Part shown: positions 1 to 32,000 of the stretch, in pieces
Layout of the letters: the number at the start of each line of letters is the position of its first letter
How positions within the stretch are numbered: position 1 is the first letter of the stretch
NCBI RefSeq assembly: GCF_000016745.1
Contig: NC_009483.1
Span: 1,320,001-1,352,000, forward strand
Direction of reading: 5' to 3'
Source: Geotalea uraniireducens Rf4
GTDB taxonomy: Bacteria > Desulfobacterota > Desulfuromonadia > Geobacterales > Geobacteraceae
DNA length: 32,000 nt
Notes under the pieces: model-generated
The model's input: only the letters and a program-made list of their open reading frames with translations
What the model was told of the DNA's origin: nothing
Database searches by the model: none
Made by a program: the position numbers and the translations under genes

Positions 1-610
1 AACTGGACAAGCACACCGACCAGTTCGTACACCTTTGCCACTGCCGGGGCCAAAATCCTTTACGCCTTTGCCAAGGATGCGGCGGGCAACGTCTCGGCAG
101 CAGCCGGCGTCACTGTTACCATCACTCTTCCGGACATCACCGCTCCCACGGTAACCGGCTTTAGCGTATCGGGCAGCACCACCAGTTTGATAGTGACAGT
201 CTCAAACTTTATGGCAACCGACGACACCGCCGTCCACCGGCTATATTATTACCGAAAGTTCCACCGCGCCGGATGCGGCTGCCAGCGGCTGGAGTTCCAC
301 ACCTCCCGCTTCCTACACATGTGCCACCGGCGGCAGCAAGATCCTTTACGCCTACGCCAAGGACGATTCGGGGAATATCTCGGCGGCAGCCATGGCAGCT
401 GTCAGCGTAACGCAAACCGGCAGTATCTTCACCATCATGGATGCCCTGGTGGCCTTGCAGATTGCGTCCGGCGCCATCCCCCCCACGCCTGCCCAAACCG
501 TGATGATGGACGTGGCGCCGCTGGTCAACGGTGTATCGGCGGGCGATGGTAAGGTGGATATCGAGGACGTGCTCGTAATTCTTTACAAGGTTGTCGGGAT
601 TATCAAATGA
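1..610 (+). pseudogene. 3' end of a large repeat-containing cell-surface protein with a C-terminal dockerin-like module; frame disrupted near 235
   Basis: Open at the window edge. Frame 1 (1-234) reads NWTSTPTSSYTFATAGAKILYAFAKDAAGNVS...TAPTVTGFSVSG...ATDDTAV. Frame 2 (236-610) reads TGYIITESSTAPDAAASGWSSTPPASYTCATGGSKILYAYAKDDSGNIS, a second copy of the same repeat, then DVAPLVNGVSAGDGKVDIEDVLVIL (Ca-binding dockerin-type loop) and TGA 608-610. Frame 2 is closed upstream by TAA 152-154. The two halves join only with a 1-nt shift (extra C in gtcCacc at ~235). Confidence 0.6.
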
Positions 611-633
611 ACCAATTACGAAGGAGAAATATC

Positions 634-1191
634 ATGAATAGAATTTTGATGTTGGCAGCTGCAACTTTTCTTGTCGCTACGCTGTCCGGTTGCGGCAATT
701 CGGATGTGCAACTGACAACTCAATCAACCACCAGCGACTCGTATGTTTTTGCGGCGGGGAAATCGGTGATCACGTTCAGCGCGTACAGCTCACGCACTCT
801 ATCCGTGCCGATCAGCGCCATCGACCTGTTCGTAACGCTGCCGCAAGGGATGAGTGTGGCCACCGTCAGCGGCGCCTCGGGTTCGATAGATCCGGCAGCG
901 ATGACGGCCGGCAGTGTGCTGGCTGGGACAAATCTGGCCTTTGGCACGTACTCGGCATCAACCCGCAAGGTGCGGCTTTCCATGGCGACGACAAGCCGCA
1001 GCTACCGCTCTGGCGAGTTCTTGCGGCTGACCTGCGACGTGACAGCCACCCCGGTTATTACTCTGGGTGATTTACGTGCCTTGAATTTCCCTGTGGTGCA
1101 GGTGACTAAGGCGGTTGGCTATGACCCGTCCACCCTGAGCACTGTCGTGTTGACGGACAGCATCAAGATCACTATTGACGCTGCGCAATAG
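634..1191 (+). CDS. lipoprotein of unknown function (Ser/Thr/Ala-rich, beta-rich)
   Basis: ATG 634 follows an aaGGAGaaatatc RBS. N-terminus MNRILMLAAATFLVATLSGC carries a lipobox (LSGC). The track start at 607 is a 9-codon upstream extension overlapping the previous stop. Confidence 0.7.
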   Translation: MNRILMLAAATFLVATLSGCGNSDVQLTTQSTTSDSYVFAAGKSVITFSAYSSRTLSVPISAIDLFVTLPQGMSVATVSGASGSIDPAAMTAGSVLAGTNLAFGTYSASTRKVRLSMATTSRSYRSGEFLRLTCDVTATPVITLGDLRALNFPVVQVTKAVGYDPSTLSTVVLTDSIKITIDAAQ

Positions 1192-1213
1192 CGCAATGAA
1201 AATAATTATTTTC

Positions 1214-1235
1214 CAATCTGTGGGCAATCTGTGGG
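1214..1235 (+). promoter_or_regulatory. perfect tandem 11-bp direct repeat (CAATCTGTGGG x2) upstream of the small ORF
   Basis: caatctgtggg at 1214-1224 and again at 1225-1235. A GATATT -10-like hexamer follows about 9 nt downstream, and the ATG is at 1262. Confidence 0.4.
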
Positions 1236-1261
1236 TAACGGCGTGATATTTTCTCATCACC

Positions 1262-1453
1262 ATGACCGAACTTTCGACCGCAAACAGCTTTATCGTGCGG
1301 GTTTACCGCATTGACACGGAAGATCCTGCCAATATCACCGGTTTGGTGGAAATGCTCGACGGCAGCGGAGAACGGGTGCCGTTTACCGACATTAACGAGC
1401 TGGCCGCGGTGTTGAAGCGCGGAGTGGGCAAGCGGAAAAAAACGAAATTGTAA
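1262..1453 (+). CDS. small hypothetical protein (63 aa) with a basic tail
   Basis: ORF MTELSTANSFIVRVYRIDTEDPANITGLVEMLDGSGERVPFTDINELAAVLKRGVGKRKKTKL has protein-like composition. No clear SD sequence was seen upstream. Confidence 0.45.
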   Translation: MTELSTANSFIVRVYRIDTEDPANITGLVEMLDGSGERVPFTDINELAAVLKRGVGKRKKTKL

Positions 1454-1505
1454 TCGGGGGGACAGGAAAGGTGGTGAGGGACTGTTCAGGCAAAAAAATA
1501 TCGGG

Positions 1506-2518
1506 GTGTCGGATATGCAGTGTGGCCCGGCAAGTTGCAAAGATGTAGAAGCGGTTGTGACGATCTATGCCCTTCATGATTTCAAGGAACAGGCGGACTG
1601 GTTTTACGTGCGTCAGGAAGGACAACTGAGAGCCGGCGGAAATTATCATCCCTGTGACGTAAAGGATTTCCTGGGCGCCGGTTATCATTGGGAAGGGTAT
1701 TACATCGGCAACTACACCATGGACAACTGGATTGCGGGAGTGGCGGACCCCGCTGTGCAGATGTTTCGTTCCAGTCCTTCCACCGAACCACCAAGACAAC
1801 GGTTTCCAGCAGTGTCGATTGGGAATTCAAGGGCGATGTGGGGTTCGAAGGCACGAAGCCGACCGGTAATGTCGGACTGAAATTGAATTTGCATAACAAA
1901 AGCGAAGTCACCTTGCAAGATTGCCAGGCATTCAACGAGTCTCTCGATAACGGGTCGAACGCCAAGTGGCGCTATCAGTTCCGCGAGGTCTCTCCGATAA
2001 TATACTTCGCGTTCGTCGACTTCACTCGTGCGTCGGAGCTGCAGCACGGCATGTTTCAGCCAATCAATCAATGGCTCTGGCGGTTTTCCGGTGATGTACG
2101 CGAGGGTTACGATGCCAAGTGGTTCCGCTCGAAATTCGCAGTGGATCATGTCTGCAGCCAGGGAAAAGATATCGCAGCCTATTGGTTGTCCAAGTTTGAA
2201 CACATACACATGTGTGCCGGCGAGACCTTTTTCGTGTCGCTGCCGTACCCTCCGCTGCTGATGGTTGACAAGAATATGAGCCTTGACAAGGCGGGGCAAT
2301 CCAAGGCCGTGGACATCGGCGTAGGGCGCGACTGGTCGGTTTTTCCCGGCCAGCCCTGGTGCCGTATAGAACCGGCGAGCGGGACAGCGGACAACACGCG
2401 GGTAAACATCACGGCGGACGAGAACACCACAGGGGCCAGCCGTAATGCAATCATTACCTTCAAGACCAGGGATATCAAGGGGTCAGCCACGACAGATCTT
2501 TTCCAGTCGCACTACTGA
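1506..2518 (+). pseudogene. frameshifted gene: hemolysin/leukocidin-like beta-pore-forming core (tentative) plus a C-terminal BACON/Ig-like domain
   Basis: Frame 3 (1506-~1763) is protein-like up to ...YHWEGYYIGNYTMDNWIAGVADPAVQMF, then turns Arg/Pro/Ser-rich. Frame 2 is junk-like before ~1760, then reads (D)VSFQSFHRTTKTTVSSSVDWEFKGDVGFEGTKPTGNVGLKLNLHNKSEVTLQDCQAFNE...KWRYQF... through to WCRIEPASGTADNTRVNITADENTTGASRNAIITFKT and stop 2516-2518. The switch sits at the T-run 1764-1766. No signal peptide is visible. Confidence 0.55.
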
Positions 2519-2565
2519 AGGCTCAGGAGTATGAAGGCTTAAATGGGCGTGGCATGGCAGCATAG

Positions 2566-2797
2566 CGCACCAACATCCTCGGGAGCGCACAGCAGGACTT
2601 TACCCTGGCAGTCGGCAAGGCGACCGCCATCGCCACCCTCGGCAACCTGTCGGCAACCTATGATGGCTCGCCAAAGTCCGCCACGGCAACTACCACGCCG
2701 GCCGGACTTGCCGTCACGATCACCTACAACGGTTCCGCCATTCCCCCGACCACGCCGGGAACTATACGGTCGTCGCCACGGTCAGCGACGCTAACTA
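2566..2797 (+). pseudogene. internal fragment of an MBG-domain (adhesin-type) repeat protein; no start, 1-nt deletion, truncated
   Basis: Frame 1 from 2566 reads ...FTLAVGKATAIATLGNLSATYDGSPKSATATTTPAGLAVTITYNGSAIPPTTPG. It then continues in frame 3 from 2760 as NYTVVATVSDANY (G-run 2757-2759). Stop TAG 2563-2565 lies just upstream and there is no Met. The fragment ends exactly at the stop codon of the convergent gene (2798-2800). Confidence 0.6.
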
Positions 2798-3247
2798 TCA
2801 CTTCTGTGTGTTAGCCTCCTTCTCCTCGACCCATGCCTGGGTCAGTGACAGGTGCCGAAGAAACTCTCCGGCATACAGAAAGTGAGCTTCAGTGGCGGAG
2901 ACGTTAATGCTGTCGTCGCCGCGCTGGATGATCAAGGCGTATCCCGCCTTGTTGTTTCGATCGTATTTCTCGACAGTCAATTTGGTGACTATCTCGCCGT
3001 CTTTGCTTTCAAACTTATGGGTGAGGGTTTCTTTGCCCCCATCCCGGTAAACCTTGTTGATCCTGCGGAACAGATCGAAACATTCCCATGGTTCGGCGAC
3101 AAAGCGGATCTGCTGTGCTTTACTCTCCATTTTGAAGAAACGAAAAGAAATACGTCCCTCGTGCGGTTTGCCCTCCTGCCGCTTTTCGTAGGAACTGATT
3201 TCAACCCCTGCGCTCTTTGCGTAAATGGTAAACTGCGGTACTTTCAT
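2798..3247 (-). CDS. hypothetical protein (149 aa)
   Basis: ATG at 3247 follows a caaAGGAGGcgattg RBS. Sequence starts MKVPQFTIYAKSAGVEISSYEK.... The track ORF start at 3388 would overlap sfsA and is rejected. No family was recognised. Confidence 0.65.
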   Translation of the reverse strand: MKVPQFTIYAKSAGVEISSYEKRQEGKPHEGRISFRFFKMESKAQQIRFVAEPWECFDLFRRINKVYRDGGKETLTHKFESKDGEIVTKLTVEKYDRNNKAGYALIIQRGDDSINVSATEAHFLYAGEFLRHLSLTQAWVEEKEANTQK

Positions 3248-3275
3248 CAATCGCCTCCTTTGCAAACAGGGTGAA

Positions 3276-3971
3276 TTACATACGCACTGATAATTTTCCG
3301 GTGATGTTGATTCCTTCCGGCGCCACGTGGGCCCGGTAGGCCAGGATTTCAACGCCGTTGGCTGCTGCCTGGCGAAGCAGTCTGCCATACTCCGGGTCGA
3401 TTAAATCGGCTGGGGCGACAAATTCGCCATCCGCCCGCTGCACTACAAAGAAATTCACCGCACGGTGTCCCTGTCTGACTACCCCCATCAGTTCGCGGAG
3501 ATGTTTTTGCCCGCGGGTGGTGGCCGCATCGGGGAAGAGTACTGCATTACCCTCGACAAGGGTCACATTCTTCACTTCCACATAGCAGAGTTGATCCGCA
3601 TTGCAAAGGAGCAGATCGATCCGGCTGTTTTCACCATAACGAACCTCCGGGCGGATTGTTTGATACCCCTGAAGTTCAGCGACAAGCCCGTTTTCGATAG
3701 CCTCGCGCACCAGCCGGTTGGGTAGTCCGGTGTTGATCCCGATCCAGCAGCCATCCGCCTTCACCAGTTCCCAGGTATATTTGAGTTTTCTTTCCGGCTT
3801 GTCGCTGCGGGAGAGGAATGCCGGGCTTCCGGGTGTTGCACACCCTTTCATGCTGCCGGAATTGGGGCAGTGGGCGGTGACGATTTCGCCGCTCTCCAGC
3901 TCGAAATCAGCAAGAAAGCGCTTATAGCGGCGGATGAGCGTGGCAGGAAATAAGGGGATTGGCAGTTGCAT
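3276..3971 (-). CDS. sfsA: sugar fermentation stimulation protein SfsA (DNA-binding/nuclease-fold family)
   Basis: Full-length match to the SfsA pattern as recalled: LIRRYKRFLADFELESGEIVTAHCPNSGSM ... RIDLLL ... CYVEVKNVTL ... FPDAATTRGQKHLREL. Confidence 0.93.
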   Translation of the reverse strand: MQLPIPLFPATLIRRYKRFLADFELESGEIVTAHCPNSGSMKGCATPGSPAFLSRSDKPERKLKYTWELVKADGCWIGINTGLPNRLVREAIENGLVAELQGYQTIRPEVRYGENSRIDLLLCNADQLCYVEVKNVTLVEGNAVLFPDAATTRGQKHLRELMGVVRQGHRAVNFFVVQRADGEFVAPADLIDPEYGRLLRQAAANGVEILAYRAHVAPEGINITGKLSVRM

Positions 3972-4026
3972 GGAGATGTTAATATCACGCCGGCGGGTAA
4001 CAATGCAATGAAGAACGTCTGTGAAT

Positions 4027-5304
4027 CTAGAGCCTGACCAGGTGGACTGCGCAGGAGATGCAGGGATCGTAGGCGCGTACCAGCATTTCGAGCTTCAGTT
4101 TCAACTCAGCCTCGTCTGCACCTTCCATTTCCCTGGCAAGGGCCAGCAGATCACGTTCCATGGCTGCCTGGTTGATGGCGGTGGGGGTGATGATGTCTGC
4201 GGCCGTGCAGAACCCCCTGTTGTCGAAGCTGTAGCTGTGGATGAGAACTCCCCTTGGCGCCTCGGTGGCGGCGCTGCCGCTCCCTTTTCGCGGCGCGATA
4301 GAAACCGGTCTGTCAGGTTTTGTCTCGAAGCTCAAAAGGGTGGCTATGATCTCCAGGGAGCATTCTACGGCCAGAATCAGCTCTATGGCCTGGGCCAGAT
4401 TGTTGCCCCGGATGTCCGTGTCAATCAGTTTTTCCCGCGCATCAAGAAAAGCCTGATTAGCCATGGTTGTCAGCCCCATTCCCACATTGAGCCGGGCTAG
4501 TGCGCCGACGATGACGGCTTCTCCTTCGAAGCGGCTTTGCTTGGCATAGGAATGGCCGATGACCTTTTCCGGTAAGGCTTCCCGGTAGTTCGAGGCCATG
4601 AAGGATCGACCGTTGCTTAAATCCAGCCTGTCGCCGAACAGCGGAGATGATGTTTCCCCTTGCACGGCCATGAATATTGAACGCGGCAGAGGGGGGCCGG
4701 GAACGGCGAATGAAGCGAACAGATTGCAAGCTTCGATGGTGTCGGGGAGGATGGTTTCGAGTGCCACTTGTAGTTCCCGTAATCCCGCGTGGTTGACCCG
4801 TTTTCCCATGCCGCCGGGGACGATGTTCACCGGGTGAATAAGCCGCCCCCCTACGGTTTCCTGTATCAAATTGCCAACTCCTTTTATCCGCAGCCCCAGT
4901 TTTAACAGTTCCGGCGCATGTGTTGCCAGGTCGGCAAAGCTTGCGGCATTATAGTAATCGGGCAGGGCAAGGCAGAAAAGATGGAGGGCGTGGCTCTGGA
5001 TATGGCCGCCGTTAACGATCAGTTCCCGGTAGAGGCGGGTCTCCTCGGAGACATCGATCCCCAGGGCATTTTCAACGGCCAGCAGGGACGTTACCCGATG
5101 GATTGTGGAGCAGAGGGAGCAGATGCGGCAGATGATCTCCGGCACCTCCTCGAAGCTTTTCCCCAAGAGGAGCGCCTCAAACAGCCGCGGCGGCTCAGTC
5201 AGCGCAAGTTCGACCCGTTCGGCCCGCTTGCCGTCCATGTAAACCCGGGCGATGCCGTGTCCCTCCACCCGGGTGAGGGGCTTTATCTCAATAACGTTGC
5301 TCAT
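4027..5304 (-). CDS. [NiFe]-hydrogenase large (alpha) subunit, cytoplasmic group 3b/sulfhydrogenase-like
   Basis: N-terminal RVEGHG, the RICSLCSTIH Ni-binding motif and C-terminal DPCISCAVH followed by only LVRL. GGAG RBS 7 nt upstream. Overlaps the small-subunit gene by 17 nt. Confidence 0.9.
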   Translation of the reverse strand: MSNVIEIKPLTRVEGHGIARVYMDGKRAERVELALTEPPRLFEALLLGKSFEEVPEIICRICSLCSTIHRVTSLLAVENALGIDVSEETRLYRELIVNGGHIQSHALHLFCLALPDYYNAASFADLATHAPELLKLGLRIKGVGNLIQETVGGRLIHPVNIVPGGMGKRVNHAGLRELQVALETILPDTIEACNLFASFAVPGPPLPRSIFMAVQGETSSPLFGDRLDLSNGRSFMASNYREALPEKVIGHSYAKQSRFEGEAVIVGALARLNVGMGLTTMANQAFLDAREKLIDTDIRGNNLAQAIELILAVECSLEIIATLLSFETKPDRPVSIAPRKGSGSAATEAPRGVLIHSYSFDNRGFCTAADIITPTAINQAAMERDLLALAREMEGADEAELKLKLEMLVRAYDPCISCAVHLVRL

Positions 5305-6043
5305 AGTCCCACTCCGGGTAGAAACGGCGCATCCTGCTGATGATCTCCTGGCGAGAGAATCCCTTTTTCAGCAGCAGCTCCATTTCCGCAGCGACATTGG
5401 CTTCAGCTGCCGGCCCCCGGCACCCTTCGCACTTTATGGAAACCGTCGGGCAGCGGGCATTGCAACCTGCCTGGATCAGGGGGCCGAGGCACATCTCGTT
5501 CCGCTCGATGAGGAGGCAGAGATTCTCGCGGTTGCGGCATTCCGTGCAGACAGGATAGCCGGGAAACACCGGCAGCGTGCCGTGCAAGATCGATGCAAAG
5601 GTTGTCAGGAGTTCCCCTTTCTCCGGCGGGCAACCGGTGATGGCAAAATCGACCGTAACAAAGCGCTGAAGCGGTCCGGGCGCAAAGGTCTTGATGCTAT
5701 GGGCGGAATCGCCGTAGATCGTTTCAGCCAGTTCCTTCCGCGATTCGTTGTTTTTCATGGCCGCTATTCCGCCCCAGATGGCGCAGGTGCCTATGGCGAC
5801 GAGAAGGCTGCTCCGGTTGCGCAAGTTGATGAGCGTTTCCAGGTCTTCCGGCGTTGAAACGGCTCCTTCGACAAACGCTACGTCCAATGGCCCGCATTCA
5901 TCACTCCCTGAAAGCCCCATGGGGAACCAGGCGAAGCGGAACCGTTCAGCCACCTGCGGCAGTTCCTCTTCGCAGTTGAAGAGGGTGAGCTGGCAGCCGG
6001 AGCAGGCGGTAAGCCCGGCGATGGCGATGACCGGCTTGGTCAT
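5288..6043 (-). CDS. [NiFe]-hydrogenase small (delta) subunit
   Basis: MTKPVIAIAGLTACSGCQLT... carries the proximal-cluster CxGC motif and further Cys clusters. The ATG at 6043 overlaps the TGA of the upstream gene (ATGA). No Tat signal is present, which fits a cytoplasmic enzyme. Confidence 0.85.
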   Translation of the reverse strand: MTKPVIAIAGLTACSGCQLTLFNCEEELPQVAERFRFAWFPMGLSGSDECGPLDVAFVEGAVSTPEDLETLINLRNRSSLLVAIGTCAIWGGIAAMKNNESRKELAETIYGDSAHSIKTFAPGPLQRFVTVDFAITGCPPEKGELLTTFASILHGTLPVFPGYPVCTECRNRENLCLLIERNEMCLGPLIQAGCNARCPTVSIKCEGCRGPAAEANVAAEMELLLKKGFSRQEIISRMRRFYPEWDYEQRY

Positions 6044-6888
6044 AAGGCCCCCTCGATGGTTTTCAGGTCGCTGTAGCGGAAAACCGGTCCGTCGATGCAG
6101 CAGAGCAACTGTCCGACGGCGCAGTGGGCACAGCGCCCCAATCCGCATTTCATCCTTCTTTCCAGGGAGAGGAGGATGCGCCGGTCGGAAAAACCCAGCC
6201 CCTGCAATTCGCCGATGATGCAGCGATAGAGTGCGGGAGGACCGCAGACGGCTGCATAGCAGTTGTCTGCGGTAATGGGCACCCCACGCAACAGGTCCGG
6301 AAGGAGACCGATATTGCAGCTTGGTTCACAGGCACTCTCTTCGGCGGCAAAATCGACGGTCAGCATCAGCCGCATGTCCCGGCGGCAGGCAAGTTCCCTC
6401 AATTCATCGCGGAGCAAGAGGGCGGAAGGCTCCCTGGCGCCGTACATGAGGGTAATCGACCCATAGGCATCCCTCTGTTCAAGGAGGTGGCAGAGAAGCG
6501 AATGGAGCGGCACGATGCCGAGACCTCCGGCCAGTAGCAGGATGTCCTTGCCGGCCATCTCCGCTATGGGAAATCCGGTGCCGAAAGGTCCACGGATGCC
6601 GACCACATCCCCCTGCCGTGCCTTGTGCAGCTGGGAGGTTACATGCCCCACCTTTCTCACGCACAACTCAAGGGCGCCGTCATTTCCCGGCGGGTTCAGG
6701 GGAGAGAAGGGGGCTTCCCCGGCAGCCGGCGCTGAGACCTGGACGAACTGTCCGGGAACGAAGGTAAAGTCGCGCGCTGCCTCCTCGTTCATCAGCCGCA
6801 GCCGGAAGAGCGCCGTGTCGCCGGAGATCGGCTTGATCTCAACAATCTCGGCCGGTGACGGTATGTTTGTCATCTGGTCAACGGGCAT
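6040..6888 (-). CDS. hydrogenase gamma subunit: FAD/NAD(P)-binding oxidoreductase with a C-terminal 2Fe-2S motif (HydG/AsrB/PyrK-like)
   Basis: Ferredoxin-reductase-type fold pattern (FVPGQFVQV, LLLAGGLGIVPL) and C-terminal MKCGLGRCAHCAVG...C. GGAG RBS 7 nt upstream of ATG 6888. Confidence 0.85.
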   Translation of the reverse strand: MPVDQMTNIPSPAEIVEIKPISGDTALFRLRLMNEEAARDFTFVPGQFVQVSAPAAGEAPFSPLNPPGNDGALELCVRKVGHVTSQLHKARQGDVVGIRGPFGTGFPIAEMAGKDILLLAGGLGIVPLHSLLCHLLEQRDAYGSITLMYGAREPSALLLRDELRELACRRDMRLMLTVDFAAEESACEPSCNIGLLPDLLRGVPITADNCYAAVCGPPALYRCIIGELQGLGFSDRRILLSLERRMKCGLGRCAHCAVGQLLCCIDGPVFRYSDLKTIEGAL

Positions 6889-6945
6889 TTCCCAACTCCA
6901 TTGGTCGCTGAACGGAGTGAAACAACTAACCTAAAACCGGCTTTT

Positions 6946-7074
6946 GCCACGAATTACACGAATAAACACGAATCAAATCAAAAACTTTGAAAAATGTTGA
7001 CAAAACCAATGAGGTGAACTTGGTTTTTGCTGTAACAGTTTGGTTTATTTGTGCAAATTCGTGTTATTCGTGGC
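6946..7074. repeat. 129-bp imperfect palindrome built from CACGAAT words, inside the hydrogenase operon
   Basis: Left arm is GCCACGAAT-TA-CACGAAT-AAA-CACGAAT. The reverse complement of the right arm is GCCACGAAT-AA-CACGAAT-TTG-CACAAAT. The AT-rich centre carries an inner hairpin, CAAAACCAA...TTGGTTTTTG. It lies in the 204-bp gap between the beta and gamma subunit genes. Confidence 0.8.
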
Positions 7075-7092
7075 TGACTGCGTTTTTTAGGA

Positions 7093-8076
7093 CTAATCCT
7101 CTTGTTGGAAAAGTTCCTGCAGGTCGATCTTCACCGGGCAGACCTCCCGGCAGCGCCCGCAGCCGACGCAGGAGACAACCCCTCTGAGCGGACCGAAACC
7201 GAGGTATTTGTGGATAAACCGGTAGCGAAACCTTTCCTGCCGGGTCTTGCGAAAGTTATAGCCGCCGGCGATCTCGCCGTGGGATTTGAAGAGGCAGTTA
7301 TCCCATTCCTGGATGCGCTGTGCTGTCCGGCCGTCAAGATCGCCGTATTCCCTGATGTCCAGGCAATAGCAGGTGGGGCAGCAGAGTGAACACGCGCCAC
7401 ATGACAGGCAGCGGTCGGCAAAATCATCCCAGAGGGGGCTTTTCGGGAACGTTTCCTGCCGCTCTGCCGCTTTTCGGATACGATCAGCCACCTTTGCCAT
7501 CCGGGTCTGCAGCGGCGCGGCCGTTTCCGGTCCTTCGGACAGAGAGGACAGCCCGGAGCTGATCGTCTTCCCTCTGGGACTTCCCTGGCGCAGACAAAAT
7601 CCTCCCTCCACCTTTTCCAGGTAAATATCGAAATTGACCGGGACATCGGTTCCCATTTCACCGCAGAAGCAGAATTCGTCGGCTTCACAGGAAAGCCCGA
7701 TCAGGGTGAGTGCGTTACGCCTTGCCCGGTAAAGAGGGTCGGGCCGGTCTTGGGTGAAAACCCGGTCCAGGTAGGAGATAGCGGCCAGGTCACAGGGGTG
7801 GAGGCCGAACAGGATTATTTCCCCGGTGGCAACCACTGGCCGGCTGTAGCCGCAGCCGGGGGCAAAATTGAGCAGAGGCGTTCGTGGCGGAAAAAGGTAC
7901 TTTTTGGGGGGGATGAGGGTGCGCCGATAATCCAAGCGAAGGTCTGAGCTGGAAGCTATGGTGGTAAAGGCCGGTACGCCGTCTTCGGTCAGCGTCGGAC
8001 CGTGAATTGCGCCGAATTGGGTTAGTTCCTCAAGAAAGCTCTGGAAAGACTCGTTTGCCAGGAAGTCTTTTGCCAT
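7093..8076 (-). CDS. hydrogenase beta subunit: 4Fe-4S dicluster protein (HydB/AsrA-like)
   Basis: Carries CLSCGACSLCCPTCYC and CVGCGRCREVCPV ferredoxin motifs. A GGAGG RBS precedes ATG 8076. It is the first gene of a beta-gamma-delta-alpha order, as in Pyrococcus sulfhydrogenase. Confidence 0.85.
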   Translation of the reverse strand: MAKDFLANESFQSFLEELTQFGAIHGPTLTEDGVPAFTTIASSSDLRLDYRRTLIPPKKYLFPPRTPLLNFAPGCGYSRPVVATGEIILFGLHPCDLAAISYLDRVFTQDRPDPLYRARRNALTLIGLSCEADEFCFCGEMGTDVPVNFDIYLEKVEGGFCLRQGSPRGKTISSGLSSLSEGPETAAPLQTRMAKVADRIRKAAERQETFPKSPLWDDFADRCLSCGACSLCCPTCYCLDIREYGDLDGRTAQRIQEWDNCLFKSHGEIAGGYNFRKTRQERFRYRFIHKYLGFGPLRGVVSCVGCGRCREVCPVKIDLQELFQQED

Positions 8077-8100
8077 AATTGCCTCCGAGTGAATATCATA

Positions 8101-8129
8101 ATTCTAGCGTGAATTTGGTCGGAGGCAAG
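8101..8129 (-). promoter_or_regulatory. candidate sigma70 promoter of the hydrogenase operon
   Basis: The minus strand reads CTTGCC-N17-TAGAAT, ending about 25 nt before the ATG at 8076. Confidence 0.3.
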
Positions 8130-8144
8130 ATGTAAAAGGTGAGA

Positions 8145-8312
8145 AACTATTCAGCATATCCCGGAGCGCGGGCATCCTGCCTGCGTTTCAAGCGGATGTA
8201 TCGCTTGAATTGGTTACGAGCAAACCGTATTCGGGCATAAACCCGCCCGAAACACGGGCAGGATGCCCACGCTCCTGAAAACCAGTCTGTTACTTTGCCG
8301 TGCTGAATAGTT
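8145..8312. repeat. 168-bp GC-rich nested inverted-repeat element between the tolC-like gene and the hydrogenase operon
   Basis: The outer 12-bp arms are perfect: AACTATTCAGCA 8145-8156 and TGCTGAATAGTT 8301-8312. The inner 19-bp arms are GGAGCGCGGGCATCCTGCC 8163-8181 and GGCAGGATGCCCACGCTCC 8257-8275, with 1 mismatch. Internal hairpins include TTCAAGCG-gatgtat-CGCTTGAA. Confidence 0.75.
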
Positions 8313-8357
8313 ACAGATGGAATCACACTGACACGATTCAGGCCGCATCGTCGTGGC

Positions 8358-9902
8358 CTATTTGTTCTGGAACGAGTCCGCCGAACTGAGTTTTTCGTAA
8401 AGGGAATCTCCTTCCTTATCCGAGACCTTGATCCCTTGTTTGTCCAATATCTCCCCGGTCGACCGCCAGAGCTGGGTGATTGCGTTGTTGTAGTCCGTCA
8501 GCGCCTTGATCTGGTTACCCTTGGCGGTTACCAGGTCGTTTTCCACGTCGAGTACGTCCTTGGTGGTCGCCAGTCCCACCTTGTTCTTCTTGATGAAGGC
8601 GTTGAGACGTTCTTCGGCAAAGGCCCTTCCCCGGTCGGTTACTTCCAGTTGCTTGTAGCTTGACTGGAGCGCCCTGATGGCGGTTTTTACCTCGTTGGCA
8701 ATGGAGGATTCCAGGCTTTGCAGCTGAGTCCGTGTCTGCTCAAGGGTTAATTTACTCTTGATGTAGTCATTTTCCGCTGCACGATTGCCAAGGGGATAGG
8801 TTAACTGAAGGCCGATCCCCCAGACCGGAAAGTCGCCGGAACTTATTTTTTCGATGTCACGGTTGTAGTGCTGATCCAGGCCGGTAAGGGCGACACTGGT
8901 GTTGAGGGCAAGATCGGGCAGGGTGCGATTTCTTGCCACCCGTGCCTGGAGGTCATTGGTTTTGATGGTCGCCCGTTGATTCAAAAGCTCGGGGCGTTCA
9001 GCCAGTGCCCGCGCCAGCGCCTCCTCTTCCACAATCGGGTAGCTTTGCCGGGTTGGCAGGTCGGTGATAAAAATATCGTTTCCCTTATCCAATTGTAAGA
9101 GCAGCCGCAATAAATCCATCTCGTCTTTGAGCGCCCGCTCGGCATCGATGATATCTTTTTCACGAGTGGCAACGCCGAATTCAGCATTCAAAATTTCCAT
9201 GGCCGGCAGGACCCCCGCCTTTACCTGGCCCTGGGTATCAGAGAGTATCTTCTGTGCCAGGGCGAGAGAAGTTTTCTTTACTTCCAGGTCTTCCCGCAGG
9301 CTATAGAGCTTGAAGCATTCGTTGCGGACCTGCGCTACGGTGTCGCTCAGCTTGGTTCTGAACCGGTCGAGCGTCCCTTCCTTGGCAAATCGCGCCGCGT
9401 TGATGTTCAACTCGGTGGCTTCCTTGCCGAAGTTTTTCAAGAGCGGCTGAGTGAAGGAAAGGGTGAGGTCCGACTGGTAATAGTTCGCGATTATTCCTCT
9501 CTGATCGGCATTGCTGGTGTTCCAGATGTTGTTGAAGGCCAATCCCACCGTGCCGCCGGTCTGTACGAGCTGGCTGGCGCCCGCATTGAATTGCACTGTC
9601 TGCTGGCGGTCCGTGGTCGCACCTGTAATAAAAAAGTTGGCGGGCAGGGTGGTGGAGTGGGTGTAGTTAGTCAGCGCATTCAACAAGGTGTCGTAGATCC
9701 CGAGGTTTCTGCGGATATCCGCCTCGGCCATGGCGGGGTTGTAAAGTTCCGCCTTGACGTCCAGGTTCTTTTCCACCGCAAGCTTGATGGCATCCTTAAT
9801 GGACAGGTTCAGCGGGCCTTCCTGTGCCAAAGCATTGTCGGCGCAATTAAAGAATAGAGCAGCAAGCAGAATGACAACGGTTTTCGTCCAATCAGATTTC
9901 AT
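8358..9902 (-). CDS. TolC-family outer membrane efflux protein
   Basis: Signal peptide MKSDWTKTVVILLAALFFNCADNALAQ. The protein has two-repeat OEP-like composition (LSIKDAIKLAVEKNLDVK..., long coiled alpha-helical repeats). It is the last gene of the efflux operon. Confidence 0.88.
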   Translation of the reverse strand: MKSDWTKTVVILLAALFFNCADNALAQEGPLNLSIKDAIKLAVEKNLDVKAELYNPAMAEADIRRNLGIYDTLLNALTNYTHSTTLPANFFITGATTDRQQTVQFNAGASQLVQTGGTVGLAFNNIWNTSNADQRGIIANYYQSDLTLSFTQPLLKNFGKEATELNINAARFAKEGTLDRFRTKLSDTVAQVRNECFKLYSLREDLEVKKTSLALAQKILSDTQGQVKAGVLPAMEILNAEFGVATREKDIIDAERALKDEMDLLRLLLQLDKGNDIFITDLPTRQSYPIVEEEALARALAERPELLNQRATIKTNDLQARVARNRTLPDLALNTSVALTGLDQHYNRDIEKISSGDFPVWGIGLQLTYPLGNRAAENDYIKSKLTLEQTRTQLQSLESSIANEVKTAIRALQSSYKQLEVTDRGRAFAEERLNAFIKKNKVGLATTKDVLDVENDLVTAKGNQIKALTDYNNAITQLWRSTGEILDKQGIKVSDKEGDSLYEKLSSADSFQNK

Positions 9903-9932
9903 ATCAACTATCCTTTTCTGAACATATTTGAA

Positions 9933-11158
9933 TTACTCGTATCTGAGCGCCTCGATGGGATTCATCGATGCAGCCTTTCTGGCTGGGTAGAAGCCGAAGA
10001 AAACGCCGACTCCGGCGGAAAAGCCAAAGGCGATGATGATTGTCTGCAGCGAAATAAGCGTCGGCCAGCCGATCAGTTGGGCAACGATGCGTGCGCCTGC
10101 AATTCCGAGCACCATGCCGATAATCCCGCCGCAGGTGGTGAGGAGCACCGCCTCGGTGAGGAACTGCAAGAGGATGTCACGCTGCTTCGCGCCGATCGCT
10201 ATCCGGATACCGATCTCCCTGGTCCGTTCCGTCACCGACACGAGCATGATGTTCATGATGCCGATCCCGCCGACGATGAGGGAGATGGATGCGACCGCCC
10301 CGAGCAGCATCGACATTACCTTTGAAGACTGTTCGGAGACGGCCAGGATCTCCGAGAGGTTCCTGATGGAAAAATCCACCTCGCGGGCGGGTCCTATCCG
10401 GTGGCGCTGGTTCAAGAGCGCAGTCACTTCCTCTTCAGCCTTCTTCAGGACTTCCGCGCTTTTGGCCTGGATCATCATCGCGCCGACAGTGTTGGGAAAC
10501 TGGCTGCCGAACAGTTTGCGCTGTGCGGTGCGCAGGGGAACGTAGATCACGTCGTCCTGATCCTGGCCTTGAGGGGACTGTCCCTTTTTATCCATAATAC
10601 CGATAACTGTAAAGGGGATTTTTTTGATGCGGATGATTTTGCCGACAGGATCAAGGTCGCCGAACAGGTTGTCGGCGACGGTCTGGCCGATCAGGCAGTT
10701 CTTTGTCGCACCGTCCACATCGGACTGGGAGATGTTCCTCCCCGCGACAAGCGGCCATTCCCTGACGGTGAGCATTTCCGGTGTTGTCCCCATGACGATG
10801 GTCGACCAGTTCTGGTTCCCGTAGACCACCTGGGCCGTTCCCCTGACCGTAGGGGCAACTTCTCCCACCGACGGGCATTCCGCCTTGATGGCCTTGGCGT
10901 CGTCGTAGGTAAGGGTCGGCGTGCCGCCGGAGCCGGAGCGCATCCCCCCGCTGGTGGTTGAGCCGGGGATGACCAGGAGGAGGTTGCTGCCGATGCTGGA
11001 TATCTGGTCGGAGATCATTTTGCTCGCCCCGGCGCCGATGGCCACCATTGCTATGACCGCGGCGATGCCGATAATGATGCCGAGCATGGTTAAGAGGGCA
11101 CGCATCTTGTTGACCCGGAGCGCCCGCATGGCGATGAGAAGGCTTTGCAGGAAAGTGG

Positions 11159-11162
<4 letters not shown>
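9933..11162 (-). CDS. MacB-type ABC transporter permease (FtsX family with a large periplasmic domain)
   Basis: N-terminus ALRVNKMRALLTMLGIIIGIAAVIAMVAIG, a periplasmic domain of about 200 aa, and a C-terminal FtsX-like three-TM region ending PARKAASMNPIEALRYE. Confidence 0.9.
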
Positions 11163-11884
<722 letters not shown>

Positions 11885-13108
11885 TTAGAACCTCGGTCCC
11901 ATCGGTCCGCCACCCATGCCGCCCGACTTTTTGCCGGCAACGACCTGATCGACGATCACCTCGTCATTTTCCTTCAGGTTGCCCGAAATGAGCTCCACGA
12001 ACCTGTCGTCGGCAATCCCCGTTTTTACCGGCACCGGCACCGGTTTGTTCTCCTTGCTCAGTATGTAGACCTGCTGGCCGCCTTCCCTCTTCGTCTTTCC
12101 CGCGTTCCTGGTTTCATCCCCTTTCCCTTTTTCCTTCCCTTTGCCTTTAGCGTCCTTCATCTCCTTCGGTCTGAACCTTAAGGCCGCAGTGGGGATTTTG
12201 ATCACGTTGTCTTTTTTCATGGTCTGGACGGCCACGTTGGCGGTCATTCCGGGCTTCAGCATCAACTCTTTGTTGTTCACACCTATGACCACCACGTAGG
12301 TGACGACGTTCTGCGTCACGACCGGGGCGTTCCTGATCTGGGTCACGATCCCGGAAAACTGCCGGTCGGGATAGGCGTCCACGGTAAAGTTCGCTGTCTG
12401 TCCGACCTTTATCCGGCTGATGTCGGATTCGTCCACGCTGGTATCGATCTCCATCTTGGTCAGGTCCTGGGCGATGGTGAAGAGGGTTGGGGTCTGGAAC
12501 GAGGCCGCCACGGTCTGGCCGACGTCCACATTCCGCGAGACGACGATGCCGTCAACCGGCGACCGGATCGTTGCGTAGCGGAGGTTGGTCTCGGCCTGCC
12601 GAAGTGCGCCGCTTGTCTGGATGACGACAGCCTCGGCCGATTTGACGCCGGCCACGGCCTGATCGTAGGCGGTTTGAGCTGCGTCCAGGTCGCTCTGGGC
12701 GATGATGCCCTGCTCCATCAACTGCTTGTTTCTGCCGAGGGTCCGTTTGGTGTCGGCGACGACCACCTTGGCCTTGCTCAGATTAGCCTCGGCGTTGAGG
12801 AAATTTCCCCTCGACTGTTCAACCTGGGCAAGGAAGAGGGCCGGGTCGATCTGGGCGATGGTCTGTCCCTTCTTTACCGGCGAATTGAAATCCACGTACA
12901 GCTTTGCCAGGGTGCCGGAAACCTGGGTGCCTACCTGCACCGTTACCACTGCCGCAAGGGTGCCTGTGGCGGAAACGGCGGAGACGATCGGTCCCTGTTC
13001 CACCTTGACCGTTTTGTATGACGCCTCTGCCGGTTTCCTGGCATAGAAATATATGCCCACGGCAGCTGCAATCAGAAGTATTGCGGCAATAACGATGATT
13101 CTTTTCAT
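11885..13108 (-). CDS. efflux periplasmic adaptor (MacA/HlyD-family membrane fusion protein)
   Basis: N-terminal anchor MKRIIVIAAILLIAAAVGIYF, a coiled-coil hairpin region and beta-barrel motifs (IRSPVDGIVVSRNVDVGQTV). A GAGG RBS is present. Its stop abuts the ATPase start. Confidence 0.9.
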   Translation of the reverse strand: MKRIIVIAAILLIAAAVGIYFYARKPAEASYKTVKVEQGPIVSAVSATGTLAAVVTVQVGTQVSGTLAKLYVDFNSPVKKGQTIAQIDPALFLAQVEQSRGNFLNAEANLSKAKVVVADTKRTLGRNKQLMEQGIIAQSDLDAAQTAYDQAVAGVKSAEAVVIQTSGALRQAETNLRYATIRSPVDGIVVSRNVDVGQTVAASFQTPTLFTIAQDLTKMEIDTSVDESDISRIKVGQTANFTVDAYPDRQFSGIVTQIRNAPVVTQNVVTYVVVIGVNNKELMLKPGMTANVAVQTMKKDNVIKIPTAALRFRPKEMKDAKGKGKEKGKGDETRNAGKTKREGGQQVYILSKENKPVPVPVKTGIADDRFVELISGNLKENDEVIVDQVVAGKKSGGMGGGPMGPRF

Positions 13109-13139
13109 GTAATACCTCGCTGGTAAAGTGATTCAGAAG

Positions 13140-13586
13140 CTATTTCTCATCGGCAGAAATGGTGTCGATGTTGGCGCAAATTTTATTGAGGAGCACCTTG
13201 AGCAGCAGCTGTTCCTCTTCACTAATCCCCGTGAACACGTCCTCACCCATCTGGCAGGCGACAGGCAAGAGCTGCGCCCGCAACATCCTGCCTTCACCGG
13301 TCAGGTTTATAATGAAGGCCCGCCGGTCGTCGGGACTCGCCTCCCTCCTGATAATCCCCTTGTTCTGCAGTTTGTCCAGAATGCGGGTCGTATTGGGCTG
13401 GTCCTTGAAAATCTGCTCGGCCAGTTCCTTCTGGGTCAGGCCGTCCTTTTCCCACAAGCGGTTCAGGACCCGCCATTGTTCGACAGTGATGTCGTACGGT
13501 TTGAAACGCCGTCCCAGCTCATTTTTAAGCGCCAGGGCTGTTTTATTGATGACATATCCCAGTGGGGCGTCCAGTTTGAATTCCAT
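13140..13586 (-). CDS. MarR-family transcriptional regulator
   Basis: wHTH segment LTQKELAEQIFKDQPNTTRILDKLQNKGIIRREASPDDRRA. ATG 13586 has a GAGGA RBS. The track start at 13604 is a TTG extension. Confidence 0.88.
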   Translation of the reverse strand: MEFKLDAPLGYVINKTALALKNELGRRFKPYDITVEQWRVLNRLWEKDGLTQKELAEQIFKDQPNTTRILDKLQNKGIIRREASPDDRRAFIINLTGEGRMLRAQLLPVACQMGEDVFTGISEEEQLLLKVLLNKICANIDTISADEK

Positions 13587-13597
13587 TGGTGTCCTCA

Positions 13598-13635
13598 ATG
13601 ACAATGTTTGTTGATAATAATAATTGTCATGACAA
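13598..13635. promoter_or_regulatory. candidate MarR operator (TGACAA half-sites, 12-bp perfect palindrome)
   Basis: TTGTCATGACAA at 13624-13635 is a perfect palindrome. An additional TGACAA lies at 13599-13604. Both sit in the AT-rich marR/PAP2 divergent region. Confidence 0.4.
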
Positions 13636-13805
13636 CATTATTTGTTAAAAAAAGAAGGAAGTAAATCCTTTTTTTGATTAAACGCGCGGAAATTAATTTG
13701 GTTGACGTTCGTATGCAATTATTTTTATTCTGGCTCCTTACACGGATGAACCGCTGTCTGCGGGCGAGACGCAATTCGACATCCCTGCCGGAAAGGAATG
13801 ACCCG

Positions 13806-14402
13806 ATGGACACCGCATTTTACGAGCTTTGCTACGGTAGGGAAGGGATCAACCACAAGCTGTTCATGCTGATCAATCACGCCGACCTGCCGTTCCTGGA
13901 CACCCTTATGCCGGTCATTACCCTTCTTGGCGGCGCCAGGTTTTTTTACCTGTACTTCGCCCTTATTGCGGCCGTTTATGTCGTCGACAGGAAACTGATG
14001 CCGGGCCGCTACCTGGTGGTTTATGCCGCGGCGACCATGCTGGCCCTGCTTGTCGAGAATCTGCTCAAGGAGTTTTTTCACGTGCCGCGCCCTGCCATGG
14101 CCATTGGCGTGGAGCAGATCAGAATCCTGGGGGAGATCAAAAAGTACAACAGCCTCCCTTCCGGGCACGCATTCTTCTCCTTCATGACCGCCTTTGTCCT
14201 TTCCTACGGCAGAAGCGCGCGCTGGAAGCTGGGCCTCTTCTTCCTTGCGGCCCTCGTCGCCTATTCGCGGATTTACGTGGGCGCCCATTATCCCCTCGAT
14301 GTGGCAGGGGGGGCGGCTGTCGGCATTGCCTGCGGTTTTTTCGTCTGGAAGCTTTATGGAGTTGTGGCCGGGTCGGTAAAGCGCAAGATATCCGGCGATT
14401 GA
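13806..14402 (+). CDS. PAP2-family phosphatase (undecaprenyl-diphosphatase/lipid phosphatase-like)
   Basis: Shows the three PAP2 motifs: KEFFHVPRP, PSGHA and SRIYVGAHYPLD. ATG 13806 follows an aaAGGAatgaccc RBS. The track start at 13674 adds a non-protein-like extension. Confidence 0.85.
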   Translation: MDTAFYELCYGREGINHKLFMLINHADLPFLDTLMPVITLLGGARFFYLYFALIAAVYVVDRKLMPGRYLVVYAAATMLALLVENLLKEFFHVPRPAMAIGVEQIRILGEIKKYNSLPSGHAFFSFMTAFVLSYGRSARWKLGLFFLAALVAYSRIYVGAHYPLDVAGGAAVGIACGFFVWKLYGVVAGSVKRKISGD

Positions 14403-14447
14403 TCCTCTTCATCCCTTTCCGCTGACAGAGGGCGGAAATGTCCCCCT

Positions 14448-15674
14448 TCAAGATACTTCCACATGCCTCACCCCTTCCGGCCGCCAGGCCGGGGAGATGA
14501 CGCCGGCCCCCTTCTTCTCGTCGATCAGGCTCCCGTAGGTCACCGTAAAATCCCCGAAACGGTCGTTCACCATATCCATCGCCGCGGTGGCCAGGGCCTT
14601 TTTCCGTTCCTCGACAAAGAGAGGGAGCTGCTCCGTGTGGTGGCGCAGGTTGGTGATACGCACGCCGAGGAGGCGCACCGGCTGGCGGAGGTCTACGCTG
14701 TCCAGGAGCAGCACAGCCGCCTGGTAGATGTCGTCGCTTTGGTTGGTGTAGTTGCCAGCCGTTGCCTGGAGGCTGAAGGTGCTGAAATCGGCGTAGCGTA
14801 TGGTAAGGGTGACGGTCTTGCCCGCCACGGCATGCTTCCTCGCCCGTCTCCCCACCATCTCTGCGAGCCGGAGGAGGATGGCGAGGATCTCGCCTCGCTC
14901 CGTTATGTCCCGTTCCAGGGTCGTGCTGTGCCCCACTGATTTCACGTCCGGAGCCGCCTCGGCGGGGACGACCGGCGCATCATCGATCCCGAGCCCCATC
15001 CGGTGCAGCTTTTCGCCGACCACGCCGAAGCGCCTCGTCAGGATATGTACCGGAAACCGTCCCAGCTCGCCGCAGGTCCTGATGCCGAGCAAGGTGAGGG
15101 TGCGCTCCGTCTGGCGGCCGATGCCGCACAGTTCCCTGATCGGCAGGTTTTCGAGGATGGCGGCGACCCTTTCCTGGTGGATGACGGTCAGGCCGTCCGG
15201 CTTTTTCATCTCCGAGGCGAGTTTTGCGAGGAGCTTGTTCGGAGCAATGCCGATGGAGCAGGTGAGTCCGAAGCGGTGCCTGATGCGGGCCTTGATCAGG
15301 TGGGCGATGCGGGATGCGGAGCCGAAGAGGCGGAGCGAGCCGGTGATGTCGAGGAACGCCTCATCGATGGAGAACACCTCCACGAGCGGGGTATAGTCGT
15401 GGAGCATGGCCATGATCCGGCGGGAGATGGAGGTATATCTGCGGTTGTTGCCGGGAACGCAGATAAGGTCGGGGCACTTTTGCCGCGCCTCGAAGATCCG
15501 CATGCCGGTTTTGACGCCGTACCCCCTCGCCTCGTAAGACGCGGTCAGAATAATCGTCCGCGCAGATTTGCCGGTCACAGCCACCGGTTTGCCGCGCAGG
15601 GCGGGGTCGGTCTGCTGCTCCACGGAGGCGAAAAAGGCGTTCATGTCGATATGGAGGATGGTGCGCTGGGGCAT
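14448..15674 (-). CDS. dinB: DNA polymerase IV (Y-family translesion polymerase)
   Basis: MPQRTILHIDMNAFFASVEQ... and SIDEAFLDITG, typical DinB motifs. ATG 15674 lies 4 nt after the TAA of the upstream MNT gene. The track start at 15836 overlaps that gene and is rejected. Confidence 0.93.
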   Translation of the reverse strand: MPQRTILHIDMNAFFASVEQQTDPALRGKPVAVTGKSARTIILTASYEARGYGVKTGMRIFEARQKCPDLICVPGNNRRYTSISRRIMAMLHDYTPLVEVFSIDEAFLDITGSLRLFGSASRIAHLIKARIRHRFGLTCSIGIAPNKLLAKLASEMKKPDGLTVIHQERVAAILENLPIRELCGIGRQTERTLTLLGIRTCGELGRFPVHILTRRFGVVGEKLHRMGLGIDDAPVVPAEAAPDVKSVGHSTTLERDITERGEILAILLRLAEMVGRRARKHAVAGKTVTLTIRYADFSTFSLQATAGNYTNQSDDIYQAAVLLLDSVDLRQPVRLLGVRITNLRHHTEQLPLFVEERKKALATAAMDMVNDRFGDFTVTYGSLIDEKKGAGVISPAWRPEGVRHVEVS

Positions 15675-15678
15675 GGTG

Positions 15679-16050
15679 TTACATTTCATCTGTTTCTTGG
15701 CCGTCATTTCCGCCTGCGGGGAGGTTCGGTTTTTCATAAAAAACGATGCCGACACGCTGGATATGATCGATGAAGCCAGGGTCATCAATTTGATGCAGCA
15801 AGGAAAGGTCGATTTTATAGGGCAACAGCAGGTCATCCAGTTCAGTTTCGATCTTCAGCAGTTGTGAAAGCGTAACGCCTTTACCCCTGATGGTGAGGTC
15901 GATATCCGAGCCGTTGCGATAATTCCCTTTGGCGCGTGAACCGTACAGTATCACCTGCTCTATCTGCGGATGGGCGGCGAATACCCCGTTGATTTTTTCG
16001 ATGGTGGTTTGTTTTAGGCCGTATTTTAACTTCTCATTGTCATCCGGCAT
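15679..16050 (-). CDS. minimal nucleotidyltransferase (MNT, HI0073-like antitoxin of a HEPN/MNT pair)
   Basis: Carries the NTase motif LYGSRAKGNYRNGSDIDL. It overlaps the upstream HEPN gene by 11 nt. The C-terminal tail PNLPAGGNDGQETDEM looks like an extension. Confidence 0.85.
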   Translation of the reverse strand: MPDDNEKLKYGLKQTTIEKINGVFAAHPQIEQVILYGSRAKGNYRNGSDIDLTIRGKGVTLSQLLKIETELDDLLLPYKIDLSLLHQIDDPGFIDHIQRVGIVFYEKPNLPAGGNDGQETDEM

Positions 16051-16459
16051 TTTTCAGGTCCTGCATTTTCTTTTCAAAAGCCTTTGACAGATCATAATAA
16101 ATGGCGGTCACTTTCTCCGCTATTTCGTCGGCAACATCCTGGTTGTAGGTGTGCGACGTCATATTCCGGCTCTGGATCATCTCCATCCACCCTTCGCCAT
16201 CGGCAATCAGGTTCCTTCGAAAGGCCTCGCGGGTTGCATCACGGGAACCCGTGATCGAGGTGTTTCCCTGGTATTCGAAGTAATCCTTCATGACGTTCCA
16301 GGCCAGCTCATGGGTGAACTTAAAGGCTTGAATAAGACCTAGTTGCTCAAGTTGAGATAGGGGGCGCTGCCGGCTGAGTTCCACCGCTTTGTTCAGTTGC
16401 AACAATGCCTTTTGATAATGACTGAAACGTTGCTGCCAGCGGATGTCTTGGTGGTTCAT
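16040..16459 (-). CDS. HEPN-domain protein (HI0074-family nucleotidyltransferase substrate-binding protein; toxin of a HEPN/MNT pair)
   Basis: MNHQDIRWQQRFSHYQKALLQL... with the Rx4-6H motif in SRNMTSHTY. ATG 16459 is preferred over the GTG at 16474. Confidence 0.85.
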   Translation of the reverse strand: MNHQDIRWQQRFSHYQKALLQLNKAVELSRQRPLSQLEQLGLIQAFKFTHELAWNVMKDYFEYQGNTSITGSRDATREAFRRNLIADGEGWMEMIQSRNMTSHTYNQDVADEIAEKVTAIYYDLSKAFEKKMQDLKNAG

Positions 16460-16506
16460 GGTTTTTCCACGCACAGGTTTTGGAGGATAGGCTTCCAGCC
16501 TGTCAT

Positions 16507-16573
16507 GGCGGCGCAGCCGCCAACGCAGGCGAGACGCCTACGCCCCGTTATTTTTCATGCGAACGGTGGGGCG
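16507..16573. repeat. GC-rich hairpin cluster in the gap between the BsuBI-like gene and the HEPN gene
   Basis: GGCGG-cgcag-CCGCC at 16507-16521 and CGCCCCGTT...AACGGtGGGGCG at 16541-16573. The segment ACGCAGGCGAGACGCCTACGCCCC matches ACACGGGCAGGATGCCCACGCTCC of element 8145-8312 at 17 of 24 positions. Confidence 0.5.
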
Positions 16574-16612
16574 ACACGCTCCGGATACAGATTTCTTCGA
16601 GAAGCGGATCAG

Positions 16613-17116
16613 TTAATACCGTCCGAGAAAACGATCTCCATTGAAATGGATCATGTGCGTCGGCGCTTCCGCTATCCATACATCGGTTTCCCAGGAAATG
16701 TCAATCTCATGGCGGGAAAAGTCCGTCAGCGTGGGAAAGACTGATAAATAGCACCGTCCGGCGATGGAGGAAGCAAACCTTTCCGCCAGTTCTTTGCGCC
16801 GCACGGCGTTTATCGTGCCGTGACCCGTGACGGTATCGATGAGAAGAATCCAGTTTTTCGCAGGGTAATGAATGACCACATCCGGCATTTTGTCATGAAT
16901 GTCAACCTTAATGCCGAGGACAGAAAGTCCCGCTTTGTCGAAGTATCCGCACTTCCCGCCGGTATCGCTCACATACAGGACAACCCCACCCGGCACAAAC
17001 CGGGGGCCGAATTCATCGATGATTTTCATGATAAGCCGGTTGTGCTTCCCCGGCAGCAACTGAATGCTCTTGCCATGGGCGACAGTCAGCGGAATCATTG
17101 GCATTTCTCTTTCCAT
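16613..17116 (-). CDS. stand-alone BsuBI/PstI-type restriction endonuclease catalytic (C-terminal) domain protein
   Basis: LPGKHNRLIMKIIDEFGPRFVPGGVVLYVSDTGGK ... MPDVVIHYPAKNWILLIDTVTGHG ... ISWETDVWIAEAPTHMIHFNGDRFLGRY matches the remembered BsuBI/PstI RE C-terminal domain consensus. The frame is open for only 14 codons above the TTG at 17149, so no N-terminal recognition domain is present. Start is uncertain (17116, 17104 or 17098). A TATAAT lies at 17196-17191 on the minus strand. Confidence 0.7.
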   Translation of the reverse strand: MEREMPMIPLTVAHGKSIQLLPGKHNRLIMKIIDEFGPRFVPGGVVLYVSDTGGKCGYFDKAGLSVLGIKVDIHDKMPDVVIHYPAKNWILLIDTVTGHGTINAVRRKELAERFASSIAGRCYLSVFPTLTDFSRHEIDISWETDVWIAEAPTHMIHFNGDRFLGRY

Positions 17117-17217
17117 GCATTTCCCCGTCAGGCTTTCCCCCCAATGCAAAAGTTGTCGAATCCGGACTTTGAAAGCGTAGGAGGTAGTTAATTATACCTC
17201 ATCATCTTCTTGAATGC

Positions 17218-17243
17218 TACTTAAAGTCTGTAGACTCATAAGC
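17218..17243 (+). promoter_or_regulatory. C-box-like operator pair upstream of the controller-protein gene
   Basis: TACT-TAA-AGTC-TGTA-GACT-CAT-AAGC fits the remembered C.PvuII-type architecture GACT-N3-AGTC-N4-GACT-N3-AGTC with 3 mismatches. It ends 25 nt before ATG 17269. No SD precedes the ATG, suggesting a leaderless or near-leaderless transcript as in known C genes. Confidence 0.55.
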
Positions 17244-17268
17244 ATCATTCCTTCAAGATAGCCCAGTT

Positions 17269-17502
17269 ATGAGAAAGGCGAGTGAAAATATCAGGGCCAT
17301 TCTTGCCGAGAACATACGTAACTTCAGGCACAAGAAGAACTTCTCACAAGAAGAATTGGCTGAAAAATGTGGCCTTCACCGGACCTATATCGGTTCTGTA
17401 GAGCGTGGCGAACGTAACGTTACGTTGAGCACCCTGGAAGTGCTGGCGTCGACTCTCGGCGTCTCCGTACCGGAACTGTTAAGCAAAGATGCCAGGCCTT
17501 AA
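17269..17502 (+). CDS. XRE-family HTH protein of the R-M controller (C-protein) type
   Basis: 77 aa. NFSQEELAEKCGLHRTYIGSVERGERNVTLSTLEVLASTLGVSVPELL matches the GLHRTYIGxxERGERNxSL signature typical of C proteins. Confidence 0.85.
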   Translation: MRKASENIRAILAENIRNFRHKKNFSQEELAEKCGLHRTYIGSVERGERNVTLSTLEVLASTLGVSVPELLSKDARP

Positions 17503-17535
17503 GACCATTTCTTGTGTCAAAAGGACTATAGACTT

Positions 17536-17976
17536 ATGAGCAGCCAACAAACAGCCAAAGTTGCCGCAGAATTACTTGCCAGCACTGACCCTCTCGTTCG
17601 TATTCCTACCAAAAAGGAAAAAAGAAATTTGCTTATGGCTTTTGCAAGCAAAAACAAGGTTATTTACGGAAATGCTTTTGATGCAGTCAGGCTGCAAAAG
17701 AACATTGATTTGAATGATATTGAATCAGTGATACACAATATCGATTGCATAACCTTGATAGAAGTAAAATCAACAAGCAAGGAAAATATAGATGGCAGCT
17801 TTTCCGGATATTTCTTTGGACTGACTACGGCCGAACTATTAGTCGCTCAAAATCTTGGCGACAAGTACCGGTTTATTTTCGTAAATACCTTGACCGGTGG
17901 GTGTATGGAACTGAAACTGAATGAGATATTCGCTAAAGCTAAAGGCATTTATCCGCAATGGAGCATCAGTTTTTAA
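17536..17976 (+). CDS. small PD-(D/E)xK nuclease-fold protein (DUF3883/NOV-C-like), AT-rich
   Basis: NIDCITLIEVKSTSK (D...EVK) followed by FFGLTTAELLVAQNLGDKYRFIFV resembles the restriction-endonuclease-like EVKxT...LTxxE...Y.LY.V pattern. It sits directly downstream of the C gene, the position of R in C-R operons. The region is visibly more AT-rich than its flanks. An alternative TTG start lies at 17512. Confidence 0.6.
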   Translation: MSSQQTAKVAAELLASTDPLVRIPTKKEKRNLLMAFASKNKVIYGNAFDAVRLQKNIDLNDIESVIHNIDCITLIEVKSTSKENIDGSFSGYFFGLTTAELLVAQNLGDKYRFIFVNTLTGGCMELKLNEIFAKAKGIYPQWSISF

Positions 17977-18133
17977 CATTCTGAACTCATTTGTTTTTAC
18001 GCTCCCACCTGCCCCCCTTCACCCGCTCAACCCCGCCCATCAACTCACTCTTCTCCGGGGAGATCGCCTTAAAAAAATGGAATGTAAACTCAAATGGGTT
18101 TGACGGCATCGGCGCCTCGTTGTGAATCATCCC

Positions 18134-18230
18134 GCGCCCTGCCAGGGCGCTTACTATTTATCTTCCATTTATTCCGTGGGTTGCCGCGCTGCGGCTACCC
18201 ACGGCTGATTTCCATTGCCCCTTTGGGGCA
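18134..18230. repeat. cluster of three GC-rich perfect or near-perfect hairpins (REP-like)
   Basis: GCGCCCTG-c-CAGGGCGC at 18134-18150, CCGTGGGTtGCCGCgctGCGGCtACCCACGG at 18174-18204 and TGCCCC-ttt-GGGGCA at 18216-18230. Confidence 0.6.
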
Positions 18231-18287
18231 TGAATCCTTGAATTTGGATTTTTCCGACAATTGATCCCGATCCGGTGATTCTTTGGG

Positions 18288-18689
18288 CTACGTTTCCCAA
18301 TCCTCGATCTTCAAGCCATCCACGCGCGAAAACTCTCTTGAATTGTGTGTCACCACAACCGCTCCGTGTACTGACGCAATGGACGCGATCATCAAGTCGT
18401 TTGGTCCTATTGGCGTTCCCTGCCGGGAAAGTGTCGCACGTATTTCACCATATCTTCTGGCTGCATCATCATCAAAGGTGAGTGACTCGAAGTTGGCAAA
18501 CAGCTCCTCGATAAGCGCCAGGTTTTCCTCCGAACGGCTGCTCTTCAACGCTCCATAGTACAATTCGGCTTTTACAACCGAACAGAATCGCATTGTTACA
18601 GGATCTACAGTCAGGAAATGTTCTTTAACCCGGTTTTCGCCAGGGTTCAGGAAACGAATCCATGCATTCGTGTCAGGGAGAAAGATCAT
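18288..18689 (-). CDS. vapC: PIN-domain toxin VapC
   Basis: MIFLPDTNAWIRFL... with conserved acidic PIN residues and THNSREF near the C-terminus. It overlaps the upstream antitoxin gene by 4 nt. Confidence 0.88.
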   Translation of the reverse strand: MIFLPDTNAWIRFLNPGENRVKEHFLTVDPVTMRFCSVVKAELYYGALKSSRSEENLALIEELFANFESLTFDDDAARRYGEIRATLSRQGTPIGPNDLMIASIASVHGAVVVTHNSREFSRVDGLKIEDWET

Positions 18690-18919
18690 TTGAATTCCTC
18701 ACGGGTTTCATATTCCCCCTGTTCTTCCCGCACTACCGGCTCTCCGGCCCACGCACCGGCAAAACGCGCAAGCTTTGAAGCGGTTGCCTTGACAGCGCGG
18801 GGGGGCGGGGCCTCCTCATCGAGAGGGAGCAGGATGACCTCTACCCGGCGATGCTGCAATTCCTTCGGCATTTTTAATACATCCGGCAACTGTTTATACA
18901 CTTTTCGTATGGCTTCCAT
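18686..18919 (-). CDS. vapB: VapB-type antitoxin (DUF2281-like)
   Basis: 77 aa encoded immediately upstream of vapC. AGGAG RBS. The C-terminal FAGAWAGEPVVREEQGEYETREE is a typical antitoxin tail. Confidence 0.75.
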   Translation of the reverse strand: MEAIRKVYKQLPDVLKMPKELQHRRVEVILLPLDEEAPPPRAVKATASKLARFAGAWAGEPVVREEQGEYETREEFK

Positions 18920-19087
18920 TGTCTTTGCTCCTTTCCAATCGGAAGAAAAACCGGGGCAGCTTCATTTCCAGTCTGCCACATACTCTTCACGGGCGGCATC
19001 ATGAAAAATGAGTCTATCCATGCACCTTGCCAGTCACTCATGCCTGTTCCAGGCAAATGCCCTTTGCTTCCACCCCAATGCCCGCCT

Positions 19088-19525
19088 CTATCCGCCGAAA
19101 GAGTTTTCCACTATCACTGCAAGAAAAGTGGCAGGATCAACGATCCTGATTCCCTGAAATGATTTCAGGTCCTTGAGATGGCGGTCACCGGAGACGATGA
19201 AATCGGCTTTGCCCTCGATTGCGCAGACAAGGTACTTGGTGTCGTCGGCGTCCGCCTTGATGGGATCGAGGGGGAGCGTGCCGGGGGTGATGACGGCTAC
19301 CGCCCTCAGTTTTTTCACAAAATCGGCCAAGTAGTCGTCCGATCTGTTGAGGCGGTTACGGATCTTCGGGTAGGTGAGGACGCGCAGGATTTCATCGCAG
19401 ATCGTCTCGGACAGGAGGAGAATGACCTTTTCTTCCCGGACGAGCCGCATGATTGCATCAGGATTTGAGCCCGGCTTCAGCAGGGCGCTGACAAACTGGT
19501 TGGCATCGAGGACGACCCGCACCAT
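19088..19525 (-). CDS. PIN-family toxin (TIGR00305-like)
   Basis: MVRVVLDANQFVSALL... and DTKYLVCAIEGKADFIVSGDRHL, the pattern of stand-alone PIN toxins. It starts 4 nt after the YefM-like gene. Confidence 0.82.
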   Translation of the reverse strand: MVRVVLDANQFVSALLKPGSNPDAIMRLVREEKVILLLSETICDEILRVLTYPKIRNRLNRSDDYLADFVKKLRAVAVITPGTLPLDPIKADADDTKYLVCAIEGKADFIVSGDRHLKDLKSFQGIRIVDPATFLAVIVENSFGG

Positions 19526-19528
19526 CGG

Positions 19529-19795
19529 TTAGCGCCCTGCCGCACTGACGGCTTCCTCGACATCCTTATCAATGCTCTCTTCGTCGCCACCCGTTGCCTC
19601 TGTCTGCAATTCCTCGTACATGCGAAAGAACTCGTCCCGCTCCCGCTTCATACTCAGGTACTTCTCGATGGGAATGATTGCGACCAAGGGCTTCCCTGCC
19701 CGTTCCACGATGTATTCGTCGGACTTCAGCGCCACCTCGTTCATGACCTGGCCAAGGTTCTGGCGGACTTTGATGGCCGATACCTTTTTTAACAT
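19529..19795 (-). CDS. Phd/YefM-family antitoxin
   Basis: MLKKVSAIKVRQNLGQVMNEVALKSDEYIVERAGKPLVAIIPIEKY is a typical YefM N-domain. GAGGTG RBS. Confidence 0.85.
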   Translation of the reverse strand: MLKKVSAIKVRQNLGQVMNEVALKSDEYIVERAGKPLVAIIPIEKYLSMKRERDEFFRMYEELQTEATGGDEESIDKDVEEAVSAAGR

Positions 19796-19812
19796 TTCTT
19801 CACCTCGTGACA

Positions 19813-19861
19813 GTCATTACAACCATTATGGTCATTATGGTTGTAGTGACTGATTTGTCAA
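19813..19861 (-). promoter_or_regulatory. promoter plus palindromic operator of the YefM-PIN module
   Basis: The 38-bp palindrome GTCATTACAACCATTATGG/TCATTATGGTTGTAGTGAC (19813-19850) pairs 16 of 19 positions. The minus strand reads TTGACA (19861-19856)-N16-CATAAT, which overlaps the palindrome. Confidence 0.55.
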
Positions 19862-19914
19862 GCGGTAAAGAGACCTATGAAATTCGCAAATCGCAAAAGG
19901 TGCATAAATGTAAG

Positions 19915-20196
19915 TCACGTTTCCACCGTCGCCAGCTGCCAGATATGCGTCGTGGCGTTGTAGGTCAGCTCGTAGAGGTCGGCGCCGTCACTGACTGCGA
20001 AGTGCAGGCGGACGGCGCTTCCTTCCCGTTCATCCCAGCAGCAGGTGATCTCCTGCACGGTATGTTTTTGCTGACGCCAGTCGAACCAGACCGGTCTGAT
20101 GCGGTTGCCCGGCCCGAAGATGGCGGCGACCCGGATATGTTCCCGTATTTGTTGTAACATAATTGACGGTTCACCTTTCATGTCTTGTGAGGTCAT
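19915..20196 (-). CDS. small hypothetical protein translationally coupled to lexA
   Basis: ATG 20196-20194 overlaps the lexA TGA 20195-20193 (ATGA). The 93-aa sequence includes ...IRPVWFDWRQQKHTVQEITCCWDEREGSAVRLHFAVSDGADLYELTYN.... An alternative start is M13 at 20160. Confidence 0.6.
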   Translation of the reverse strand: MTSQDMKGEPSIMLQQIREHIRVAAIFGPGNRIRPVWFDWRQQKHTVQEITCCWDEREGSAVRLHFAVSDGADLYELTYNATTHIWQLATVET

Positions 20197-20798
20197 TCAA
20201 GCGAGCGGAAGATGCCGGTTACCTTGCCGATTATGTTCACCTCGCCGGCTTTTGCCTTGACGATGATCGGTTCCATGGCGCTGTTCTCCGGCTGGAGACG
20301 GATACGGTCCTTTTCCCGGAAGAAACGCTTCAGGGTGGCCTCGTCGTTTATCCGTGCAACGACGATGTCGCCGTTGTCGGCTGTTGCCTGGGGACGGACG
20401 AGGGCCAGGTCCCCGGAGCGGATGCCCGCCTCGATCATGGAGTCACCCTTGACCCGGAGGAAGAAGCAGTCAGCACCTTTGACTAGGGCACGGTCAACGG
20501 CGAAATACCCCTCGATGTCCTCGATGGCCGGCTGCAAGGCCCCGGCCCGCACCACTCCGACTATGGGGATGGAGGTGGCCGCGACTGCGCCGACGAGGAC
20601 GATGCCCCGGGAGCTGCCGGCGTTTCTGGTGATGAATCCCTTCCGCTCCAGGGCATCCAGGTGTTTCATGACGCCGAGGGTGCCGTTGATGCCGAGATGG
20701 CCGCCGATTTCCCGCAGGGTGGGAGGATAGCCGTGGCTTTCCAGGTGGGCGGAGATGAACGCGAGCACCATCTGTTGCCGGGGGGTGAGTTTCTCCAT
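20193..20798 (-). CDS. lexA: LexA repressor
   Basis: MEKLTPRQQMVLAFISAHLESHGYPPTLREIG (wHTH), an Ala-Gly cleavage region (VVRAGAL), and S24 peptidase motifs VKGDSMIEAGI and GDIVVARI...ATLKRF. ATG 20798 has a GGAG RBS. The track TTG start at 20819 is rejected. Confidence 0.93.
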   Translation of the reverse strand: MEKLTPRQQMVLAFISAHLESHGYPPTLREIGGHLGINGTLGVMKHLDALERKGFITRNAGSSRGIVLVGAVAATSIPIVGVVRAGALQPAIEDIEGYFAVDRALVKGADCFFLRVKGDSMIEAGIRSGDLALVRPQATADNGDIVVARINDEATLKRFFREKDRIRLQPENSAMEPIIVKAKAGEVNIIGKVTGIFRSLE

Positions 20799-20810
20799 AG
20801 GGTCTCCGTC

Positions 20811-20828
20811 AGTTGTCAAATGATAACC
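20811..20828 (-). promoter_or_regulatory. Geobacter-type LexA box
   Basis: The minus strand reads GGTTATCATTTGACAACT. The published G. sulfurreducens box is GGTT-N2-C-N4-G-N3-ACC (from memory). Only the last base differs. The box sits between the -10 hexamer and the lexA RBS. Confidence 0.6.
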
Positions 20829-20829
20829 A

Positions 20830-20858
20830 ATTGTACGGTGATAGTGTCATGCTGTCAA
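20830..20858 (-). promoter_or_regulatory. sigma70 promoter of lexA
   Basis: The minus strand reads TTGACA (20858-20853)-N17-TACAAT (20835-20830), immediately upstream of the LexA box. Confidence 0.65.
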
Positions 20859-20943
20859 GGGGAGAAGATTACCCTGTCGGTCCTGATATGCATCAAAGGT
20901 TGACAAATCGGGCTCTTGCAGGGAAAATGAGAAATAACTTTTT

Positions 20944-22257
20944 GTGCGGAGGAACCGTTTGGATACCGTATCCCTGGAATTGCTTGTTATTTTCATTCTT
21001 ATCGTGGTTAACGGTTTTTTTTCCTGTTCCGAGTTTGCCATAATTTCCATCAGGAAAAGCAGGATTGCCCAACTTGTTGCGGCGGGTGACGAGCGGGCCA
21101 GGATATTGGACGAGCAGAGGAATGATCCCCATCGCCTCCTGGCCATCGTCCAGATCGGCGTAACTGTCGTCGGTTCCACGGCCTCGGCGGTAGGGGGGAT
21201 CATTGCTGCAGAGCACCTGAAACCGGTCTTGCTGGCGACGCCCTATGAGCTGGTAAGAAACGCGGCGGAACCTCTTTCGATAACTGTTGTTGTAGTTATT
21301 ATCTCTTACCTTAGCCTGATCCTCGGTGAGTTGGTCCCCAAAACCATCGGCCTGCAGTATGCCGATACCGTTGCTCTCAGGGTTGCAAAGCCGATTAATG
21401 TACTGGAAAAAATAGGGAGCGTCGCGGTTTCCTTCCTGACCGTGTCGAGCAAAACTGTCCTTTGGCTGATGCGGATCAAGGTCGAGGGGCGGGCCTTCAT
21501 TACCCGTGAGGAGGTACAGCACATCGTTGCCGAGGGGCATGAAAGCGGGGTGTTCAGCGCGGCCGAAAGCGAGTACATCAGGAATATCTTCGATTTCACC
21601 CATACCAGTGTCCGCGAGGTGATGGTGCCGCGCACCAGGATGGCCGCCCTGGACCTGGATATGCCTCGTGAGGAGATGCTTCGCTTTATCCTGGAAAACC
21701 AGTATTCCCGCTATCCGGTCTTCCGGGGGAGTATTGAAAATATCGCCGGAGTTATCCATGGCAAGGATTTTCTGGGGCGGATTGTCACTGAGCCGGAGTT
21801 CGACATCAACGCCATCGTCCGTTCCCCGTTTTATGTGCCGGAAGGGAAAAGGGTCAATGACCTGCTGAAGGAGATGCAGCGGAAGAGGAGCCATATGGCG
21901 CTGGTGGTTGACGAGTACGGTGGGCTCAGCGGTCTTGTCACAACCGAGGACCTGCTTGAGGAACTGGTGGGGGAAATCGAAGACGAGCACGACATCGGCG
22001 AACCCCGCCGCGTGCAAAGGCTTGCCGATGGGAGCCTCATCGTGGATGCCCTGATTTCCATCAACGATCTGGAAGATCTGCTCAACGTCAAGCTGGCTCA
22101 AGATATCCCTTACGATACCCTTGCCGGGCTGATACTGGACCAGTTGGGACGTTTCCCGGAAAAGGGGGAAAAATTGGAGTGGAACGATTTTACCCTGGTC
22201 TGCGAAGAGGTAAAGAAAACGTCAATCGTGAAGGTGAGGATTGTTGAAAAGCGGTGA
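20944..22257 (+). CDS. CNNM/TlyC-family membrane protein (DUF21 + CBS pair + CorC_HlyC domain)
   Basis: LELLVIFILIVVNGFFSCSEFAIISIRKSRI (DUF21), a CBS region (VREVMVPRTRM..., VVDEYGGLSGLVTTEDLLEELVGEIEDEHD) and a CorC_HlyC C-terminus. The start may be TTG 20959, which lies 6 nt after GGAGG, rather than GTG 20944. Confidence 0.9.
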   Translation: MRRNRLDTVSLELLVIFILIVVNGFFSCSEFAIISIRKSRIAQLVAAGDERARILDEQRNDPHRLLAIVQIGVTVVGSTASAVGGIIAAEHLKPVLLATPYELVRNAAEPLSITVVVVIISYLSLILGELVPKTIGLQYADTVALRVAKPINVLEKIGSVAVSFLTVSSKTVLWLMRIKVEGRAFITREEVQHIVAEGHESGVFSAAESEYIRNIFDFTHTSVREVMVPRTRMAALDLDMPREEMLRFILENQYSRYPVFRGSIENIAGVIHGKDFLGRIVTEPEFDINAIVRSPFYVPEGKRVNDLLKEMQRKRSHMALVVDEYGGLSGLVTTEDLLEELVGEIEDEHDIGEPRRVQRLADGSLIVDALISINDLEDLLNVKLAQDIPYDTLAGLILDQLGRFPEKGEKLEWNDFTLVCEEVKKTSIVKVRIVEKR

Positions 22258-22280
22258 ACTGCGGTCGGTGAACTGCGGTC
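22253..22280 (+). repeat. tandem 14-bp direct repeat (GGTGAACTGCGGTC x2) overlapping the stop codon
   Basis: Copies at 22253-22266 and 22267-22280, followed by the degenerate ggtggtcgatggtc. The TGA at 22255-22257 lies inside copy 1. Confidence 0.7.
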
Positions 22281-22315
22281 GGTGGTCGATGGTCGGTAGT
22301 TGCTGGTGGATGGTG

Positions 22316-22344
22316 GGGGCGCCTCTTGTGGGCGCCCCTTTTTT
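22316..22344 (+). terminator. rho-independent terminator
   Basis: GGGGCGCC-tcttgtg-GGCGCCCC forms an 8-bp GC stem followed by TTTTTT. It lies between the convergent CNNM-type and terC genes. Confidence 0.75.
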
Positions 22345-22348
22345 ATTG

Positions 22349-23281
22349 TCATCCGTGCAGTTTCTTCTCTTTTCTGCTGCCGATGGTTATCGAGGTGAGG
22401 ATGGAAATGGTCAAGACGCCGACTATCATCCCCAGCGAAAAATAAATGGAGATATGGTAGATATCGGTGAGGAGCATCTTGACGCCGACGAAGGCTAGGA
22501 TGAACGAGATCCCCAGTTTGAGATAAACGAACATCTCCATGACGTGGGCCAGCAGGTAGTATAGGGATCTGAGCCCCATGATGGCGAATACGTTGGATGT
22601 ATAGACGATAAACGGGTCGTGGGTTACGGCAAGGACTGCCGGGATTGAATCAACGGCGAAGATTACGTCGCTCGACTCCACTACGAGCAGGGTCAGGAAC
22701 AGCGGGGTGGCGGCCAGGATTCCACCTTTCCTGATGAAAAAACGGTCATCCCGCACCCGTTTGGTGATCGGGACGAACTTCCTTACGATTCGTACCAGGA
22801 GGTTCTTTTCCGGCTCGATCTTTTCCTCGCCGCCGAAAGCCATTTTTATGCCGGTAATGACCAAAAGTCCGCCGAAGACGTAGATCATCCAGTGGAACCG
22901 TTCAATCAGCTCGATCCCTACCAGGATGAAAATCGCCCGCATCAGCAGCGCGCCGATGATGCCCCATTTCAATATCTTTGGCTGGTGTATCTTGGAGATA
23001 TGGAAATAGGAAAAAATCATGATGAAGACGAAGAGGTTGTCGACGGAGAGAGATTCCTCGATGATATAGCCGGTAAAGAACTCCAGCGCCTTGGTCGGCC
23101 CCAGGTAAAAATAGACCCCGGCGTTGAAGAGGAGTGCCAGCGAAACCCAGACGAGAGTCCAGGTCAGTGCCTCGCGAAATCTGATTTCATGGCTTTTGCG
23201 GTTGAATATGCCGATGTCGAGGATGAACATGACCGTCATAACAACGGCAAAGGAAATCCACATGATGGTTTGGGTGGACAT
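22349..23281 (-). CDS. terC: TerC-family integral membrane protein (Alx/YkoY-like)
   Basis: Multi-TM protein with the TerC signature region YIIEESLSVDNLFVFIMIF and a second repeat, ESSDVIFAVDSIPAVLAVT. Confidence 0.9.
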   Translation of the reverse strand: MSTQTIMWISFAVVMTVMFILDIGIFNRKSHEIRFREALTWTLVWVSLALLFNAGVYFYLGPTKALEFFTGYIIEESLSVDNLFVFIMIFSYFHISKIHQPKILKWGIIGALLMRAIFILVGIELIERFHWMIYVFGGLLVITGIKMAFGGEEKIEPEKNLLVRIVRKFVPITKRVRDDRFFIRKGGILAATPLFLTLLVVESSDVIFAVDSIPAVLAVTHDPFIVYTSNVFAIMGLRSLYYLLAHVMEMFVYLKLGISFILAFVGVKMLLTDIYHISIYFSLGMIVGVLTISILTSITIGSRKEKKLHG

Positions 23282-23310
23282 TGAGTACTCCGTAAAGATG
23301 GTGAAAGGTA

Positions 23311-23343
23311 GTGAAGGGTGAAAAAGTCTTTTTCACCCTTCAC
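23311..23343 (-). terminator. strong hairpin between htpX and terC (attenuator or stability element; no clear U-tract)
   Basis: GTGAAGGGTGAAAAAG/CTTTTTCACCCTTCAC has near-perfect 16-nt arms. On the minus strand it is followed by tacctttcacc rather than a T-run. Confidence 0.4.
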
Positions 23344-23401
23344 GCGTGGCCGTATCTGTAGAATCGTTATCTTGTGCTGACCAAGCCGGTGCAGGCGATG
23401 A

Positions 23402-24259
23402 TCAGCGCAACGGCCTGTATGCCATGGCCTCCAGTTTTGCGATCCTTTCTTCCATGGGGGGGTGGGTGGAGAAGAGCTTGAGCAGGGCGCCGCCGGTCAG
23501 CGGGTTGACGATGAAGAGATGGGCCGTTGCCGGTCGGGCTTCCTCCATGGGAAGCATCCGCGAGGCGCTATCCAGCTTGCGCAGGGCATTGGCCAGCGAT
23601 AACGGATTGCCGCAGATCCTGGCCCCCGACTCGTCGGCAAGGTATTCCCGGGAGCGGGAAACGGCCATCTGGATCAGCATGGCGGCAATGGGCGCGATGA
23701 TGGCCATTGCCAGGCCGCCGAGCATGCCTCCTCCTTCCTCGTCGTTGTCCCGGCCGCCGCCGAAGATGGCAGCCCACTGGAGCATGTTGCCGAGCATGGA
23801 GATGGCGCCTGCGATGGTGGCCGCGATGGTGGAGATGAGGATGTCGCGGTTCTTCACATGGGACAGCTCGTGGGCCATGACCCCTTCCAGTTCCTCCGGT
23901 GTGAGGATGCGGAGGATCCCTTGTGTTGCTGCGACGGCGGCATGATCGGGATTGCGGCCGGTGGCGAAGGCGTTGGGGCTTTCCGACGGGATGACGTAGA
24001 CCCGGGGCATGGGAAGCCCGGCCTGGACGGCGAGTCGCCGCACCATGCCGTAGAAGGCCGGATTCTCCGCTTCCGTGATCTCCTGGGCGCCGTACATGCG
24101 GAGGACGATTTTGTCGGAAAACCAGTAGGAGAAGACGTTCATGGCGCAGGCCATGAAAAAGGCGAAGACCATGCCGCTTCTGCCGCCGATGGCGCTCCCC
24201 ATGGCTACCATGAGGAGGGTGAGGCAGGTAAGGAGAAGGGTTGTTTTGAGCCTGTTCAT
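23402..24259 (-). CDS. htpX: M48-family zinc metalloprotease HtpX
   Basis: N-terminal TM helices, [10 protein letters not shown] and the [10 protein letters not shown] zinc motif. A GGAGG RBS lies 8 nt upstream of ATG 24259. Confidence 0.92.
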
Positions 24260-24293
24260 TGTGATTACCTCCGATTGTGTGAAATCCGCCGGG

Positions 24294-24349
24294 GTAAATA
24301 AAAAAGACCTTTACCCAGGCGTGGTGATATCGCGTTGGATAAAGGTCTT
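24294..24349 (-). terminator. riboswitch expression platform: terminator that sequesters the 3' P1 strand
   Basis: On the minus strand, AAGACCTTTA (24349-24340) pairs with TAAAGGTCTT (24313-24304) and is followed by TTTTTATTTA. The 5' arm is the closing-helix strand of the aptamer. Confidence 0.65.
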
Positions 24350-24451
24350 GCATGCGTTGACGTGATGTCTCTGCCCCGGGTCCGGGCCTTTCGGCCGTCT
24401 TGACGAACTGAGGGTCGGCCATTTCTCCGGCCGATTGCTACTCCCCTTTAT
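24339..24451 (-). promoter_or_regulatory. yybP-ykoY (Mn2+) riboswitch aptamer
   Basis: The minus strand begins AAAGGGGAGTAGC (24449-24437) and ends GCAAGACCTTTAT (24351-24339), about 100 nt apart. These are the two hallmark conserved blocks of the yybP-ykoY motif as remembered from the L. lactis and B. subtilis sequences. GC-rich helices lie between them. Confidence 0.8.
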
Positions 24452-24461
24452 TAATAGAAAT

Positions 24462-24490
24462 ATAGTAGGCAAAAGAGTCGTACATGTCAA
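24462..24490 (-). promoter_or_regulatory. sigma70 promoter driving the riboswitch-htpX transcript
   Basis: The minus strand reads TTGACA (24490-24485)-N17-TACTAT (24467-24462), about 10 nt upstream of the aptamer. Confidence 0.65.
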
Positions 24491-24533
24491 CTGGTTTTCT
24501 TCGGTTGGGCTGGACGTACTGCCTGAAAAATAA

Positions 24534-25100
24534 TCACGATTCGGTCAAGAGGATTGCATCGGCGATCTGGCGCAGGGATTTTCTTTTATCCATGGCCAGC
24601 TTCTGCATCTTGCGGAAGGCTTCCGGTTCGGAAAGCCCCTGGGTGCGCATCAGGACTCCTTTGGCTTTTTCGATGACCTTTCTGCTTTCGATGGTTTCTT
24701 TCAGATCTTCCACCTGTTCCTTGAGTTCATCGATTTCATGGGCATGGGCAAACGCCAGTTCGATGGCGGGCCAGAGGTCCTGGTCGCGGAACGGCTTGGT
24801 TAAAAATGCGGCAACTCCGACTTCTTTTGCCTTATTGACGGTATCCGGGTCTATGCAGGCCGTGAGCAGGAGGATGGGGATCTTCAGTTTCTTCCTGATT
24901 GCGCGGGCTGCACTGATGCCATCCATTTTCGGCATGGAAACGTCGAGAATGGCTATGTCGGGGAGACGGCTCAGTGCCGACTGGACTGCTGCTTCGCCGT
25001 CGCCGCATTCTATAATTTCACCAAAGCCCAACTCTTTCAGCCTATTTTTTAGGCTCATCCTGATGATCGGCTCATCGTCGCAGATAAGTACAGTTCTCAA
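24534..25100 (-). CDS. ANTAR-domain response regulator (REC + ANTAR RNA-binding antiterminator)
   Basis: REC domain (VLICDDEPI...DIAILDVSMPKMDG...LTKP) and ANTAR domain (ESRKVIEKAKGVLMRTQGLSEPEAFRKMQKLAMDKRKSLRQIADAIL). Confidence 0.9.
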   Translation of the reverse strand: MRTVLICDDEPIIRMSLKNRLKELGFGEIIECGDGEAAVQSALSRLPDIAILDVSMPKMDGISAARAIRKKLKIPILLLTACIDPDTVNKAKEVGVAAFLTKPFRDQDLWPAIELAFAHAHEIDELKEQVEDLKETIESRKVIEKAKGVLMRTQGLSEPEAFRKMQKLAMDKRKSLRQIADAILLTES

Positions 25101-25224
25101 TAAAATTACCGCCTTATGTAGTTATTTTCTTCCATCTGGAATGAATCTACCATATAAAAAGCACGAACCATTCCAATCACGGAGAAGTGATGGTATATAT
25201 CAATATGAAAACAACTGAAGCGGG

Positions 25225-26220
25225 GTGCGTATCGTGAATAGAAGGATTGTCGTCGTCGTTGGCGCCGTAATCGCCATTGCGGCGGCTGCTGCTTACCTGA
25301 TAAACAGTAGTTCCCGCAACCGGAAGGGAACCGTTCATGTTTCGGGCAATATCGAAGTGATTGCCGTGGAGGCGAGCTTCAAGGTGCCCGGCAGGGTGAA
25401 GGAACGCCCGGTCGACGAGGGGGAAATGGTACGTCCCGGCCAGCTCATTGCCAGGCTCGACAGCGAGGATTTTGAACATGAGGTGTCCCGCACCCGGTCT
25501 GAAGCCGAAGCGATGCGGGCGGTGCTGGCCGAACTGGAGGCCGGTTCCCGCCCCGAGGAGATTGCCCAGGCCCGGGCTGCCCTGGCCAGGGCCGAGTCGG
25601 AGGCGAAACGGCTCGATACGGAGTATCGGCGGGAAAAGGCCCTGTTTGCCAAAGAGGTGATACCGCAGCGGGAACTGGATACGGCGCGGACCGCCTATGA
25701 AACGTCACAGGCCGTGGCACGGGAGGCGAGAGAAGCATTCATCCTGGTACGCAAGGGGCCGCGCCGGGAGAGGATCGACCAGGCAAGGGCGCGGCTCCGG
25801 GAGGCGGAAGCCGCGCTGGCACTGGCTCAGACCCGCCTCGGCTACACCACGTTGACCGCGACGCTTGCCGGGCTGGTGCTCTCCAAAAACGTGGAACCGG
25901 GTGAGCAGGTTGCCGCCGGCACGCCGGTCATCACGGTAGGCGACATCAACAACACCTGGCTGCGGGCCTATATCGCCGAAACCGATCTCGGCCGGGTCAA
26001 GGTGGGCCAAAAGGCGCAGGTGACGACGGACACCTGGCCCGGCAAGGTTTATGAGGGGCGGGTGTCGTTTATCTCCCCGGAGGCGGAATTCACGCCGAAG
26101 AACGTCCAGACCGAGAAAGAGCGGGTAAAACTCGTCTATCGGATCAAGATCACCATCCCCAATCCGCAGATGGAGCTGAAGCCGGGAATGCCGGCCGATG
26201 CGGAGATAGAAATCCGTTAG
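25225..26220 (+). CDS. HlyD-family periplasmic adaptor (YbhG-like)
   Basis: N-terminal anchor, a long Ala/Glu/Arg-rich coiled coil, and a beta-barrel C-terminus (LKPGMPADAEIEI). It is the first gene of an ABC-2 operon. The start may be GTG 25234. Confidence 0.88.
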   Translation: MRIVNRRIVVVVGAVIAIAAAAAYLINSSSRNRKGTVHVSGNIEVIAVEASFKVPGRVKERPVDEGEMVRPGQLIARLDSEDFEHEVSRTRSEAEAMRAVLAELEAGSRPEEIAQARAALARAESEAKRLDTEYRREKALFAKEVIPQRELDTARTAYETSQAVAREAREAFILVRKGPRRERIDQARARLREAEAALALAQTRLGYTTLTATLAGLVLSKNVEPGEQVAAGTPVITVGDINNTWLRAYIAETDLGRVKVGQKAQVTTDTWPGKVYEGRVSFISPEAEFTPKNVQTEKERVKLVYRIKITIPNPQMELKPGMPADAEIEIR

Positions 26221-26304
26221 GAGCGAGGAGCGCGGCACGAGGAACGAGGAAGAACTTGATATTTTAGAATATCGAGCCTCGAACCTCGAACCTCGAACCT
26301 CGAA
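26221..26304. repeat. imperfect palindrome whose right arm is (CCTCGAA)x4
   Basis: Left arm ...CACGAGGAACGAGGAAGAAC, AT-rich centre TTGATATTTTAGAATAT, right arm CGAGCCTCGAACCTCGAACCTCGAACCTCGAA. The heptamers span 26277-26304. CGAGG/CCTCG helices are separated by A-A mismatches. Confidence 0.75.
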
Positions 26305-26316
26305 CCTTGGAGATGC

Positions 26317-27240
26317 ATGGACGCCATCAAAACCGACAACCTGACCAAGCGCTTCGATGCCCTCCCTGCCGTGGATGGTCTGACTCTCACTGTGGCCAAA
26401 GGAGAACTGTTCGGCCTGGTCGGCTCGGACGGGGCGGGGAAAACCACCACCATGCGTATGCTTGCCGGGATCATGGAACCGACCTCCGGGGATGCCTGGG
26501 TAATGGGGCGGCATGCGGCGCGGGAAGCGGAGTCCATCAAGGAGGAGATCGGCTACATGAGCCAGCGTTTCGGACTCTATCCCGACCTGACGGTGCTGGA
26601 AAACATCCATTTTTACGCCGACATCTACGGCCTGCCGCAGAAGGGGCGGGAAGCGAAGGTTGACCGCCTCCTCGCCTTCAGCAACCTCACCCCATTCAAA
26701 AAACGCCGGGCAGGGAACCTGTCGGGAGGGATGAAGCAGAAACTGGGGCTTGCCTGCGCCCTCGTTCATACGCCGCAGGTGCTCTTCCTCGACGAGCCGA
26801 CCAACGGCGTGGACCCGGTCTCCCGTCGCGATTTCTGGCGCATCCTCTATCAACTGCTCAAGGAAGGGGTGACCATCATCGTGACCACCGCCTATCTGGA
26901 CGAGGCGGACCGTTGCAACCGGGTGGGGCTCATTCACAAGGGGAAATTACTTGCCTGCGATGCGCCGCAGGAGCTGAAGAAGCTCATGCCGGGCGCAATT
27001 CTCGAAATCAGGAGCGGCGATGCCCGTCGTAGCTTGCGTTTGCTGCGTGAGAGGCTTGCCGGTGTCTCCGTGGGCCTCTTCGGCGACCGGTTGCACCTTG
27101 TGACCGGCGACCCGGACGGTGTGCTGGCATTGGTGCCGGACATCATGCGTCAGGACGGGATTGATCTCTTCGACATCCGCCGGATCGAGCCAAGCCTGGA
27201 GGATGTGTTCGTTTCCGTCTTGTCGGGAGGGAAGGAGTGA
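26317..27240 (+). CDS. ABC transporter ATP-binding protein (ABC-2/YbhF-type, first of two)
   Basis: Walker A GSDGAGKTT, signature LSGGMKQKL and Walker B LFLDEPTNGVD. Confidence 0.92.
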   Translation: MDAIKTDNLTKRFDALPAVDGLTLTVAKGELFGLVGSDGAGKTTTMRMLAGIMEPTSGDAWVMGRHAAREAESIKEEIGYMSQRFGLYPDLTVLENIHFYADIYGLPQKGREAKVDRLLAFSNLTPFKKRRAGNLSGGMKQKLGLACALVHTPQVLFLDEPTNGVDPVSRRDFWRILYQLLKEGVTIIVTTAYLDEADRCNRVGLIHKGKLLACDAPQELKKLMPGAILEIRSGDARRSLRLLRERLAGVSVGLFGDRLHLVTGDPDGVLALVPDIMRQDGIDLFDIRRIEPSLEDVFVSVLSGGKE

Positions 27241-28214
27241 TGGGCTCGGGCAACAATGACTTCGCCGTCTCCCTTCGCGACCTGGAGAAGCGCTTCGGCG
27301 ACTTCATCGCCGTCAACAAGGTCAGTCTGGACGTGCGGAAAGGGGAGATATTCGGTTTCCTGGGTCCCAACGGCGCGGGGAAATCCACCACCATCCGCAT
27401 GCTCTGCGGCATTCTGCTTCCCACTGCCGGGGCCGGGACTGTTGCCGGTTTCGATATCGTCCACCAGCCTGAGGAGATCAAGAAAAACATCGGCTACATG
27501 AGCCAGCGCTTTTCCCTCTACGAAGACCTCACCGTCGAGGAGAACATCGATTTTTACAGCGGCATCTACAAGATACCGGCAGAGAAGAAAAGGTTGCGCA
27601 AGGATTGGGTGATCGGGATGGCCGGGCTGGAAGAGCATCGCAGTTCCCTGACCTCCACCCTTTCCGGCGGTTGGAAGCAGCGGCTGGCCCTTGGCTGCGC
27701 CATCCTTCACGAGCCGCCGATCATTTTTCTCGACGAGCCGACATCCGGGGTCGATCCGATCAGCCGCCGCAATTTCTGGGACCTGATCTACAGAATGGCG
27801 GGGGAGGGGGTCACGGTTTTCGTGACCACCCACTACATGGACGAAGCGGAATATTGCGACCGCCTCGGGCTCATCTATCGCGGTGAACTGATCGCCTTGG
27901 GGACGCCGACCGAGCTGAAAACCCGCTTCATGGCGGAAGAGGTCGTCGAGGTGGCCTGTGATTGCGCCCAGGAGATGATGGATGATATCGAGGCTTTGCC
28001 GGGGGTGAAGCATGCAGCCATGTTCGGCAAGGGGTTGCACGTGGTCACGGAAGACGCAGTGCGGGCGATTTCTGCAATGGCGACGCTGTTGGCCGAGAGG
28101 GGGGTATCCGTAGAACGGCTGGAAAAAATCACCCCCTCGCTGGAAGACGTTTTCGTTTCGCTCATCGAGGCCCGCGACCGGCAGGAAGCGCCGCAACGGG
28201 AGTTCAGCAGATAA
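27240..28214 (+). CDS. ABC transporter ATP-binding protein (ABC-2/YbhF-type, second)
   Basis: Walker A GPNGAGKST, signature LSGGWKQRL and Walker B IFLDEPTSGVD. The ATG at 27240 overlaps the previous TGA (TGATG). A GTG at 27237 is also possible. Confidence 0.92.
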   Translation: MGSGNNDFAVSLRDLEKRFGDFIAVNKVSLDVRKGEIFGFLGPNGAGKSTTIRMLCGILLPTAGAGTVAGFDIVHQPEEIKKNIGYMSQRFSLYEDLTVEENIDFYSGIYKIPAEKKRLRKDWVIGMAGLEEHRSSLTSTLSGGWKQRLALGCAILHEPPIIFLDEPTSGVDPISRRNFWDLIYRMAGEGVTVFVTTHYMDEAEYCDRLGLIYRGELIALGTPTELKTRFMAEEVVEVACDCAQEMMDDIEALPGVKHAAMFGKGLHVVTEDAVRAISAMATLLAERGVSVERLEKITPSLEDVFVSLIEARDRQEAPQREFSR

Positions 28215-28270
28215 TGTTGGAATCTGCCACTGTAGATAAATAGAATCGGTAAAAATCCTAAAATCTCTGA

Positions 28271-28418
28271 ACCGCAAAGGACCCAAAGGGCCTAAAGCGC
28301 GAAGAACGCAAAGAACACCAATCAGAAAATCTTTTTTATGATTCTAAATCGAAATAAAGAAGCTTTTTTGATTTTCTTGGCGTCCTTTGCGTTTTAGGCC
28401 CTTTGAGTCCTTTGCGGT
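28271..28418. repeat. 148-bp imperfect palindrome built from CGCAAAG/GGACNCAAAGG words
   Basis: Left arm ACCGCAAAGGACCCAAAGGGCCTAAAGCGCGAAGAACGCAAAGAA (28271-28315). The reverse complement of the right arm (28374-28418) is ACCGCAAAGGACTCAAAGGGCCTAAAACGCAAAGGACGCCAAGAA, giving 40 of 45 matches. The centre is AT-rich. Confidence 0.8.
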
Positions 28419-28467
28419 GAAAAGGTTTTGTCTTTCCACCATGTCTTTGACGTGGCAAAGAGGGTAT

Positions 28468-29601
28468 ATGAAGATTCAGCGCATAAGAGCCATTGCCAAA
28501 AAGGAGTTTCTCCATGTCTTCCGCGACTGGCGGAGTCTCGGCATGGGGATCGCCATTCCGATGGTGATGCTGTTCCTCTTCGGTTATGCCCTCACCCTCG
28601 ATGTGGATCGGGTGCCGCTGGTCGTTTGGGACCAGAGCAACACCCCGGCGAGCCGCGAGCTGTTGAGCGGGTTCACCGGCTCCCGCTACTTTGCCCTTCA
28701 GCGCCACGCCACCAGCTACCGGGAGATCGAACATGCCATCGATAACCGTTCCGCGCTCATCGCCCTTATCATCCCCCACGACTTCGCCCGCGTCATCGAA
28801 GCAGGGCGGACGGCGCCGGTGCAGGCCATCCTCGACGGGAGCGATCCCAATACCGCCACCATTGCCCTCGGTTATGCCGAGGCGGTGACCGGCGGCTACT
28901 CCCGCTCGGTTGCTCTGGAGCAGATCGGACGGATGGGGATGACGCCACCCCGGACCATGATCGACGTGCGGCCACGGGTCTGGTTCAACGCCGACATGAC
29001 TTCGCGGGACTATATCTTCCCCGGCCTGATCGCCATCATCATGATGGTCATCGCGGCGCTCCTCACCTCCCTGACCGTTGCACGGGAGTGGGAAACGGGC
29101 ACCATGGAGCAGCTCATCGCCACCCCCCTCACGGGGCCGGAGCTGATCATCGGCAAGCTCGCCCCGTACTTCGCCATCGGCATCCTCGACCTGGTCCTCT
29201 GCGTGATCGTCGGCCAGCTCTGCTTCAATATCCCGCTACGCGGCAGCCTCTTGCTCCTTTTTGCCATGTCGCTCATCTTCCTCGTCGGTGCGCTGGGGCT
29301 CGGGATACTGATCAGCATTGTCGCCAAGAGCCAGCTTGTCGCCTCCCAGGTCGCACTGGTGGTGACCATGCTGCCGGCGTTTCTCCTCTCCGGCTTCATC
29401 TTTCCCATTGCCAACATGCCGCTGCCGATTCAATGGGTGACGTACATCATCACGGCCCGTTACTTCGTGGCAATACTGCGCGGCATTTACCTGAAGGACG
29501 TGGGGCTCGACATCCTGGCCGGCGAGGCGGGGTTTCTGGCCGGTTTCAGCGTGGTGGTGCTGACCCTGGCGATCAGAAAATTCAGGAAGAGGATCGAATG
29601 A
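28468..29601 (+). CDS. ABC-2 family transporter permease (YbhS-like)
   Basis: MKIQRIRAIAKKEFLHVFRDWRSLG aligns with the N-terminus of the paralogue at 29830. It has a periplasmic loop followed by six TM helices. AGAGGG RBS. The track start at 28387 lies inside the palindrome and is rejected. Confidence 0.9.
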   Translation: MKIQRIRAIAKKEFLHVFRDWRSLGMGIAIPMVMLFLFGYALTLDVDRVPLVVWDQSNTPASRELLSGFTGSRYFALQRHATSYREIEHAIDNRSALIALIIPHDFARVIEAGRTAPVQAILDGSDPNTATIALGYAEAVTGGYSRSVALEQIGRMGMTPPRTMIDVRPRVWFNADMTSRDYIFPGLIAIIMMVIAALLTSLTVAREWETGTMEQLIATPLTGPELIIGKLAPYFAIGILDLVLCVIVGQLCFNIPLRGSLLLLFAMSLIFLVGALGLGILISIVAKSQLVASQVALVVTMLPAFLLSGFIFPIANMPLPIQWVTYIITARYFVAILRGIYLKDVGLDILAGEAGFLAGFSVVVLTLAIRKFRKRIE

Positions 29602-29618
29602 ATTTCAATAAAAGGTTT

Positions 29619-29798
29619 GCCACAAGACACAGAGAACACCTTAAGCCAATAGAACGCAGAAACGGCGGAAAAAGAGGAAGAAGCGGATTTGTAAAACAAC
29701 AAATAATGGTTTTTTATCCGCAGTGATCCTCAGTTTCCGGTTTTTCTGCGTTCCATCAGGTTTTTGAATTTGGTTCTGCCTTTCTCTGTGCCTGTGGC
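29619..29798. repeat. 180-bp imperfect palindrome built from CACAGAGAA/CGCAGAAA words
   Basis: GCCACAAGACACAGAGAA (29619-29636) pairs with TTCTCTGTGCCTGTGGC (29782-29798). GAACGCAGAAACGGCGGAAA pairs with TTTCCGGTTTTTCTGCGTTC. GCGGAT pairs with ATCCGC around an AT-rich centre. Confidence 0.8.
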
Positions 29799-29829
29799 AG
29801 AAGGGCCTTTTCATTGAATAGAGGTTGTA

Positions 29830-30960
29830 ATGTTAGAACGCCTGAGGACCATGCTCGTCAAGGAATTCATCCAGGTATTTCGCGACCCGCGGATGCGTTT
29901 CCTCCTCTTCCTCGTTCCGGCTGTGCAGACCGTGATCTTCGGCTATGCGGTCAACACCGACGTGCGGCACGTGGCAACGGCGGTCTATGACCTGGACAAC
30001 AGCCGGGAGAGCAGGGAGCTCGTCGCCCGCTTCGTCCGGTCGGGCTATTTCGACGTTACGGAGTACGTAAGCAGTGACCGGCGGGTGCGGGAACTGGTGG
30101 ACCGTGGGAATGTGAAGGCTGTGCTCCGGATGAACAGCGGGTTTGCACGGACTCTTGCTGCGGAAAGGTCTGCGCCGGTGCAATTGGTCCTCGACGGCAC
30201 CGATTCCAATACCGCTGCCATCGTTCTCAGCCATGCGGGGCGGATAGCCGCCCGTTATACAGAGGACCTCCAGGCGGAGCAGGTGGCCGGAATGATTGGC
30301 CGGCAGCCGCGTCTCGGCGGGGTGCGGCTCGAGAGCCGTGCCTGGTTCAACGACAACCTGGAGAGCCGCAACTTCTACGTGCCGGCGGTGATCACCAACA
30401 TCGTCTTCATCATCACCATGCTCCTTTCGAGCATGGCGGTGGTGCGGGAGAAGGAGATCGGCACCATGGAGCAGATCATCGTTACCCCGATCACGAAGAG
30501 CGAGTTCATTCTCGGCAAGACGATCCCCTTTGTCCTGATCGGCTTCATCGACGTGGGACTTATTTCCGCTGTGGCCGCCTTCTGGTTCCAGGTCCCGATG
30601 CGGGGGAGCATCCCGCTCCTGTTCGGCGCCACGGCATTATTCCTCATGAGCTCCCTCGGCATCGGCCTGCTCATCTCGACGGTGAGCCGCACCCAGCAGC
30701 AGGCGATGATGAGCGCCTTCTTCGTCATCTTTCCAGCCATGCTCCTGTCCGGTTTTGCCTTTCCCATCGAAAACATGCCGCCGGCGGTCCAGTGGCTCAC
30801 CTACCTGAATCCGATCCGTTATTTCCTCGTCATCATCCGTGGGATTTTTCTCAAAGGGGTTGGTGTTGATATCCTTTGGCCGCAATTATCGGCCCTTGCC
30901 ATTCTTGGAAGCATTATCCTCTTCTTTGCCGTGCAGCGTTTCCACAAGACCTTAAGCTAA
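29830..30960 (+). CDS. ABC-2 family transporter permease (YbhR-like)
   Basis: MLERLRTMLVKEFIQVFRDPRMRF... is a paralogue of the preceding permease with the same topology pattern. Confidence 0.9.
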   Translation: MLERLRTMLVKEFIQVFRDPRMRFLLFLVPAVQTVIFGYAVNTDVRHVATAVYDLDNSRESRELVARFVRSGYFDVTEYVSSDRRVRELVDRGNVKAVLRMNSGFARTLAAERSAPVQLVLDGTDSNTAAIVLSHAGRIAARYTEDLQAEQVAGMIGRQPRLGGVRLESRAWFNDNLESRNFYVPAVITNIVFIITMLLSSMAVVREKEIGTMEQIIVTPITKSEFILGKTIPFVLIGFIDVGLISAVAAFWFQVPMRGSIPLLFGATALFLMSSLGIGLLISTVSRTQQQAMMSAFFVIFPAMLLSGFAFPIENMPPAVQWLTYLNPIRYFLVIIRGIFLKGVGVDILWPQLSALAILGSIILFFAVQRFHKTLS

Positions 30961-31155
30961 CCGTCACGCCTGTCAACGCACTCTCCATGTCATCTTTTTC
31001 CGTTCGTAACGGAATATGTCCGCTTCAAAATAGATAGCGCTGTTAAATCAAAATGTTAGCATTGATTTTGTTTGTTCGTGTTGTTTGCGAATAATTTGCA
31101 GTATGCTACAATGGTTTAATAAAAATAGCCTAATGTTTTGTGACGGAGAAAACCT

Positions 31156-32000
31156 ATGCCGCGGCTAAGTCCAAGAATCATTGCTACCGTTCCTGCAACG
31201 CTCGACACGCCATCTTCAAAAATCGAGATGGTAATTACCGACCTCGGCCTGAACGGCGCTTATCTCAGGGCGCACTCTCCCTTCCCCGGCAAGAAACTGG
31301 GCGTGGATACCCCGGTTTTGCTGCAATATAACCTCTTCGGGAAAGGACTTTTTGAGCATCGTGGAAATATAATAAGGAAGGATAACGCCGGTTATGCCGT
31401 GAATTTTCCCGGGCTCGATTTTGCCACAAAACGCAAGCTTTGGGAGTTTATCGTCGACAATCTGTCCGATGTGCACGAGTGCCCATTTTGCGGCGAGAGT
31501 TACATCACGATGCCGACCACATGCAAAAGATGCGGCTGGGAACTCAATTTCAACCCTCCGGAGTATTTCAACTACTATGAAAAGAACTGCACGATCAAGA
31601 AATTGCATGAAAGACTGTCCGGCCTGGATATAGAGCAGTTACAGAAAATCGTCAATTTTATCGACATCGATATTGCAAAGGTTATGGGGAGTGAGGAAAT
31701 TCAGGAATTTGTCGGCACAGGCAACGCCATGCTGGAAGTGTTCGCCAATATCAGGAAGGTGGCTCCTACCGACCTCACCGTCTTGGTCCTGGGAGAAAGC
31801 GGCACCGGCAAGGAACTGACAGCCCAGGCAATTCACGATCGGAGTACTCGCAAGGACAAACCCTTCGTAGCGATAAACTGTGCTGCAATTCCGGACAATC
31901 TCCTCGAAGCGGAACTTTTCGGCTATGAAAAGGGGGCGTTTACCGGGGCGCACATCAGCAAAAAGGGGAAATTTGAATTTGCGGACAACGGGACCATTTT
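31156..32000 (+). CDS. sigma-54-dependent transcriptional activator with N-terminal PilZ-like domain and zinc ribbon (5' partial, runs off the window)
   Basis: ATG 31156 follows a GGAG RBS. RLSPR...DLGLNGAYL fits the PilZ RxxxR / DxSxxG pattern. CPFCG...CKRCG forms a zinc ribbon. The AAA+ domain shows Walker A GESGTGKE and [13 protein letters not shown] (GAFTGA loop). The ORF is absent from the track because it has no stop in the window. Confidence 0.88.

Follow-up and report, generated by a model that had tools for sequence, protein, structure and literature searches.

Genes of the islet and its flanking operon

The window analysed, a 32,000-nt stretch of a Geotalea (Geobacter) uraniireducens-like genome, contains a 4.24-kb islet at the junction between orf93, a standalone imuB-C gene, and the Y-family polymerase gene polY (dinB). 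Nine accessory ORFs lie between these two genes, at positions 15679–19795 (Table 1). The flanking operon genes lexA, orf93 and polY are all on the minus strand, as are 7 of the 9 islet genes, the HTH and NOV_C-like genes alone being on the plus strand. A first-pass annotation had described a gene-filled gap between lexA and dinB with all but two genes in the orientation of the operon, and its coordinates, gene content and orientations match the ORF positions and domain hits. The islet does split the lexA-dinB unit named there, but the unit is tripartite and the split falls between imuB-C and polY. The same gene order, with protein identities of 99–100%, is found in two independent metagenome assemblies (L001 and L083/L088), which rules out an assembly artefact as its source.

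Table 1. Positions of genes and sequence features between the lexA promoter and polY
Feature	Position	Strand	Evidence or remark
Predicted lexA promoter, TTGACA-17-TACAAT	20830–20858	-	11/12 consensus matches
LexA box GGTTATCATTTGACAACT	20811–20828	-	begins 30 nt 5' of lexA ATG; 1 mismatch to GGTTN2CN4GN3ACC
lexA	20193–20798	-	Peptidase_S24 1.8e-36; LexA_DNA_bind 1.7e-22
orf93 (standalone ImuB-C gene)	19915–20196	-	start overlaps lexA stop by 4 nt
Predicted phd promoter, TTGACA-16-CATAAT	19811–19861	-	overlaps palindromic operator (20+20 nt)
Phd/YefM-type antitoxin	19529–19795	-	PF02604; TIGR01552
PIN_3 toxin	19088–19525	-	PF13470 2.9e-24; TIGR00305
VapB-like antitoxin	18686–18919	-	4-nt overlap with vapC
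VapC PIN toxin	18288–18689	-	PF01850 3e-18
IS200/IS605-family relic	18070–18268	-	left-end hairpins 18216–18230, 18174–18204, 18134–18150; tnpA 5' stub
Small PD-(D/E)xK-type nuclease candidate, NOV_C-like	17512–17976	+	PF13020, 22.5 bits (cut-off 22.1)
Xre-family HTH, R-M controller (C) protein type	17269–17502	+	HTH_3 4.4e-16; PADLOC Control_protein 1.9e-27
Predicted C-box-like operator AGTCTACAGACTTTAAGTAGCA	17214–17236		divergent intergenic region
BsuBI/PstI catalytic-domain ORF, 178 aa	16613–17149	-	PF06616 2e-49
REPIN	16478–16584		inverted REP units 16482–16502 (+), 16526–16546 (-)
HEPN-type protein, HI0074/NTase_sub_bind family	16040–16474	-	PF08780 3.3e-47; TIGR01987 97.6 bits (cut-off 55.8)
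MNT, Pol-beta-type nucleotidyltransferase	15679–16050	-	PF18765 7.1e-20; GS...DID motif
polY/dinB, GeoPolY-like Y-family polymerase	14448–15674	-	IMS and IMS_C domains

The LexA box was compared with the motif that Jara reportedly described in 2003. Its only position in the window is 5' of lexA, apart from one chance-level match elsewhere. The palindrome is kept about 30 nt 5' of lexA in L002, L003, L005, L013 and L042 and 58–65 nt 5' in L006 and L007, and Geomonas loci carry a related box, GGTT-N10-AACC. In more than 60 loci an orf93 homologue separates lexA from polY, and orf93 has the C-terminal Trp (W86) described as conserved in the ImuB-C family, the prototype of which is GSU0042 (PMC3765255; PMC6511836). 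An alternative in-frame start of polY is present at 15707, within the MNT gene; window/L002 homology over polY begins at about 15680, and the gene call in L001 gives 419 aa. Comparison with L082 resulted in 98% amino-acid identity and a third-position identity of 0.88 for polY, which in islet-bearing relatives is still subject to purifying selection.

Two PIN toxin-antitoxin pairs of type II are predicted in the islet, namely Phd-PIN_3 and VapBC. The arms of the phd operator (19811–19830 and 19833–19852) are 90% complementary and are conserved in L003. The VapB-like ORF has no Pfam or family match and is 99% identical in amino acids to its L003 counterpart, and the VapC models score 128 and 106 bits, both below their equivalog/subfamily cut-offs. 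The translation of the HEPN-type gene contains an RNMTSH (Rx4H) motif.

A C-controlled nuclease module had also been proposed, and this holds in that an HTH protein of C type is accompanied by two nuclease-type ORFs, but no methyltransferase was found among the islet ORFs. As in C-controlled type II R-M systems, the C-protein-like HTH gene has a conserved C-box directly 5' and is followed by a nuclease-fold gene. The C-box-like sequence recurs over 22–23 nt with 95% identity 5' of the HTH gene in L005, where a related C protein belongs to a complete M/R/C system, and at 2737–2758 in L017, adjoining a 72-aa ORF without Pfam match; in the window a TATAAT directed toward the minus strand lies about 20 nt from it. 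The nuclease candidate, which probably starts at the ATG at 17536 and comprises 146 aa, contains residues D49, E76 and K78 that are invariant in 35 homologues. Its structure model has a pLDDT of 91, and the fold matches, weak at E-values of at least 8e-3, are nearly all PD-(D/E)xK nucleases. In contrast to the C-controlled systems, this 146-aa family usually occurs only with an HTH gene, and the PstI-type ORF consists of the catalytic domain without the N-terminal domain, aligning to positions 149–315 of the 317-residue REase_II profile. Many homologues of this ORF are 160–180 aa long, and over 94% of its length it matches, with 100% identity, a 167-aa NCBI protein named under Geotalea uraniireducens.

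Empty and occupied junctions in related genomes

The gap between the orf93 homologue and polY, extrapolated from tblastn alignment ends, is at most 110 bp in 59 of 65 related loci. The compact loci belong to both paralogue groups and to several genera, some Geobacteraceae genomes having two lexA-imuB-C-polY loci (e.g. L003/L069 and L019/L043), and in empty sites imuB-C and polY overlap by ATGA or GTGA. Within the syntenic group the site is empty in L002, L004, L006, L007, L013 and L042. Of these, L002, the closest species-level relative, has the same synteny as the window (TerC-CNNM-lexA-orf93-polY-PAP2-MarR-RND), and identity to the window beside the junction is 0.87–0.94 on both sides, within the range of the remaining flanks. 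Because the orf93 stop and polY start of L002 overlap in ATGA, the islet is seen to interrupt a normally compact operon, in line with the first-pass description of an accessory islet in a normally contiguous unit. The insertion is not private to the window lineage, a collinear islet being present at the same junction in L003 and L096. Such shared gene content between lexA and dinB bears on the refuting condition named in the first-pass annotation, but it falls short of an ancestral conserved arrangement.

Occupied junctions differ in content. L005 carries a methyltransferase, a 351-aa ORF and a C protein; L055 HEPN-MNT and JetA/B/C fragments (Wadjet); L071 an MFS transporter; L034 an opposite-strand ORF read as methylglyoxal synthase (mgsA); and L035 tandem palindromic repeats. 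The order in L096 is lexA-imuB-C-Phd-PIN_3-...-nuclease/HTH-PstI domain-HEPN-JetABC, and in L017 a PstI-type R-M system and JetABCD lie directly upstream of polY. These comparisons mark the imuB-C/polY junction of Geobacteraceae as a site of recurrent variation. Hotspots of defence islands and toxin-antitoxin genes flanked by core genes are a general pan-genome concept, and the junction shares with them conserved flanks, variable toxin-antitoxin, R-M and Wadjet cargo, the lack of a dedicated recombinase and mosaic horizontal transfer. It differs in lying within an operon, between functionally linked genes instead of unrelated core genes or a tRNA.

The GC and codon-usage profile sets the islet apart from lexA-orf93 and polY, with a GC content of 0.50 compared with 0.61 and 0.63, respectively, and GC3 values of 0.40–0.73 compared with 0.80–0.84 in lexA and polY. 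Core identity of the window to the L003 and L096 lineages is only 63–73%, and in a neighbour-joining tree of CNNM, LexA and PolY, L003 is not the sister of the window clade. In the collinear window and L003 islets, third-codon-position identity is 0.97 for vapB, 0.89 for vapC and 0.87 for the nuclease gene, against 0.48–0.61 for core genes, which therefore indicates recent horizontal exchange; these genes are clearly recent imports. The corresponding values are 0.62–0.65 for Phd-PIN_3 and 0.47–0.49 for the HTH and PstI-domain genes. Since Phd-PIN_3 has diverged between lineages to about the core-gene level, this pair may have been inserted long ago and then lost precisely several times.

Extended to the whole islet, such a history would make lexA-imuB-C-[Phd-PIN_3...C/nuclease...HEPN-MNT]-polY the old state, with compact operons arising by repeated loss, e.g. 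through replacement by an empty allele. The Phd-PIN_3 divergence is consistent with it, as is the fact that the window clade, L003 and L096, three deep lineages, share one module order downstream of imuB-C, and in E. coli a yafNO-containing dinB operon has been inferred to be ancestral, deletions having left an ATGA overlap (PMC3105422). Against this stand the breadth of compact loci in both paralogue groups and several genera, the empty sites within the syntenic group, the recent imports and the far lower GC3 of the islet, and we regard this history as unlikely. It is instead probable that the window contains a mosaic accessory islet at the variable imuB-C/polY junction of a LexA-controlled lexA-imuB-C-polY translesion-synthesis operon. 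Modules would be gained, lost and swapped at a junction with a conserved gene on either side. The mechanism is most likely homologous or illegitimate recombination among islet alleles and not a dedicated site-specific recombinase. All ORFs between orf93 and polY were assigned and none encodes a recombinase. A search of the islet for target duplications, terminal repeats and a recombination scar was negative, and its borders carry neither hairpins nor repeats.

Hairpin clusters and mobile-element relics

The two GC-rich hairpin clusters noted in the first-pass annotation are real and stable as single-stranded DNA folds. The fold at 18125–18235 has an energy of -32 kcal/mol (z = -6.2 on the minus and -7.6 on the plus strand) and that at 16478–16584 of -26 (minus strand) and -27 (plus strand) kcal/mol, with z about -3. 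The accompanying remark on the lack of a visible transposase is correct to the letter, but both clusters are remains of mobile elements. The first has IS200-type hairpins 5' of tnpA, as in IS200/IS605 elements. Its tnpA stub extends about 50 nt from an ATG at 18130, with a frameshift and then a deletion after about 10 codons, and the relic differs by only a few substitutions from the region 5' of intact TnpA and its initial codons in L090, L089 and L092. This intact protein comprises 148 aa and passes the NCBIfam transpos_IS200 model (66.6 bits, cut-off 55). The second consists of two inverted REP units that belong to a dispersed family, as in REPIN-RAYT systems. REP matches in the window number 4, compared with 0.02 expected, and include a second pair at 8163–8275; copies are also found in L082, L003 and L017, and in L082, a close relative, the RAYT is REP-flanked. 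In contrast to both element types, the window remains are non-autonomous, with no RAYT and with tnpA deleted.

The islet might have been carried in as cargo by a single-strand DNA transposon that targets the junction, either an IS200/IS605 element or a RAYT-mobilised one. The IS200 stub and REPIN within it, the intact TnpA and RAYT at the matching positions in close relatives and the palindromic repeats at the L035 junction would fit such an origin. The relics, however, lie between modules and away from the hairpin-free borders, no Y1 transposase is present among the ORFs examined in L003, L005, L055 and L096, and multi-gene cargo is not known for REPINs or IS200 elements, making this origin very improbable. 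The REPIN and IS200 remains explain why hairpins are present but do not explain the islet itself. Elements of the REPIN/RAYT and IS200 types are probably secondary colonists of its intergenic spaces.

Transcription of the islet and comparison with known operons

Promoter-like sites are predicted at lexA and phd, and no terminator-like site was found between orf93 and phd. An SOS transcript from the lexA promoter would probably reach Phd-PIN_3 and perhaps VapBC. Beyond VapC follow three stable hairpins, the HTH-nuclease operon, which runs convergently and has a terminator-like site (a plus-strand site of this kind lies at 18134–18150), and then the REPIN. A transcript going past VapC would encounter these elements, and the LexA read-through into toxins and nucleases proposed in the first-pass annotation would be plausible for Phd-PIN_3 and VapBC but for no other module. 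With the islet in place, imuB-C and polY would have lost their ancestral stop/start coupling, the polY ATG (15674) now lying 4 nt past the MNT stop codon and no longer overlapping imuB-C. Transcription of polY would probably begin at an islet-internal promoter, in the divergent C-box region 5' of the PstI-domain ORF, and read through the REPIN and HEPN-MNT.

Selection of the junction as a landing pad, where LexA cleavage upon DNA damage or phage attack would give defence and toxin-antitoxin genes inducible read-through expression, would generalise the coupling put forward in the first-pass annotation. It could explain why the cargo is rich in toxin-antitoxin, R-M and Wadjet genes and why the orf93-phd interval is open. 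It would also explain the co-orientation of the window genes and of most ORFs examined in L003, L055, L071, L096 and L017, but a need for insertions to leave polY unsilenced would predict this just as well. For each toxin-antitoxin pair, moreover, a separate autoregulated promoter is present or to be expected, the convergent operon and strong hairpins break up the islet, and some of the genes carried (MFS transporter, mgsA) are unrelated to defence. Such selection thus seems doubtful, and the mosaic islet is preferred.

In the G. sulfurreducens operons of lexA, imuB-C and polY (Jara 2003, cited in PMC6511836; ImuB-C prototype GSU0042, PMC3765255), the three genes have the same order, with a LexA box 5' of lexA and a lexA/imuB-C overlap. 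In the window, by contrast, imuB-C and polY are not adjacent but 4.24 kb apart, and their co-transcription appears doubtful. The nearest precedent for the islet is E. coli dinB-yafN-yafO-yafP, an SOS-regulated operon for Pol IV in which a toxin-antitoxin pair, YafNO, is embedded (PMC3105422; PMC2814082). Both have a toxin-antitoxin module within a LexA-controlled Y-family polymerase operon, the presence of which varies among relatives, with flanking genes overlapping by ATGA in the empty state. Unlike in E. coli, the accessory genes of the window are 5' of the polymerase gene, parting it from the promoter and ImuB-C, and comprise nine genes in four or five modules, two of the genes antisense, instead of a single pair; in other lineages the junction carries R-M and Wadjet genes.

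The interrupted SOS operon

The first-pass annotation started from G. sulfurreducens, in which each lexA is reported to be co-transcribed with a downstream dinB (here polY, the gene for a Y-family polymerase). According to a statement in PMC6511836 that cites Jara 2003, the G. sulfurreducens unit is damage-induced and forms a single transcription unit, but it comprises three genes, lexA-imuB-C-polY, with imuB-C in the middle. In the window the middle position is held by orf93, and an ORF of this kind lies between lexA and the polymerase gene in >60 related loci. Its invariant C-terminal tryptophan is also a feature of the described ImuB-C family, whose ~80-residue domain has GSU0042 as its prototype (PMC3765255). 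As orf93 gave no significant match in Pfam, NCBIfam, PADLOC, or a profile search of PDB sequences, its assignment draws on position, motif, and literature, and on these grounds it is taken as a standalone ImuB-C. The palindrome GGTTATCATTTGACAACT, which we take to be a LexA box, starts 30 nt upstream of the lexA ATG with a near-consensus promoter directly upstream of it. Support for the motif comes from its conservation upstream of lexA in syntenic loci, at ~30 nt in most and at 58–65 nt in two of them (L006 and L007).

ImuB-C is believed to work jointly with the Y-family polymerase. The contiguity of their genes is broken in the window, where 4,240 bp and nine ORFs lie between imuB-C and polY. 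The polY reading frame is intact, with the MNT stop positioned 4 nt ahead of its ATG (15674); an in-frame ATG at 15707, within the MNT gene, is the start chosen by one gene caller. Compared with L082, a close variant of the islet, PolY shows 98% amino-acid identity with a third-position identity of 0.88, and purifying selection continues to act on polY in relatives that carry the islet.

To place this arrangement among relatives, a polymerase-anchored scan with one genome per species was used, resulting in 80 loci, with imuB-C and polY both visible in 65. The gap between the two genes is 3–110 bp in 59 of these 65, the sizes being extrapolated from tblastn ends. The closest species-level relative, L002 (PolY 93%), has the same order of genes as the window, TerC-CNNM-lexA-imuB-C-polY-PAP2-MarR-RND, with the imuB-C stop overlapping the polY start (ATGA), and similar ATGA or GTGA overlaps are present in L006, L007, and L013. 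The proposal that the islet is inserted within a normally compact SOS unit is borne out by these gaps and by the empty site of L002. Identity between the window and L002 beside the junction is 0.87–0.94 on both sides, which is inside the range of the remaining flanks, so no scar was detected, and divergent imported flanks as the mark of a recombination event were rejected. The target duplications raised in the first-pass annotation were not found at the islet borders, nor were terminal inverted repeats in a border repeat search, and the junctions are clean relative to L002. Considering the empty L002 site together with the unscarred, repeat-free borders, the islet fills the interval between the stop codon of imuB-C and the start of polY.

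The ORF map and Pfam scans reproduced the expected gene list of the islet exactly (see the table), including the observation that all but two of the inserted genes share the orientation of the SOS genes, the exceptions being the Xre HTH gene and the NOV_C-like ORF. A GC and codon profile, also proposed earlier, placed the islet below lexA and polY in both measures: GC is 0.50 in the islet compared with 0.61–0.63 in lexA and polY, and GC3 reaches a low of 0.40 in the small plus-strand ORF compared with 0.84 in polY. The same arrangement is found in the independent metagenome assemblies L001 and L083/L088 with 99–100% protein identity, and the PstI-domain ORF matches, with 100% identity across 94% of its length, a 167-aa protein listed by NCBI under Geotalea uraniireducens.

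Features of the lexA–polY locus and related elements in the window
Feature	Coordinates	Strand	Remarks
lexA	20193–20798	-	S24 peptidase and winged-helix DNA-binding domain (Pfam)
orf93	19915–20196	-	4-nt overlap with lexA stop
Phd/YefM	19529–19795	-
PIN_3	19088–19525	-
DUF2281-PIN relic	19033–19078		46 nt, in PIN_3-vapB spacer
VapB-like	18686–18919	-
VapC	18288–18689	-
NOV_C-like ORF	17512–17976	+	146–154 aa
Xre HTH	17269–17502	+
C-box-like site	17214–17236		22–23 nt, upstream of HTH gene
BsuBI/PstI catalytic-domain ORF	16613–17149	-	178 aa
REPIN	16478–16584		REP units at 16482–16502 and 16526–16546
HEPN-type HI0074-family gene	16040–16474	-
Palindrome GGTTGCATCACGGGAACC	16232–16249		inside HEPN gene
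MNT nucleotidyltransferase	15679–16050	-
Y-family polymerase gene (polY)	14448–15674	-	ORF map and Pfam
Second REP pair	8163–8275		GGAGCGCGGGCATCCTGCCTG and inverted partner

Gene modules of the islet

Phd-PIN_3 and VapBC both have the type II layout, in which a small antitoxin gene lies directly upstream of or overlaps a PIN toxin gene: the Phd stop is 3 nt from the PIN_3 start (PIN_3 domain, 2.9e-24), and a 4-nt overlap links vapB to vapC (VapC PIN domain, 3e-18). In the third pair an MNT protein with a GS...DxD-type motif (GSRAKGNYRNGSDID; PF18765) adjoins a HEPN protein with RNMTSH (PF08780), which is the expected combination of MNT GS...DxD beside HEPN Rx4–6H. The scores of this pair, 46 bits for the MntA model and 16 bits for the HepT model with a cut-off of 60 each, do not reach the equivalog level of NCBIfam, and only the HI0074 subfamily model passes. 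HEPN comes first and MNT second in the window; in type VII pairs mntA is normally ahead of hepT. Judged by the PIN domains, by the motifs Rx4H and GS...DxD, and by a promoter for Phd that carries a palindromic operator, the toxin-antitoxin pairs are intact. In the islet variant L089 (3172–3261), vapC carries an internal deletion of ~310 bp and an intact vapB remains with a 29-aa stub, amounting to toxin loss.

The central part of the islet had been described as a C-controlled nuclease module. Its HTH protein matches the profile of restriction-modification (R-M) controller proteins (PADLOC Control_protein, 1.9e-27), and the C-box-like site, common to L005 and L017 (two related loci with R-M genes at the same junction), places a C-box ahead of the gene of a C-type HTH, as in C proteins. 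The NOV_C-like ORF is a member of a large family of unnamed 146–165-aa proteins, in which D49, E76, and K78 are invariant among homologues (D...ExK). The predicted structure of this protein is confident (pLDDT 91). A fold search with it returned no match at E <= 1e-3, and the weak matches obtained (E >= 8e-3) are nearly all PD-(D/E)xK nucleases, including the SPARDA nuclease domain, influenza PA-N, and Hjc. It is a candidate nuclease, for which the PD-(D/E)xK fold theme and the invariant D/E/K residues are the two lines of support. No methyltransferase domain was found in the nine islet ORFs with Pfam, PADLOC, or NCBIfam, or beside the homologous modules in L003, L082, L096, and L097. Without a methyltransferase the module is not an R-M system, although it would work like a C-controlled nuclease unit; it may be a toxin-antitoxin-like pair, an R-M system in decay, or something new.

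The 178-aa ORF aligns to positions 149–315 of the 317 in the PstI-type enzyme profile, corresponding to its C-terminal half. Such a fragment could be a simple pseudogene, a reading that was not adopted because homologues of 160–180 aa with the PstI catalytic domain only are numerous and are mutual best matches (P0002–P0012 and others). The contexts of these short proteins are mixed, comprising a toxin-antitoxin/R-M island and a prophage as well as an IS-disrupted R-M system, the last of which is a counterpoint. Short PstI-domain proteins also often occur without a PstI-type methylase nearby, and they may be either functional proteins or recurrent truncations.

An HTH gene followed by one for a 146–165-aa PD-(D/E)xK-like protein is a widespread two-gene unit without an adjacent methyltransferase, seen at 17269–17976 of the window and in the loci L097, L098, and L099, in the last of which it lies beside a full-length PstI-type endonuclease. 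The unit gives a weak match to PADLOC HEC-02B (E = 1.7e-4) and is possibly an uncharacterised toxin-antitoxin or defence module. A more novel reading, to which we give a low probability, is that the recurrent methylase-less trio of HTH, 146-aa nuclease, and short PstI domain forms a toxin-antitoxin-like or defence module not described so far.

Mosaic history and a recurrent junction

In a neighbor-joining tree of CNNM, LexA, and PolY the window clusters with L082 and L002, with L004 (also empty) as sister, and L003 is positioned elsewhere with L005. Despite these separate positions, the islets of the window and L003 are collinear. Third-codon-position identity between the two is 0.48–0.61 for the core genes, 0.65 for Phd, 0.62 for PIN_3, 0.47 for HTH, and 0.49 for the PstI-domain ORF, with values of 0.97 for vapB, 0.89 for vapC, and 0.87 for the small nuclease gene; a 750-bp VapBC block has 96% DNA identity compared with ~73% for its flanks. 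These high values relative to core genes and flanks indicate that VapBC and the nuclease gene were recently exchanged between lineages. The age of Phd-PIN_3 is that of the core divergence. L003 has a duplicated PIN_3 3' fragment after VapBC, and the spacer relic of the window is 85% identical to the DUF2281-PIN module of L003 (7116–7162). Like the L089 vapC deletion, the duplicate and the relic bear witness to recombination and decay among alleles of the islet. Between the window and L082, the identity of HEPN-MNT is no more than 86%, compared with 98% amino-acid identity for the core, which again suggests allele replacement.

Both GC-rich hairpin clusters pointed out in the first-pass annotation fold far better than shuffled sequence. 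Their origin is indicated by close islet variants, found by exact-protein look-ups of VapC and VapB. L082, with a core protein identity of 98%, has a 195-aa Y1 transposase (NCBIfam REP_Tyr_transpos, 103 bits, cut-off 80), a TPR gene, and a 104-aa gene between the element at 16478–16584 and HEPN. This RAYT is flanked by the REP unit GGRGNRTAGGCNTCNNGCCTG at the position homologous to the window element, which is itself an inverted pair of that unit. The second REP pair of the window, a further REPIN of this family, folds into a long hairpin (-40 kcal/mol, z = -7.4). REP matches in the window number 4 compared with 0.02 expected, with further copies in L003 (upstream of polY), L017 (upstream of jetA), and L082. 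Given the inverted pair, the excess of matches, and the copies in relatives, the element is a REPIN, and the second pair indicates that the REP family is dispersed in the Geotalea uraniireducens genome. No RAYT is present in the window, its cognate being seen in L082.

At the other cluster, segment 18268–18077 of the window is nearly identical in four variants (L089–L092), where it continues into an intact 148-aa TnpA of the IS200/IS605 family (NCBIfam, 66.6 bits, cut-off 55). An intact Y1 TnpA flanked by structured ends, such as the copy in L090, is missing from the window, which retains the left-end hairpins and ~50 nt of tnpA with a 1-nt insertion, after which homology ends. REPINs occupy this place in L082 and another variant, L087. 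As to an integron cassette array or CALIN, in which attC sites would separate the cassettes, hairpins occur at only 2 of the 5 module junctions, and homology accounts for both. The earlier statement that no integrase or transposase is visible is literally true, no integrase being present in the islet, but the ~50-nt tnpA stub is a transposase remnant and the clusters correspond to a REPIN and an IS200 end. As both lie between modules and away from the islet borders, they are regarded as secondary colonists and not as the islet's vehicle. No Rfam family scored above its gathering score. A sub-threshold match to Acido-Lenti-1 at 18174–18230 (+) (26.9 bits, gathering score 37, E = 0.006) coincides exactly with the left-end hairpin of IS200 type, and this Rfam motif is possibly akin to the structures at transposon ends.

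Six further species-level loci have other content at the imuB-C|polY junction. The 5.7-kb junction of L003 has extra MNT and DUF2281-PIN modules and a SEC-C protein in addition to its collinear part; L005 has a C protein that shares 79% identity with the one in the window, together with a methyltransferase and a 351-aa ORF; L055 has HEPN-MNT and truncated JetA/B/C; in L071 an MFS transporter is accompanied by an ORF of 191 aa; L034 has an opposite-strand ORF read as methylglyoxal synthase; and L035 (Geomonas) has two tandem ~90-bp units at 9770–9950, each with a G/C-rich palindrome (GGTCCCCCCCTTGTCAAAGGGGGGAC...). L096, a metagenome contig found via the small nuclease, reads lexA-imuB-C-Phd-PIN_3-...-nuclease/HTH-PstI domain-...-HEPN-JetA-JetB-JetC, and in L017, whose fetched flank ends before lexA is reached, polY is directly preceded by JetABCD and a complete PstI-type R-M system. 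No tyrosine or serine recombinase was found among the ORFs examined in these eight loci. Differing accessory cargo thus lies at one conserved-gene junction across genomes, as in a hotspot, and the imuB-C|polY junction is a recurrent variable site. The Wadjet (Jet) genes in the lexA-imuB-C...polY interval are co-oriented with the operon in L096 (1–2346) and L017 (3371–9989); the JetABCD set is complete in L017, and in L096 JetA, JetB, and JetC extend past the edge of the flank that was fetched.

Predicted transcription and known counterparts

The only credible LexA box of the locus is the one at lexA, and none was found ahead of polY in any of the loci with an islet. A second box serving polY was rejected, since its sole candidate is the palindrome in the HEPN gene, which departs from the LexA-box pattern at one position on both strands and is probably meaningless, such matches being about as frequent in the window as chance predicts (10 found, with 8.2 expected). 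There is no terminator-like site between imuB-C and phd, and the sole minus-strand one before vapC is weak and lies within the PIN_3 3' end, so transcripts that start at the lexA promoter upon SOS induction should enter Phd-PIN_3 and possibly VapBC. Past vapC they would meet three stable hairpins, antisense HTH-nuclease transcription with a terminator-like site (18134–18150), and the REPIN. Because of these obstacles polY is more likely to be served from the C-box intergenic region, which contains a TATAAT near 17195, on a transcript that would comprise the PstI-domain ORF, REPIN, HEPN, MNT, and polY. The REPIN is only ~8 nt (GTG, 16474) to 22 nt (ATG, 16459) from the HEPN start, leaving no room for a separate promoter. 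The window polymerase is probably no longer dependent on the LexA promoter, in which case damage-induced mutagenesis may differ in regulation from the G. sulfurreducens model.

The cargo is strongly co-oriented in all variants, which fits selection against polY silencing and selection for SOS read-through equally. A more ambitious reading, which we consider unlikely, is that the junction is a selected LexA-gated pad, where LexA cleavage upon damage or phage attack would induce toxin-antitoxin, R-M, or Wadjet cargo and the polymerase would be re-wired to toxin-antitoxin or C-protein control.

The islet is a real and well-explained feature of known kinds and not a new kind. In broad terms it is a core-gene-flanked accessory or defence hotspot, and its nearest precedent is E. 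coli dinB-yafN-yafO-yafP, in which the YafNO pair is variably present and, where it is missing, dinB and yafP overlap by ATGA (PMC3105422). In contrast to the E. coli operon, the hotspot here is intra-operonic and upstream of the polymerase gene, parting the polymerase from ImuB-C and the LexA promoter, and its cargo is multi-module and recombining, with R-M and Wadjet genes added in sister lineages. It also differs from G. sulfurreducens, as imuB-C and the polymerase gene, adjacent or overlapping in most relatives, are separated. With E. coli dinB-yafNO as the first, the locus provides a second, independent case of an SOS polymerase operon that harbours toxin-antitoxin genes, and a defined junction of accessory-gene turnover within a family of bioremediation interest. 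The presence/absence polymorphism between the window clade and L002 offers a natural experiment on a possible control of toxin-antitoxin expression by SOS induction.

Follow-up and report, generated by a model that had tools for sequence, protein, structure and literature searches.

In the usual view, a C protein acts as a timer, delaying a restriction enzyme until the methyltransferase (MTase) has protected the genome, and the locus described here raises the question of what such a timer controls where no MTase is found beside it. The analysed window, a stretch of 32,000 nucleotides from Geotalea uraniireducens Rf4 (CP000698.1 from 1,320,001), carries a controller gene (C), a second gene in the position of the restriction enzyme (R) and a divergently transcribed gene for a BsuBI/PstI-type catalytic domain (BsuBI-C). 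A preliminary description of the locus had compared this layout to a C-dependent restriction-modification (R-M) unit, and all elements that it described were recovered at, or a few bases off, the positions claimed (Table 1). Among the explanations it had offered, a decayed R-M system is favoured here, and a purpose-built nuclease pair was weakened by the drift of BsuBI-C, the loss of its PD motif in relatives and the discordant histories of the genes. The locus probably represents, without its MTase, a recurrent four-gene module that descends from R-M systems of the PstI/BsuBI/YenI type. It is a putative R-M remnant that had already been annotated and catalogued, and not a new system.

Table 1. 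Features of the locus, in positions of the window
Feature	Position	Strand	Remark
Gene for BsuBI/PstI/SdaI-family catalytic domain (BsuBI-C), 167 aa	16613-17116	-	P0001, 100% identical
TATAAT hexamer, candidate -10 of the BsuBI-C gene	17191-17196	-	read from sequence; function inferred
C-box (operator pair)	17214-17245		ATGC-TACTTAAAGTC-TGTA-GACTCATAAGC-AT
Left site OL	17218-17228		part of C-box
C-box spacer	17229-17232		TGTA
Right site OR	17233-17243		part of C-box
Candidate C-R promoter	17231-17259	+	read from sequence; inferred
Controller (C) protein gene, 77 aa, Xre-type HTH	17269-17502	+	
R, 146-aa stand-alone PD-(D/E)xK protein of NOV_C/DUF3883 type	17536-17976	+	RBS AAGGA 17521-17525
Non-coding stretch; relatives have the 3' end of a convergent MTase gene here	17977-18287		

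Setting of the locus

The AT-rich character ascribed to the C-R half was evident in the base composition, with a GC content of 0.36-0.43 at 17400-17999 against 0.52-0.66 in the flanks. The toxin-antitoxin (TA) neighbours were also present, in the form of MNT/HEPN, VapC and PIN_3/Phd genes. The island around the locus is fast-changing. Rfam and tRNA scans of the window gave no match. Assignment to a known defence system was rejected, as PADLOC went no further than the generic REase_II and Control_protein models and, for R, a weak match to HEC-02B. Eight CTGCAG sites were counted in the window against 7.9 expected. Active restriction revealed by avoidance of PstI sites was therefore dropped as an explanation, and the lack of avoidance supports tolerance of the locus by its host.

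The controller gene and its operator

The C protein matched HTH_3 in Pfam (E=4e-16), and its best PADLOC match was 'Control_protein' (E=1.9e-27). Its sequence matches in the PDB include C.BclI, C.AhdI and C.Esp1396I, the top match being 3vk0, an unnamed transcriptional regulator. The same gene has been published as Gur068 of the Motif 2 class (CP000698.1 1337269-1337499), and the C gene or locus carries the REBASE name GurRORF1135P as a putative system (PMC2632904; Sorokin 2009). The C-protein-type HTH gene of the preliminary description was thereby confirmed. The operator at 17218-17243 reads tACTtaaAGTC TGTA GACTcatAaGC, lies between ATG...CAT and has the double-box 'Motif 2' layout. Its core, CTACTnAnAGTCTGyAGAC, is kept in 12 Geobacter-type loci and in L007 and L023, while the flanking intergenic DNA has diverged. 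With a double box kept in 14 loci and published for the same gene, the C-box-like operator pair proposed earlier is well founded as a predicted C site. By its sequence, C is a controller of the C.Esp1396I class with a conserved double operator.

The C-box operator sits over the candidate promoter of the C gene itself. A -35-like TAGACT (17231-17236) overlaps OR and is followed by a -10-like CAAGAT at 17254-17259, where relatives have TATTAT or CAATAT. The start codon of C is found 9 nt past CAAGAT, so the C-R transcript would be nearly leaderless. This predicted arrangement matches that described for the C.PvuII, C.AhdI and C.Esp1396I operons (PMC2175313, PMC2275141, PMC2691842).

On the other side of the C-box, the TATAAT hexamer (minus strand, 17196-17191) is 21 bp away. 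Most relatives also have a -10-like hexamer on the minus strand to the left of the C-box, at a varying distance, and in L001, L084 and L086 the divergent -10 elements are symmetric around the C-box. The TATAAT reported near the operator was thus found, but no acceptable -35 element came with it. A consensus promoter scanner called neither of the divergent promoters and missed the TATAAT for want of such an element; the promoter assignments are based on reading of the sequence and on conservation. The shared control region of 119 bp was reproduced when measured from the TTG at 17149, which opens the longest BsuBI-C reading frame (16613-17149, minus strand), but it extends to 152 bp from the ATG at 17116, where the database annotation begins. 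Under the proposed mechanism, C would autoregulate the nearly leaderless C-R operon, the left site activating and the right site, over the -35, repressing. C would probably modulate BsuBI-C too, since this operator directly adjoins the divergent promoter. Judged on promoter geometry, the gating of both nuclease genes by a single regulator is plausible.

The R gene

The start of R was placed at the ATG at 17536, which gives 146 aa and matches the homologues, and not at the TTG at 17512. R lies 33 nt downstream of C in the window and overlaps C by 4 nt in many relatives. The match to Pfam NOV_C (PF13020) was borderline, 22.5 bits at a cut-off of 22.1. Residues D49, E76-x-K78 and E100 were invariant among 73 homologues, and an AlphaFold2 model (pLDDT 89) had an alpha/beta nuclease-like topology. 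Foldseek searches of PDB and BFVD with this model gave weak matches, with E above 0.02, mostly to PD-(D/E)xK nucleases. No sequence match to R was found in the PDB, and with both results R was rejected as a homologue of a solved structure. The PD-(D/E)xK gene claimed to follow C immediately is accordingly described as a small NOV_C-type protein, a predicted nuclease with an intact D-ExK-E site.

A profile search for the R family returned about 371 clusters. Nearly all of the 150 listed were stand-alone proteins of 145-210 aa, and R as a widely fused domain was rejected on that ground. The family, which is uncharacterised, occurs in bacteria and archaea. R was missing from the phage collection and from PHROGs, and four plasmid matches were distant (23-31% identity), each closing an MTase-containing operon; R was therefore not regarded as a phage or plasmid gene. 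A metagenome scan with the R of the window gave five short loci, L084 among them. In 21 loci R stood alone among unrelated genes, with HTH_3 found in just 3 of 140 neighbouring ORFs. These solitary lineages argue against R being a classical restriction enzyme.

The BsuBI-C gene

BsuBI-C covered positions 1-153 of the 154-position Pfam model BsuBI_PstI_RE (PF06616) with E=2e-49, and it matched residues 159-321 of SdaI (2ixs) with E=1.9e-35. It aligned to the C-terminal half alone (149-315 of 317) of the PADLOC REase_II model. The N-domain PF17728 was not detected in it by Pfam, and in the alignment the protein begins at the domain boundary. Displacement of the N-domain by insertion of C-R was rejected, since an HMM built from full-length relatives detected no N-domain anywhere in the window. 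The stand-alone BsuBI/PstI catalytic domain of the preliminary description was in this way verified: BsuBI-C is predicted to be a complete catalytic domain that lacks the N-terminal winged-helix (wHTH) recognition domain.

Absence of the methyltransferase and recurrence of the module

The statement that the window holds no MTase was upheld in the parts tested. A tblastn search of the window with the related MTase family gave no match, a scan for MTase motifs returned shadow ORFs only, and Pfam searches of about 30 window ORFs, which omitted a few beyond 28.3 kb, gave no MTase. The non-coding stretch behind R contains a terminator-like hairpin at 18134-18150. Neither tblastn nor blastn with the L084 MTase found a remnant in that stretch, the similarity to L084 ending at the stop codon of R, and remnants of an MTase or of DUF5131 there were rejected. 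The top 120 homologues of the L084 MTase contained no protein from G. uraniireducens.

HMM scans found the trio of BsuBI-C (minus), C (plus) and R (plus) in about 55 of 84 related loci from several phyla. In the two R clades that carry it (59 and 14 loci), both BsuBI-C and C are present in nearly all members. About half of the trio loci have a convergent PstI-type gamma N6A MTase, complete or decayed, directly after R; this Eco57I/N6_Mtase-type gene was complete in roughly 14-19 loci and fragmentary in about 19. Among the PADLOC MTase_II models that the relatives' MTase matches is PDLC03359, which describes an MTase::BsuBI fusion of 840 aa. An adjacent MTase was found in L084, L017, L020-L026 and others. 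In L084, whose R is 81% identical to that of the window, it is complete, and in L001 only relics corresponding to aa 102-123 and 447-467 are left. A cognate MTase beside R in close relatives was an outcome that the preliminary description had named as counting against its own proposal, and its presence in L084, with relics in L001, makes it rather likely that the window is a deletion derivative of an MTase-carrying module, from which the protective MTase would have been lost.

The preliminary description had asked whether the trio recurs in other genomes without an MTase, and it does. MTase-less trios were found in at least three unrelated contexts, namely a lexA island, a thioredoxin/DsbD locus and a glycosyltransferase/radical-SAM locus, and beside housekeeping neighbours in other phyla too. 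Further arrangements were seen among the relatives. L096 is a canonical M->R operon and L097 a YenI-like 826-aa fusion, and in L101-L104 an MTase::BsuBI_N fusion is followed by a separate BsuBI-C of 119-163 aa. The occurrence of a stand-alone BsuBI-C beside such fusions, together with the conservation patterns described below, suggests that BsuBI-C is probably an MTase-dependent cleavage subunit.

Selection on the three genes

BsuBI-C and R differ in how well they are kept. In the window BsuBI-C has kept its PD but is changed at 7 of 44 positions that are at least 90% conserved, including E93D and K104V, against a family median of 1. At such columns the 21 MTase-carrying loci had a median of 0 deviations and the 14 MTase-less loci one of 6.5; the difference gave p=3.5e-5 in a Mann-Whitney test uncorrected for kinship, with 6 of the 14 MTase-less loci belonging to one Geobacteraceae lineage. 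The catalytic PD aspartate is lost in two MTase-less loci, being PA in L004 and PN in L007. R was unchanged at all of its 41 conserved positions in the window, and its median deviation was 0 in MTase-carrying and MTase-less trio loci alike. Rough estimates of dN/dS, for which dS was near or past saturation in most pairs, were lowest for R (about 0.05), followed by C (about 0.15) and BsuBI-C (0.23). The BsuBI-C reading frame is intact in the MTase-less lineage. With ORFs intact at dS of at least 1 and dN/dS of about 0.2, pure neutral decay was rejected, and BsuBI-C in that lineage does not appear to be simply dead. In the comparison of the window with L004, an identity of 97% for R stands beside a dN of 0.37 for BsuBI-C, which points to different histories of the two genes. 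The C-R pair appears to be under strong purifying selection with or without an MTase.

Proposed history

Read on one strand, the full module would be MTase -> [R <- C, antisense] -> BsuBI-C. A gamma-class N6-adenine MTase would be convergent to the C-R operon, and the BsuBI-type catalytic subunit, without a recognition domain of its own, would be divergent from it. BsuBI-C would act in trans, finding its DNA via the MTase or an MTase::N-domain fusion, and would be disarmed once the MTase was lost. A disarmed BsuBI-C would be tolerated by the host, and its conserved positions would then drift. The conservation of C-R irrespective of the MTase makes an MTase-independent role for the pair likely. 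As a placeholder, the pair would most likely provide a nuclease or nickase that is under tight autoregulation and shows low sequence specificity.

Alternative explanations

The remnant reading gives no reason for C-type delayed control of a harmless nuclease. A doubtful but conceivable alternative takes C-R as the core and BsuBI-C as an optional or former partner. The pair would then be an MTase-independent, controller-gated nuclease system. Built on the R family, it would serve in defence or addiction as a small unit able to move horizontally, one that colonised PstI/YenI-type R-M operons and outlived them. The whole trio could also be a self-contained, MTase-independent two-nuclease system, whether type IV-like (modification-dependent), a split nuclease with R targeting or complementing BsuBI-C, or an abortive-infection/addiction unit, with C gating both nucleases via their common operator. 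Such a system would agree with the MTase-less trios in at least three unrelated contexts and in other phyla, with dN/dS below 1 for all three genes, with an R equally conserved with or without an MTase, and with the symmetric divergent -10 elements about the C-box in L001, L084 and L086. It is nonetheless considered unlikely, as BsuBI-C drifts exactly where the MTase is missing, to the point of losing the PD aspartate in L004 and L007, the histories of R and BsuBI-C are discordant (window versus L004), and each of the two is found alone too. Moreover, Pfam and PADLOC searches revealed no modification-reader domain in the three proteins, and the PADLOC matches were limited to generic REase and C-protein models.

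A type II TA pair, in which C would be an Xre-type antitoxin or repressor and R a PD-(D/E)xK toxin, standing beside a restriction-gene relic, is very unlikely. Both C and its double operator are genuine members of the C.Esp1396I/AhdI class, and no HTH gene precedes R in its solitary lineages (HTH_3 in 3 of 140 neighbouring ORFs). In favour of a TA pair stand the order of a small HTH gene before a nuclease gene, the 4-nt overlap in many relatives, the wealth of TA modules in the island and the persistence of C-R without an MTase. Highly improbable, too, is a working classical R-M system with its cognate MTase elsewhere in the G. uraniireducens chromosome. The perfect active site of R (0/41 changes) and the listing of a putative system in REBASE (PMC2632904) would speak for it, as would the fact that C-type delayed control is obviously sensible only for a product dangerous to unmethylated DNA. 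However, the adjacent MTase is missing in about half of the trio loci across many lineages, and R stands alone in 21 loci, in each of which an MTase acting in trans would be required; no G. uraniireducens protein ranks among the top 120 L084 MTase homologues, and the constraint on BsuBI-C is relaxed. A dead remnant in which all three genes are functionless is hardly credible. The loss of the MTase, the drift of BsuBI-C and the fast-changing island would be expected from it, but not the intact ORFs despite dS of at least 1, the estimated dN/dS of 0.05-0.23, the absence of any deviation in R (0/41) or the retention of the C-box between diverged flanks.

Comparison with known systems and significance

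The favoured reading, a former R-M module, places the locus beside the C-dependent type II systems Esp1396I, AhdI and PvuII. It shares with them a controller of the same sequence class and, as in C-dependent R-M systems, a Motif 2 double C-box overlaps the candidate promoter from which a nearly leaderless C-R transcript would start. The convergent placement of MTase and C-R that is known from Esp1396I and AhdI is seen in the relatives of the window. Unlike Esp1396I, AhdI and PvuII, the locus in the window has no MTase, the gene in the R position comes from the uncharacterised NOV_C-like family and not from a known restriction enzyme family, and an extra BsuBI-type catalytic subunit is encoded divergently from the common control region.

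The catalytic domain of BsuBI-C is homologous to those of PstI, BsuBI and SdaI (E=1.9e-35 to SdaI 2ixs), and the relatives' MTase is a PstI/YenI-type gamma N6A enzyme like that of PstI and of the fused YenI-type R-M enzyme. BsuBI-C differs from PstI, BsuBI and SdaI in being a separate 167-aa protein with seven family-conserved positions changed, and it lacks the N-terminal wHTH domain with which SdaI reads the DNA sequence. The heterodimeric type IIS enzyme R.BspD6I has a separately encoded small catalytic subunit. By analogy, BsuBI-C may be a small PD-(D/E)xK subunit without recognition of its own that would be harmless alone and would need a targeting partner, although this partner would be the MTase or an MTase::N-domain fusion and not a nickase as in R.BspD6I. 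For R, the closest characterised comparison is with HmaA, a Snf2-type defence protein whose C-terminal NOV_C domain is a D/ExK/E nickase on supercoiled DNA (PMC11232893). R, known here from its sequence and a model, has the D...ExK...E signature and PD-(D/E)xK core of the NOV_C/DUF3883 domain of HmaA, but it is a stand-alone protein of 146 aa that matches Pfam at the threshold and is coupled to a C protein instead of a helicase.

The relatives of the locus form a natural PstI-type series, with separate M and R, fused M::R, an M::N-domain fusion accompanied by a separate catalytic subunit, and the version with the C-R insert. Such a series can help to explain how modular restriction enzymes split and reassemble. 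The conservation of C and R without an MTase was the only point found mildly surprising. A timer and the gene that it controls are kept under strong selection in many MTase-less genomes, in which the BsuBI-type partner decays. Should C-R have its own function, the pair would represent a C-controlled nuclease with no need for an MTase, and it would offer a first entry point into a nuclease family that is small, conserved and as yet unstudied.

Organization of the locus

The three genes of the preliminary description, BsuBI-C (a catalytic-domain-only BsuBI/PstI-type gene), the controller gene C and the small PD-(D/E)xK gene R, were all found in the window. The TA neighbourhood and the AT-rich C-R half that it had pointed out were also recovered. 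The module is embedded in a TA-type gene island (MNT/HEPN, VapBC and PIN_3/Phd) between dinB and lexA, and the GC content of the C-R half was 0.36-0.43 compared to 0.52-0.66 for the flanks. Among 73 related loci, 71 had an R with a GC content about 9 points below that of the host flanks. All island genes except C-R share the lexA/dinB strand, and lexA-linked trios with other TA cargo were observed in the related loci L003, L004 and L089-L091. The island may be an insertion into a lexA-dinB unit and may be subject to SOS-controlled read-through.

The VapBC cassette was 96% identical at the nucleotide level to that of L004, a Geobacteraceae MAG, whereas the flanking dinB and lexA genes were only 71-75% identical, which suggests a recent exchange of this single TA cassette. 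A 93-aa ORF overlapping the lexA stop codon had no match in Pfam or PHROG. An 81-aa gene occupies the equivalent spot beside lexA in L003, L090 and L091, and beside an S24-peptidase fragment in L089. The PD-(D/E)xK-fold protein SfsA, encoded next to hydrogenase-type genes, is unrelated to the trio.

Table. Positions of the features discussed (window coordinates unless a related locus is named).
Feature	Position	Strand	Remarks
SfsA gene	3276-3971	minus	
Island	14448-20819		MNT/HEPN, BsuBI-C, C-R, VapBC, PIN_3/Phd, 93-aa ORF; range includes the flanking dinB and lexA
dinB	14448-15836	minus	
BsuBI-C (ORF A)	16613-17116, longest ORF to 17149	minus	complete BsuBI_PstI_RE catalytic domain
TATAAT	17196-17191	minus	candidate -10
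C-box	17214-17245		ATGC-TACTTAAAGTC-TGTA-GACTCATAAGC-AT
C-box centre	17228-17233		CTGTAG
TAGACT	overlaps right box of C-box		candidate C-R -35-like element, from sequence reading
CAAGAT	9 nt before C start codon		candidate C-R -10-like element, from sequence reading
C gene	17269-17502	plus	Xre-type HTH
R	start ATG 17536	plus	146 aa, start as in all homologues
VapBC	18236-18985; L004 8251-8998		
93-aa ORF	19915-20196	minus	
lexA	20193-20819	minus	
M::BsuBI_N + free BsuBI-C	L101 4001-6516		example
M::R fusion	L097 1423-4933, with the adjoining full-length BsuBI-type gene		826 aa
Solitary BsuBI-C	L098 4001-4495		164 aa
R-like genes	L099 3908-4402; L100 2388-2876		
DUF5131 (PF07505) gene or fragments	L003 6489-6851; L089 1755-2561; L090 5561-5797; L091 6202-6942		

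The methyltransferase in related loci

In agreement with the preliminary description, the window yielded no methyltransferase (MTase) in Pfam analysis of about 30 ORFs, in a motif scan or in a tblastn search using the related MTase family. An R profile, searched against a single genome for each species, gave 80 loci, from Verrucomicrobiota, Acidobacteriota, Planctomycetota, Myxococcota, Nitrospira, Thaumarchaeota and others. By HMM scans, the order BsuBI-C(-)/HTH(+)/R(+) was present in about 55 of 84 loci. A minus-strand gene directly after R, and convergent to it, was observed in about 38 loci. Pfam identified this gene as an Eco57I/N6_Mtase-type gamma MTase, and it matched PADLOC MTase_II models, among them an 840-aa fused MTase::BsuBI model in its N-terminal half. 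Complete copies were present in about 14-19 loci, and truncated or fragmented ones in about 19.

Two clades of R sequences (59 and 14 loci) were associated with the trio; the others formed many divergent lineages of solitary R genes, whose neighbours are unrelated housekeeping genes. In the window's own R clade, the window, L003, L004, L089-L091 and L094 lack the MTase. L084, with an R 81% identical to that of the window, carries a complete convergent MTase; L085 has a partial one running up to the contig end, and two short MTase relics remain in L001. The preliminary description had named an MTase in relatives, with the locus as a deletion derivative, as the finding that would speak against it, and L084 is such a case. 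On the best reading, the locus arose by deletion from a C-controlled R-M module of four genes, itself derived from a PstI/YenI-type system. Deletion of the MTase would have left BsuBI-C as a disarmed, drifting subunit, and the C-R pair would be maintained for an MTase-independent role.

Trios of the lexA-island type carry a DUF5131 gene, or fragments of one, convergent and just downstream of R; no trace of DUF5131 was found in the window.

BsuBI-C

BsuBI-C was confirmed as a complete catalytic domain (PF06616, E=2e-49) from which the N-terminal recognition domain PF17728 is absent by Pfam. Its alignment with a PADLOC type II REase model covered the C-terminal half of the model, and that with SdaI (2ixs; E=1.9e-35) covered residues 159-321. 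BsuBI-C proteins of about 162-170 aa, like 146-aa R proteins, were found repeatedly in other genomes. Among canonical relatives, L096 has a full-length BsuBI-type REase gene in an M->R operon, L097 encodes a YenI-like MTase::BsuBI fusion, and L101-L104 combine an M::BsuBI_N fusion of 653-698 aa with a separate BsuBI-C of 119-163 aa and lack C-R. From this series, a free catalytic domain with a recognition module borne by the MTase is a natural architecture, and BsuBI-C is therefore probably a trans-acting cleavage subunit, unable to locate DNA by itself. A second, full-length BsuBI-type gene adjoins the fusion in L097. The solitary BsuBI-C of L098 (63% identity to the window copy) adjoins ParDE, an MNT gene and a type I HsdR, with neither C-R nor a PstI-type MTase.

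Conservation of BsuBI-C follows the presence of the MTase. At 43 family columns conserved to at least 90%, the median number of deviations was 0 in loci with the MTase (n=21) and 6.5 in loci without it (n=14; Mann-Whitney p=3.5e-5, kinship among loci being ignored). In a stricter alignment, the window copy departs at 7 of 44 columns (G49S, E93D, K104V, V123L, A125V, E144D and P165R), and the PD aspartate is missing in L004 and L007. The BsuBI-C ORFs are unbroken despite these deviations, at a dN/dS of about 0.23; the gene is relaxed or repurposed and not dead.

R

R barely reached the Pfam NOV_C threshold. D49, E76-x-K78 and E100 were invariant across 73 homologues; these D/ExK/E residues are the signature of the NOV_C domain of HmaA, a nicking domain (PMC11232893). 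The AlphaFold2 model was confident (pLDDT 89) and had no significant Foldseek match in PDB or BFVD. The top matches, all weak, were mostly PD-(D/E)xK nucleases, namely the SPARDA nuclease domain, PA-N, Cas4-like proteins, RecU and Hjc. R was not found in the phage collection or in PHROGs.

R showed no change at 41 conserved columns in the window and a median deviation of 0 in trio loci both with and without the MTase; dN/dS was about 0.05 for R and about 0.15 for C. R and BsuBI-C differ in their histories: when the window was compared with L004, R was 97% identical (dN 0.015) and BsuBI-C had a dN of 0.37. With 371 clusters in 1.84 billion representatives, the R family is small, and its members are almost always stand-alone proteins. 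A C-R function independent of this MTase is therefore likely. CTGCAG occurred at its expected frequency in the window, and PstI-type sites are thus not avoided by the host.

Distant R-like proteins (23-31% identity) on an Agrobacterium vitis plasmid (L099) and a Sphingomonas plasmid (L100) are encoded by the last gene of operons starting with a DNA MTase and a DEAD/DEAH helicase, or with an N6 MTase and a hypothetical gene. This hints that other R-M-like systems reuse R-type nucleases as their cleavage module.

Controller gene and operator

The assignment of C as a controller protein was borne out by its best PADLOC match, Control_protein (E=1.9e-27), and C.BclI, C.AhdI and C.Esp1396I were among its PDB sequence matches. 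The gene is Gur068 (Motif 2) of the REBASE putative system GurRORF1135P (Sorokin et al., PMC2632904), where its coordinates, CP000698.1 1337269-1337499, correspond exactly to window 17269-17499 and place the start of the window at 1,320,001. The proposed operator pair was already published for this gene. It consists of two GACTnnnAGTC-like boxes with a 4-bp gap and ATG/CAT elements outside, the Motif 2 double layout shared with the C.PvuII/AhdI/Esp1396I class. Its core was kept in twelve close loci plus L007 and L023, while the neighbouring intergenic DNA had diverged.

Read from the sequence, the C-R transcript would be nearly leaderless, as is typical of C operons, and the minus-strand TATAAT could serve BsuBI-C. 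In L001, L084 and L086 the C-box is flanked by two extended -10 elements forming a perfect inverted repeat, which makes joint control of both transcription units by one operator plausible. Neither divergent promoter was called by a generic promoter scanner. The C-box centre is the PstI/BsuBI site CTGCAG in L001, L004, L007, L023, L084-L086 and L090, and CTGTAG in the window, L003, L089, L091 and L094; CTGCAG at this position did not cleanly match MTase presence across related loci.

Alternative explanations and significance

The descriptive part of the preliminary interpretation stood, but its novel-module reading was set back by the MTase adjoining R in close relatives. An autonomous two-nuclease system is the best supported rival and still unlikely. 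The trio does recur without the MTase, in three or more distinct genomic settings, and in other phyla it is also present with housekeeping genes around it. That C-R acts as a TA-like pair, in an island of such genes, is improbable, and an MTase encoded in trans is slightly more so. A dead remnant is the least credible explanation.

C binding could be subject to feedback from methylation of the operator if CTGCAG is the target of the module's MTase. Both the C gene and the putative system had been catalogued before; the new element is the family-wide view of a recurrent trio, of repeated MTase loss with C-R kept, and of an uncharacterised R family.
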